Part shown: positions 1-64,000 of the stretch, in pieces
How positions within the stretch are numbered: position 1 is the first letter of the stretch
Layout of the letters: the number at the start of each line of letters is the position of its first letter
Origin: Carcharhinus amblyrhynchos
Taxonomy: Eukaryota
Direction: 5' to 3'
DNA length: 64,000 nt
NCBI GenBank assembly: GCA_965287045.1
Contig: OZ336885.1
Location: 36,208,001 to 36,272,000 of the forward strand
Notes under the pieces: model-generated
The model's input: the letters and a program-made list of their open reading frames with translations, nothing else
Database searches by the model: none
What the model was told of the DNA's origin: nothing
Position numbers and translations under genes: made by a program

Positions 1-920
1 CATGGACAGAGAATTGGTTAACTAACAATGAAGCAAGGAGTGAGGATAAGTTGGTGTTTTTCTGGTTGGGGCAGTCAGTGACTAATGGTGCGCCTCATGA
101 ATCAGTGTTGGGACCGCATTTGTTTACAATTTACATAGATGATTTGGAGTTGGGGAGGAAGTGTAGTGTGTGTCGAAGTTTCTGTAAGATAGTGTAGAGC
201 AAAGTGTGCAGAGGATACTGAACTTCAGCAAAGACATATAGATAGTTTACCGAGTGGATAAGGCTCTGGCAGATGGGGTACAATGTTGGTAAATGAGAGG
301 TCATATATTTTGGTCGGAATAATAGCAAAATGTACTATTATTTTAGTGGTAAAAATTTAGAGCATACTGCTATGCAGAACGACTTGGGTGTCCTTGTGCA
401 TGCATCACACAAGTTGCTTTGTAGGTGTAGCAGACAACTAATTAAGAAGACAAATGGAATTTTATCTTTCATTGCAAGAGGAATGGAGTTTAAGAACAGG
501 GAGGTTATGTTGCATCTGTATAAGCTGTAGAAGCAGGGAAGTTGCTTCCACTGACAGGTGAAACTGGAACTAGGGTGCATATCTTCAAAATAAGGGGAAG
601 CAGATTTAGGATTGAGTTAAGGAGGAACTTCTTTACATAGGGTTGTGAATATGTGGAATTCCCTGCCCAGTGAAGCAGTTAAGGCTACCTCATTAAATGT
701 ATTTATCCTTGCCTTAAAAACATTTTTGAACAGTAAAGGAATTAAGGATTATGGTGAGGATAAGTGGAGCAGAGTCCACAAAAAGATCAGCTATGATCTT
801 ATTGAATGGTGGAGCAGGTTCAAGGAGCCAGATGTCCTACTCCTGCTCCAAGTTCTTATGATTTTATTGACTAGTGGAGCAGACTTCAGGAGCCAAATGG
901 CCGCCTTCTGCTCCTAGTTC
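1..920 (+). mobile_element. Decayed CR1-clade LINE, 3' part (RT C-terminus plus 3' UTR)
   Basis: Frameshifted CR1 ORF2-like peptides (DLGVLVH, KKTNGILSFIARGMEFKNREVMLHLYK, MWNSLPSEAV), followed by a typical shark CR1 3' tail. Confidence 0.85.
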
Positions 921-921
921 T

Positions 922-1130
922 ATGGCAGATTTCCTTCCCTGAAGGACATCAGTGAACCAGATCGATTGTCACAATTATCAAAACTAGTTTCATGGCACCA
1001 TACTGAGACTACATTTCCGTTCCAGATTTATTAATTTGAATTCAAGTTCCTTCAGTTACCATGGAGGGATTGGAACAGATATACCTACATTATTAGCCTG
1101 GACCTGTGGATTGCTGGCGCAGTGACATTC
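922..1130 (-). mobile_element. tRNA-derived SINE fragment (recurrent family)
   Basis: Shares ggcagatttccttccct...ggacat(c/t)agtgaaccagat...cagtgaca with the copies at ~46100-46300 and ~46900-47320. Confidence 0.6.
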
Positions 1131-2345
1131 AGAATTAAATTAAATGAAAATGTATCTTACTGAATGTTTTCCCTGTCTGTGGCTGCTGAAGTTGTTGATT
1201 TCTTGTTGCGGTACTATTTTCTATTCACTCTCATTCCCCATTGTAGTGACTATTATCCATATGTGACACTTGGCAGCTTGTACCCTCAGCCTATTAAAAG
1301 GTGAAGAGCGTTATAGCTAAGCTTGATTCTGCTTCCCCAACACACATTCTATCCCGATGTCGCTTTTCAAGCCAGAGTTTCTAGGTGATCGGGAATGTGA
1401 TCTTGTGCAGTGTTTTCCTACAGCTTGGGTACTGAAATCAGTTGTTGTAGAATTATTGTTCTCTGGGTGATATCAATTAAATTGGCATTGACTGGAGATT
1501 GAACGTGGAACCTTCCTGGTTTGTGGCATTTACTTTTCAGGAGGCAATCTTATTTTCTGATTGAGTGATAATCAATCACTCAAAAACCCACACCCTCTCT
1601 CATCCCTTCTACTCTTTCAAGATTAAAATTAATAGCAAACATAGCAATGGAGAGAAATTGTGAAGTTGATGGGAGTCAAATGGCAATTCTTCAGCAAATG
1701 ACAGTATGTTGTAACAGCAAGAGAAATTAAAAAAGAGAAATTAGGTATTTACAATAACTGAAATTGTAAGCTTATCCCTCTAACTTCTGCCTCCAAGTTA
1801 CAAAGGATATATGAGACAGAAACAGGCCATTTAGTCCAATCCATCCATTCTAGCGTTTATGCTCTTTTTGTGTTCTCTCATCTTTTCTCAGCTAAACCTA
1901 CTAACATAACCCTTCCCCTGTTTTTCACGGTAATGCCCAGCAGTCTTAAATGCAAGTTTCATGATATTTGTACGAGCATAAATATTAATTGATGCAAACA
2001 TGATGGAAATGATGAATATTGAGACATGAAATTCACAACATTAGTCTTGTTTGCATGTACCCATCTACTTTGGACAAACAGTTCCCCAGAGTAACAGCAA
2101 AAATTGAGCTGATGCAATGGGTGAAGAGTCCTGTCTCCAACATCCCACCGCCCCCGCCCACCCCACCCCACCACCTTCCCTACCTGCTGCCCCAGTCACT
2201 GTTTTCAATTTAGATAGAGCTCCCTCCCCCTCCAGAAGATCTTGGTGAATGCAATGCAAAGTTGTATCGGTTTAGTTTCATTGTGTGTTTTTATAACTGC
2301 TCTATTGCTTTCAGGTTTTTTGTACTTTCACCCATTTGCAGATCT

Positions 2346-2897
2346 TAGAACATAGAACATTACAGCGCAGAACAGGCCCTTCGGCCCACGATGTTGCGCT
2401 GACCAGTTAAAAAACAATGACCCTCTAACCTAAACCAATCCCTTTCCATCCATAAACCTATCCACGGATCTCTTAAACACCCCCAAACTAGGCGCATTTA
2501 CAACTGCAGCAGGCAGGGCATTCCAATCCCTCACCACCCTCTGGGTAAAGAACCTACCCCTGACATCCGTCCTATAACTACCCCCTCTTAATTTAAAGCC
2601 ATGCCCCCTCGTGCTAGCTTTCTCCATCCGAGAAAAAACGCTATCACTGTCCACCCTATCTAAACCTCCAATCATCTTATATGTTTCAACAAGATCCCCT
2701 CTTAGCCGCCTTCTTTCTAACGAAAACAACCCCAAATCCCTCAGTCTCTCCTCATAGGACCTCCCCTCCATACCAGGCAACATCCTGGTAAACCTCCTCT
2801 GCACCCTCTCCAAAGCCTCCACATCCTTCCTATAATGTGGGGACCAGAACTGCACACAATACTCCAAGTGCGGCCGCACCAGAGTTGTGTACAACTT
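2346..2897 (-). mobile_element. Relatively young 5'-truncated CR1 LINE
   Basis: Uninterrupted 168-aa ORF (LYTTLVRPHLEYCVQFWSPHYRKDVEALERVQRRFTRMLPG...FFTQRVVRDWNALP); tandem tagaaca tail at ~2347-2361. Confidence 0.92.
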
Positions 2898-3026
2898 GCT
2901 GATACATCTTGTTGTACATCTTGCTCTACTCAACATGAAATCATAGACAACTTTGGTTAAAATAGTAGATTCTTAGTTTTGATGTTAAGTAAATATTTTG
3001 CGGATCTTCTAATTTTTTTATTTTAG

Positions 3027-3161
3027 ACTTTTGTGAAGATGGTTGGACAGAATGCAGCTACATTGGAGCAACAAGTGATTCAGGCAGAAAAAGATTATGG
3101 AAACTTGCCTCACGCTGTTCGTAAACTTCTACATTCAATCAATGCACCTTCGTTTCTAAAT
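3027..3161 (+). CDS. BCAS4: BCAS4 (cappuccino/BLOC1S4-like family) penultimate coding exon
   Basis: ttttag|ACT...AAT|gtaagc, 135 nt, phase 0; TFVKMVGQNAATLEQQVIQAEKDYGNLPHAVRKLLHSINAPSFLN resembles recalled vertebrate BCAS4 (AFVKMVG...LEADVLQAERDHG...PSFRN); syntenic with ADNP. Confidence 0.88.
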
Positions 3162-3523
3162 GTAAGCAGAGTGAAAACATAAAATGGAAAGCATAGTTTC
3201 GTTCAATAAATTTTAACTATCTTGTTCCTCGATCGCCTATTCAGCATAATTGTCAACATTAGGGGATAAATGTCTGGTTCTTTGACTTAAGTTTGTTAGC
3301 ATGTGTAAAGTGTGAGATTGTACCAGCTTTTAGTACCGTTGACATTGTGGTTTTAAATTTTCTGCGTCTTCTGATTTTTGTTCCTAAGGTTATTTTGTAC
3401 TAAGCCAATGCATTGGTCAAGTCACCAGTTTGTTTCTGTAAATACGGCTATATAATTTTTGCTTCTCTTCAATCCCTTTTTTGGAACTATATCACTTTTA
3501 ATGGATTTATTTTTCTGTTGCAG

Positions 3524-3643
3524 AAGAAAGGCAGCAGCTATAACCAACAGAACTCAACGTATGAGCTACCCAATTTATACAGAACTGAGGCCTATTTTCC
3601 TGAGAGTTCTAATAGGACGTACTTCAGCAAATCAAACGCCTGA
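3524..3643 (+). CDS. BCAS4: BCAS4 last coding exon
   Basis: Pyrimidine tract plus cag acceptor; KKGSSYNQQNSTYELPNLYRTEAYFPESSNRTYFSKSNA* matches the BCAS4 C-terminal YELPxLYRTExYFP motif. Confidence 0.88.
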   Translation, partial: KKGSSYNQQNSTYELPNLYRTEAYFPESSNRTYFSKSNA

Positions 3644-4010
3644 TTGTGATGATGTTTCCCACAAGCTAGAAGGACAGTATTCATCAAGAATACACCACTT
3701 GCATTGAGACAAAGAACATAGATGAACAGATTACTGCAAGTGTTGTACAGTTTGTTTTGTCACCCAATTCCATTTGAATGAAAGGTGGCATGTGCACTAT
3801 TGAATTTATGGAGATGTTTTCTGTGACATATAATACTACATTTTTGGGATACTCTAAGTTAGCAGTGAAATATTCCAAAAGCTCAAAATGGCAGTAGTCA
3901 CAACCTACCAATACTGCATGTAATACAGAACATCTGTCTGTTAGCTATTACATAACTAACCTGGTCAGCAAGACCAGGATTTTACACTCACAAAGCCACT
4001 AAGTGGCTGG

Positions 4011-4482
4011 AGGCGAAACTTCTGCCCCCATCTGCAGAGGAGGTCTCTGGGTGCAGCAGCTCCATCAAGAACAGTGGCTACAGGTGGAACAGCAGCCAGT
4101 CCACCAACTAAACTTGTCTGGATGGGGACTGGGATTGCCAGGGTCATGCTGGCAGGCACTGGTGAAGTGGGTGGAGGGCAGGGTGGATTGGCTTTGGGGG
4201 AAGGGAAATGGGAAGGTGGAGGAAAACCTGAGGAGGTGGGCTCTTGACAGTCCTGGGGGCCTGTAAAGAAGAAACACTGCTTTCTTTGCCTTCCACAAGT
4301 CCAAGAAATGAAAGCTTCTGGGCTTCACACTTGACAGGGGCCTCTGCTTGCCGTGGGAAAATTGCAGCAGGGGTGGAGGGAGGGAAGCTCTTGAGCCTCA
4401 GTTGGTCTACAGCCCAATACCTCTATTTTCAGCAGATTGGGTAGGCATCCCTATGCGCTGCGGAAGCGTAGAATTTGGCCCC
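4011..4482. mobile_element. GC-rich non-autonomous DNA-transposon-like insertion
   Basis: Abrupt GC-rich block bounded by imperfect inverted ends (ggcgaaacttct ... agaatttggccc). Confidence 0.4.
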
Positions 4483-4575
4483 AGGTTTCAAAATGATACT
4501 TTTAAAATTTTTTCCCTTCATAACACAAATGATCATATTATGAATGTGAAGAGATACATTTGAAGTGAATTCAGA

Positions 4576-4581
4576 AATAAA
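4576..4581 (+). terminator. Candidate BCAS4 polyadenylation signal
   Basis: AATAAA ~930 nt after the stop codon, followed by a GT-rich stretch (gctgtgttgttttc). Confidence 0.4.
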
Positions 4582-7500
4582 GTCAAGCTGTGTTGTTTTC
4601 AATTATGTGAAGCAATGTACCTTGAAAAATGAAGTAGAATTTTCCACAGGTATGTAAACACAATCCATTTTATTTCACCACTACTGTAGACAAAGGCACA
4701 GTACCACAACAGATCAATATACAAGATCTTCTCATGATCAGCATCCAAGGTGCCTCTAAACCGATGGTCTTAGAAAAAGGTGTATAAACAGAAGCATCAG
4801 AGTTCATTTGCTGTGTAAGATTTAACAAAGCCTGGTCAGTACTGCATCTTCAGCACTGGTTCACTTGGATCTCTGCCTCATGTTTTGCCTTTTACACTTC
4901 AACCTGCGCATGTGCTTCTTCTGCCACTTCGCTCTCATGTCGACAAGGATCTCAAAAAGCTTGGATAAATTTCTGATGTGGTACCGTTGTTTAACATTCC
5001 TGATGTACCTATAACATTGAATATAACGTTGAAATTTACAGCCTTTCAAGCATGAAGTATTTACTAATCAATGTGTGTGAAAATGTAAATATAAAAGAAC
5101 ATTTTTCCTGTTAAGGGAGAAGATTAGAAATTTTATTTTCCAGTAAAGTACTCAAGTCAAACATCATTTGTCTTTTTCCATAAGTCCTATTTCTTGTTGC
5201 AGGATGTGAAGCTGAACCACCCTCATGATTGTGAGAAAGACCAAATTCAAATATGGGAGAGGCATAAAAATCAAAACAAGAAAATAGAGAAAACATATTG
5301 TATGGAAAGAACAAGTTGGTTGATTATTGTCATGCAGTCAAAATTCAGATGGCTATACAGATCGAAATCAGTCGCATACAACTGTTTTAGTGCGATCCTA
5401 TCTATCATGAGAATAAGATAATCTTTATCCTTTTTCCACTAAAGTTTGTGTTTTCTAATAGCAATACAACTGCCTCAAATTTTCACGTGACTTTGTGTTG
5501 TAGGAGAGCAGCTGTTTTACATCATTACAATGATGGGTAAGAACTATCTGTTTAATACACACTTTCTGCTGACTAACCACATTACAATTCTCGTCCAGTG
5601 ATGCAGAAGCACAAAAAGCCCCTCTTCCTAACAAGTGGTGAAGCCACAGTCAGAAATTTGGCAGCAGTTAGAGTGTTATTGATAGAAGATACAAACTCCA
5701 GTGAAACTGCAATGGAAAGGTTAGTTAAGTATTTATGATACAGGAAATAAATGATTGACAGGTTTGCATTGTAAAAATGGAGCTTGTGTCCCTTGTTTAC
5801 TTAAGTTTAATTAGTGTGAAACTGCACTTGTTGCCTGTGCTCAGGTTGCTGAAAGGTAGTACAGTATCTAATCCAAGTAAAATCTGTCTGTTTTGCCAGC
5901 GTGATTAAAATTTGGCTCCAACTATATTTTTTGGTCACTAAAATGTGTGCAATTTAAAAATCAGCAAATGCTCAAAATTTGCGCCTGAGGTTTATATATT
6001 GCAATAATTTATTTTCTCTGTAGTACGAACAAAATGTTGGTAGTAATATCCTTATTGGGAATGTAGAATATTATTTCCTATGATTTTGCAGAGCAGACAT
6101 ATTTTATGCTGACACACCTCTTTGTCTCACATCCATTGTTTAGAGTCAGTGGCCTTCTCATCTATGCAAGTTGACTCTTTGCATTATGCCATTTTTTATA
6201 CACAAATTAGAGCCAGACTAATTAAATGATTGTATAAAATAGAAAATCACATGGTCAGAATTGAATTACAGGCATATATTGAGCATTGGGGTATTTTGAA
6301 TAAGTTCTATATATCCACTATGGGAAAGTTACTGAATTTCATATTGAAGTCAGTATTACACATTACATAAATGATTTAATTTCAAATGTTAACATTTTCT
6401 ATGTTCTTAATTTCCTAATGTGATAGATTTGAATAAGATTAGATAAATTATACTGTGAATTGCATTTTGAATGTATATATGTTTCTAGAAATAGAAAAAA
6501 AGTTACCTTATACTATTAGAGCAGTATTTTCCTTTAATTTTCCATCCAAAGATGATATTGTTATCTTAACTAATTAGTTTCTGTAACTGGGGTAAAGGAA
6601 CAAAAAAAGTGCAATTTTATTTATAATTCCAATTTTTAAGTTACTGCAAATAATTGTAACCAAGTTCTAATATTTTTGAATGGAGTTGCTCATTATTTTG
6701 GAATCGGATGTCCCTTATGTTCGCTGTGTTCGCTACATGAATGGGAAAGATACTTACCATCCAGATGCTTAATTGTTTGACATATTCATTTTCTGAACTA
6801 GTGGCAGTACAGATATATCCACTGAACTTGGGTTCTACAGGGTGTTAGACCGTTTTTGTGTCTGAACATGTTTGATGCTTTCAGCTTCAAAAATTAACAA
6901 TGTATAAGAATTTTCAGCCAGGGCTGTAAAGTTGTTTCAAGTCCCACTTCAAAAACAGGATGTTCAACTGTAGTTGTGTGCTGGTTGTGAGCACCAGAAT
7001 TATTCATGTAGGGACATCTGTAACATTCTCCTCAAGTACAGATGACTTATTAACAACTTTGTTATGTATGAGATAGAAGTTGGTAGATAGATTAAGAAGG
7101 ATGGAAATGTATTAAATCTCGAAGGGTAGATGACAGTGAAAGCAATATGTCAAAATCTAGGTAGGAAATTTGCACATTGACAATCATTCTGAGGGATTCA
7201 CTAGATACCTGGGAAGTAAAAGCAGATCCATACATGGAGTGGGTTTCCAACTGTAGCAGAGTCTAGATGTCTGGACAATGTGTTGCCATGGCTCACGGAC
7301 AAATAAAAGCTAGTGATTTTGACTGCGGCTATTGAATTTTCTTTTTTGTATCAGGCTGTGAATATAGTAATGTAGTTGTGATGCTCATTACAGTGAGTCT
7401 AAACATGTCTCATCCAATGTTCCAATAAGTGTGCTTCGTAGCAAGATAATCAGGAGTGGGAATCCTGACCAATTTGTGTGGACGTCTCTTAAGAAACGTA

Positions 7501-8525
7501 AGAAATAGGAGTAGGAGCAGGAGTAGTCATTCAGCCCTTCAAGCCCACTCTGTCGTTCAATGAGATCATCTCTGATCTGTTATTTTGACATGATTTTCCT
7601 TCTCTCAGCCCCACCCCAACTGCACAAAGGTTAATTTTATATCTCTTAGCACCACTTTGGTTGAAACTAGCACAGCTCCTGATATTTTCTCCTTTGCTTT
7701 AGTGTTCATTTTAGCTTTATTACACTGGTGTAGAGTACTTTGGGATAATTAAATATTATTAAATGTTAAATGTGCTATATAAATCCAAGTTGTTTGAATG
7801 GTTTTGTTCTGTTGAATATTGGATCTGGTTCTTAACCATTATACTGGCTTTTATGTTTCATAATCATCCCATATTTGTTCAGAAAACAAAGTTTTCTCCT
7901 AACCCCTAAGTCAGATTATCAGATTGTCATATTCTGATGTTAGCCACTTTTTTACGCGTGGCATGTTGGACATTTCATGTGTCAAAAAGCCAAACCAGAA
8001 CATTAAATATTTAAGGTAAAGTGAGACTAGTGTCAGATGTAGAATGAAACGATACTGAGGCAGAGCTATCGTCAAGATTATATCTCTAATATATTTCTAG
8101 AATAAGAATGTTTCTGTACATTCTACATCGTCTGCTTCATTTCCAGAAATAACATTCATAATTTATAGAATATTGATTGTGTGATCAGTGTACGTTTCTC
8201 CATTCCTCCCATTTGCAGGTGCCTTTAGAATCATAGCGTTTATAAAGAAAAATAGACTATAGGATGTCTTTATTATGCTTTAGTTGACTTTACTGTTCTA
8301 ATTGTTTAAAAAGAGCAAATTACATAAGTAAGAGTAGAGAAAATTTGATTTTGGTGCATTTTTATCGTTAATGTTGCCAAATATTTTGAAGTACCAGACT
8401 TACTTTTAATCTCTTGTCATGAATGTGTAATTATAAAATTAGATTTTAAGGACCACTATTTTAAATGTGCATTTTGACCTTAACATATTTTTATGATCTC
8501 TAGAGCTGTGAAGAATCATTTAAAA

Positions 8526-9300
8526 TGTATAAGACCCCTCCATGGATGTCCATTGTATTCTCTAAAAGGATATGAAAAACTTGTAGTTTCTGAAAAAAAA
8601 CAGGAGGCAGGAAGAGACTTCAAAGGACCAGCTTTGCCTGGTGAAACAATAGCTCCTTGAAATATAACTTAATGGCCATTTTGTTGTTTTTTAAATGTAT
8701 AAAGAGGCTGTAGGAAACCATCTTGTGTGGCAGTGTGAGACTCAATAGCAGCACACAGCTCTTAGGTGAAACAGCTGTGAATTTCCGAGGTACATAGAGG
8801 GGTTTTATCTCTGTCACTGGTTGTCCAAGAAGAAAGGTTTAAGAAATCAACTGCTGTTCTGCAAAAGATCCAGGCAATCTTCAAGTGACGTAACTGCAGT
8901 AGTAGTGGTCATAAGGAATCATCTCCCTCTCTCCCAGAGAGAGGCAAAAACCTCAGAAGCCATCGAAAACTGAACCTCAAGTTTCAACTCCTACATTCAG
9001 AAAGAAGAACGTAAGTAATAGATCCACAAGACATCTCACAAACATGAATTTCAAATCAGTCTCAAGTATCATTTTGTCTTTATTTGCTTTTAATCTTATT
9101 TATATTTTAGTTAATAACTTTATTTTTTTTGTTGAGTAACTTCTAGCAGTAGTTTTGTAATAAACTAATCTTTTATTGTGTTTAAGACTAAAACTTGTCT
9201 GCTGGGTTACTTTTAAATGGAACTGTTCAAATTAAAAGAGGCACCACATAACATTTAGTTCATGAACGAATTTGAGGAAATATCTTTTATGTGATCATAA
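8526..9300 (+). mobile_element. Possible solo LTR
   Basis: Begins TGT; contains a TATA-like gtataaaag (~8697), a T-rich stretch and AATAAA (~9159); the right end is unclear. Confidence 0.3.
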
Positions 9301-10619
9301 AGTCTCCATTGTTTTGATCTTTGCTATGTTGGAGTTCTACATATGCTGTCAGTATCTTGCCTAGTTGGTCATTGTAATAAAGGTGAAGCATATTTCTGTT
9401 AGATTAATTATCAGAGACTTGCTGAATAAAAGGAGGCAAATGCACAGTAAGATATGTCAGTAAATGTATGAATGCAACAGATATTGTAAGCAAGATGTCA
9501 GAACTGGAGGCAGAAGAAAACTATGATGTAATAGGAATATCAGCAACATGGCTAAATTCAGAGAATGGAAATGAATATAACTTGCAGGTGTGTTCAAAGA
9601 TGACAGAGTGGACTGAAAAGGAAGTAGTGTAGCCATGACTGGAAGAATGGAAGAAACTTTAACCACAGAATATCTAAGGTCATCATGATCTGGGATTAGT
9701 CTATGTTTGGCTCTTTCTTGCTTTCCAAAGTGGATCTTTGTGCTCTAATCTTGCCCACAGGAAATTGAAGTTTTGGTGCATGTTCTTGCCTGTAATGAAT
9801 TCTCTGAAATTTTCTTTAAATTTCAACATAAATGTATGTTCCAACTCAGGATGTAAACTTAAGTTTGGGAATGAGATTTCCCAATTGTCCCCAGTCATGT
9901 GAATAATAGTTTTAAAAGTTGTTCGCTCACCATAAAATTCCTTGTGGGTAATTTCACAATGTTATTGTAAGGTGACTATTAAGTTATGAATGTACTTTAA
10001 AAGCAACACTTCAACATAAATAATTTTGACTGTTTTCCATTAAAATAATCTAAGTATAACAATTCTAGTTTAATTCTGACCAAAAAATTGAGAACTCTCA
10101 TTTTAATATTTCATTATTCTTATATTTATTAGTAATACAGATAACTTAGAAAATAACAGTCAATATTGTTCAGAAGGCAAGGACCAACCCCCTAAACCTC
10201 TACATAAACCTAAACATAGGAACAGGAGGCTTCAAGTATGTTCCACCATCCAAAAGCTGAGACTGGACTCCATACGTTTGCATGTTTTCCCATATCTCTC
10301 AACACCTTTAGTTAACAGTTGACTCAGTGTCAACTGCAGTTTGTGGGAGTATGTTGCAACTTCTATCACCCTTTGTGAATTTCCTAACTTCACTTTTTAA
10401 TTTTAGTATATATCCCCAGTCTTAGATTTTAGTAAATCTATGCCACACTCCCTCCAGGGCCAATATACTCTTCCATAGAAACAGTACCCAAAACTATTCA
10501 TAGCAGCTTACCCCAGATGTAATCTAACCAGAGCATTGCACTGCAGCTTACATTAACACTATACTGAAGTTGCTGTGAAACTCCCCTAGTCACCATACTC
10601 TGGCACCTGTTCGGTTACA

Positions 10620-10812
10620 GAGGGAGAATTAAGCATGGCCAATGCACCTGTAACCAGCACATCTTTCAGACTGTGGGAGGGAATCAGAGCAGCCAGAGGA
10701 ATCCCATGCAGCCATAGGAAGAATATGTAGACTCAACACAGTGACCCAAGCTGAAATCAAACCTGGGTCCTGGTGCTGTGAGGCAGCAAGGCTTATCATG
10801 GTGCCACATTGC
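10620..10812 (-). mobile_element. HE1/V-SINE (degenerate)
   Basis: Reverse complement of the element at 59557-59860 (gcatggccaat..., ctgtgggag, gtgacccaagc, ctgtgaggcagca). Confidence 0.75.
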
Positions 10813-10964
10813 CATAGTATTCAGAGCTTTATCTTTTAAGGTCCAAAGAGGATGATCCCACACTTGTGTATATTGAAATCCATTTGTCAGTTTTGTACAT
10901 TGGTTTAATCTATTGCTATGCCTTTGTAACCTTCACTTCCATTTACATGGTTGCCTGTCTTTTG

Positions 10965-11647
10965 AGTATGAGGTTAGTGTACCTTTGAGTTTTTTAAATC
11001 ATGGTCACAACCTTCGATAATGTCATTGTTGGAAGGAGGAAAGAAACTGGGAGGTCAGGTGACCAAAGTTTTTCGGCTTTCAGTTTCATTTTGGCTGCAG
11101 TGTTAGATGCAGTCTTAGAAGCAAGCTGGAAAAGAAGTATTTTTCTCGCTCTGTTTTGCTTTGAATTTCTACCAGTTAACTGAAAGAAAGGCTTGTCATG
11201 CTGCAGCAAAGAAATCATGCTGGGGGCGGTGGTGGGAGAGGGGTTGCTGATGCAACTACATACTGCTCTGAGTTTTCAAGATCATTTGAAATCAACATTC
11301 AGCCCAAGGAACTTGATCCCGGTATCAAATGAGCATTAGTCTGCGCTGTGTCAAACGTGTGAAAAGGATCTTTTGTTGTCTATGGGTTTTGGTTTTAATT
11401 GGAACATATTACAGGTATTCATTCAATTATGCATTATAGTGGTTGTTTTGTTTCTTGTTTGTAATTGATAAAAGTTCTTGCAATTTTTTTTACTATACAT
11501 GTTAATTATATTCTTAAATAAACTTTGATTAAAAACGCCCTAGTTGGTCACTTGAATTATACCCGAAGTGAAACACCTCATGCTTATCCTAGCCAAATTC
11601 AAAAATGCAAAACCTGTGGGCTTCAGTTTCTAACCTGAACCATAACA
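10965..11647 (+). mobile_element. Probable solo LTR inserted into a CR1 relic
   Basis: Ends ...cataaca with AATAAA near 11517; splits a minus-strand CR1 fragment; tgag occurs at both flanks (possible 4-bp TSD). Confidence 0.45.
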
Positions 11648-12420
11648 TGAGTCATTGGCAAACTTGGATATATGGATCTCTATTCTATCACAAAAGTTGT
11701 TAATTGCAGTGACTAATTGAGGCCTCAACATTTCGCTGCAGGACTGTATAAAGCATATTATCCCAGTGAGAGTAGGGATAAAGGGTAGCTAAGTAGCAGG
11801 AGACAGTCTCCCAAACAGATAAATAATTTTCCTCAGATCCATGAGCATCAGCTTTAGAAAACAGACTTTTATGAGACTTATGCTCTCTGGAAGTCCATAA
11901 AAATAAAATCCTTAGACATTCCTCTGCCCACTTCTTATGTCACCCTTTCAAAAGAATGCAATCAGATTGTCAGGCATAACCTGTCTTTTAGAAAACTATG
12001 CTGGCTGTCTGATCAGCTGGAAATTTAAAATGTCCAGTTACTACCCTTAATGATAGACCCTGGACTACAAATATCAACCCATGGTTTATAATTGCCTGGG
12101 TTTCCCTCTCCCACCTTTCTTAAATAGCAGAATAATAGGTTCAATTTTCCAATTTAAAAGGAGCAATTCCTGAAGAGAAATTTGGCACATCACTAGGGAC
12201 ATCTGTAATGTTCATACCTACTTTGTTCAAAGCTCTAGGAATGCAAACCATCAAGCCCTGGAGATACGTCAGTTTCCGCTGGCATTATTTTCGGCATAAC
12301 TCTGACTTTGTTTACATTAATTTCAGTGAGTCCCTGATCCTGAATTAATATTAGTCTCCTTGGGATGTTCAACATTCTGTTCTTTTCTTATATTGTAAAT
12401 ACTGATGCTACAATTCTCAG
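11648..12420 (-). mobile_element. Old CR1 LINE RT fragment
   Basis: Reverse-complement CR1 RT signatures (gtcattggcaaacttgga, ctctggaagtccataaa, ccatcaagccctgga ~ SPGLDG). Confidence 0.65.
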
Positions 12421-12459
12421 AATCCAGGACTATAGCTTACCAAGAGATAATTTTTAATT

Positions 12460-13900
12460 CTACACTCTTGCAAAACGTTTGCCTAACAGGAGCTTTCATT
12501 GACAATCCAGATGGGAGATATAAAATTTGTAATAATGGAGAAAAAAATAATATATGGCAAGGCTTGAATTGTTAAAATGCTCATGACAATTGAACATCCC
12601 AACCATTAGCACAATGTTGGAAAATGACTTTGGTTTGGCTTCCATGAAATTATACCACAAAGTGTAACATTCATGATAACGTATTACTTTTTACTACTTT
12701 TTAAAAACACAAATACATGATAAGGACTGTTTCCAATAGGAACATTTAAGAAATGCTACCACTCAAAACAATTAAATATTTCCTAGGCAAGGAAAGACTT
12801 TCAAATTCCAATTCAATAGACTTTTACAACCTACCATTTTGAAAAAGGGGGGGGGGGTTGGGTAGAGAGGGGATTTCCTGATGATTATATTCTATTGCTC
12901 CTCCTATAGATAATTATTTGTTAAGAGGATGCCAGGGAATTCCGAAAGTTATCATTTCCACACATCAGATTCAAGGTCAACTTTAGATAACTGGAAGGAA
13001 AATTCTTAAGGTTCCACTATGAAATCAGCTTTGATAGTCTCAACATATTCCTGGTGGGCACAAACCAAATGCAAAAAACTACCCCAAATTTGCCACAATT
13101 AGCAACTGTTGCTCAGATACCATAAGAGTGGCTGATCTAACAGAAGCAGCTCTTGGGTCGTGTTGAGTTAGTAGATCTATTTTTCTTTTATGCTATATCC
13201 AACTTCTGAATGTTTTGATTGCTTCCATCACCTAATAACTCTTTTCAGTCCTCAAATCAATTTCTAAGCTCATAGTTAGATTTCATTAAAAGATGGTTCT
13301 GCAAATCTTGACAGCTGCAATACTATCTTCATATTTTGTCACATATAACCCATCCAACATTGGTCCACTCTTGCGCTATTGTGTATAATATTCCAAGACT
13401 CAGTTATCTTTTTCATTTTCAAACAGCATACAAGTAACGAGTCTGCTGTGCAAATTTTTGATTCGTAGATTGTGCTGTTACTGTATTTTGAGATACTTTC
13501 ATGTCAACTTTTAACAACTCTTTTAATCACTTCCAATTTAATTCTTTGCTATGAATTGTTGCCATAATTTTATTCATGTTTTTCACTGTATGACACTTGT
13601 CCAAAACTTTCAACCATGCCTACATTTTGATAGGTCAGTTTGAAGCCAGTACTACAAAATTCTGCAATCTATATCAATGGAAGTTCAGTGGTGATAGCAT
13701 TTCAACGAGTGTGTGATACTTTGAAAGGAACTCAGTGTAATTTGAAGCAGGAGTCATTTATTTAAATTCATCGATAAACCCATTAACAATATTATTTTCA
13801 TTGTAGCAACCTTTATTCCTGGCTGCTTTGCTTTTCTTTTCCGTTAACAAAAAGGATACTCATGTAAAAGTCCAAGTTTCTAAGGCTAAATCTTTAGCCA
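12460..13900 (-). mobile_element. Possible highly decayed hAT transposase relic
   Basis: Minus-strand fragments PFKVSHTR*NA (~13700; TRW-like motif) and LWYNFMEAKPKSFSNIVLMVG (~12600-12665; like the dimerisation domain); no long ORF. Confidence 0.3.
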
Positions 13901-13984
13901 AAAAAGGTGATGACTTTTACATGAGGAATAGCTTAGTGAGATTGAAATTCATCTTATGGTTTGAAGTTATTTACTAGATATCTG

Positions 13985-14390
13985 GAATATGCAGGTTTGC
14001 CTTATGAAGAAAGGTCATACAGACTGGGCTTGTTTCCACTGGAGTTTAGAAGAGGGATGGCGTGATTGATGTATGGAAGATCTTGAATGGCCCTGATGAG
14101 GTGCACATGGAAAAAATATTTTCTCTTGTCGCTAAGTCCAGAACTAGGGACACTGTTTTAAGGAGTTGTCTTTTAGGACAGAGACAAGGAGAATTTTCTC
14201 CTGTTAAGGTTGTGTGACTTTGGAATTCTACCTTAGAAGGTAGTGGAGGTAGGATTATTGAATATGTTTAAGATGGAGGTAGATTCTTGTTAGACTAGGG
14301 AACCAATGGTGTTGGGATTAGATGGGAATGCAGAACTTGAAATGGTGGAATGGTCTGAGGGGGCAAATTGTCTAGTTCTGATTCTAATTC
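13985..14390 (+). mobile_element. CR1 LINE 3' fragment
   Basis: tatgaagaaagg...ctggagtttagaaga...tccagaactagggacac...tggaattct signatures. Confidence 0.75.
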
Positions 14391-14759
14391 ATGTTTGTTT
14401 ATATGTTGGTATCTCTATTAGTGTTGTCACGTTCCTGTCAAAACCAAAAGTAGCCTTGACATTGTGTGCTGACATATGCAGACAAGAGGATCTGAACAGA
14501 ATAGTGCACATCATCAAAGGCAGCTTTGATTCTTTCAATGAGTTGGCTTTCACCAAGGTAGGTTTGACTTCAGCAGCAAAAGGGTGGATTTCTTTGGCTA
14601 AAAGCCAGAGGTCATCGACTTTTGCACAAGATAGACTATTACTTGAATATAGTTTTTGAGAGTATTTGTTGCTGAAAATAAAATTTTCTTCACTTGTGCT
14701 TGACCCTTTATTGTAATTTCAAGATTTTTATACATACGAGTTTGTACATTGAAGTAATG

Positions 14760-16250
14760 TTCATTAATGATGATTTGTTTAAGACCATATTAGCACACCT
14801 GGCATATCCCAGCCTATGGTTTCTTGTCCATTCTTAAGTTTAAGTTTATAAAGTTGATGTCTTACGGTTAAAGTGGCAAAGTAAAGTTGAGCGTGATCTA
14901 AGTGTGCAACACTGGTTGTGGATGGATCACGGGTGGTGACTGATGGCTTTTAAATGGAAAAGTAGAAGGGGATGCATAAGAAGCCAAAGTCAGACAAATG
15001 TAAAGGGAGTCAGAAAGGGTGGCTATGTGGAGCAGCAGTTTCATAGTTACGAGAGAGGCATTACTATGAAATGATTTATCCAAAAATAATTTAAGATTGG
15101 AGTGGTGTTGAGGGAGCTTGAATAATACAAATCAGCAAGGACAGTGTGAAGGGTGAATGAGACTGGTTGATAGGAGAGAGGCAGCAGAATTTAAGTTTGG
15201 TGGAGGAAGCCAGCCAGATAAGCATTTGAAGTGTAGTCAGGAGGCCACAGGTTTGGAAAAAGACTCCAGCACAGGTGTGTTGAGACAACTGGAGATGAGG
15301 AGGTAGGAAACTCACCTCAGGAATGACTGGAACTCATTGCCAACAGGCTTGTTCAACCAGGCAGGAGTTTGAAATTGGTGGCAATGATAAGAGTTTGGGG
15401 AAGAAGTGAATTTGGTGGTTGTAGTCTTAACTGGAGATTAGTTGCAGCTTATCCAATATTGTAGGTCACTGAAGCAGTCTGCCAAATTGAGGCAGTGGAG
15501 GAATGAAGGGGGTGCATGGAGAGGTAAGCTGACAATGTATTGTCAATTATGACGTGGGTATGCCGGCGTTGGACTGGCATAAACACAGTAAAAAGTCGGT
15601 TGGACTAAAACCTGGTGTTGTCAGACTTTTTACTTGTCAATTATGTACATAGAAAGGAATAAAGGCTGGAGATGAACATGGTTTGCAGAGGTTAAATGTG
15701 GGAAAAAGGAACTTGAAAAGTGGGTTTTTGAAATAGGGGTGATATGCAGAGAAAACCTTTATAGAATGGGAAGTTGTTGGACCATGAGTGATTTGTATCG
15801 TGGGCGGACAAGGGCAGGTTTAGAGAGAACATGAGGGCTCATTGTTTTCAGTCCATATTCTATTCCTAGTGGATGATTCCATCCCTCTTCCTGACAGCAA
15901 TTTGACACTAGAAGAATCTGCACGATGATTATTTCCAGCTCTGTAAAATACCCCTCCTTGGCTCATTTACTGCTGAAACCTTCATTTATACCGGTTACCT
16001 CCAGACTTCAGTATTCCAACACTCCTGGCTGCCCCCCCCATAAATGTAAAAAGTTATACAAAACTCTGCCACCCCAAGTTCCTGTTATTGATTACCTACA
16101 TCGGCTCCCAGTCATGCAACATAATTTTAAAACGTTGCTATGGCCTCCTTTAAAACTCTATCTCCTTGACCAAGTTGCTGGTCACCTAACCTTATGTAGT
16201 TCAGGGTCATATTTTGTTCATAACACAAATGGGATGTTTTATTAAAGGTG
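14760..16250. mobile_element. Decayed L2/CR1-like LINE fragments in both orientations
   Basis: L2-like peptides (FIPVTSRLQYSN, LHRLPV) on the + strand at ~15980-16130; purine-rich L2-like stretch on the opposite strand upstream. Confidence 0.45.
15552..15633. mobile_element. Short Penelope-type terminal-repeat insertion with TSD
   Basis: Same family as 47090-47295 (acagtaaaaagtc...cctggtgttgtcagactttttact), flanked by the direct repeat ttgtcaattatg at 15540-15551 and 15634-15645. Confidence 0.6.
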
Positions 16251-16769
16251 CTACGCCAGTGGTGTTCACCATGCAGCCCTTGCACACACATCTTATGCAG
16301 ACCACTTGATTACCCTCCATTCCACAGCTCCTTGCTAGAGACCTTGCTCACAGCAAAGGGTCAAAGAGGGTCGGTGATAAGCAAGTTAGAAAATCAAGAG
16401 TTAGTAAGATTATATTGGTAGCCAATAGGTTTTAATGTAAAAATTACAGGACATGCACATAAATAATTTTCCATAAGAAAGCATGTACAAAGTGAACAGT
16501 TTAAATCATTCATTGGTTGCGACAATTTATTAAAGTTTGACAATCAGAAGACAAAGATGCAGTGTAGAAGAGGACGTAAGTGAGTAATGCTCAATGTATA
16601 CTGAATTTTGGTTCAATCACAATGTACTTTAACCTGTTTAAAGAAATGAATCAATTAATATGGAAGTATTTTTGAAATTCTACATGCAACCCACGTAAAA
16701 TTATCCATTATCTCAATTGGCTCCTGTTTTTTAGTGAATATCATAGCATAATATAAATAGATCAGAGCA

Positions 16770-18320
16770 AGAGGCATGATTTCAGTATGACAGGAAAAAT
16801 TGATGACATTATCACAAAAGAGGTAGTGTTGGGCAAGTTAGTGGGGCTAAAAGTAGACAAGTCGCCTGGTCCTGATGGAATGCATTCCAGGATACTAAAA
16901 GAGATGGTGAGAGGAATAGCAAATGCATGAGTCGTAATTTACGGAAATTTGCTGGACTCTGGGGTGGTTCCCGGAGATTGAAAAACATCAAATGTGACAC
17001 CACTGTTTAAAAAAGGAGGGAGACAAAAAGCAGGTAACTATAGGCTGGTTAGCTTAATTTATGTGTTAGAGAAAATGTGTGTATCTAGCATCAAGGAAGA
17101 AATAGCGAGACATTTAGATCTAAATTGTCCCATTGGCAAGACACAGAATGGGTTCATGAAGGCTAGGTAATAGTTGACTAATTTGGTGGAATGGAGAACC
17201 TGTAGATGTGTATCTGGATTTCCAGAAGGCATTTGACAAGGTGCTGCACCAAAGACTGTTACATAAGGAAGGTGCATGATGTTACAGGTAATGTATTAGC
17301 ATGGATAGAGAAAGCAAAGAGTGGGGGTAAATATGTTTTTCTGGTTGGCGATCAGTGACTTCAGGAATCAGTGTTGGACTGCAATTGTTTGATTTACACA
17401 GGTGATTAGGAGGTGAGGACCAAATGTGGTGCATCAAAATTCACAGATGACACTAAGATGTGGAAGACTAAAGTGTGCAGAGGACACAAAGTCTGCAAAG
17501 GGATAGTGGGAGATGGTCAGGCAGATGGAGTACAACATTGGTAAAGGTGAGGTCATCCATTTCAATAGGAACAACAGCACAATGGACTATTATTTAAATA
17601 GTAAAAAATTGCAGCATACTGCAGTGCAGAGGCACCTGGGTATCCTTGTACAGGGATCTCAAGGAGTTGGTTTGCAGTTGCAGCAGGTAATTAAGGTGGC
17701 AAATGGCATTTTTTTCCTTCATTGCTTGAGGGATAGAGTTTAAAAACAGCGAGGTTATGTTGCAGCTGTATAAGGTGCTGGTGAAGTCACACCTGAAATA
17801 CTGTGTACAGTTCTGGTCTCCTTACTTGAGGAAGGATATGTTTGCACCCCCTCCAGTGGTGAGAGTCATGAGGTTGATTCTGGAATTGAAAGGATTGACT
17901 GATGAGAGACTAAGGCTATACTCACAAATTCAGAATGAGGGGTAAGATCTTTTAAAAACAAGATTATGAAGGGCATAGGTAACACAAGCAGGGAAGTTGT
18001 TTCCACTGGCAGGTGAAACTAGAACTAGAGGACATAGCCTCAAAATAAGGGGAAACAGATTTAGGATTGACTTGAGGAGGAACTTCTTCACATGAAGGGT
18101 TGTGAATCTGTGGAATTCCCTGCCCAGTGATGCAGTTGAGGCTACCTCATTTAATGTTTTTAAGGCAAGGGTAAATTTTTGAACAGAAAGAATTAAGGAT
18201 TATGGTGAGTGAGTGCGTAAGAGGAGCTCCACAAAAAGATCAGCTATAATCTTACTGAATGGCAGAGCAAACTTGAGGGGCCAGTATGTCTACTCCTGCT
18301 CCTATTTCTAATATTCTTAA
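16770..18320 (+). mobile_element. Decayed CR1 LINE (RT to 3' end)
   Basis: KSPGPDGMH-, FQKAFDKV- and LYKVLVKSHLKYCVQFWSPYLRKD-like segments; closely similar to 1-920. Confidence 0.88.
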
Positions 18321-19137
18321 ATCCTTGCATTTATTGGTGCAAATGGATTAGACATGGAAGAAGGGTTTAAGTTTAATAATGGTTGAACTAGGTCTGACAA
18401 TGGATAGGTAAACAAATTGTGCACCACGTAATTTATTTTGCACCCATTGGAGCTGATGGAGCAAAATAAGGATTGTAGGAGAAACAATCAAGATGGAACA
18501 GAGAAAGGGATTTTACTTAGTCACTAACTAGAAGTTGCAGTTTTTGTGACTGATATCTTGTTAAACCCATGACACCCAAGTCAGTGCCAATCCAATGGAC
18601 TGGATCTATTGAATTGTGCAAAAAAGACACTCATAAAATTGGCAGCTCAGATGCAGTGTCCTTTGAGGTATACAAATGAGATGCAAAAGTGATTTGTACA
18701 TCATGTGATACAACACCAGCAGGCTTCTCCAATCTTCAGGGAAATATCCCAGTCAAGCATTTTGATAATTCCAGAACTTTGATTCGCATGTACATTTTAT
18801 TAAAAAATTCAAACCAACACCTCCAGCAGGAACTACTGACCCCCACCCCCCCAATTTCTAATTAGTTTGAAATCTGCCACATGTTGTAGAATCTGACTAC
18901 AGTGGACAGGAGTATACATTTTCCTTTTAGCTAAAACAAAATCACAAAACATTGAGGCATTCATCCTGTGAGTTCCTACTCAGTATGCTCTTTTATAGGC
19001 TTGGGGGAAAGGTTCTTCCAAAATTTGTTTTGGCACAGGAACAGCTTTGTTTCAGTTGCTGTCACTGCATCTTTTCCATTGTCTTATCCTTTTTTCACGA
19101 TCATCATTGTACACTGAACTCCTGCTCCATCCGAGAC

Positions 19138-19180
19138 TAGGGGTCTCCAAACTATGGCCCGCAGGCCACATCTGGATCAA
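19138..19180 (+). mobile_element. hAT/Charlie-type terminal inverted repeat fragment
   Basis: taggggtctccaaactatggcccgcaggccacatctgg resembles the Charlie/MER-type terminus CAGGGGTCTCCAAACTACGGCCCGCGGGCCACATCCGG. Confidence 0.5.
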
Positions 19181-20939
19181 AGTTCAGAGACAGCAGCTCT
19201 AGACATTCTAAACATTTATAGTCAGTTGAATATATCTAACAGGCTGATCGCTCTAATGAAATATGATGCCTGATTTGCTGAGTACAGCATTTTGTTTTTG
19301 TCTGATTTGCTCTTTGTTGAAGCTGTCAACACTGCAGCAATAGTAATCAAACCCTCCAATAATCTGTTAGATACCATTAATTTTACAGTGCAGTCTTACC
19401 TTTTTCCAATATTGTGACTTTTGACGCGTCCATATTAAACAGCATCTGCCACTCTTCTCCATGCCACTAATCCTGTGACTGATTAGCCTGGTCTGTTCAA
19501 TTATTTGCAGTTGTTCCCAGATAGCAACAAAATTGACAGTTGTTTCCACCTCCTGGTCATTGTAAGTAAACATCAATAGCCCCAGCTCTGATGCATTTGG
19601 TCTATTTTCAATATTGATAATGTTTGATGATTAGTAACATCAGTTAATATGTCACACACAAACAAGACATGGCTAGTTATTTTCTGTAAGATAACCAAAC
19701 TTGCACACAAGTAAATTACATATGCTTTAGTGTATTATGTCACAGTACATTCACTTCTCAAATACACCTTCATAAAATCATACAGTAATGGACCCATCAA
19801 GTCTGTCATTCCTTTGAAAGAGCTCTCCAATTAATTTTATTTTCCCAATAACACTAGATATTTTTCTGATATTAGGCCACTGGAACTCCAATGGAAGTGG
19901 TGTTTTGTTTTGGTCATAAGCCACCCTGACAGACCAACATGGCTAATCCTGTAGTGGACTTAACAAATAGTTGTGCCAGACTTGAGGGGATAGTGACTGA
20001 CTGACAAGAGCTCTGGCCATAATCTCCAAATAGACATGATTTGCACAATAATTCTCTATGATCAATTTCACTCTTGCAACCATCCAAGAGAGCTGTTTTA
20101 AAGTTTCAGATTAGCCCCTAGAAAAAAAGTATCCTGTTCTGCAAGTTAAAGGGAACCTATATTTTCCAAGTCTGTTCACCATCTTAAATCTGTCCAGTAT
20201 CTTAAATTTGTCCATCACCTCAATTAGAAGATTCAGCATTCAATGTCTGCCTAAATCATACTGGAAAGTGTTAGTCTTACATATTCGTATCTTTAAAGGC
20301 ATCTATAGTTAGTAAGCTTCAATTTTTCATGTAACTTTGACTGTTAGAAAAGGAACATTGCCTATCTCTGTAATATACAATGTGAAATACCCCATTTGGC
20401 AACACTGAACCACATTTTCAGATTATTAAATTCTCTTAAACCAATGGTGAGCAGTCTGTACGTGGCTGAAATTGATGACAATTTACATATGAATTTTTCA
20501 GTTAGAATCTTTCTTCATTAATCTCCATTCCTCTATGGCAATTTCTTTTACACAAGACCCATCTGTGGAAGCTGAAGAGGTTGCAGATAATTATGGCTCA
20601 GACAACATTCATGTGCCTGGTTGAAAAGTTCATTCCCAGCAGTTCTGTTGTCAAGAAACACAACCTGTATGCTTTGAAATAGAAATCATTTGAATCAAAT
20701 GTTACCAAGAAAAATCAAGGAGCTTTTAGGTCCAAGCTTGCAGATCTGATACTCAACAAGCAATTAAAGTGACAATCAAATAAATGAGTACTTATACATT
20801 TGCAATTTTTAAAAATCACAGTAAATTATACCACATTTACTAGAGTTAGAACCTTTTAGTTTGTAATTTTTTCATGCCTCAGAATCTACTTTGGAAGTCA
20901 GGTCTCAGCAATGACTATCTATTCATGTATTGCATCCAG

Positions 20940-22672
20940 TATTTTTACAAATATTTTATTCAAAAATATATTTTCTTCTTGCAGCATTCTTGAAATTCCA
21001 ACCATGCTACTTCAACTCACTCTGCAATGCACTAGTGGTGTGGTATTGAACTATGAAGTTTGTCAGAATCTTATACAAAATACACAATACTTAAATAATT
21101 CAAAAACAATTAGTCTAATCTAGTCTAAATAAACCCAAATATCAAGAGAAAGGGTCAACCAAAAATAATCATCTGAATAGTGTGAAGTAAAACCACAGGT
21201 TAGCACATCCGGGTTCCAGGAAACAAACTTCAAATTACAAGCAAAGCTTCTGTCAGAATGGAATTAGTGGTAATTTTCAAAAGATGATGCACTGAAGTAT
21301 GATTAAAGTAGTGACAATTTATACATGCTACAATGCATGGCATTCAACTTCAAAAGTTATAAAATAGCTACAGCATTCAATTATACAATTATCTATGAAT
21401 ATACAATTTATAACCCATAAATTCCCAACATTCAACATTTACAATTCCATAATTCAAAACAGATTAAAGATACCAAGATATTATTCCTGTCCTCTTGTTG
21501 TTGCATCAAAATGGCTTAATGTGCAAATTTATTACAAAACATTTCCAAAAAAAATCATTTCTTACATTTAGAGAAAACAGCATTTAATGAATGTGAAAAC
21601 ACTTCAAGGGGAGCTGCATTTTTATTTTTAAAACTTCTATATCTAGAACCAAAGTTAAATGCACGTAAATATGATACACAATTAAGTACGATAAAGCATT
21701 TTATTTTCCAGAAGTGTAAATGAAAAGTACAAAGGAAAATAAAGATCACAAAAAATGAAATTTACTACACAGACACTATTACATAGATGATACAATGTAT
21801 ACAAACACCACCATGGTGTTTATCCCTAACATGTAACCTTGAAATAGGCAAAACCCAGCATTTCTAAATATTTGCCATGTTTTACCCAATTCATGTGTGC
21901 TGATCCAGAACACAAGTTAGTGAAATCAGCATATTATGAATTTCATTTCTAGTTCTGTAAGTAATTTAGGTTGAAGGGAGACTTTAAAAATGCATTACAT
22001 TTGAAATGCCAGTAACCATCAATATTGGAGCAAAGGATACATTAAACAGCAATTTGCCATATTACAGTAAGGCCAGTTTTTATGTTCAGTAAGCTACTGG
22101 CCAAATGCTACCAAAGTTGTATAAGGATATGTGCAATAAAAACTAGTTTATAATAATGTTGACAGACACTACAGCACAACCTCCTTCAAGCAGTTATCAA
22201 GTGAACTAAATGCTGCATTTATTTAACAGCAGGTATATCACTAAAAAAAGGTGAATCATACAGTAAATCTAGAACAAGTACACAAGACCTATACGATAAG
22301 CTTCACTTAGAATGGCTCTAAAAGACTGTAGAAATATACATTCCAGCTACGCAGACCGAGTAAATGAATAAAACAAACTTAAGGTCTTGAAATCTATAGT
22401 ACAGTACACTGTTAACCAGTAAGTACATGTTGGCCTTTCACTACCGTGGGTAAATGAGAAAACATTTAGAAAGTAAATTACAATATGCCACTTTTGTACA
22501 ACTGTAAAGCAACCCAAAGGCAAAATGCAACTAAACCTGCTGCATTTTGTAACCTCTTCTGTCTGTAATTCTGTACCTCTGAATAGTCCTTCAAATTTTA
22601 TACACTGGCTCCTTTCATTTTTAAGATACTGCACACATTTCACAGCAAGAGACTCCAAAACAAGTCAATTTT
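20940..22672 (-). other. ADNP: ADNP 3' UTR (approximate extent)
   Basis: Repeat-free AT-rich sequence after the stop codon; minus-strand AATAAA candidates at ~21700, ~21621, ~21528 and ~20956; the true end is not determinable here. Confidence 0.5.
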
Positions 22673-25600
22673 CTATGCAGGCTGACTACTGAGGCCAACA
22701 CCAGAGGATGAGCCACAAACAGGTTCCGCCACATTATCTGAAAGACCATCATTTGACTGATCAAGGAGTTGATCAAGCTCCTCACCTTCACTATCTGCTG
22801 TGTTACCTTGCCATTCCAACAGTGGATTAGATAAACTTTCCTCGTTATCTGGTGAAACATTCTTCCATTCAGGCTGTTCTTTGGCCCACTTTCCCCCTTC
22901 ATTTTGGAATGGCTCTCCACTCCACTCAGCTGGCCCTTCTGCCCAGTTCTGCCTCGCAGTTTCTAACGAAGCTTTTGTTTCAGAAGGCCGTGGAGGCTCC
23001 TGCTCCTCTTCACTTTGGGATGCATCATCTGTCCACGGTCGTTTGATCCAAAATTCTTGTTTGAGTTCAGCTGAAACATCCTCCTGATCAGATGCTTGTG
23101 GAGATGGTAGTCCATCCTCAACTGGAGAAGCACCATCTTTACATTCTGAGAATACTTCAGAATCCTCACTTTCAGATTCTTTACCTTTTGATTCTGAAGC
23201 TGGTTCAGGATACTGCTCTTCTTCCATATTTGATTCATCATTCTTCAGCTCCAGTGTTGCTGCTTTTGTAAATGCAGGTTTTTGCAATTCATTATTTAAC
23301 TCTCCAGGAACCATTTCAGAAGTTTCTTCTCTGGACTGAAAACCATCCATTTCAGTTGATGTCAAATCATCACCTGCACAAGTATTAGAAGCATTTTCCT
23401 CCACATTATCTGGACTCATATTTGAAGTACTTTCCTCCACCATATCTGGACTCATATTTGAAGGACTTATTTCCACCATCTCCGAGCTCATGTTTGAAGG
23501 ACTTCCATCCACCATCTCCGAGCTCACATTCGAAGGGCTTTTCTCCACCATCTGAGAACTCAAATCTAAAACACTTCCCTCCACCATGTCTGAGCTCATA
23601 TTGGAAGGACTTTCCTCCACCATCTCAGAGCTCAAATATGAAGGACTTTCTTCGACCATCTCAGCACTCTTGATTGAAGGACTTTGCTCTACCATCTGAG
23701 CACTCAAATCTAATGGGGCTCCCTCTATCTCTGAGCTCACGTTTGAAGGACTTTCTTCCATTTGAGTGCTCAAATCTAAAGCGCTTCCATCCATTTTTTG
23801 AGCACTCTGGCTCAAAGCACCTCCTTCCACCTTTTCAGAGTTTGAACATGAGTTTTCCTCCATTTGGGAGCTCAAATCTAAAACAGTTCCCTCCACCTTT
23901 TCTGATCCCAGACTCAAAACTCTTCTCTCTTTTTCTGGCTTCTGATTGGCTTTTGCTGAGTTTGGTTTCAAACTGGCAGATTCTTTGCCATCCACTTCTT
24001 TGTTATTTAACATATTCCAGGCAGGTCCAAAGTCCATATTGTGCTTTACTTTTCGCAATTCCATCATGTTAAATCCAAGTAACACCTTAGGCCGATACCT
24101 CTCACAATCTCGAACACATTTCTTCCTCTTATTGCTGAAGTGTGAGGCAATATCGGATTTCCATAACCATAGGCCAGCTGCCAACTTCTCAATTTCCCTT
24201 CTGTTTGGGTAGGGCTGCTTGTTAAAGTAGTTGGTGAGGAACATTTTTCTTGCCTCATAGGACTCATCCTCATAGCCCTTGGGGTCAATAGCTAGAACGA
24301 CTGGCTCTTCTGGTTTATCTTCTCCCAAGGTAAAACTCTGAACAGTTTCCTCACCATCCAATTTTCTTTTTTTCATTAAAGCAAAGTCTCCATATTCATA
24401 CTCATATTCACGTTTCATGGGCATTACACTTGGTGAATGTGTTGCCTTGGCATGAGCAAGACTTCGATCTTGACCATTTTGTGCTTTTCCCACACCTCTA
24501 CAGTGTACCAAATGCAACGTTATAGTAGAGGCCGTCATGTTGCTTGTGTAGACGCCCAAACAATGAATACATTTATAGGTGAGTTTTTTCTCCACTGGAT
24601 GAATGGTTTGTATCACCTGATGTCGTTCCCTCAAATGGTGAGCCAAAGCATCAGATATTGGGCCCTTCAAAATAGAGAAGCACAATGGGCAAAGGGTCTT
24701 TCCCACATCATTTTTATAGGGTATTTGGGTCTGAGGTATTGAATTCAAATCTGGCTTTATTTTAGATTTAACCTGTGGTTTCGGCTGCTGCAACTGCCCT
24801 TCTGGTTTTCTGAATGTTAAATTCTGACTCTGGGGTCGATAGTTTGCATTCTCCATTGAGGCACTCTCAGAAACACTGTACGTAGTTACAAGAAGTTGTA
24901 TATTGCTGCGACTACCCTTCTGTGTAGACAAATCAAAAGTCAACGTTGACTCGGTCTTAGGTCCCACTTCTTCATCAATGTGAAGGATTCGTACATGTTC
25001 AGCCATCTTTTCAACATCATTGAAAGTGGAACGACAGTAAGGACATGACAGTCCATGTATTAACATATGATTAAGCAGTGTTTCACTGGGTAAATAACGG
25101 TTGCAGTAGAGACACTTGCTTGTGAAACTGTTGATCTTCTGAATGTAATTCGCCACAGCCTGGATCTTTTCAGCTTTATGTTCCTTTTCAAAATGTATGC
25201 TATACACACTTTCCGGGAAAAGCTCATTACACATTGTGCAGATCTTCCATTTCTGAGCAGCAGAACCAGCTAATGCAGAGCTTTGAGACGCAGAATTAGT
25301 GAGGCCTGCTGGAGAAGTTAATGACTTTACCGCCGAAGTGGGCAATCCTTGCATCCTTTGTGCTTGAGAAATACTGTACTGTGACTGCTTCATTGACAGT
25401 TGACTGGATGCACTGTTACCAGTCAAGCTTCCTGACTGAACATTATACTGCATCTGAGATTGCCGTCTGTGTTCCCCAACTCCATACTGCCTTCCATTGC
25501 CACTTGAAATAAGTTGTTTTACTGTTTGCGATCGTTGCTGAAGAGAAACTGGTAAACCACCTGGCAGTGGGAGTCTAATTTGTTGTCCCAAAGGATAGTT

Positions 25601-26392
25601 ATGTGCCATTGATGAAATGGCATATTTTGGTGGCAGACGACTTGTACTTGACATAAGATTGACTGCAGAATTCTGTGCACTTTTAGACATGGATACACGA
25701 CTCATACTCTGATGCATTGAAGTTTTAATACTTTGATAATTTGCAGCAGCTAGGGAAGGTTTATCATGTGGCTTTGGTGCTATCAGCATCAAGGGCTTTG
25801 ATCTTGGTACTACCACATTAGTATGCCCTATCATTGCTGTTACTTGGTATCCTATTCGTTCATGATCTTCAATAACATGCTGTACCAAGGCTTCGTATGT
25901 CTTAGGTATGAAGAGACAACGTTTGCAATGTACAGTCCCATCCTCTCGTCCATTAGGGGCAGAAAATGTGCCATTCACGGACTTATCTCCTGTTCTTGCC
26001 ACATAAGGTGCTGCCACATGTTGAAAATGTTCCCTGTAAATATGTTTCCTAACAACATCGTATAGAGGATCACGGTAGGTACATTTCTTACAGTAATAGA
26101 CTGCTTGCTCCACACTGTCAGCATGTTTCAGTTTAAGATTGCCATCCTGCTTTGACTTTTCATTGTGTGCATTCTTGCCTCCACTGGGTACTTTCCACAG
26201 AGGAACATGAAAGATCTTGATATGAGTCTCCAGGGTCTTTCTGTCAGCATTGTATGGGCAATAAGGGCAATTTATCAGAATTTTGTTTTCAAAATCTTCA
26301 CTATGAACATTCCTGAAGTGGCTCTTGTAGGCAGAAAAAAATTTGGATGCAAATGGACAAGCACTACAACAAAACGGTTTTGTACGATAATC
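22673..26392 (-). CDS. ADNP: ADNP last large coding exon (C2H2 zinc fingers, NLS, homeodomain, PxVxL, acidic C-terminus)
   Basis: ttttcag|GAT TAT CGT ACA = [14 protein letters not shown]..., open to the stop (3720 nt); contains [73 protein letters not shown], ...LSSQPA*. Confidence 0.97.
23390..23905 (-). repeat. In-frame ~36-bp (12-aa) coding tandem repeat in ADNP
   Basis: Units such as [12 protein letters not shown] / [12 protein letters not shown] / [12 protein letters not shown] / [12 protein letters not shown]; the DNA repeats ttccaccatctc..agctca..tttgaaggact. Confidence 0.9.
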
Positions 26393-27099
26393 CTGAAAAT
26401 GTAAAACAACAGTGGTTATTATTGTTCTATCTATACAGGTGCAGTTTAAATTAGCCTAATTTTGTTTATATTATGATTACAACAAAAGGCATCCATGGAT
26501 TGCATGTCTGTCACATTCACCCAATATTATGCATAGAATGTTTTTGAATTTTAAATACACTAAAAATCATTCTGAAGTGGATTACATTCAATATGGTCTT
26601 GGTTCCTACACTGGGAAAGAATGCATTTTCACATTTATTAATTGTGCTTGAACTGCACCTAGTGTAAAGGCTTGAAACAGCTGAAAAGAATTAGCTACAT
26701 TTTACAGTGCTTCATCAGCAATAAGATGCTATATTTTAAAAAATGATCACGGTCATTGATAGCAAGGCTAGTATTTATTGCTGAGTCTAACTGCTCCCAA
26801 AGTGGCGGTGAGCTGTCTTCTTCAACTGTTGCAGCCCATGGTATTCTCAACTACACGCTAGCCAACTGAGCTAACCACAGTAATGTCAAAATCCAGGATT
26901 TTGACAAGTAACCCATGTCACATCCTGTAACAACACATTAACTGAATCTAAATAATTGTTAAATGCAAAATGTTTATGGCCAATTAAAAATTTTGATTTT
27001 TGATAACTAAAGCTTTGTATGCGGTCCAAATGTTAATTCATTACATTAAAATTTTTGTACAGGCTAAATGAGGCATAATACTCCACTAAAATGTGGTCC

Positions 27100-28740
27100 A
27101 CTGTTACTAATATATGGAGTTAACATTAAGGAAAGAGGCTTATAAATATTGCTAAACAAAAGTAGCAAGCCTAAGGATTGGATTTTAGAATTCAGCAAGG
27201 GGGAATGAATCAACAAGTTGAGGAAAGAGAATGAGTAGATTAATGAGAGACGTAAAAAAAAGTAAACGTTTTAAAAAGGAGAAATCCGACAATATTGGCA
27301 AAAGCAAAGATCATATAGACAATGCGTAGTGTGAAAACTGAAAAGGGAAAGGCTAGCTATGCTTAGGTAGAGATAAGTCACCTGCTCCTTGATGGTTTGC
27401 ATTCCAGGATGTTATGGGAAGTGGAGATGGCAGAAGGGCTTGCCTGAACCGTTCAATCTTCCCTAGATATGGAGGGGTTGCCAAAATATTGGAGAGTGGT
27501 AACTGTGACACATTTATTCAAGAAAAGGTGCAAGACAGTCCTAGCAACTACCTTGAGTGGTGGGTAAAGTTTTGAAATCTTTAACCAGGAAGAAAAATCA
27601 ACAGGCATTGGTATATAAATATGAAGGAATTAGTTATTTAATGAGAATTAGCATAGATTTGTGAAAGGCAAACTGCGCTTGACTAACTTGATTGAATTTT
27701 TTGCTGAAGTAACAGAAGATTGATGAAGGACATGTGAACGTTATCCACAGAGATTTTAAGAAAATGTTTGACAAGGTATAACATAAAAATCTGGTTAACA
27801 AAACTGAGGCTTATAGAATGGGAAGGCCACTGTCCAACTGGATTTTAAAAAAAGGCTCAAGGGCAAAAAGCAGCGAGTTGTAATTGATGGCTACCATTCA
27901 AATTGGAGAGTGGCAGACATTGGTGTTCTCTGAAGTATGGTGCCAGTACCAATTTTTGCACTTTGGAATATGGAGCAAAATTTCAACATTTGCCTATGAT
28001 ATCAAATTTGGAAGAGTGGCCAACAGTGAGGATGATACAAATTGTCTGCAACATGACATAGACAGGTTACCAGAATTGACAAACAGAACGTAATATAGAG
28101 AAATGTGATGTGATGCATGTTAGGAAAAGGGATGGGAGAGGCAATATAGGGCTGCATAAATAGTGGCAGTATAAAAGCAGGTAAGTTATGCTAAACCTAC
28201 ATAAAGCTCTGGTTAGACCAAAAACGGATTACTTCATCTAGTTCTGACGATCATACTTTAGAAAAGCTGTGAAGTTCCTCCAGAGGGGGCAGAGGAGGAA
28301 TTACCAGAATGGTTCCAAGGGGGAATTTTAGTTAAAAGGTTAGGTTCGAAATGCTGGCATTGTTTGCCTTGCAGCAAATGAGATTATGGGATGATTTGAC
28401 AAAGCTGCACAAGATTACAAGCGGTATACATAAGTAAATAAAGACAGACTTCCCATTAGCTGATGTACAAGGGTTAAGGGGGTGCAAATTTAAAATTTTG
28501 GGCAAGAGATGCAGGGGAATGAGAGGAAGATCTTTTCTAATGTAGAGACAGATAACGACCTGGAACACACTGCCCACAAGGGTGGTGGATGCAAAAACAA
28601 TGATTTCAAGAAGAAACTGGATGGGCAAGTTGCAGGAAATAAATTTGTAAGGAATAAACTTGCAAGGACTGACTTGGATTGCTCCAAAAAGGGTCAGAAG
28701 CATCCAATAAGCCAAATGGCTTCCTTCTGTAACACAAATG
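27100..28740 (+). mobile_element. Decayed CR1 LINE
   Basis: RT motifs (CLTNLIEFF-, KMFDKV-, FAYDIKFGRVANSEDD...LQHDIDRL) and a CR1 3' end. Confidence 0.85.
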
Positions 28741-29789
28741 ATTCTGTCACTCTATAAGTATATAAATAAGGTATTAATGAAAGTAAACATTGGCCCAATA
28801 CAAGGACAGGCAGGTGAATTTATAGAGGAAAACCAGGAAATGACATGTCAAACAAATGCTTCGTATACACCTTCACTGCAAAAGTCACAAAAATTATTTG
28901 GACATAATGAGGAACCAATGGTTTAGTGAGATTGAAGAACAAGCAGAAATCAGTCCCATTAGTTTCTCCAGTACTAAGGAGGACAAAACTCTTGGACTTA
29001 CATCCTCGCATTTTAAAAAAAGCAGCAAAAGACAGTGGTTGCACTAGTTTAAAGCTTCCAGAACTCCTTAGATTCTCACAGTTCCCAAAGATTGGAAGAA
29101 AGCAAGCATAACCTCACTAGTTAAGAGGGAGCAAGAAAATATGGAACCACTTGGCCAGTTAACCAAATATCAATAGTAGACAAAATGTTAGCATCGATTA
29201 ATAGGGGTGTAGTAACAGGGTACTTAGATAATCATATTGACTTTGCTTAATCACATCAAGCTATTTATGAAATGAAACATTTGATAAATTTGTAAATAGT
29301 TTTTTTTGAGGATGCAACCACATCAAGTCCGTGCTTTAAGTTCAAGCCATTTCAATTTAACAGTGTGCTTTTCATGGGGTCAGTAGTTATAATTAATATT
29401 GTGGATTTTCATCAACATTGTTTCATACCTGGTATGAAACAGAGACTTGTGACCATAGCATCATTTTGGAGCAGCCCCTATTGCACTCATGACCCTCCCC
29501 AGCTGGTCATCTCTCCAACTTGGGAATATCTCCGCAATTTAAAGCTGCTCTTTCTGTAGGTTAATCCTGCCTCGTGCCATTCACCTCCCGAGCTGCTTGA
29601 GGGTTCAGGAGAGGAAAGAGGCAAATGCTGGCAGGATCAATGTTGAGCAGCAGATCAAGGAACAGAAGGGGGGGGGGGCAAGGAGGGATCTGTGGAAGTG
29701 TCAGAGAGTAGGCAGCAAGTAGAAATTGTTAGCATATTTCTTTAGTATTTTAAATTTATTTTTAAAGTTATTCAAAAGTTATTTTGGTC

Positions 29790-30440
29790 CAAAGGTCAGT
29801 TTACAGACCTCAAGTATTTAGATGAGGCAACTGAATGCAACATAGCCAATCCAGATAATACAAGGCTAAGTAGGAAAGTAAACAGTGAGGAGAACAGAGA
29901 GGCCACAGATTGGAGTATGAGTAAAGAAGCCTTACTACAATTATATAGGGCATTGGTGAGGCTACACTTGTAGAGCACTTTATGCAGTCTCCTTACCCAA
30001 AAAAGGACATATGTGCCCCAGAGGAAATGCAGAAGGTTCACTAGATTAGTCCCTGGGATGACTGGATTGTTTAATGGAAGAAAGATTGAGTAGATTAGGC
30101 CCACATTTCCTGGAGTTATGAAGAATGAGGGGGTGATCTAATTGAAACATATAAATTATTAGGAACTTGATAGGTCAGATATTGAGAAAACATGTCACCT
30201 AGCTGAAACAGAGTCAGTCTTAGAACAAGACTTTAGCCATTTAAGTGAGTAGAGAATTTTTTTTTACTTAAGGCTTGTGAATCTTTGGAAAACTCTACCT
30301 CAGATCTGTGGATGCTCAGTGGTCAAGTATATTCAAGACAGAGGTTGACAGATTTTTTTGGATATTATGGGATTAGCCAAGATCTTGTTGAATAGCAAAG
30401 CAGGCTTGCAGGGCCTAACTGTCTGTCCAAGCCATGCATG
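29790..30440 (+). mobile_element. CR1 LINE 3' fragment
   Basis: ttatatagggcattggtgagg..., agaatgagggggtgatctaattgaaac, ttcaagacagaggttgacagattt. Confidence 0.75.
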
Positions 30441-30828
30441 TTCCTTCAACATCATATCCCATTTGCTTTGGAAACTAATACTTGAAAAAACCCATTAAGT
30501 ACATTTAGCAATAGTAAGAAAACTGGCATGACATATGAAGGGCAGCTAACTCCCATTGCTTAACACTATATATAATCTGCACTCCATCACAGAATTAATC
30601 GCAAAATATTTCAAACCGGCAGCACCGCTGCAGATCTGCTCATGATTCAAGTTTCAATGAATCACATCACTAATTACAGTTAAAAGGAATTAGTTAAGAG
30701 GTATGCATAATGGATGAATGAATAGTAAGAATCTTTTTTAACCAATGAAGCTAGTTAGATACAACTCTGAATGAAGCATTAAAGAAATTGAAAATAAGAA
30801 TCAACAAGTGCACAGAAAATAAACTAAC

Positions 30829-30921
30829 CTGTAGCTTTGTAGATGAAGGGTCCCAAAGTGAGACATCGTCCCATGTAGTGTTCTTCAGGTAAAAGTCATT
30901 TGGTTCAAACTGTTTGAAATC
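30829..30921 (-). CDS. ADNP: ADNP second coding exon
   Basis: ttccag|GAT...CAG|gttagt, 93 nt; [31 protein letters not shown]. Confidence 0.96.
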
Positions 30922-31129
30922 CTGGAAGAACGGTTTACTTGTATGAATGAATCATTTTTAAAAATGATACAATATCTGTAGTCATAGCTTTAAATGAAAA
31001 AAGTTTCATGGAAACTTTGTACTTCAGTAATAACTTCTAAATTTCTCTCCTCCAGAGGAAAAATTTCTTTCCTCTCCTCCCAAAAATTATAAAATCACAA
31101 TCACTTAAAATAGGTTGAGTGGCTACATA

Positions 31130-31760
31130 GACACACAGAAGCAGGAGTAGGCCATTCGACCCTTCGAGTCTCCTCCGCCATTCATTTTGATCATGACTGA
31201 TCATCAAATTCAATATCCTGATCACCCCTTCCCTGCATATCCCTCCAACTCCAAGACAGGCATCTAATTTCTTGAAATCAGACAATGCTTTGGCCCCAAC
31301 GGTCTGTGGTAATGAATTCCACACATTGACCACCCTCTGGGTGAAGAAATTTCTTCTCACCTCAATTCTAAAAGATTTACCCCTTATTCTCAAACTATGA
31401 CCCTGAGTTTTGGAATCAGTCGCCATTGGGAACATTCTTTTTGAATCTACCTGTCTAACCTTGTTAGAATTCTTTCAGTTTCTATGAGATTCCCTCTCAC
31501 TTTTAAACTCCAGTGAACATAATCCTAACTGACTTTGTCTCTCCTCATATGACAGACCTGCCATCCTGAGAATCAACCTGGTAAAACTTTGCTGTGCTCC
31601 CTCTAAAGCGAGGACATTCTCAGGTAAGTACACCAAAACTGCACACAATACTCAGATGTGGTCTCATAGCCTATACAATTTCAGCAAAACATCTGTATCC
31701 TTAAATCCTCTTGCTATGCTGGCCAACATACCATTCGCCTTCTTTACTGCCTGCTGCATC
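31130..31760 (-). mobile_element. CR1 LINE 3' fragment
   Basis: GHSLRIRGKSFRIEVRRNFFTQRVVNVWNSLPQ. Confidence 0.88.
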
Positions 31761-31802
31761 ATTACAGCAACTGAAATGGCTACAAGCAGCTACATGTCAC
31801 AA

Positions 31803-32689
31803 TCTATCAATGATACTTAGTTTTTGTCTATCCAGACTGTGTTGATTGATGAGTTGAAGGGGTGGTTCTGTTGAGTTTATTTGATGGGCAGTGTCTGGCA
31901 TACATACAGCAACATGAAGGACTGCAGCGTGTGATGCATGGGCCGCTGGCAAAAGTTGGGATAGTGGTGCATTGGGGGCTGTTGGAGAAAAAAAGACAAT
32001 ATGAGCCGAACAAGTTACCCTGATTGGAGAGAGTGACTCCAGGAGGGGCAGATGAGTTGATACAATTGGTTAATGTGGCATAATAGTGTCTCTTTGCTGC
32101 AACTTATTATTCAAAAACTATAGAAAAGTGGTTAGGCAAATTAAAATTACCTCAGCATTAACTCTGTAGACAAAATGATGATAATAGTCTTGACCCTCCA
32201 AAATTTCAACACAGTCGAATGGGCATACCCTATATAAACAGACTCAAGGAAGGGGCAATTATAATGTGGCTACAGAACTTGAATCCTGTACAAGGACTTT
32301 GCTATTGAACAAGATTGGTAGTTAGGAAGGGTTTTCTTTTACTATAGATGCCAAAATTATAGAAGTTTGATTCCAACAAAAATATTTATTCCTCAGATTA
32401 TTGAGTCCAGCAAATATAACTTATCCTTTAATAGGAGAAAATAGTTCACATTTAGAACTTTCACATACTATGCCTTCTAAACAAGACAAAAAGCCAGATT
32501 CTGAATAAATTTTGTATTTCTATCCCACATCTGTATTTATACGTGTGGAGTGTTATGTAACTTTTTCCAGAAATAGAAGTTTTGATTCTGCTGAAGTGGT
32601 GGAAGAATAACTAGAAATCCTGTATTTATAGAAGCACTGCTTCAATCAAGATACTCATCGGACTGCAAATGCTTTGTGGGCCTTGCTAG
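31803..32689 (+). mobile_element. Internally deleted Helitron with decayed PIF1-helicase C-terminus
   Basis: LKEGAIIMWLQNLNPVQGLCY*TRLVV, NKTKSQILNKFC, CYVTFSRNRS, TRNPVFIEAL; 3' hairpin then CTAG|T; candidate 5' end A|TCTATC. Confidence 0.75.
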
Positions 32690-33699
32690 TAAACTTCAGA
32701 ATAGTGTAGTTTTGCTCTAAAATAGTCAGTAAATTCTTTAAAGTGCACGTTCAAATCAGCAATGAGTTCAAAATTTGACCGTTGGGTTCAGAGGATAAAA
32801 ATGAAAGATGCTCAACTGGGTAGCTGTCCTGCAAAAATTTCCCACATAAAATTACTGAGAACATTCCATACTCAAAATTAAAAGGAGCATATCCTCCTGC
32901 TGAAATCGAGTCCCATGCATTCCAGGTTAGCTTATCCTCACTCAACTGAGGAAAAACACTTAGCCTAGAGTCAAAATATATTGCACCCAAATGACTAGGT
33001 ACAAATATTTCCACCAGATACCAAAATCAGTTGTGTGATTAAGTACTACTGCCACTTTCCCCCAATTATTATCCTTGGTTTGGGTTCAATTAGCACAAAC
33101 AATTTTTTGAGAGAAAAAAGACTCGAGCCAAACCTACAAAACTATACCTTCAATGAAACTGGAAATTATCATTTTTAAAACTGTAGGTTTTTAACATTTG
33201 CATACCCATCTAAATTTACAGAAAGAACTTGAGCCAATTCTTGTAAAACATGTTTGAGTGTATGGTTTTCTTAAAATTCCAAAACAAAAACAAACTAATT
33301 TTCAAATACAACTGAATCTGTCTTATATAGTCTAGAACTGACTGATGAAAATACAAAACATTTGTGCACCTGTATGCATTCAAGTTGCAGATATAAGGAC
33401 ACAGTAATTTGCTAATAAGACAGCAAGGGTTTTCATCTATTTAAAATTACGTAGACAAATCTTTAACTCTGAAAACCTCATAGCACCCAAGAGGCAATTT
33501 CCTCCATAATCATGCAATACATATGTAGTATCAAGATATACAGAGGAAGTGCACCCTTTAACGAACAAATCTAACAGTTTCTTCACAGTAGCTAACTTTG
33601 GCAGCTGCTCTGCAAGACTATTGTTTGGAAGTGATAAACTCTGTTCTGCCGTTACAGATTTGGGCCTCCAAAAATTATCCAAACTTACTGAGGAATACA

Positions 33700-34352
33700 G
33701 GTTGACAGCTCCTTGAAAATGGAGTCATAGGTGGACAGGGTGAAGGCAGCATTTGGCATGCTTAGTTCCACTAGTCAGAACATTGAATACAGAAGTTGGA
33801 ACAACTTGTTGGATTTGTACAAGACATTGGTAGGCCACATTTGGAATGGTGTGTACAGTTCCAGCCACCCTATTATAGAAAGAATATTATTAAACCAGAA
33901 AGAGTGCAGAAAAGATTTACTTGGATGCTACCAGGACTTGATGGTTTGAGTTATAAAGAGAAGCTGGGTAGACTGGGACATTTCTGCCCCTGGAGTGTAG
34001 GATGCTTAGCAGTGACATTATAGGGGTCTACAAAACAATGAGGAGCATAGATAGTCAACATCTTTTCCCAAAGGTAGGGGAGTAGGGGGCATAGGTTTAA
34101 GATGAGAATGGAGAGATGCAAAAGAGTCCAGAGGGACATTTTTTAACAAAAATTGACTCAGACGGTAGTGAGTGTCTCGAATGAGCTGCCAGAGGCAGGT
34201 ACAATTTTGTATTTTGAAAAGCGCAGAGTGTCACATGGGTAAGATGAGTATAGAGGGATATGGACCAACTGCAGGCAATTTGGACTTAGTGATTAAAAAC
34301 TGGGCTGCATGGGCTGAAGGGCCTGTTTTCGTGTTGTAAACCTCTATGACTC
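33700..34352 (+). mobile_element. CR1 LINE 3' fragment
   Basis: RPHLEWCVQFQPPYYRKNIIKPERVQKRFTWMLPGL. Confidence 0.88.
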
Positions 34353-34440
34353 ATTGCCTTTTAAAGGTAGCAAAACCCCTCAGTATGTGATGAATTTGAA
34401 TCAGTTTTTTCTCCTCCAAAAACAAGGATTTTCTACTTAC

Positions 34441-34548
34441 CTCTATATGATCTTTACAATAATCCAAACCAATATCCGTAAGGATTTTTTTCACTGTTTT
34501 ACGAGCCTTTCTTAGATTTGCAAGGTTGTTGACAGGAAGCTGGTACAT
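34441..34548 (-). CDS. ADNP: ADNP first coding exon (exon begins at 34553 with 5 nt of UTR)
   Basis: cag|aaactATG; [36 protein letters not shown]|gtaagt, 108 coding nt. Confidence 0.96.
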
Positions 34549-36954
34549 AGTTTCTGTTTGGGACAAAAAGGCATATATATTTTCAACATACAATTAGCAT
34601 GATAGGACTTAACAGAGCATGCTTAAACATTACAAAAGGCAAATAAAAATTATGTATGGGTAAAGACAATACTCAGATTACTTACATGTGTAATTTATTT
34701 TGCACAGTTTCTGTTTTTTACAACTTCCTGACCACCATTCTCCTCCAACATCAGTTATTTCAAAGAATTAACGGATTCAAGTACTACCAAGCTGCACACT
34801 AGTGCCAGGTCAGTTCAGTTCACTTGCAATTTGATCAAAATTGAAAGTAAGGTGGGTTGGGAGCAAAAACGTATACAATACAAATGCTTAATGGTACTTC
34901 AATGCAGATGAAGCAAGCTATGATATCACAATTGCATGTTATGGAATACTTTTCCACCTTTTGGTACATCTGAAGGACACTGACAACCAATACTTAAGTG
35001 ACATAAATTGATGAACAATTTATGCCTATGATTCAATAGCATGTCTAATTTTTTCACCTCAGTTATACTGTTGCGATGAAGTGCTAAGCACAGGTCATCT
35101 TTTTCATGAAAAGCCAAGAAAGTCATCAATGATCTGCTACACATTAAGTGAGTGATTCACAGCAGCAATAGCAGAACATTGAGAGCAGGAGCCCACCACT
35201 GCCCAATAAATTGTGTTGTGGCACATGGAGTATTGGATACATGGAATAGATTCTCAAGGAAAACAAGAAAAAAAAAAATTATGCTTTCAATTAACTGAAT
35301 TCAAAATAACGGGACAAGCATCCATTAAAAATTGAGGTTGGAGACTTTAGGATTATCTGCAATCTGATATGGTAGAAACGCTACAGGAAGCAATGGTTTC
35401 TAATGCTGCTGTAACTCAGCTGCTGTTAACTTCAGTGGTGGAGATATATGGATGGATGAATATTCTGGAGTTTTGTTTGATTACCTCTTGGAATGAGGGA
35501 ATATTTATGCAGAACTTTCTCTCAGGAGACTAAATAGGTGGGGTAGAATCCATGATAGGGCAGATTGTGTATGGTCTGTGGAGGAAGCGAGCTTGATGGA
35601 CCAAATAGCCTTTTCTTGTTCCATGCTTTACGTTCTCATGTACACTTTCATCAAAAACGCTATCATTGCAAAACAAAGAACACACTTCAAGTGATGTGAC
35701 CAGATAGAATCTCATAGCATTCAATTAACCTCAATTTTCAGCTTCATTATAGCAAAACAAAACATTGCAGCATCAGGCAAACTGGAGATTAGTCAGAAAT
35801 TAATTATCTTGCTGTAAGTTTTAATAAACTTGGCTGCTAGCTTGTAAAATAAACACAATTCTAGCCATTTACCTACCTTTAAAATAACCAATTCAAGGAT
35901 AGGTCATAAAATGTTAAGTAAAATAAAACCTAGCATCATTGATGCAATTCAGAAACTAAACGTACATATTCGAAATAACCCAAATCTGTTCATACCTCTA
36001 ATTGTGATTGCTGTATTACCTCATTCCCTCACTAATCAGCTCTAGACGCAAAGAATTCAGTGTACTCCAGTTTAGCATGCCTTAGCACCTAACTGTGCAA
36101 CCCCAAGGACTCAAATATCAATTCTACCTGTGTTAAAATTCTGTACATACTAATTGTCCTATTTGAATTTTGTGGACTTTGAGGTTTTGAAACGTCTACG
36201 GTTAGCACTGCTGTTTTGTGGGTGAATACATCTCAAAATGATAAATTAGTATAAAGACCACAAACTATATGTTAATTAAAAGACATTACATTTTATCCAG
36301 CTTCTGAGGCTCTATGGTACATGCTTTGGAGTCCTGTGTTAGCATACAGAATGGCATCTAACATTCATGGATTAGGAAGGAAGGGAAAAACTGATTAAGG
36401 ACAGCAGTAAAAAAAAATACACAATAGAAAAAGCATTTTCAAATTCTGGAGAATACTGTTCTCAAACATTATATCTTTTCTGTACAACAGATAGTTCTGC
36501 ACTTCTAAATTAATTTAAATCTGCATGAAAGAGTTTTGTTAATGTTTAAAATGTATTCATTATAGCAAAGCTACCACTGGAAACTGAAATACACAATTCA
36601 GACCTGAACAGGTTTTATTCTAGTTGTGTCGAATGAGTTGATGCAAGTGTCCCTCTTACAACGTATGGATGTTAACCAGAATGAAATTGGCCTGACAAAA
36701 TTCATTGTGTAGATTTGTGCATGAAAATCATTTTGCTGAGGTAGCACAGAAATATCACTACCTTTGAAACTAAATGAAATGTAAGCATTTTCAGGAGATA
36801 AGAGGAAAAGTTAGGAAATGTAAAATAAAATGTGGGAGGGGGAAACAATGGCAAAGCAGCATATTTATTAAAAATTACATAAAACATACCAAGTGTGGAC
36901 CAAGTGACATAGTAGTAGAATTTTCCCCTCCCTCCTAGAAATACAAGTAAAGTT

Positions 36955-37190
36955 GCCATTGTCCCAGATGATTATAGGCTGCTCTGCCCTTTGGGGCTAG
37001 GGCTGGGGGGTGGGGGACTGACTGACTGATGGTGATTTGCCTGAGGTGTGGTGACCCTCAGGATAAAGGGCAAGGGTGAGAAGGTAGGGCCTTCATAATT
37101 GCAGCCAGGACAGGAATTGAACCTACGCTGCACTGTTAGTATCACTCTGCCCCACAAACCAGCCATCGAGTCAACTGAGTTAAACCAATT
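36955..37190 (-). mobile_element. tRNA-derived SINE-like element
   Basis: The reverse strand carries A-box-like (ggtttaactcagttgact) and B-box-like (ggttcaattcct) motifs. Confidence 0.5.
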
Positions 37191-37357
37191 TCCCTCATAA
37201 ACCTTCTATATCCTAGAAATATAAAGCACTTATCAACGCTCATAAGAAAATGATTAAAGTTTACTAAATTTAAAATCAAATCGTGCACCAAATAAAATCA
37301 CTGGTATACATTGTTCAGAATCAGATTTAGCAACCTGGCTAAAATCAAAGAAGAAAA

Positions 37358-38935
37358 TTACAGCACAGAAACAGACCCTTTAGCCCTCCAAGCCTGCACC
37401 AACTGTGCTGCCTGACTTAACTAATATCCCCTATGCTTCAGGGGACCTTATCCCTCTATTCCCATCTCATTCATGTACTTGTCAAGACACCCCTTGAAAG
37501 TCACTACGTATCTGCTTCCACTACCTCCCCCGGTAAAGAGTTCTGTGTAAAAAAATCTGCCTCGTAAATCTCTTAAAACTTGCCCCTTAAACCTATGCCC
37601 CCTAGTAACTGACTCTTCCACCCTGGGAAAAAGCTTCTGACTATCCACTCTGTCCATGCCTCTCATAATCTTGTAGACTTCTATCAGGTCTCCCCTCAGC
37701 CTCCATCACTCCAGTGAGAATAAACCAAATCTCTCCAACCTCTCCTCATAGCAATGCCCTCCATACCAGGCAACATCCCAGTAAATCTTTTCTGTACCCT
37801 CTCCAAAGCCTCCACATCCTTCTGGTTGTGTGGTGACCAGAATTGAACACCATATTCTAAGTGCGGCCTCACTAAGGTTCTATAAAGCATCAGCATGACT
37901 TGCCAATTTTTAAACTCAATACCCTGGCCAAAGAAGGCAAGCATGCCGTATGCCTTGACTACCTGCATTGCCATTGTACGCCCAGATCGCTTTGCCTATC
38001 AATACTCCTAAGGGTTCTGCTATTTACTGTGCATTTCTCATTTGTATTACACCTTCCAAAATGCATTACCTCACATTTGTCCAGATTAAACTCCACCTGT
38101 TATCTCTCTGCCCAAGTCTCCAACTGATCCATATCCTACTGTATCCTCTGATGGTCCTCATCGCTATCCACAAATTCACCAACCTTTGTGTTATCAGCAA
38201 ACCTACTAATCAATCCAGTTACATTTTCCTCCAAATCATTTATATATATTACAAACAGCAAAGGTCCCAGCACTGATCCTTGAAGAACATCACTTGTCAT
38301 AGCCCTCCATTCAGAAACGCGCCATTGCACCTCTATCCTCTGTCTTCTTTGACCGAACCAGTTTTGTATCCACCTTGCCAGCTCACCTCTGATCCCATGC
38401 GACTTTACCTTCTGCACCAGTCTGCCATGAGGGACCTTGTCAAAGGCCTTACTGAAGTCCATGTAGACAACATCCACTGCCCTACCCTCATTAATCATCT
38501 TCGTCACTTCCTCGAAAAACTCAATCACAAAACCAAGTTGCCTCTCACTAATATATCCACTTATTTCCAAGTGGGAATAAATCCTGTCTCGAAGAATCCT
38601 CTCCAATAATTTCCCTACCACTGATGTAAGGCTCACTGGCCTGTAATTACCTGGATTTTTTCTGCTACCCTTCTTAAACAAAGGAACAACATTGGCTACT
38701 CTCAAATCCCATGGGACCTTCCCTTTGGCCAGTGAGGATACAAAGATTTCTGTCAAGGCCCCAGCAATTTCCTCTCTTGCCTCTCTCAGTATTCTGGGGT
38801 ATACCCCATCAGGTCCTGGAGACTTGTCTATCTTTATGTTTTTCAAGAACCCCAATATCTCCTTTTTGATCTCAACATGACTCAAACTATCTACACATCC
38901 TTTCCCAGACTCATCATCCATCAAGTCCTTCTCTT
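37358..38935 (-). mobile_element. CR1 LINE, RT domain to 3' end (frameshifted)
   Basis: 278-aa ORF with KSPGPDGVYPRIL, PGNYRPVSLTSVVGKLLE, YMDFSKAFDKVPH, QGSVLGPLLFVIYINDL, FADNTK. Confidence 0.95.
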
Positions 38936-40329
38936 GATGTGTCACTATGATGTGTTCTGACATATAGGCCACAATGATCCTAGGTTTGATAACGGGACTG
39001 TATGTCAGCTCTCTGATCTCAACAGGGGCAATGTGGATATTTTAATTAGCTTAAGTATTCCAAGCAAGCAAGATTTGGGGGGTGGAGCACTAAAAAGGCA
39101 GGCAACCTTTCCAAGCAGATTCCCCTGTTAGAAAGCATATGTAAAAAGTGCACGAGGATGAATTATAAGTTCCAGTTCAGTTATGATGCTCACCAGTCAA
39201 ATAGTCTGACATTTATGTTACACATAAAGAACAACTACTTTGACAAGATAATGGAGATTGCTATTACTTCAGGAAACATACCACACCATTCCAACAAATA
39301 CTGGAAAATGTTAATACTTTTATGGCAGTTATAGACAGAAAAATGTCTATTACACCAATTTTAAAACCTCACGAAAAGAATAAGGCAAACTTTGAAGCAT
39401 ACATTCAGGACAAGTTTCCTGGAAGTAATCAAGGCTCAAATTTAAGAGGAACCTGAATGCCAATTACATTAAGCTGAGAAGGAAAGCTGTAATTCAACAA
39501 ACATTAATTAATAGGGAATGGCCACAAATCAAAGTTTCAAACTGCAGCTATTGAAGGCATTTAGCTGCTAGAAATTATAGAAGCTTTTCCCACTAATTTG
39601 AAATCATATGCATGCCCGGAGGTCACACACATCAATTGTAGCCTGAAATTAAGAATGCAATATATCTCACCTGAACTTTTGTCCCCAGGTTTAAGAGTTT
39701 GCGGTTGAGGGTATTTCTGTGGGAAATAAAAATACAACTTTTGACTAATACTATTAAACTAAAAGTTGAACTTTCAGATAAGAAACACAAGACTTGAAAA
39801 AAAAGTTACAATGCTTTAGTCTCTGGGGAAATTTAAAATGAGTCCATAACAAATCAAAATTACAATGAGAGAGAGAACACTGGACAACAGCCTTTAAACT
39901 GTAGGTATGAGGAATTAATAAATCAAGTTTGTCTATCAGCTCTAATGCTATGCTGGCCAGACCGAGGATATTTCAGCATATCAAAAATATGCCTCTACTT
40001 TTTCCAAAGATGCATTTTTAGTGACCTTACATGGGATCTAACATGTTACACTGCCATTTTAAAGATCTAGCCTGCGGGATATGATGGTGATATTCACTCA
40101 TCATCTCAGTTGAGTTTCAATACATTAACTAGAAGCCCAGTTGCTCATGAGTATACATGAATTCAAATGGGAGTCAACTGTAGCTCAAGCAATTGCCCTT
40201 TGAAACATGTTTCCAAAGTCCTAACGTGGTGCATTGCTCTTTATAACAGAGTTCTAAGAAATGTAACTAAAGGTTTCATTTGGCCGAAATGAAAGATCCA
40301 GGAAACCATTTGAGGCAAAAAGGTTTCTA

Positions 40330-40935
40330 GTTGCAAAAGGGAAAATACTCTCGCCACATCAATCTATCAGACAGTCAATGATGCAAACAGGTGCATCCCT
40401 ACTATATGGATGGGTTTTTATGGAAGGGAAATTTTTGCACAAATCATTTGATTTTTTAAAGGTTGTAACAAGTAGAATACTAGATGTAATATGCCAGTGG
40501 GCGCAATATGCTTGGGTTCCCAAATGTTTGTAACATTCAAATGGCAAGCATAGAAAGTAAGGGTTCATGGAGCTGGAGGCTTTAGATTAGCATAGACATT
40601 GGATTGATTAAGAGACAGGAAGCAGAAGATGGGGATAAATGGGATATTTTTAATTTGAAAGTCTGTAATAGTGCTGGGGCTTCAGCTATTTACAAACTAT
40701 TCTTGGTCTCAAGCTTGCTGATATAAAGCTTGATAGGAATGTAAGCTGTGGAGGTCAGAGACTGCAAAAAGATAGAGAACAATATGGGGAAGTGAGGTTA
40801 TTCTTTTTAAAGGGCTTGATCTTTATAAATTTGGCTGCTCAGGATGTACTCATACAGGAAGCTTAAAGTTAGCATGCAGGTACAGCAAAGTTATTAGGAA
40901 GGCAAATGGCATTTGACCTTTGCTGCAAGGGGATT
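40330..40935 (+). mobile_element. Old CR1 fragment
   Basis: atcagacagtcaatg...gggaaattt, gtgctggggcttcagctatttac, ttaggaaggcaaatggcat. Confidence 0.6.
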
Positions 40936-43900
40936 GGTCTGATGAAACTGGTGAAAGGTCACAGACTTGAAACATCAACTCCCTTTCTTTCTCCACAGAT
41001 CCTGCCTGACCTGAGTATTTCCAGCATTGTATGTTTTTAATTTATTAAGGCTGGATTCAGAAACTAATTTCATAATGGAAAATACAGAGAACAGGGAAAT
41101 GTTAGAGTGATGAACATAATTTGATTACACTGAAATTTTATAAACTGAATGAACTGGATAGTTAACAATATTTATCCACCCCCCCACCCCCCAAACTTCA
41201 TTTGGATGTAGTGCAAGAGGATCCCTCTTTTGGGAATCATATAAAGAGTTTTAAAAAAAAAACCCTGACCATTTTATGCTGTCTTTATAGCCAAATCTTG
41301 ACATGTGGAATGTACTAGAATTACTTCACATAGCAAATATGTAAATATTATGGAAGTCCTATTTAAAAAAGCAGACTTAATTCCGATTCATCATACAATT
41401 TGATCCACAAACAGAAAACAGGTTCCTAAAATTGCACTCCCATAAAGACTGTCTCAAAGGCAGGTCACAAAACTAGGCCAATTTAGATATACACTAATAG
41501 TTATCAGTATAAAACGTTGAGCCAGATTTAGATCTGTAAACAGCTCATTGCGCACATTAGATGATGTATAGATAGGCACGCAGACTTAAATGCACAAGTG
41601 GAACTGCTTAGCAGTGTAAATAGAATTATATAAAATCAGAACCAGTGTATTCAATATAATGCCCAGATTAGAAGATTAGGTCTTAGTACCAAAATATAAA
41701 GCTCAAAAAGTACATTTTCTTAAAGAAAATACATATGGTCATTTATTAATGCGTAATTCCCAAAGCTTTAGCTAGTCACTTACAAGGACAAATTCCAAGT
41801 AAAAATGGTTCTATTGACAAACTGCCCCAGTCAATACCCATGAATTGTCTTCCAAGTCTCATCACCAAATCAGCACCATTACTATCAAAGTCAAGTTTCA
41901 ACTTTTAGTATGGAACAAACTGATGCAATCATCAAGCAATTAATCACTTATTTCTCTAGTTGTCAACATTATATATGGGCCATTTTTCCTCAATCAGTCA
42001 TCCAGTATCATATTTTATAATCTAGCAATGGTTTCAAATGAAGTTCTTTCTTTGGTTTCATTTCATGTGTCATTTTTCTTAAAAGAATATTCAGAATCTT
42101 ATCTATATTGCCTGACACTCCAAGCACAGAATGCTTTTAGGCGTTTATGTTCATTCCATTTGATCAGTCAAGTTGCCCATTTTAAATTTCAAATGGGGTT
42201 CGAAAGCTCACTGTCCATTATCATTAACTAGTGCATTCACTGTGGCAATGCCTCCACTAGTGTCCACTTGCCAGCCAATCAGCACCCTCTTCTCATAAAG
42301 TTGTTTCCCCTGCAATTGTATTTTTGAGATTGTTCTGGTGAGTCCAAGATAAAAAGCTTCAACAAGTTTTTTTTTCCAGTAAAATACTGTTGGATTCTTT
42401 TTGAGAAGACTGATTTCTATACCTGTTTTTTACAAAGAAAACACTGCATCATAGCACAATGGATATACGAAGTTTAACAGAAAGGGAAAGTAAAATTTAA
42501 ATATCTATGGACTATTCTGTGCCAGTCATGAGAGTGTGATCAACTCCGTAAGCCCTATTCCTTAAGGTGCCTTTAACTTTTTGCTATTTTCTTTTACCTC
42601 AATGTGGAGCAACTTAAAATTGCCTCTTCTATTTCCATATCGTTTCCATTCACATTGCTGCAATAAGGGATGGAACTTATCATCTTAAAGAAATAGACTT
42701 TTGGGAGAAATACCAAACTTGGCATTGCCTTGAATTATATGTCAGAATTATCAAAGAATTGAGGCTTGAAATTTATAATTGGACAGCGAGTGAAAAGTAT
42801 TATTTTACATATGACTTGCTCAAACAGCATCTTTATGTCCTTCCTTACAGTTAAAGCCAAAAGAAATTACAAAGGTTATGCCAATAATGGGTGTAAAGGA
42901 ATGGGGGTAAAAGAAGAACCCTAGTAAAGAGTTACACGCCTCAGAGAAACTCTGCAGCTAGTGTTTTGAGGTACATGCTAAAACGTAACAGGTTGGCTTC
43001 CTCCTTCTTTTCAGCTCTACGTATTAGCTATCCCAGTGAAGTAGTCTAAGTCATATCTGGCTGCTCCTGCTCTCCTCGCATAATGAAATAAGACCTCAAG
43101 CAGCCACTTGTTCACTGATCCTACCCTTCTTACCCACATCTTAAAATTAACCCATTAATTTAAATTTGGTGTACTCGATAATGACATCACCAGTTTACTT
43201 CCTTTGCAGTTCCCTTGCAAAGATTAAAAATATCCAGCTAAAACCTTAAACAATCACTCCTTTGATATTCCACAGCAAAACCAGGTCAATTTATTAATTG
43301 ACTAGTGCAACACACCAACTGCACCGTCCCCCACCTCAGTTTACCTCCACAATACTTTGACGATCTCAAAACTAACAATATTCCATTGGCACAAAAGTAA
43401 GGCCATTTACCTGTTAGGACACTAGAATCATGTGGAACAAATGCAATTTGCACTATCTTCCCTCAATACCAAGAACTGATATGCAGGATTATTTAATAAT
43501 ATTACCTTGTTGAGGTAACTCTGAAAAAAGACTTGAATGGGTAGAGTAGAATGGAATTAGACTGATTATCTTATTTTCAGAGGACATGCCAAAATATTGG
43601 AAATGATAAATGGCTTGTTTTACAGAGTAAATTTTAGATCATTCATATTATATATGCACATGCAACAGACATGTCACTATATATTTTTAGAAATATAAAT
43701 CAAACATATGATGAAAGAATTTCCCATTCAACTAGTCACTAAGTGCCAATATAAGGAGTTGAGTTTTTACTTGTGCTATTTTTGACGTCATTTTTAAAAT
43801 GTGAAATTCAAATGAGCAATATTCAGAATCTTTGAAATGGTGGAAATAGAATGAGATCTTAAAAGTCAGGTTTCCTCAAGGATCTGCCCCTTCCATTTGT

Positions 43901-45944
43901 GTGTGGCTAGTGATATTCATAAACTTTGCTTGCACATGTACACTACTTGTGTCCACCACTACCAACATCTAGTCTTGGATGGGCAATACATTCTTCCAGC
44001 AACACCAAAAAAGATCAAAGTCACTAACTGCAACGTATTCTCTACTTTCATCATTGACTGTCACCCTGGTCATAGACCAAACCAGACTGTTTGCCATTCA
44101 TCTTGTTTCACCACAAACTGAAATTTTAATATCATTTACTTCCATCTCAGGTAAGTGTCTAGCTCTACCTCCACCATTTACTGCTACAATCCTCATTCAT
44201 GCTTTGCCACCTCCAGACTCTCAGCCAACCTCCATATTCACACTAAACTTCAGCTGATAAAATCATTACATACAATCTGTATCATGTTAAGTCACTCTTA
44301 TCTACCATCCCCATCCTTACTAACGTACATTAGCTCCCAGCTCACACCTTAAATTATAAATCATTTCCTTTCCATTTATGGATTCCTTGATGCCTTTGCC
44401 CCTCTAACATCTATTATTCAATCATTTATCAGCACCCACTAGCCAACACCCTTTCTCCTCTGTCAAGTTTGAACCATTGGCTGCTTAGATCCCACTCTCA
44501 TTTATTTCCTGTCCTATAAACATTTTTCCTTAAATTTACTTCAACTTTTGGTCCCACTTCTTAACCTCTGAAATAACTTGAGATATTTTGTGTGTGATAT
44601 TTGTAGCATGCAAATTATAACAAACCGTCTATCTGGCAATATTAAGCAGTTTTCACATATGTTAAACAGTAGTCAGAAGTCAAAAATTTAGGAATAAATA
44701 GAAAATACCTTTCCTAAGTAAACCAAATTACAACGTTAGCCAGCATGGCATTCAAACCGATAGCTGTAAATACAGAGAATCTTGGACTCCAACTGTTCAC
44801 AAAGTTTGGAAAATGACAAGCTGAACCGTGCTGTGTAAAGACCAAAACAAAAGAGCTATCATAAGAAGACATGAATGATTTTTTGTTGTCCTAAAAAGCA
44901 GCTCTGGAATTACCCCTTTATCAATGTCAACATCCCACATCACTAACCAATTGATAAAATGTATTGTTTGAACTCAAACATCTGCACAATCACATATGAG
45001 CAAGTAATGAATTGCAAAAAATTAATTTCATAAAGCAATCACATATAGCTTTGCTGATCTTCAGAGAGATGCTGGCTTATGCTCACAATGTACACATACC
45101 ATCTATTTTTGAATTGTGTTATTAGAAATTGTTTCACAAATCATCCTTTTCATGCCAATAGCAAAAATGAAAACATTTAAAGAAATTTTGCTTGCATGGT
45201 TGAGTTTGAATTGTATACCCCTAATTCTGAAACAATAATTTTAATGCAGAAGCCTATTGGAAAACTTTGCCATAAAAAAATTTCACAAATTGATCAGGGT
45301 TAAATCCAAGAAATGATGGTTGAAGACTGTGAGCTATCTTAGCCAAAAAAAATTCAAGTTTACAGTTGGTGCCATTATCTACAATTTATATCAATAACTT
45401 CAATCTGCCATACTGTCTCAGGAACAAGATCATCCAAACTTGTATGCTAAATCATATAAAGCTGATGCATACATTGAATAGAAAAAAAATTCTCTCATTA
45501 AGAGCAGTTTGCTTACCCACCCTCTCTTAGACATCATCTGAGGGTGGATAAGCAAGCTACTCTAAAGACATGTCCTTCAGAATTATTTTGCCTATGCGTA
45601 ATACAATGGCAGATTTTGGGAAAAATTAGTTACTTATAGACTATCTAATTTAATGCATATGGATTTATTCTATAAGCAGCAGTAGCAGGAGAAAAAAAAT
45701 TTACTTACATGTTAAAAGATTTTTTCATGTACAAGTAAATAAATATCAGCTTTAATGCTTGAACTGCAATCAAATCTGACCACTCAATTACAAAAAAATC
45801 TTCTTCCACCCTCCGCTGCAGAAAATATCTGGATACCCACTCTGAAATGGAACACAGAGATTTTTCCTAGTTTTTATATTATTGTTCAACCAAGCAACCC
45901 AGTGAAAATAGCGGAGGTCAAGTCTGGTATGAAATTTTTGTTTT

Positions 45945-46312
45945 GTTCATTCATGGGATATGGACATTGCTGGTTGGGCCAGCATTTATCACCCAATCTT
46001 AATTCCCCATAAATTGAGTGGTTTGCTATGCCATTTAAGAGTTGATTGTTGTTACCTGGATCACTAATGAAATCTGCTGTCTTTATCTGGCCTGGAGTCA
46101 CATGTAGGCCAAACCAAGTAAAAACAGCAGATTTCTGTCCCTAAAAAGGACATTAGTGAACCAGATGTTTTTTTTTGCAGTCATCAATAGACTTCTAATC
46201 CCAGATTTTTAAAAATTGAACTAAAATTTCACCACCCGTCGTGATGGGATTTGATTCCAGGTTCCCGGAGGATTACCAGTCCAGTGACAATACCACCATG
46301 CCATTACTTCCC
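45945..46312 (-). mobile_element. tRNA-derived SINE
   Basis: The reverse strand begins with tRNA-like boxes (ggcatggtggtattgtcactggactggtaat...ctggaatcaaatccc); a second copy lies at 46735-47325. Confidence 0.65.
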
Positions 46313-46734
46313 GATTGCTACATCAGATTATTGATCATTGGATTGCATGTCGAATCAGCTAATCACAGCATCATTTTGTCCCAAAGGATCTACACTGCCA
46401 GGTGAAACAATGGTCCAAAGTCAAAAATGTGGACATTAACTCTTTTCACAGTACCTGTTGTTTGATACTCAATGTCTTTCACACTTTCACCAAATGCTTT
46501 GAAGTTACAGTTTTCACTTAAGTACTGGTACTTCAACAAAACAATATACAGGACAATGATTTTTCATGTCAAAGAAACAAGTACATGTGAGCAGGAATTT
46601 AAAAAAATGCTTTCTAACTTTAAGTCATCACGACCATGATTTTGTTAAGATGTATGCAGTTGATAGAATTTTAATTCATAAAAATGCTTTGTATAACTAA
46701 CCTGAAGGTTAGCATAACAAGCTTTGACTGGGTA

Positions 46735-47325
46735 AAATCCTTTTATGGAACATGGGCGTTGCTGGCATGGCCAGCATTTGTTGCCCATCCCTAACTGTCC
46801 TCGAGCTGAGTGACGTGCTGGACCATTTCAAAGGGCACTTCAGAGTCAACCACACTGCAGTAGGTCCGGAGTCATATGCCAGTCAGAATGGGTAAGGATG
46901 CAAGGTTCCCTCCCTAGAGAAAACCAGATAGCATTTTACATCAATGATAATTATCATGGTCACCACAATGGAGATTAGCTTTACATTCCAGATATATTAA
47001 ATGAATTTATATTCTATCAACTCCTGTGGTGGGAATTGAACCCATGTCCCCAGAGCAAATAGCCTGGACTTCTGGGTTACTAGTCCAGTACAGTAAGAAG
47101 TCTCACAACAACAGGTTAAAGTTCAGCAGGTTTATCTGGTAGCATAAGCTTTTGGAGTGTGAACAACTCTTCACTCACCTGAAGGAGCAACACCCCAAAA
47201 GTTTGTGCTACCAAATAAACTTGTTGGACTTTAACCTGGTGTTGAGAGACTTCTTACTGTGCTTCCCCCAGTCTAATGCTGGCATCTCCATATCATTACT
47301 AGTCCAGTGACATTACCATTAGGCA
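46735..47325 (-). mobile_element. tRNA-derived SINE interrupted by a Penelope-type palindrome
   Basis: Same family as 45945-46312; B-box-like ggttcaattccc; split at 47090-47295. Confidence 0.65.
47090..47295. mobile_element. Penelope-type inverted terminal-repeat insertion with 13-bp TSD
   Basis: ~170-bp palindrome (acagtaagaagtctcacaac ... gttgagagacttcttactgt) plus a short tail, flanked by ttactagtccagt at 47077-47089 and 47296-47308. Confidence 0.7.
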
Positions 47326-47613
47326 CATTTCCCCATTACGGTATTGCAAAAAGAAAAACTTTGAGGGGTTCACAAAATGGTACAGTCATCTTCATTTGTA
47401 CATCTAAAAGCCACTGTATTAAATTTGTCAAAATCTAAGTCAACAGGACATTGTTACCATTCTTTATGTCTAAACCAATATATTTCCAAACCTGAGCTTT
47501 TAATATCGTCCCATGCTGGTTTCAAATTACAATCATTTTGTTCACCCTGTAGCTAACACACGTCGCAATTGGAGCAAGAAAGAAATAAACAGTTTGCTTA
47601 AGTTCATACTCAC

Positions 47614-47788
47614 ATGTACTTGTTCAATATGTGCCCTAATTTAGGACCATGGCACTAGACTAAACTCAGTTCAAAATAACAGCATGACTGAGCTTCTAAA
47701 CAATGTTGTTTTATCATGAATCATTTACAAAACAATTGGGGGGTTTCAGATCCAGGATATTAGAACTGTCAGCTCGTTGCAATCACAC
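47614..47788 (-). other. ADNP: Candidate ADNP non-coding 5' UTR exon
   Basis: cag|GTGTGA...CAT|gtgagt, 175 nt; the start resembles my recollection of a human ADNP 5' UTR exon, but the pyrimidine tract is poor. Confidence 0.3.
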
Positions 47789-49265
47789 CTGTCCCATCAA
47801 TTTCTTTGTACTTTTTTTGCAAACTTCATTTTGTGCAATTTTGCAAAACAAAACATTCAACGCATAGTGTTGTTCATTATACCAGTTTTTGCTATTACCA
47901 CCTTTTCCACTATTCCAATCTCTCCTTCTTCATGCATATCCAATTCATTTGATGTCACTGCAAATTCCTTTAATTCTTCCCCAAACATCACACAATTGGA
48001 TAGTTTCTTCTAACTTGTGATTGTCCCAAACTGCAATGATGGAAATATTAAAGGAGACTTGCAAGACTGTTACCAGCAATACATCAAACAATCCACCAAT
48101 GTTGTATTACAGTTAAGGCCACGTGCAGGTACGTTCCTTTAGAGTTCACTGTATAATGATCAAGTGCAGGAGCATCAGTGAAGTACAATCTCAGCCTTCC
48201 TAGACTTGCATAGCCAGACATAAACCAAAATAATTTCCTGGAAAAAAATCAACAGGAACTCTGCCCAATATTTTCCAACCCTTAGCAAGAGCAGTTAGAA
48301 AAGCTGAAAGTCACTCATGCTGCAATACCAGATGAGATTATAAAGCATGGGCTTCAGCCCCAAAAGTACAAATCTACAGTGTCAACTTTTTGTCACTGCG
48401 TTCCACATGACACCTTTCCTTTAGTTAGCAGTGACTGGCCATTGTCAATCATTATGCTTAAGGTCACAGAAGTTTTCAGGCTCTGAGGGAACACAAATGC
48501 ACAATAACCACATGCCCTGAAGCAACTAACTTTCACATTCAAAGTCTGGGCATAGTATGACACACAACCACAAATGCATATAATTTTAAAAGGTGCAAAA
48601 GGTCAATTTATTTAAACATATTTAGACATTTCCATTTACAGATGAAGCAAGAAAGTTTCCTCTGCTACACGTATCAAATAATAAAAAGAATATTATAAAA
48701 TCTTTCCAGTTAAGAGGGATTTAAATGCTTCGAGTTCAATTAAAGCAGATTGCAAATCATCGCCCCAAAGTACGAAATACACCGCCTAATGTTTTTCACT
48801 TGGAATAACTTCTTCACAGCTAATTATTACTGATAACTTTTAAAACTTTCATTTTCTAAATAACTATCAATCCTGATTAGTTTTATAACGGAATACTTGC
48901 ACCCCATTCCAAAATTTCAATTCTCCCAATAAAGAATTTGTAAAACCAGTTATCTGCAACCTATATACATTACAGATTCCACTTTAAGTTAGAAAGTATT
49001 CACATTCTAACTTTCAAAACGAGCACCTGTCAGTTTCACTGCTAAATTTAATGCTAATATGCATTTAGACCACCGAACTTGGTATATTTAGTCAAAGAAC
49101 TTAAGGTGTTGAATGAATTCTTCACATGGACAGTACAGCTGGTCTAACAAATCCAAGTTGCGCTAGAATTATATTCCTGTTTAGGAGACTATTTTAAATT
49201 TTAAAGAGATCGTCTGCGATCATCTGTAAAGAACTGGACAAATTCACCCACTAGAGAAGCAATGC

Positions 49266-51500
49266 ATCAACTGCTTGGGATGAAATCTTGCACCTTTCTG
49301 AAGAATTTCCCCTTTGATGCTAGAAATAATATTACAGTAATTTCACCGTGCCACAGGTGAAAGGGAAAACCCAACCCTATTATGGTGAATCATATTTTGA
49401 TCACTGCACACTGCAGTGTTGAATGTTAAGCATAAGCATCATATAAAAACATGCAATAATCAAGGCTTCTTTGAGAAATAATTGTTTTACTTGAGTGTCA
49501 CCAAGAAGTTAACATTCAGATTTTCTATTTGCAGTTAATGTACTCTTTTAATTATCCTCATGGTGAAAATTAGAAGTTATTTGAGAAGTAGAAATTTACT
49601 GGTCAAAAGGTGAGAACATGGTTTAATTTAATTTTAGGTTTTAAAAGAGGAAGTCAGTTCATTAAAAAAGTTTTCAATATATTTACCCAAGTAAGCTTTG
49701 GGGCACTAACAATGAATTCTTGCATCAAGACGAAAGTCCCATGCTGAGGATATGAGCTCATTTGATGCTTGAAAATCTCATCAAAAGTCAATGTGATTAC
49801 ATCAATGGGATCATCTAAAGTGATAAATTGTTCTATCTAGCGGGGTTCTTGTTTCAATCAATATACATTTGGTCCAAAAAAATCTCAGGAAACAATTCTT
49901 AAAAATATGCCACCAAAAGTAGTTAAAGGGCTTGTAGCAAAATAAGCTAAATGAAAAACTTCAGATTATAGTAGCATAAATATATTACAAGAGTAAAACT
50001 TATCCCAACACCAGAAACTGCATTCTGTAAACCAAGTTATCAGGGACATTGGACTACTGGTAGCTCCAGGGAATTGCAATGGTTAAAGGTAATGCATACA
50101 TGGAATTTTAGAATTAGCTCTTCAGCCCCCTAATGGTTCAGCTGGTAAAGTAGTGTGACGGAGCGATACAGGCTCAAGGTATCTCAGGTTTGACCACAAA
50201 TATGCACCAAGCCAGCTATCCTCCACCAGGCATTACAGTTATTAAAAAACCGAAGGGAGGACAACAAAAACAGGCAGTGCTGAGGACAGGTAATTGACAA
50301 AGTCACTGGCTATCTAGTAATCCCTGCTGGCAGTTATCAGGCGTCAATACAATCAGAGTTTAGGTACGAACCCCAGCCAAATAACCTAAGTTCATTGTGG
50401 AATAACCACTTGGGCTAAATACTAAAGGGCAACCATCTCGTATCATATGTCAAAAGGGAACAGCAGAATATACAGATCTACCTCCCATCGTACATTTTCA
50501 GAGTACGATTTCCTCTACAATAACTACATTGTAACAACTGAAAAACAGAGCTCACAATGTATTCATACCAAAGGAGGAAAATAAAGTGCAGGGAGATTGT
50601 GGGCATCACTACTGAAAATGGATCTTATATTGGAGGCAAGTGGCGACCTGAGATTCACTCCAAAACCCTAACATGTTTGATCCAAGATAACATACATGCT
50701 ATTTGTCTTCACGCTACCCAAAAATGAGATTCAAGACATTTGATTTTTGCTATTAAAAAAAAGGTTTCATATACATACATGGCAGTGGTGTGTGACAGAT
50801 CAATCAGGTGCTTGAATTTCTGTGGCAACATGAACATTCCATCCTGGAAATATGGATAATGCTGGTAGAGGCTCCAACTTTCTTTCCATCACATGGCTGA
50901 CCAGAAATCTCTTCCAGTCTTACTGTCTGCCATTGTATTCACTGAAAGGATTTGCAGATTGATAATCAACTTGTTAGGCTACATTATGAATAAACTTTCC
51001 TTGGCCGTCAATTATGGGGTGGAAGTCAAACCAGTGTTTGACTCAAGAGCAGGGGTGCATAATTTAAATTTTGCTTACGCAAAGAGAATGTGTTACTGGA
51101 TGCATGAATCGAAATAACATTTTCTGTTAAAGACTAAATATTTTATCCTACTCAAGACAAGGGTGTCATCTGAACAATTTCCCAGCAATGCCATTTAAAG
51201 AGTTCATCATTAGAAACACAACCTTCAGCCAAGATGCATAACAGACAAATCAATGTTAACTTCTTGGTGATGCTCAAATAAAACAGTTATTTCTCAAAAA
51301 ACCTTGATTATTGCATGTTTCTATATATGCTTATGCCTCAACATTCAACACTGCAGTGTGCAATGACCAAAATATGATTCACCATAACAGGATGAGGTTT
51401 TCCCTTTCACTTGTGGCAAGGTGAAATTACTGTCATATTATTTCCAGCATCAAAGGAGAAATTCTTCAGAAAGTGCAAGATTTGATACCAAACAGTTGAT
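49266..51500. repeat. Long inverted repeat (arms 49266-49516 and 51252-51500)
   Basis: The arms are reverse complements with scattered mismatches (e.g. tatggtgaatcatattttgatcactgcacactgcagtgttgaatgtt vs aacattcaacactgcagtgtgcaatgaccaaaatatgattcaccata). Confidence 0.92.
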
Positions 51501-53469
51501 TACTCCCCAACAATATAGGAATCACAATATCCCACTAAGCCAATATTTATCCTCACAATCACCTTCTGAAACAGCCAACTGAAACCATCATGACACTACT
51601 CAGGATGACCATCAACAGAACCAAATCCTTGGCTGAGTTGACACCTCACTCCAAACACTACTTGGCTTAGCCATTCTGTAAGTAATGGCGAAACAGTTAG
51701 CTTCATACTTACCACCATTTTTCACCAATGCACTTTGTTCACACTGGTTGCTTCAAAATGCATTTAGTTACAAAAAATCATGGGTTTTATCAAATATCCT
51801 AGATATAGCAATGGAAACATACATTTCACAAAATAACTAAAGCAACTGTATTGCACATGTATTGTCCCAGTTTGCGTTTTGTATGTAACCCAAAGCCTTC
51901 AGTCACCGCATTCAGTCCCTAAGCTACAGGTGGCGCTGTACTGGGAGCGTCAGCATTTTTCTAATGGAGCACTTCTTTTAGCAACAGCTCCTCACTCTGC
52001 AACTGAAGCCTCCAAACTAGCCTCTGAAGAGCGCCTCCTGCTGCACCGAATATTGATTTTCATTCTCTGCATGGCTGCACTACAACATGGGTGGGGGCGG
52101 CTGTGCACGCAAGAAATGGAAAAATGTTTTGCCATCAGCTTATGATACATAAATCAAGAATCACTCCAACTTAAATTTATTTGAAAAATGCATTTTAACA
52201 CAAGGACTAGAAAAAAATCAAAACCATTTTATTTGATACAAAATAGTTCGAAATGTATTTTCCTGCATTTCGGCGTCGTGGTTTGCAACACAATGGGCAT
52301 GATAACAGTTGGGTCCTGATAAGATTTCTCCAAAGAACACGTGCCAAACATTTCTACTTAAGCAATTACAAAACTGGGAATCCCTAAATCTATTCATGTC
52401 TGCAATGGAGCAGTACTCGCGCCATTTTACAGCAACGTCACAGCCGGCAACCGGTCCAGAGGTGTACATTTTAGCATTATCTTCATTAACTTATACCATC
52501 CCCAATATTATCAGCACAAAATATCCAGAACGGTCACCGAATGGAGCCACTGTATGTGAATTAACAAATAAATTAAATCTCAGTTTCCATCCACCCCGTC
52601 TTCTGTCTAGGGCGTTTCTTGCTGTCTGGATTGGTTGAGCATGCTGTCTAAAGACCACAGAGCACTAGAAAAGGTATTGAGCAAATGTGTAAACAAATCT
52701 TCGATCAGATTCGCGACTGATGGCACACACCGAGTAGCCGGCGACAATTCCTTATTTTACATTTCAGGCATCCGAAGAAACGACGATTTTGAAGGGGTTC
52801 GAAATGATCAGAACTAATTTACCAGTGGATCAAACAATCCCTAAAACGTAAAAAAAAGGACTCATCTCAGAGAAAAAAAAATCCCCCAAATGCCTCGATC
52901 CATTACTCTCAGGTAATATTGTATTCCGCGATTAGGAAAGGTAACACTAACATCGATTGGGTGACGATCTATCCACATATGCATCAAATCGATACATAGT
53001 AAAATTATACTAATATCTGAACCCGCACCTAGCTTTTGAAGAACAATGAGCACAAATGATCGACTACATTGACAAAATGATGGGTTAGTGCAAACTAATT
53101 TCTCCTGGCAAATTTGTGCCTTTGTCACACAGATTCGGCGAAATAAGAGGAGGGGGATTGGGGGGGGGGGGCTGAAGAGAATAAAAATCCGGGCGTTCGT
53201 GTATTTTTAATCATGCAAATGGGCAACACACAAAATAGGATAAAGCAATCGTTGCAGATGGATCTCTACCTTGCTTGGGTCGATGTATCTTTTAAGCAAT
53301 CGGCACTTTCATACATGGACAAAGATAAAAGGAGAACAACTACTCGCATGCAACATTTGCTCCAGGTTTTTTCCCTTCTCCCACCCAGTTTTTTTCTGGG
53401 CAAAAAAAATGCAAACGGGATTTCCCCTTCCCATCCCCTCCCCTCAATTTTGTACAAGATCTCGGTAGC

Positions 53470-54620
53470 GGACTCGAGGAGGAAGAAAAATAATGAAATG
53501 CTCTCACCTTTTTGTTTTGTATTTTGCTTTCTGTTTTTTTTTAGCCCTCCCTCCTCCTCCTCCTCTCTCTCTCTATTTTGGTTTAATTGTTCAGTTGAAG
53601 CGCGAGCCGCCCGCTCGGCCGAGCCGGCAGCAGCAGCAGCGAGAGGGAGAGAGAGAGAGAGAGAGAGAAGAGCGCGAGCCGCAAACAAAGGGCCTCCTCC
53701 TCCTGCCGCCGCTTCAATCTCCTCCTCACATCAAACCCCGAGCGGCGGCCACGGCGGGCGGTGCTTCCAGCGCTGACTGGAAGAGGGAGCTCTTTATACA
53801 GAGAGAGATAGAGGTAGAGGAGGGGGAGGAGGAGGAGGAGAGAGAGGGGAAAGAGAGAGAGAAAAAAAGACAACTGAAGGCCACCGAACAGAACCAGCTT
53901 CTGGAATAAAACAGGAGCTTGGTGGTGGTAGGGGGGAATGAGAGAGAAGGAGAAGAAAACTTTAACAGACCGAGCCAACTTTTTTTTCTCCCCGGTCGAA
54001 AACTTTCTGAGGCGCAAACCCCCGAAGGGAGGACGAGAGGGAAAAAAAAGAAAGGGAGGGGGCGGCGGCGGTGAAAAATTTCAATTGCTTTCGGACAATA
54101 ATTCACTGAGCCTTCCCTGGCCAAAATGGCGTCCGAGAAAGAACGGAAGTGACGTGTGCGCCTTATTTGCATAGGGACTATTGTCCAATAGAGAGCAGAG
54201 TTGAGCAGCACTGTGAGGGCAATTCCCTCTTCCCCCCCAGCCCTCAGACATGGGGTTCATGGCCCCCTCCCCTCATGCCAACACGGGGGGAAGGGGGAAA
54301 AGAGAAGGGCCGAGTGGGTGTGGGAGTGATAAGTATGGTTCATGTTGTTGTCTCAGTCTCCCCCTCTTGGCTGCAGCCTCGCGAGAATGGGAGCAGGGCG
54401 TGCCCTCCCCGGAGCCGCCACGAGGGGCGCTCTCTCTCACTCCCCTCCTCCCTCCCTCTGCTGCCTGTGGCCAGGCGGCGGCAGCAATGCGCAGGTGCGG
54501 ACTACAGGGCATCTGGCGCCTCCATCTGCTCAGCGTGCGCTCGCAGACCTCAGCACACACATGTGCACACAACCTGATTCAGCACTTGGGTTATCACTGC
54601 GCCCCGGGGCCTGCTCCAGC
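53470..54620 (-). promoter_or_regulatory. ADNP: ADNP CpG-island promoter and first non-coding exon region
   Basis: Marked CpG/GC enrichment against an AT-rich background; strong minus-strand donor AAG|gtgaga at 53508 (alternative AAG|gtagag at 53270); YY1, ETS-CRE, octamer and CCAAT motifs at 54122-54189; GA microsatellite. Confidence 0.8.
53641..53672. repeat. (GA)n microsatellite
   Basis: gagagggagagagagagagagagagaagag. Confidence 0.85.
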
Positions 54621-57600
54621 ACTACTTTCTGACAGCCTTGGTGGGATGTCCTCCATTTTGTCACACTAGAAAGTTGCAGTTGACAAAGAGGGGAGGGTGG
54701 AAAAAAGAAAGATGCTCATGTTCAAACTTCAGGATTTAGCTATATTTTTTACACACGTGACATATTTCAGGGATTCATTGGCTCACAGCTGTATGAATAG
54801 CCACAAGCTCAGATATGTTCACAGTGACATATGGAAAGATGATGAATTGTACCTTCAACTTACGAAAGCCTAACAGTTGAATAGCTTGAAACGTATGGTT
54901 CTCATTTATGAATGGGAAGAAACTGTTCACTAGTGCATGTTTGGAGATCATTCAATATGATAATATAAGATAGTCTTAGATTTAAATAATATTGACTAGT
55001 AGGTGATCAGTTTAATATATACAAGTTAGGTTCCCCATCACAACATTTTTAACATCTTCAGTGAAAAAGTCATATTAACTGACAACCCATTGACGCTTCG
55101 ATATGGAAAAGTTCTAAATTGCAATGGTCTAGACAGCAGATATAAACCGTCTCCAGTGGCAGAATTGTCAATGCTGGAAAATTTATGATGGGCCAAATGG
55201 ATGTCCTCCATTATGACCATTTTGTTGATTTTCATTCTTATATGATGCATGGTAAAAGTGATGCATGCAACAAGTTACTTCATTTTGCAATTCCTTCAAA
55301 GGTATTCTTGGACTGGAAACTAGACATTAATTATATCAAAAACATTACAAGTTTTCTTTTAATAAAAACATTGATCCTTTTCTGTACCAGCTATTTCAGA
55401 ACACCTTATCTGAAATTAAATGGATTGTGAATTTTTAATGGCTCAAGTGACAATTGTGTTCTCGAATTGTAGTTGAGAATATTTTGCATGTCTAAATGGG
55501 AGACACAGCTAGTTGCTGATAGAATGCATCTATCAGTGGTTAAAAGGAACAGATCATTTTGAAAATGTGGGATTTCTACATTTACAACTTTTAATGCCAA
55601 AAATAATCAATTTATCACCTATTAACTTAAATAATTGCTTTAAGATATGATAGCATTTGTCAACCATGCAATGGTTTTTATATTAACTTACGTTCTTTTA
55701 AAGATAATACAGGTGGGATACACTAACTGATTCCAACTAGGGAAACTATTTGATGTCTATCTTCCAACCAATATTTAAATATTCACCATTTGTCTTAAGG
55801 AGATACTTGCACTTGAATAATAGGAAATTATCCTTAAAAAATGATCTACATTAAAAAGGGGAGAGTCAGAGTTAGCCTCAATTCAAAAGATAGCAATCAT
55901 TTTTGTGAAAATTGCAATATTATGTGGCTTCTTGAGAAAGTTTAAATTTACTTTAATAATGTCTAAATGTTGCAGTTTTCATGCAAAGCTTAAAAACAAA
56001 GTAATGTGCAAGGGCATAGACAACTTAGAATTGTACACTCGCCTTCCAAATCATGTCCCTTACATCTATCCCATATGGGTAGTCCAAGGTCATGTTCCAC
56101 CACAAATGTTTGTACTTACGTTTAATTTTCTAGAATTGACCGGAATTCACCATATTTGGTAGATTTTTCATCAAAATCATTAAGGGTACGACGTGATCAA
56201 TGAATCCCTACAGTACAGGAGGTCATTCGACCCATCAAATCTGTACTGACCACTTTCCAAACCAGGCCCTATTCCCGTAACCCGCATTTACCTTCCTAAT
56301 CTCACTGACACTAGGGTCAACTTAGCATGGCCAATCAACCTAACCTGCACATTTTTGGATATTTTAAGGTTTATTCATCTGCAACTGCCACCATACCATA
56401 ACTTCCTCAAAAGCTATTTAAACAGTAGTTTCTCTTTCCCTGAACAGAAGTACTCTTGCCACTACCCCTTATCCACCCAAGGTTTTCTTATGTTGTTAAA
56501 TTTTTTCTAGTGCATATTGCAATTTTCACATCAATCCTCTTCTAGTTCAGAGATATCCATACTTCTGGAATATGACTTTCCAAATTGATGGCACTCTTTT
56601 TGCCCTCAACTTCACCCCCCTCCCACACAACTCCCTCATTTTACTTTTCCCTCTCCACCCACACCCATCCTTCCCTTCTCCCTACCTCCTCCCTCTCCTC
56701 TATTACTTTCCTTCCCCTCTGTACTCTTAAAAGAAAGTCAAAACTTGAAAAAAAAGCACAGGCATTTCTATCATCTTCATTAAAGTTCTGACTGTAAACT
56801 AACCTGGAGCGAAAAAATGTTAATGCTTAATAGTGCCTCCTTCTTTCAAATGCCAATTTACCTCAAAGTTACGTTTCCCTGACACTGGAATCAATTATTT
56901 AAACAAAAGCATTGTATTTTTCATCTGATGGCCAGTATTGAGATTGCACCGGTGAGAACAGCATGTTGAATTGGCTTAGATCATTAGTTTTATTTGTATC
57001 AAAAAAAAGGAAGCTGAAGATGTAATAACTTCGAAATTTAACAACTTTGGTTTTAAATCTGATACACCTGTAACTTCCACTTAATTTATGCCATCATGAA
57101 ATGTAAAACTAGCCTGGTGTAGAGCTGAAGTAAGTAGGTTCCAGCATTCACTTTTAAGTGGTCATGATTCACTTGAAAATTCTCACTTCAGCATACTGAT
57201 TAGTTGTCTCAATTCCCATTTCATACAAATCGGAGTACTAGGCCAAAATCATGTTTTGTTTTGGTAAGTTTTTGACTAAGTGAAATACTTTTGGCCATAC
57301 TGAGTGCGGGAATACCCCATGGACCTTTTATCTTCAGTTGTATGCATAACCTGACATCCATACCAAACTAGGGATTTTATGTTGATTTTCACCTCAAACT
57401 GCTTTATAGCAAAAGTGAAATCAGGTACTTAAATGATTGTACATGGTTGCTATCGTGGTGCATCAATAAACGATACTACTCTCAACTTGAACACCAAAAA
57501 TACATAGCACTGCACTAATGCTGACACAAGTAGTAATTATAACGTTTAAAGTAACTGTACTACACACTAAGATCAGTAAGCTAACCAATAGTTTGAGTTT

Positions 57601-57769
57601 TATAATTTTACAAACATAGCTCTTTTTTTGGTGGGAGGAGTGGGGTAGGAGAGTGAATGGGTAGAAAAGTGAGATCTCAAAAAAAATCTCTCATCAGTCG
57701 GTAACTTTTTTTTAAACAGAGTGAGCAAGCAAGTTATCAGCAACTTTGACTCCACCAACAATAGATAAC

Positions 57770-58000
57770 TGCTTGCACTTATCTATTAGCACTCGTGATT
57801 ACCTGTAAAGGCTTGTTATTCAGCTGGCCTACACTGCACTACATTGACACTCATGATTACCTGAGTGTGCCGGGCTGTCGTCACTCTGTGCCTGCGTGCC
57901 TCTCTCCACTTCACCTGATGAAGGAGCAGCACTTCGAAAGCTTTTGATTTCAAATAAACCTGTTGGACTATAACCTGGTTTGTATGACCTCTTATCTTAA
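57770..58000 (+). mobile_element. Penelope-like element end with hammerhead-ribozyme-like core
   Basis: cacCTGATGAaggagcagcacttcGAAAgc followed by aaataaacctgttggactataacctgg, the same terminal motif as in 47090-47295. Confidence 0.65.
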
Positions 58001-58551
58001 CAGTAGATAGGTACCACTTTAGATGGTTCTCATTTCTCTCTTTCTTTGTTGGGGATTGAGTGTGATGAATGCCTCCCCACAACAAGTATAGTGCAAGGTT
58101 AGGAACTCAGCTAGAGGATCATAAACATGTATTAACAGCCTACCATTCACTACCATGGCATTTGGACTACATGTGAAATGTCTGAACCCCACTGTCAGAC
58201 TGAAGTATGGGTCAACAAACCTCTACCATGTGAGAAACAATTAGTCATTTTGATTTTTCCCCAGGCATCTAACTAATGGTGTGAGGCCAGGGTCACTGTC
58301 CCAATTAAGGATGGTGGGGAGGCTCTTGAAGCTGGAAAAATAAGCAAAGGATTTTCAGCTTGAAAAGAGCAGCAACTTGCAGTGGAAGTTAAGCAAGGGA
58401 GCCAGTGCTTCAAAATAGAGCTGATTTCCAACTTAGTTAAATTTTAAAAAAGTGACTTTCACAGCCGGGGGAGCAGCAGGTGACGCCATCCCTCATCTCA
58501 GTCCCAAATCGGCAAACCCTTATGCTGAAACTCTGACCTCTAGTTAGTACA

Positions 58552-58880
58552 TAGAACATTTACAACTCTGAAGGAAGCCATTCAGCACACCGTGTCTGTG
58601 CCAGCCGAAAAACATGTTACCCAGCCTAATGCCACTTTCCAGTTCTTGGTATGTAGCCTTGTAGGTTACCTCAAGCATTTTCTCAAGGTGATGAGTAATT
58701 ATCTCTCTACCACCATTTAAGGCAGCAAGTTACAGACCCCCCCACTCAAGTTGAAAGAAAATTCTGAACTCCCCTAGTCCTGCCTGTTTACTTAAAATTA
58801 ATGTTTCTGGTTTTTGACCTCTCTGCTAAGGGGAATAGGACCTTCATATCTATTCTATCTAGGCCTCGCTTAAATTTTGT
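58552..58880 (-). mobile_element. CR1 3' fragment
   Basis: catagaacatttacaac...ggaagccattcagc tail and tattctatctaggcc. Confidence 0.6.
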
Positions 58881-59139
58881 ACAGATCAAGATTCCCTGAC
58901 CAGTGGAAACATTCAATTTTCTCATGTCCGATAAGAATTTTACTTGTTTCAGTTAGGTCACCTCTCAATCAGATTATAGTTGGGATTTTTCAGTGCACTC
59001 ACTCCAAAATTGGAAAATCCCGTCTGAGGACAACAGACGTTTGCTTCATCCAGTCCCCTCCCCTTCCCCCCTCCCCGTCCACTATGATTCCCGTGGTAGG
59101 CGGGCCCGGAAAACTCCCCAGTATGTATTCAAGCTCCAC

Positions 59140-59480
59140 TGTGGACTTGAGCACGTCATCTGCACACATCTTTAGCTGAGGAGTGTTGTGCAGTCAGATG
59201 CTGTCCTTCAGCTGAGACATTAAACCAATACCTTCTCTAATTCCTGCAAAATATCTCAGGCCACTATTCAAAAAGATAACAACACAGTTCTCTGTCCTTG
59301 TTCCCCTCAACAGAACAACCAAAAATATATGACCTAATCATTTATTTAGCCAATCATGCATACATTTCTTGGCATAACAACAATTGCTACAATTCAAAAA
59401 TAATCCATTGCTTGTAAAACAGGTTTGTGATGTCCCAAGGATATGAAAGCTGATATAAGGGTGGAAGTTCTTTGTTTCTA
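59140..59480 (+). mobile_element. Deu-domain SINE (SacSINE1/AmnSINE-like), decayed
   Basis: tgagacattaaacc...ggccactattc...cccctcaac...ctacaattcaaaaataatccattg...tgtcccaagg...tgaaagctgatataag resembles the DeuSINE core. Confidence 0.6.
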
Positions 59481-59556
59481 AAATTTTTGTTTTTATATAT
59501 GAACTCGCTAGGTCAGGAGCATCAGGCACAAACACGTGTTCCAACACAGCCGTATC

Positions 59557-59862
59557 GGGCGGCACGGTAGCACAGTGGTTAGCACTGCTGCTTCACAGCT
59601 CCAGGGACCTGGGTTTGATTCTTGGCTTGGGTCACTGTCTGTGTGGAATTTGCACATTCTTGTGTCTGTGTGGGTTTGCTCCGGTTTCCTCCCACAGTCC
59701 AAAGATGTGCGGGTTAGGTTGATTGGCCATGCTACATTGCCCCTTAGTGTCCTGAGATGTGTAGATTAGAGGGATTAGTGGGTAAATATGTGAGGATGGG
59801 ATTGTGGTCGATGCAGACTCAATGGGCTGAATGGCCTCTTTCTGTATTGTCAGGATTCTATA
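59557..59862 (+). mobile_element. HE1-type V-SINE, near full length
   Basis: tRNA head (gggcggcacggtagcacagtggttagcactgctgcttcacagc...gggtttgattc), V-domain (tccggtttcctcccacagtccaaagatgtgc) and a CR1-like tail. Confidence 0.9.
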
Positions 59863-61792
59863 TTATCATTAAATTTACATTTTATTAGTAAACACTTACT
59901 AATGGTAAGAATTACATTGAAGTTTGTGAATAAATCTTTTTATATAGTCTTCCAAAAATAGATTCATGGAAAGACTACAATCTGCCAAACATTGTGGTTA
60001 ACAGAATAGGTCATAATTGCTCATTGACCCCACTGGAACAACAATGACATTTCACATTTCAGGCACATTGTTGGTGCAAAGACAGAACCTAGAATAACCA
60101 TTCTGTAAAAACATCTGTAATATCATGATAGTCAGGAATTGTTTTTGGTAAAGATCTGAGAGAGTTTGGTATATGTGTTATTGGTGATAATGTGTTTACT
60201 CATTCAAAGTCCAGGCATATAGCAGGCCCCAGAATTATTTTCAATAGGCAACCAGTATCTGACCAAATATGAAAAGAATCTAATAAAAAAACTCATTTGG
60301 TTTAGCCCATTGTCAAAAGGAGATCAAAACTCAATGTCAAGAAAGATTTATATCAATCTAACAGCAGTTGAAACAAGTCAGGAATTTAAGTTATATTACA
60401 CACAGACACCACTTAAAACCACACAGATTAGTTAAGTGAACATGCAACCTGTTTTTCCAATGAGACTATGCGGTAAACATACCTGCGCAGTTTTCATTGA
60501 TAACCTGAAATAGTGCAAAATTGAAAGATTAAAATTTCTAGACCCCATTTGAATTCAGAATTAACCAGAAAAAATGAAAAACTGACTGCATATATGCATT
60601 AGTCAGTGAATTTCAAGCATGCTCATGAGAGAGTAAAAACTGTACTAAATTTGATAAAAATTAGTACAGTTATTACTTTTGTTGACAAATGATGCCATGG
60701 AAAGGTACAACACTGGTTTACATTTATTATTCCTCCCATGGCTAGATTTGGGTCACAGATTGGTGGAGATGCCAAGTGGAGATGAGAGATCTCATCAGTT
60801 AGGAGGTCAAGAATAAAAACAAATAAAAACAATATATGCACACTCACAGTGTCTCTTCGTGGTGACACTGGGATAGTCCTGAGAATTGTTTTCCTGAATT
60901 ATGACATTGGAACGAGAGAAGAAATAAAATTACAGCGGTTGGAAATACTGACACAATAAATGTATCCAAGGACACTAAAGATGGACCTACAACCTGTTGA
61001 GTGCAACAGTATAGAAGAGTAAATTGTATTTAAGTGGATGTTTATATGGATATTTGCAAACTTTAAGCTGTTTTACCTTTGTGAGAAGTGAAAGTTCAAT
61101 TAAGCTAGGAATAATAGTGTACAACTTCTTTCATTTATATAAAACCTATATGCAAATTAAGACAAATTAAGCAAAAGCATCAGAAATCTTTCAAAAAACT
61201 TAAGTAAAATTGCTATACTAGTATATTATGCTAAGTGGATTTTTTATAGATGAGAAATTAAGAAACATCGAAACTTTTATAACTCAATGTTCTACAGAGC
61301 AGAAGGATGAATTGTCAATTATATCTCAATTTATATATGTAGATTTGCACCTCAAATTACTATGGTAATGAAGTGCATTTATTAAAAGGAAGTTACAAGG
61401 GAAGTGTGATTACAATAGCATCTGTGTTGAACAGCCATTTTCATAGCATTGATTCTTCCAGTTTGACTGGGTGATAAATTGAAATAAAGTTATGCCTGTA
61501 TTTTTTAACTATTTAAAATAACTGATAGTTAAATAATACCACAAATGATCTATGGAAGTCGTAGGATTATTACCATTGTGAGTCAAGCAAAATTAATATT
61601 TAATACTTATTCAGACTAAAATAATTTTATTTCAAACTATATTTTACAATTGTTCACTTATTGAGGTGTGCTACAGATTTGTACAAATATAAAATTGGAC
61701 TTTACAATGAGATTGTGAAATAGGAAAATGCACAAACCTAGTCTTAAAACATTCTAGACATAGAACATTTCAGTACTAAATATTAGTCTTGA

Positions 61793-61933
<141 letters not shown>

Positions 61934-62935
61934 TCAATGTAAACATGAACATCACAAAACAAAGTAAGCTGACAAGAATTACAGAATTTCAATATTGCTA
62001 CAAAAGGGAGACACATTGCTGGAGGTTTTCGTCTTGCACTCATTAGAACAAATGCAAGACCAAATTTCAAAAGATCACAATATATTCCACAGGAGAAAAG
62101 GATGCTGATAGGTTGGCAAGTTGACTGTGATTGGCCGAGTGTTTCCATGGAGAAAGCAACAGGGAACTCCGCTCCCCAGGTAGTTCAAAAAAGACAAAGT
62201 TAAAAAGAATTACTTTTGTTTGCAGAGGGTTCCTGCATATGAATATATGTCGCTTTGAGCAAGTTTAAATGAGCAATGTTAGTTTGACTAAAGATCTTAA
62301 ATTAGTTGTTAGTATAGTTAACAGCACCTTTTGATGAGTGCAAGATGAAAAGTTTCATCAACATATCTCTCTTTTCAGCAATATCTCAAGAATTAATTGG
62401 CAACATACTCTCTGACAGTATTACTTAACACTATTAACCTTCTCCATTTTATCACTGGGAATAAATTCATAATGTATTTAGAAACTGATAATATAATTTA
62501 AGGAATTTATTTTCCCACAGCAAAGAAAAGCACAACCTGCACAAACAAAAATCACTAAACATGATCTTGTGATGCAGTATATTGATTTTAGGATAATTCC
62601 ATCTTCTTCTGCAGTGTTTTTGAACGTGCATGAATATTTAGTTCATGATGTCATAAACAGTGTGCACGCTGAAATAAACTGGCAATCCCTTACAAATTTC
62701 CCAACTGGTTCTTTCCAAGTCAATTTTATGTTTAAAAAGAAATACTCACATCTCACAAATGTGAAAGTATCAGTGAAAGCTATTCCATTCAATTAAGAAT
62801 TGAACTAAAATTATAGAACTGAAAACAATTGAATACTGCATCTTTTAAGAGAAGTAGTTTCAAAAAAAAGGTTGAAGAAAAGGGAAACAGCTCAATAGGC
62901 CATGAACTGCAGACTTGCATAATATTCAGGTGGAT

Positions 62936-63358
62936 CATGGAGTCTGGGCCTATACTCAATGGAGTTTAGAAGGGTGAGGGGGAGATCTAATTGAAATTCA
63001 CAAATGCTGAGAGGCCTAGATAGAGTGGATGTGGAGAGAATGTTTCCACTAATGGGGGAAACTAGAACTCGAGGGCACAATCTCAGAGTGAAGGGACTCT
63101 CCTTTGAAACTGAGTTGAGGAGGAATTTCTTCAGCCAGAGGCTGGTGAACCTTTGGAACTCATTGCCACAGAGATCTGTGGAGGCCAGGTCATTGGGTGT
63201 CTTTAAGACAGAGATAGATAGGTTCTTGATCAATAAGATGTTCAAGGGTCACGGGGAGAAGGCAAGAGAATGGGGATGAGAATCATCAGCCATGATTGAA
63301 TGGCAGAGCAGACTCAATGGGCCAAATGGCCTAATTCTGCTTCCATATCTTATAGTCC
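62936..63358 (+). mobile_element. CR1 LINE 3' fragment in a DPM1 intron
   Basis: GLDRVDVERMFPLMGETRTRGHNLRVKG...RRNFFSQRLVNLWNSLPQ. Confidence 0.9.
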
Positions 63359-64000
63359 TATTCCAGACTCAAAACCGTGGCTTATGCAGAATCAGCTGAT
63401 TTTAGTTGGGGCCACAACAAAGGGCTTACACATAGCTTTACTGTCCCAGTATAAGATAGAAGAACCAAAGGAGGCAAGGTTCCTACTTTTTGATGGTATT
63501 GAGAGATTTTTTTTGCTGAAGTCACAATGACTGAAGCCAATGTATTCAGCCTATAAATTGTAATAAAGAACAGACATAAGATATCCTCAGTATATTGATG
63601 TAAAATTATAATAGAATCAACTGCAGCCATTTTGCCCTCATCCTTCTGAGCAACATATTGAGAAAACTGGCTGGGGTGAAATCATGCCCAACCAAAAGTG
63701 AATATTAATTGATAAACTGTCAACTAGTATATCTTATGGCGGGAGGAAACACAGGCCACAGCTGTATTTAGGTTATGAGGAGAGAGTCCTGCATGTATTC
63801 TTTATTAGGTTGTAAACTTCAATTTTGCTTTCTATAATTTGATTCAGAAGTTTAAAGGCTCAAAATATGGATTGTGGAGAATACCAGCAACTTACCAACA
63901 ATTTTAGGAAATTCTTACAAAACACTGGATATTTTCTAAGTTATATAAAGACATGTAACCTTTTGGGTTAAGTGCTCACACTTTCTAACAATCTCATCAG

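What the first reader, a model, noticed from the sequence alone, without database searches (positions are those of the whole stretch)
23558..23884. Shark ADNP carries an array of four CtBP-type docking motifs created by a tandem repeat expansion
Seen: between the homeodomain/PxVxL and the conserved acidic tail lie VLDLS (23870-23884), ALDLS (23768-23782), a canonical PLDLS (23702-23716) and another VLDLS (23558-23572), interspersed with Ser-Pro-rich units. Established: PxDLS is the CtBP corepressor-binding motif, and ALDLS plus VLDLS are the two variants that EBV EBNA3A uses to bind CtBP. ADNP normally works in the ChAHP complex (CHD4-ADNP-HP1). I recall no such motifs in human ADNP. Inference: this lineage may have a multivalent CtBP-recruiting ChAHP variant that couples ADNP-directed silencing to oligomeric, NADH-sensitive CtBP.
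Basis: partly seen in the sequence, partly recalled or inferred. Interest (0 to 1): 0.8.

Follow-up and report, generated by a model that had tools for sequence, protein, structure and literature searches.

The report
Shark ADNP's four CtBP docking motifs
In every shark and ray sampled, the gene-silencing protein ADNP (an autism gene in people) carries four conserved copies of a short motif, absent from the land-vertebrate copies sampled, that likely lets it grip the co-repressor CtBP at several points; spiny-rayed fishes carry one such motif that they likely gained separately.

Summary
VLDLS, ALDLS, PLDLS and VLDLS lie in the Ser/Glu-rich tail of ADNP, in register with an 11-12-residue repeat. 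All four are kept in 23 of 23 elasmobranch sequences (window, 13 sharks, 9 rays and skates). Their Leu-Asp-Leu core shows 0 changes in 12 columns against 1.17 per column elsewhere in the array (P about 4e-5). Chimaeras have one ALDLS; 0 of 61 tetrapod, lobe-fin and early ray-fin sequences have any. New here: 38 of 52 spiny-rayed fish genera carry a canonical PLDLS in the same tail, likely a separate gain. Papers show that ALDLS (RAI2, EBNA3A) and VLDLS (ZBTB18, EBNA3A) bind CtBP, and that LDL is the contacting core in RAI2. Binding by shark ADNP is not shown; a complex prediction gave weak support only (0.60 vs 0.00). Best reading: a multivalent CtBP-recruiting ChAHP variant. Caveat: tandem ALDLS in RAI2 polymerises and inactivates CtBP, so the sign of the effect is open. 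I found no ADNP-CtBP motif in the papers searched. It is a new variant of a known kind.

The parts
34441..34548 (-). ADNP first coding exon (start Met)
   Evidence: tblastn of Mustelus ADNP residues 1-36, 100% identical
30829..30921 (-). ADNP second coding exon (upper edge approximate)
   Evidence: tblastn hit 30936-30829, upper edge trimmed to the matching residues
22673..26392 (-). ADNP large last coding exon: zinc fingers, homeodomain, PxVxL, repeat array, acidic tail, stop
   Evidence: Open frame 22673-26455, of which the first 21 codons are read as intron; Pfam ADNP_N
24119..24244 (-). Homeodomain (Pfam-matched part)
   Evidence: PF00046, residues 738-779 of P0001
24077..24091 (-). HP1-binding PxVxL motif (PKVLL)
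   Evidence: Sequence; kept in 24 of 25 chondrichthyan sequences
23372..23905 (-). Array of 11-12-residue units (178 aa; 44 Ser, 35 Asp/Glu, 9 SP/TP sites) holding four xLDLS units among Ser-Pro-Ser units
23870..23884 (-). Site 1, VLDLS (ILDLS in 5 rays, FLDLS in one unnamed skate-like sequence)
   Evidence: weak complex prediction for this site
23768..23782 (-). Site 2, ALDLS; invariant in elasmobranchs and the one site shared with chimaeras
23702..23716 (-). Site 3, canonical PLDLS (PLDLR in whale shark and zebra shark)
   Evidence: both forms fit the ELM pattern quoted in PMC1524906
23558..23572 (-). Site 4, VLDLS (12 of 23) or ALDLS (11 of 23), inside the 36-bp tandem repeat

Best explanation
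Elasmobranch ADNP carries four conserved xLDLS motifs in a repeat-derived, likely disordered tail, and these likely dock into the PxDLS cleft of CtBP, so that chromatin-bound ADNP would recruit CtBP at several points at once. Shown: the motifs, their conservation and spacing, an intact PxVxL next to them, and three CtBP genes in the same genome. Inferred from known biology: each Leu-Asp-Leu core pairs as a beta-strand with CtBP strand beta-2, as in RAI2. Four low-micromolar sites would give avidity for NAD(H)-assembled CtBP tetramers. ADNP, targeted by its zinc fingers and HP1, would add the CtBP co-repressor machinery to CHD4/HP1 silencing. Inferred history: one ALDLS and the Ser-Pro repeat were present in the chondrichthyan ancestor, and the motif unit was copied to four before sharks and rays split (or chimaeras lost copies). 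Spiny-rayed fishes gained a single PLDLS by point changes at another site.
For: 23 of 23 elasmobranch sequences keep four motifs, with start-to-start spacing 32-35, 21-23 and 48. On a 29-sequence tree the LDL core has 0 changes in 12 columns against 1.17 per column in the rest of the array, P about 4e-5. With residue-matched Leu and Asp columns P is 2.6e-4. The same-register triplets of the 11 non-motif units show 46 changes in 33 columns. The tolerated changes stay within known CtBP ligands: site 4 toggles between VLDLS and ALDLS, and the single change at position 5 (Ser to Arg, site 3) is allowed by the ELM pattern [PG][LVIPME][DENS]L[VASTRGE]. In RAI2 only the central LDL makes specific contacts, and a single ALDLS binds at about 5 uM (PMC11187106). 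ZBTB18 VLDLS binds CtBP and an LDL mutation abolishes binding (PMC9684030). EBNA3A ALDLS and VLDLS synergise (PMC2883600). 38 of 52 named spiny-rayed genera carry PLDLS and cod carries PLNLS, against 0 of 14 other ray-finned genera; the teleost motif is more conserved than its upstream linker, P = 0.006. The genome has three CtBP loci, and the one N-terminal exon recovered is 50 of 52 residues identical to bird CtBP1. Complex prediction for site 1 with CtBP1: weak support, score 0.60 against best control 0.00, at least 57% contact agreement between runs, partner pLDDT 46-48. That mark was reached by 51 of 78 solved and 2 of 108 mismatched pairs, but at 0.60 or under by only 5 of the 78 and by all 4 mismatches that passed. 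Like complexes are solved, so the pass may come from memory.
Against: There are no binding data. Only site 3 matches the ELM pattern; sites 1, 2 and 4 rest on precedents from other proteins. The distal array is conserved throughout (57% of columns invariant in residues 921-1028), so site 4 alone does not stand out (P = 0.18). All four copies share identical LDL codons (0 synonymous differences), so a DNA- or RNA-level constraint is not excluded; no ray DNA was found to test it. The teleost PLDLS abuts an older conserved motif (EPIAIDSDS) and is lost or altered in 13 of 52 genera, including all 6 pipefish and seahorse genera. The ChAHP2 paper does not mention CtBP in its main text. RAI2 shows that multivalent ALDLS can switch CtBP off. 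Permutation P values treat columns as independent.
Confidence: 0.55

Rival explanations
1. The motifs bind CtBP but work like RAI2: they bridge stacked CtBP tetramers into filaments or foci. ADNP would then either sequester and inactivate CtBP, or nucleate CtBP polymers anchored at ChAHP sites.
For: RAI2 needs only two ALDLS motifs with a 21-residue linker, and a 10-residue linker also works. The linker between sites 2 and 3 is 16-18 residues and the spacing is conserved. 11 of 23 sequences have two ALDLS copies, as RAI2 does.
Against: RAI2 has no folded domain, whereas ADNP is a DNA- and HP1-bound repressor, for which switching off a co-repressor is less natural. Chimaeras and teleosts have a single motif, which did not drive oligomerisation in RAI2 single-site mutants. 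Many ordinary CtBP recruiters have several motifs (recalled).
Confidence: 0.2
2. The motifs are SUMO-interacting motifs (a tandem array reading poly-SUMO) or ligands of another beta-strand-binding protein, in a phosphorylated acidic context.
For: V/I-L-D-L followed by Ser and Glu resembles the SIM core (consensus recalled, not from a call). Site 1 varies among Val, Ile and Phe. The teleost motif is followed by a SIM-like PIAID plus an acidic stretch.
Against: Site 2 is invariantly Ala-first, site 3 Pro-first, and site 4 is Ala-first in 11 of 23, which fits CtBP ligands better than SIMs. Position 5 is Ser, not the Thr of PIAS-type SIMs (recalled).
Confidence: 0.1
3. There is no specific protein partner. 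The units are copies in a slowly evolving tandem repeat, kept alike by slow shark evolution, gene conversion or a DNA/RNA-level constraint.
For: Elasmobranch ADNP evolves slowly (85% identity window to skate). Ser-Pro-Ser units are also well conserved. The LDL codons are identical in all four copies.
Against: Around sites 1-3 the flanks average 1.95 changes per column while LDL has none (P about 1e-5). Residues right beside each core differ between copies, which argues against recent conversion. One ALDLS survives in chimaeras amid diverged flanks. Only 3 codon columns carry the synonymous signal, against 2 of 4 varying comparison columns, which is not significant.
Confidence: 0.15

Closest known systems
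ChAHP complex (ADNP-CHD4-HP1) of mouse and human
   Same: Same gene: ADNP_N zinc-finger region, homeodomain and PxVxL. ChAHP is described as repressing SINE B2 and other retrotransposons (PMC11293393, passages).
   Different: Mammal-like ADNP sequences sampled have no xLDLS in the tail. The paper calls the ADNP C-terminal unstructured region poorly conserved between paralogs and does not mention CtBP in its main text.
RAI2 tandem ALDLS motifs (PMC11187106)
   Same: Repeated non-canonical xLDLS motifs in a low-complexity segment, with a comparable linker (21 residues vs 16-18 for sites 2-3). LDL is the contacting core there and the invariant core here.
   Different: RAI2 has two motifs and no folded domain. 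Elasmobranch ADNP has four, built from a tandem repeat and attached to DNA- and HP1-binding domains.
EBV EBNA3A (ALDLS + VLDLS) and ZBTB18 (VLDLS)
   Same: The identical pentapeptides are shown to bind CtBP.
   Different: These are unrelated proteins with two motifs and one motif, and no tandem repeat was described in the passages read.
Canonical PxDLS CtBP ligands (E1A, EBNA3C, Snail, Knirps)
   Same: Site 3 and the teleost motif are exact PLDLS; PxDLS domains recruit and depend on CtBP (PMC9890238, passages).
   Different: Here the motif is lineage-restricted on an otherwise conserved vertebrate protein and appears at two non-homologous sites in two fish lineages.

Membership tests
CtBP-binding PxDLS ligand (ELM LIG_CtBP) | Match to [PG][LVIPME][DENS]L[VASTRGE] | tested here: met
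   Site 3 only, including the PLDLR variant
CtBP-binding PxDLS ligand (ELM LIG_CtBP) | Same pattern at sites 1, 2 and 4 | tested here: not met
   First residue is V/I/F or A. These are filed only as non-canonical variants with precedents in RAI2, ZBTB18 and EBNA3A
CtBP-binding PxDLS ligand (ELM LIG_CtBP) | Accessible, disordered context | tested here: inconclusive
   Outside Pfam domains; 44 Ser, 35 Asp/Glu, 10 Pro and 1 aromatic in 178 residues. No disorder predictor was run
CtBP-binding PxDLS ligand (ELM LIG_CtBP) | Motif more conserved than its flanks | tested here: met
   0 changes in 12 LDL columns, P about 4e-5; site 4 alone is not significant
CtBP-binding PxDLS ligand (ELM LIG_CtBP) | CtBP present in the same organism with a conserved binding domain | tested here: met
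   Three loci; N-terminal exon recovered for one of the three, 50 of 52 identical to bird CtBP1
CtBP-binding PxDLS ligand (ELM LIG_CtBP) | Physical binding lost on motif mutation | not testable with these tools
   Only a weak structure prediction for site 1, with no contacts given
ADNP / ChAHP subunit | ADNP_N zinc fingers, homeodomain and PxVxL | tested here: met
   the paralog ADNP2 is a separate locus, L026
ADNP / ChAHP subunit | Stable complex with CHD4 and HP1 | not testable with these tools
   Inferred from mouse; no shark data seen
RAI2-type CtBP polymeriser | Two or more xLDLS motifs with a 10-21-residue linker | tested here: met
   Sites 2-3, linker 16-18; the other linkers are 27-30 and 43
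RAI2-type CtBP polymeriser | Protein without folded domains | tested here: not met
   ADNP has zinc fingers and a homeodomain
RAI2-type CtBP polymeriser | Induces CtBP filaments or foci and relieves repression | not testable with these tools
   Needs EM and cell assays
Tandem SUMO-interacting motifs | Val/Ile-rich four-residue core at each site (consensus recalled) | tested here: not met
   Site 2 is always Ala-first; site 4 is Ala-first in 11 of 23; only site 1 fits throughout

The most novel reading that the evidence does not exclude
ADNP has been wired to CtBP twice in fishes. In sharks and rays a tandem repeat amplified the link into a four-site array that nucleates RAI2-like CtBP filaments on chromatin. 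This would tie transposon silencing by ChAHP to the NAD(H) state and could bridge distant ADNP sites.
Probability: 0.15. Interest if true: 0.85.

Novelty: new variant of a known kind. Interest (0 to 1): 0.58.

Why it matters
ADNP is the core of ChAHP, which silences retrotransposons and competes with CTCF, and it is a human neurodevelopmental disease gene whose disordered tail has no well-defined role. If the motifs bind CtBP, the co-repressor set of ChAHP differs between vertebrate lineages and has been rewired twice by short-motif gain. That affects how fish ADNP models are read: medaka, stickleback, killifish and cichlids carry the motif, while the cypriniform and catfish sequences sampled do not. 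It is also a clear natural case of a coding tandem repeat raising the valency of a linear motif (0, 1 and 4 copies). That gives a ready series for asking when several xLDLS motifs recruit CtBP and when they polymerise and inactivate it.

Tried and rejected
Literature. ADNP + PxDLS: 0 papers. ADNP + PLDLS: 3 papers, 2 listed, and in both PLDLS occurs only in a reference title. ADNP + CtBP: 42 papers, 25 seen as a listing; the top one was read in passages and both proteins are only TBR1 candidates there. ADNP + shark: 23 papers, 15 seen as a listing, none relevant by title. ADNP + SUMO-interacting motif: 3 papers, 1 read in passages, no ADNP SIM. Subscription journals and supplements were not searched; ADNP interactome tables there could list CtBP. 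Ray or chimaera DNA for a synonymous-site test: two metagenome scans found no relative. Laying four public runs gave one contig spanning the array with 9 differences; none of the 8 listed falls in a motif, which has too little power, and the run is only guessed to be RNA. Two runs laid nothing and one touched only the edge. A read-level check of splicing into this exon was not obtained, so expression of the array rests on annotated orthologs. No lamprey, hagfish or invertebrate outgroup was among the 120 of 401 and 120 of 176 hits listed, so gain in cartilaginous fishes versus loss in bony fishes is unrooted for site 2. Homology of the teleost and shark motifs was considered because both sit about 104 residues after the PxVxL. 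It was rejected as less likely: 14 of 14 intervening ray-finned genera lack the motif at the aligned site, and the flanks are unrelated. Earlier scan findings: none.

Full report
What is there. The window holds the ADNP gene on the minus strand, with coding exons at 34441-34548, about 30829-30921 and about 22673-26392. The protein matches Pfam ADNP_N and Homeodomain and is 99.0% identical to Mustelus asterias ADNP, so the source is a shark. Residue numbers refer to P0001, the stop-to-stop translation; add 46 for full-length numbering. After the homeodomain and the HP1-binding PKVLL comes a 178-residue stretch rich in Ser and Glu. It holds VLDLS (858), ALDLS (892), PLDLS (914) and VLDLS (962) at exactly the coordinates given.

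The repeat. TRF reports a 36-bp unit repeated 9 times at 23383-23706 and a 144-bp period at 23434-23760. Codon alignment extends the register of 11-12 residues over all four motifs: LDL sits where the other units have SNM, SNV, SYL or SIK. Over their last 30 nt the four motif units differ from each other at 4-9 positions and from non-motif units at 7-17. This fits copying of one motif unit better than four separate origins (inference).

Conservation in cartilaginous fishes. From I took one sequence per named species, dropping isoform duplicates; 2 of 17 and 8 of 23 members of two clusters were not listed. All 23 elasmobranch sequences (window, 13 named sharks, 9 named rays and skates) have four motifs. 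Site 1 is VLDLS in 18 and ILDLS in 5; site 2 is ALDLS in 23; site 3 is PLDLS in 21 and PLDLR in 2; site 4 is VLDLS in 12 and ALDLS in 11. Start-to-start spacing is 32-35, 21-23 and 48, while rays lack one non-motif unit downstream of site 4. On a tree of 29 sequences (these 23 plus 6 unnamed skate-like ones) the 12 LDL columns show no change. The rest of the array averages 1.17 changes per column (P about 4e-5), residue-matched Leu and Asp columns give P = 2.6e-4, and the same-register triplets of 11 non-motif units show 46 changes in 33 columns. Against this: columns are treated as independent, and the distal array is conserved enough that site 4 alone is not significant (P = 0.18). The four copies also share identical LDL codons, which is a weak hint of nucleotide-level constraint that I could not test. 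Both chimaera sequences have a single ALDLS at site 2, followed by Ser-Pro units without motifs.

Bony vertebrates. None of 61 sequences P0050-P0110 (mammals, birds, reptiles, amphibians, coelacanth, lungfish, sturgeon, gar, bowfin, eels, bonytongues, some unnamed) has a tail motif. Human ADNP was not examined directly. Unexpectedly, spiny-rayed fishes do have one: 38 of 52 named acanthomorph genera carry exact PLDLS in adnpb, cod carries PLNLS, and 13 have lost or altered it, against 0 of 14 other ray-finned genera at the aligned site. Left out of that count were three unnamed sequences, a truncated Tetraodon, and one record labelled Lepidogalaxias that has PLNLS but nests with cods in my tree. 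If that label is right, the gain is older. The teleost motif is more conserved than its upstream linker (P = 0.006) but abuts an older conserved EPIAIDSDS. Of 231 bony-vertebrate sequences, 95 have one motif and none has two or more. The flanks are unrelated to the shark array and the intervening lineages lack the motif, so a separate gain is the likelier history (inference; no jawless outgroup was seen).

What the motif does elsewhere. PMC11187106 (parts 1-4 of 10 read: abstract to discussion and start of methods) covers RAI2. Its two ALDLS motifs, 21 residues apart, each bind CtBP at about 5 uM; only the central LDL makes specific contacts, with CtBP strand beta-2. The tandem pair bridges CtBP tetramers into filaments and foci and relieves repression, and a 10-residue linker also works. 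PMC9684030 (passages): ZBTB18 binds CtBP through VLDLS, and an LDL mutation abolishes it. PMC2883600 (passages): EBNA3A ALDLS and VLDLS synergise. PMC1524906 (passages) quotes the ELM pattern [PG][LVIPME][DENS]L[VASTRGE], which admits PLDLR and PLNLS but not Ala- or Val-first forms. PMC9890238 (passages): PxDLS domains recruit and depend on CtBP. So the invariant residues are the ones that contact CtBP, and the changes seen are largely between forms known or allowed to bind it.

The partner. The genome has three CtBP loci on contigs C1, C13 and C17. The N-terminal exon recovered for the C13 gene is 50 of 52 residues identical to bird CtBP1 P0295. A complex prediction of site 1 (residues 847-880) with two copies of P0295 and NAD gave weak support: 0.60 against a best control of 0.00, at least 57% contact agreement, partner pLDDT 46-48, and no contacts reported. 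The mark was reached by 51 of 78 solved and 2 of 108 mismatched pairs, but at 0.60 or under by only 5 of the 78 and by all 4 mismatches that passed. Peptides are untested in that calibration and like complexes are solved. It adds little.

Mechanism. Most likely (0.55) the array is a multivalent CtBP-recruiting module on ChAHP: ADNP reaches chromatin through its zinc fingers and HP1, and four weak sites give avidity for NAD(H)-assembled CtBP. A RAI2-like outcome, with polymers that sequester CtBP or anchor it on chromatin, gets 0.2; the 16-18-residue linker of sites 2-3 is within the range that polymerises. CtBP binding in either form thus totals about 0.75. SUMO or another partner gets 0.1, and no partner 0.15. 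The motifs, conservation, spacing and distribution are shown; binding, avidity and effect on transcription are inferred.

Novelty. Both parts are known: ChAHP (PMC11293393, passages; no mention of CtBP in its main text) and PxDLS ligands. Their combination on ADNP, the repeat-built four-site array and the apparent second gain in teleosts were not found in ten searches of the open literature; subscription papers and supplements were not seen. Verdict: real, under selection, a new variant of a known kind, binding untested. Interest 0.58.

Noticed in passing
P0152 residues 931-945 and other teleost adnpb proteins: The teleost PLDLS runs directly into EPIAIDSDSDEE, a SIM-like hydrophobic-plus-acidic motif conserved in most teleosts sampled. 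A joint CtBP-plus-SUMO site is possible.
   Followed up: partly
P0256, P0257, P0260, P0262, P0268, P0269: Pipefishes and seahorses have lost PLDLS but have Pro at the first position of the HP1 motif, whereas most spiny-rayed fishes with PLDLS have a non-Pro version (such as ASVLL). The pattern is not exclusive: Fundulus, Poecilia, Solea and notothenioids have both.
   Followed up: partly
P0259: The ADNP record labelled Lepidogalaxias salamandroides groups with Gadus and Muraenolepis, not at the base of euteleosts. It may be a mislabelled or contaminated record.
   Followed up: no
window 23372-23760 (-): The non-motif units keep Ser-Pro-Ser well conserved in sharks, rays and chimaeras (9 SP/TP sites in the array). 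They may form a phosphorylation array that tunes the neighbouring motifs.
   Followed up: no
L026:1-2199 (+), G000 contig C2: The ADNP2 paralog has a VVDLT (PIAS-type SIM-like, recalled) just before its second zinc-finger cluster, and no xLDLS in the part read, which ends shortly after the PxVxL.
   Followed up: no
G000 contigs C1, C13, C17 (L001-L024): This shark has three CtBP genes rather than the two described for humans.
   Followed up: partly
window about 25535-25565 (-), P0001 near residue 299: At the position where mammal-like ADNP has the NAP octapeptide (motif recalled), the shark has a divergent but related stretch.
   Followed up: no
window 2433-2972, 31040-31474, 38139-39041 (-): Open frames that look like LINE (CR1/L2-type) reverse-transcriptase or flanking fragments by eye; ordinary repeats.
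   Followed up: no
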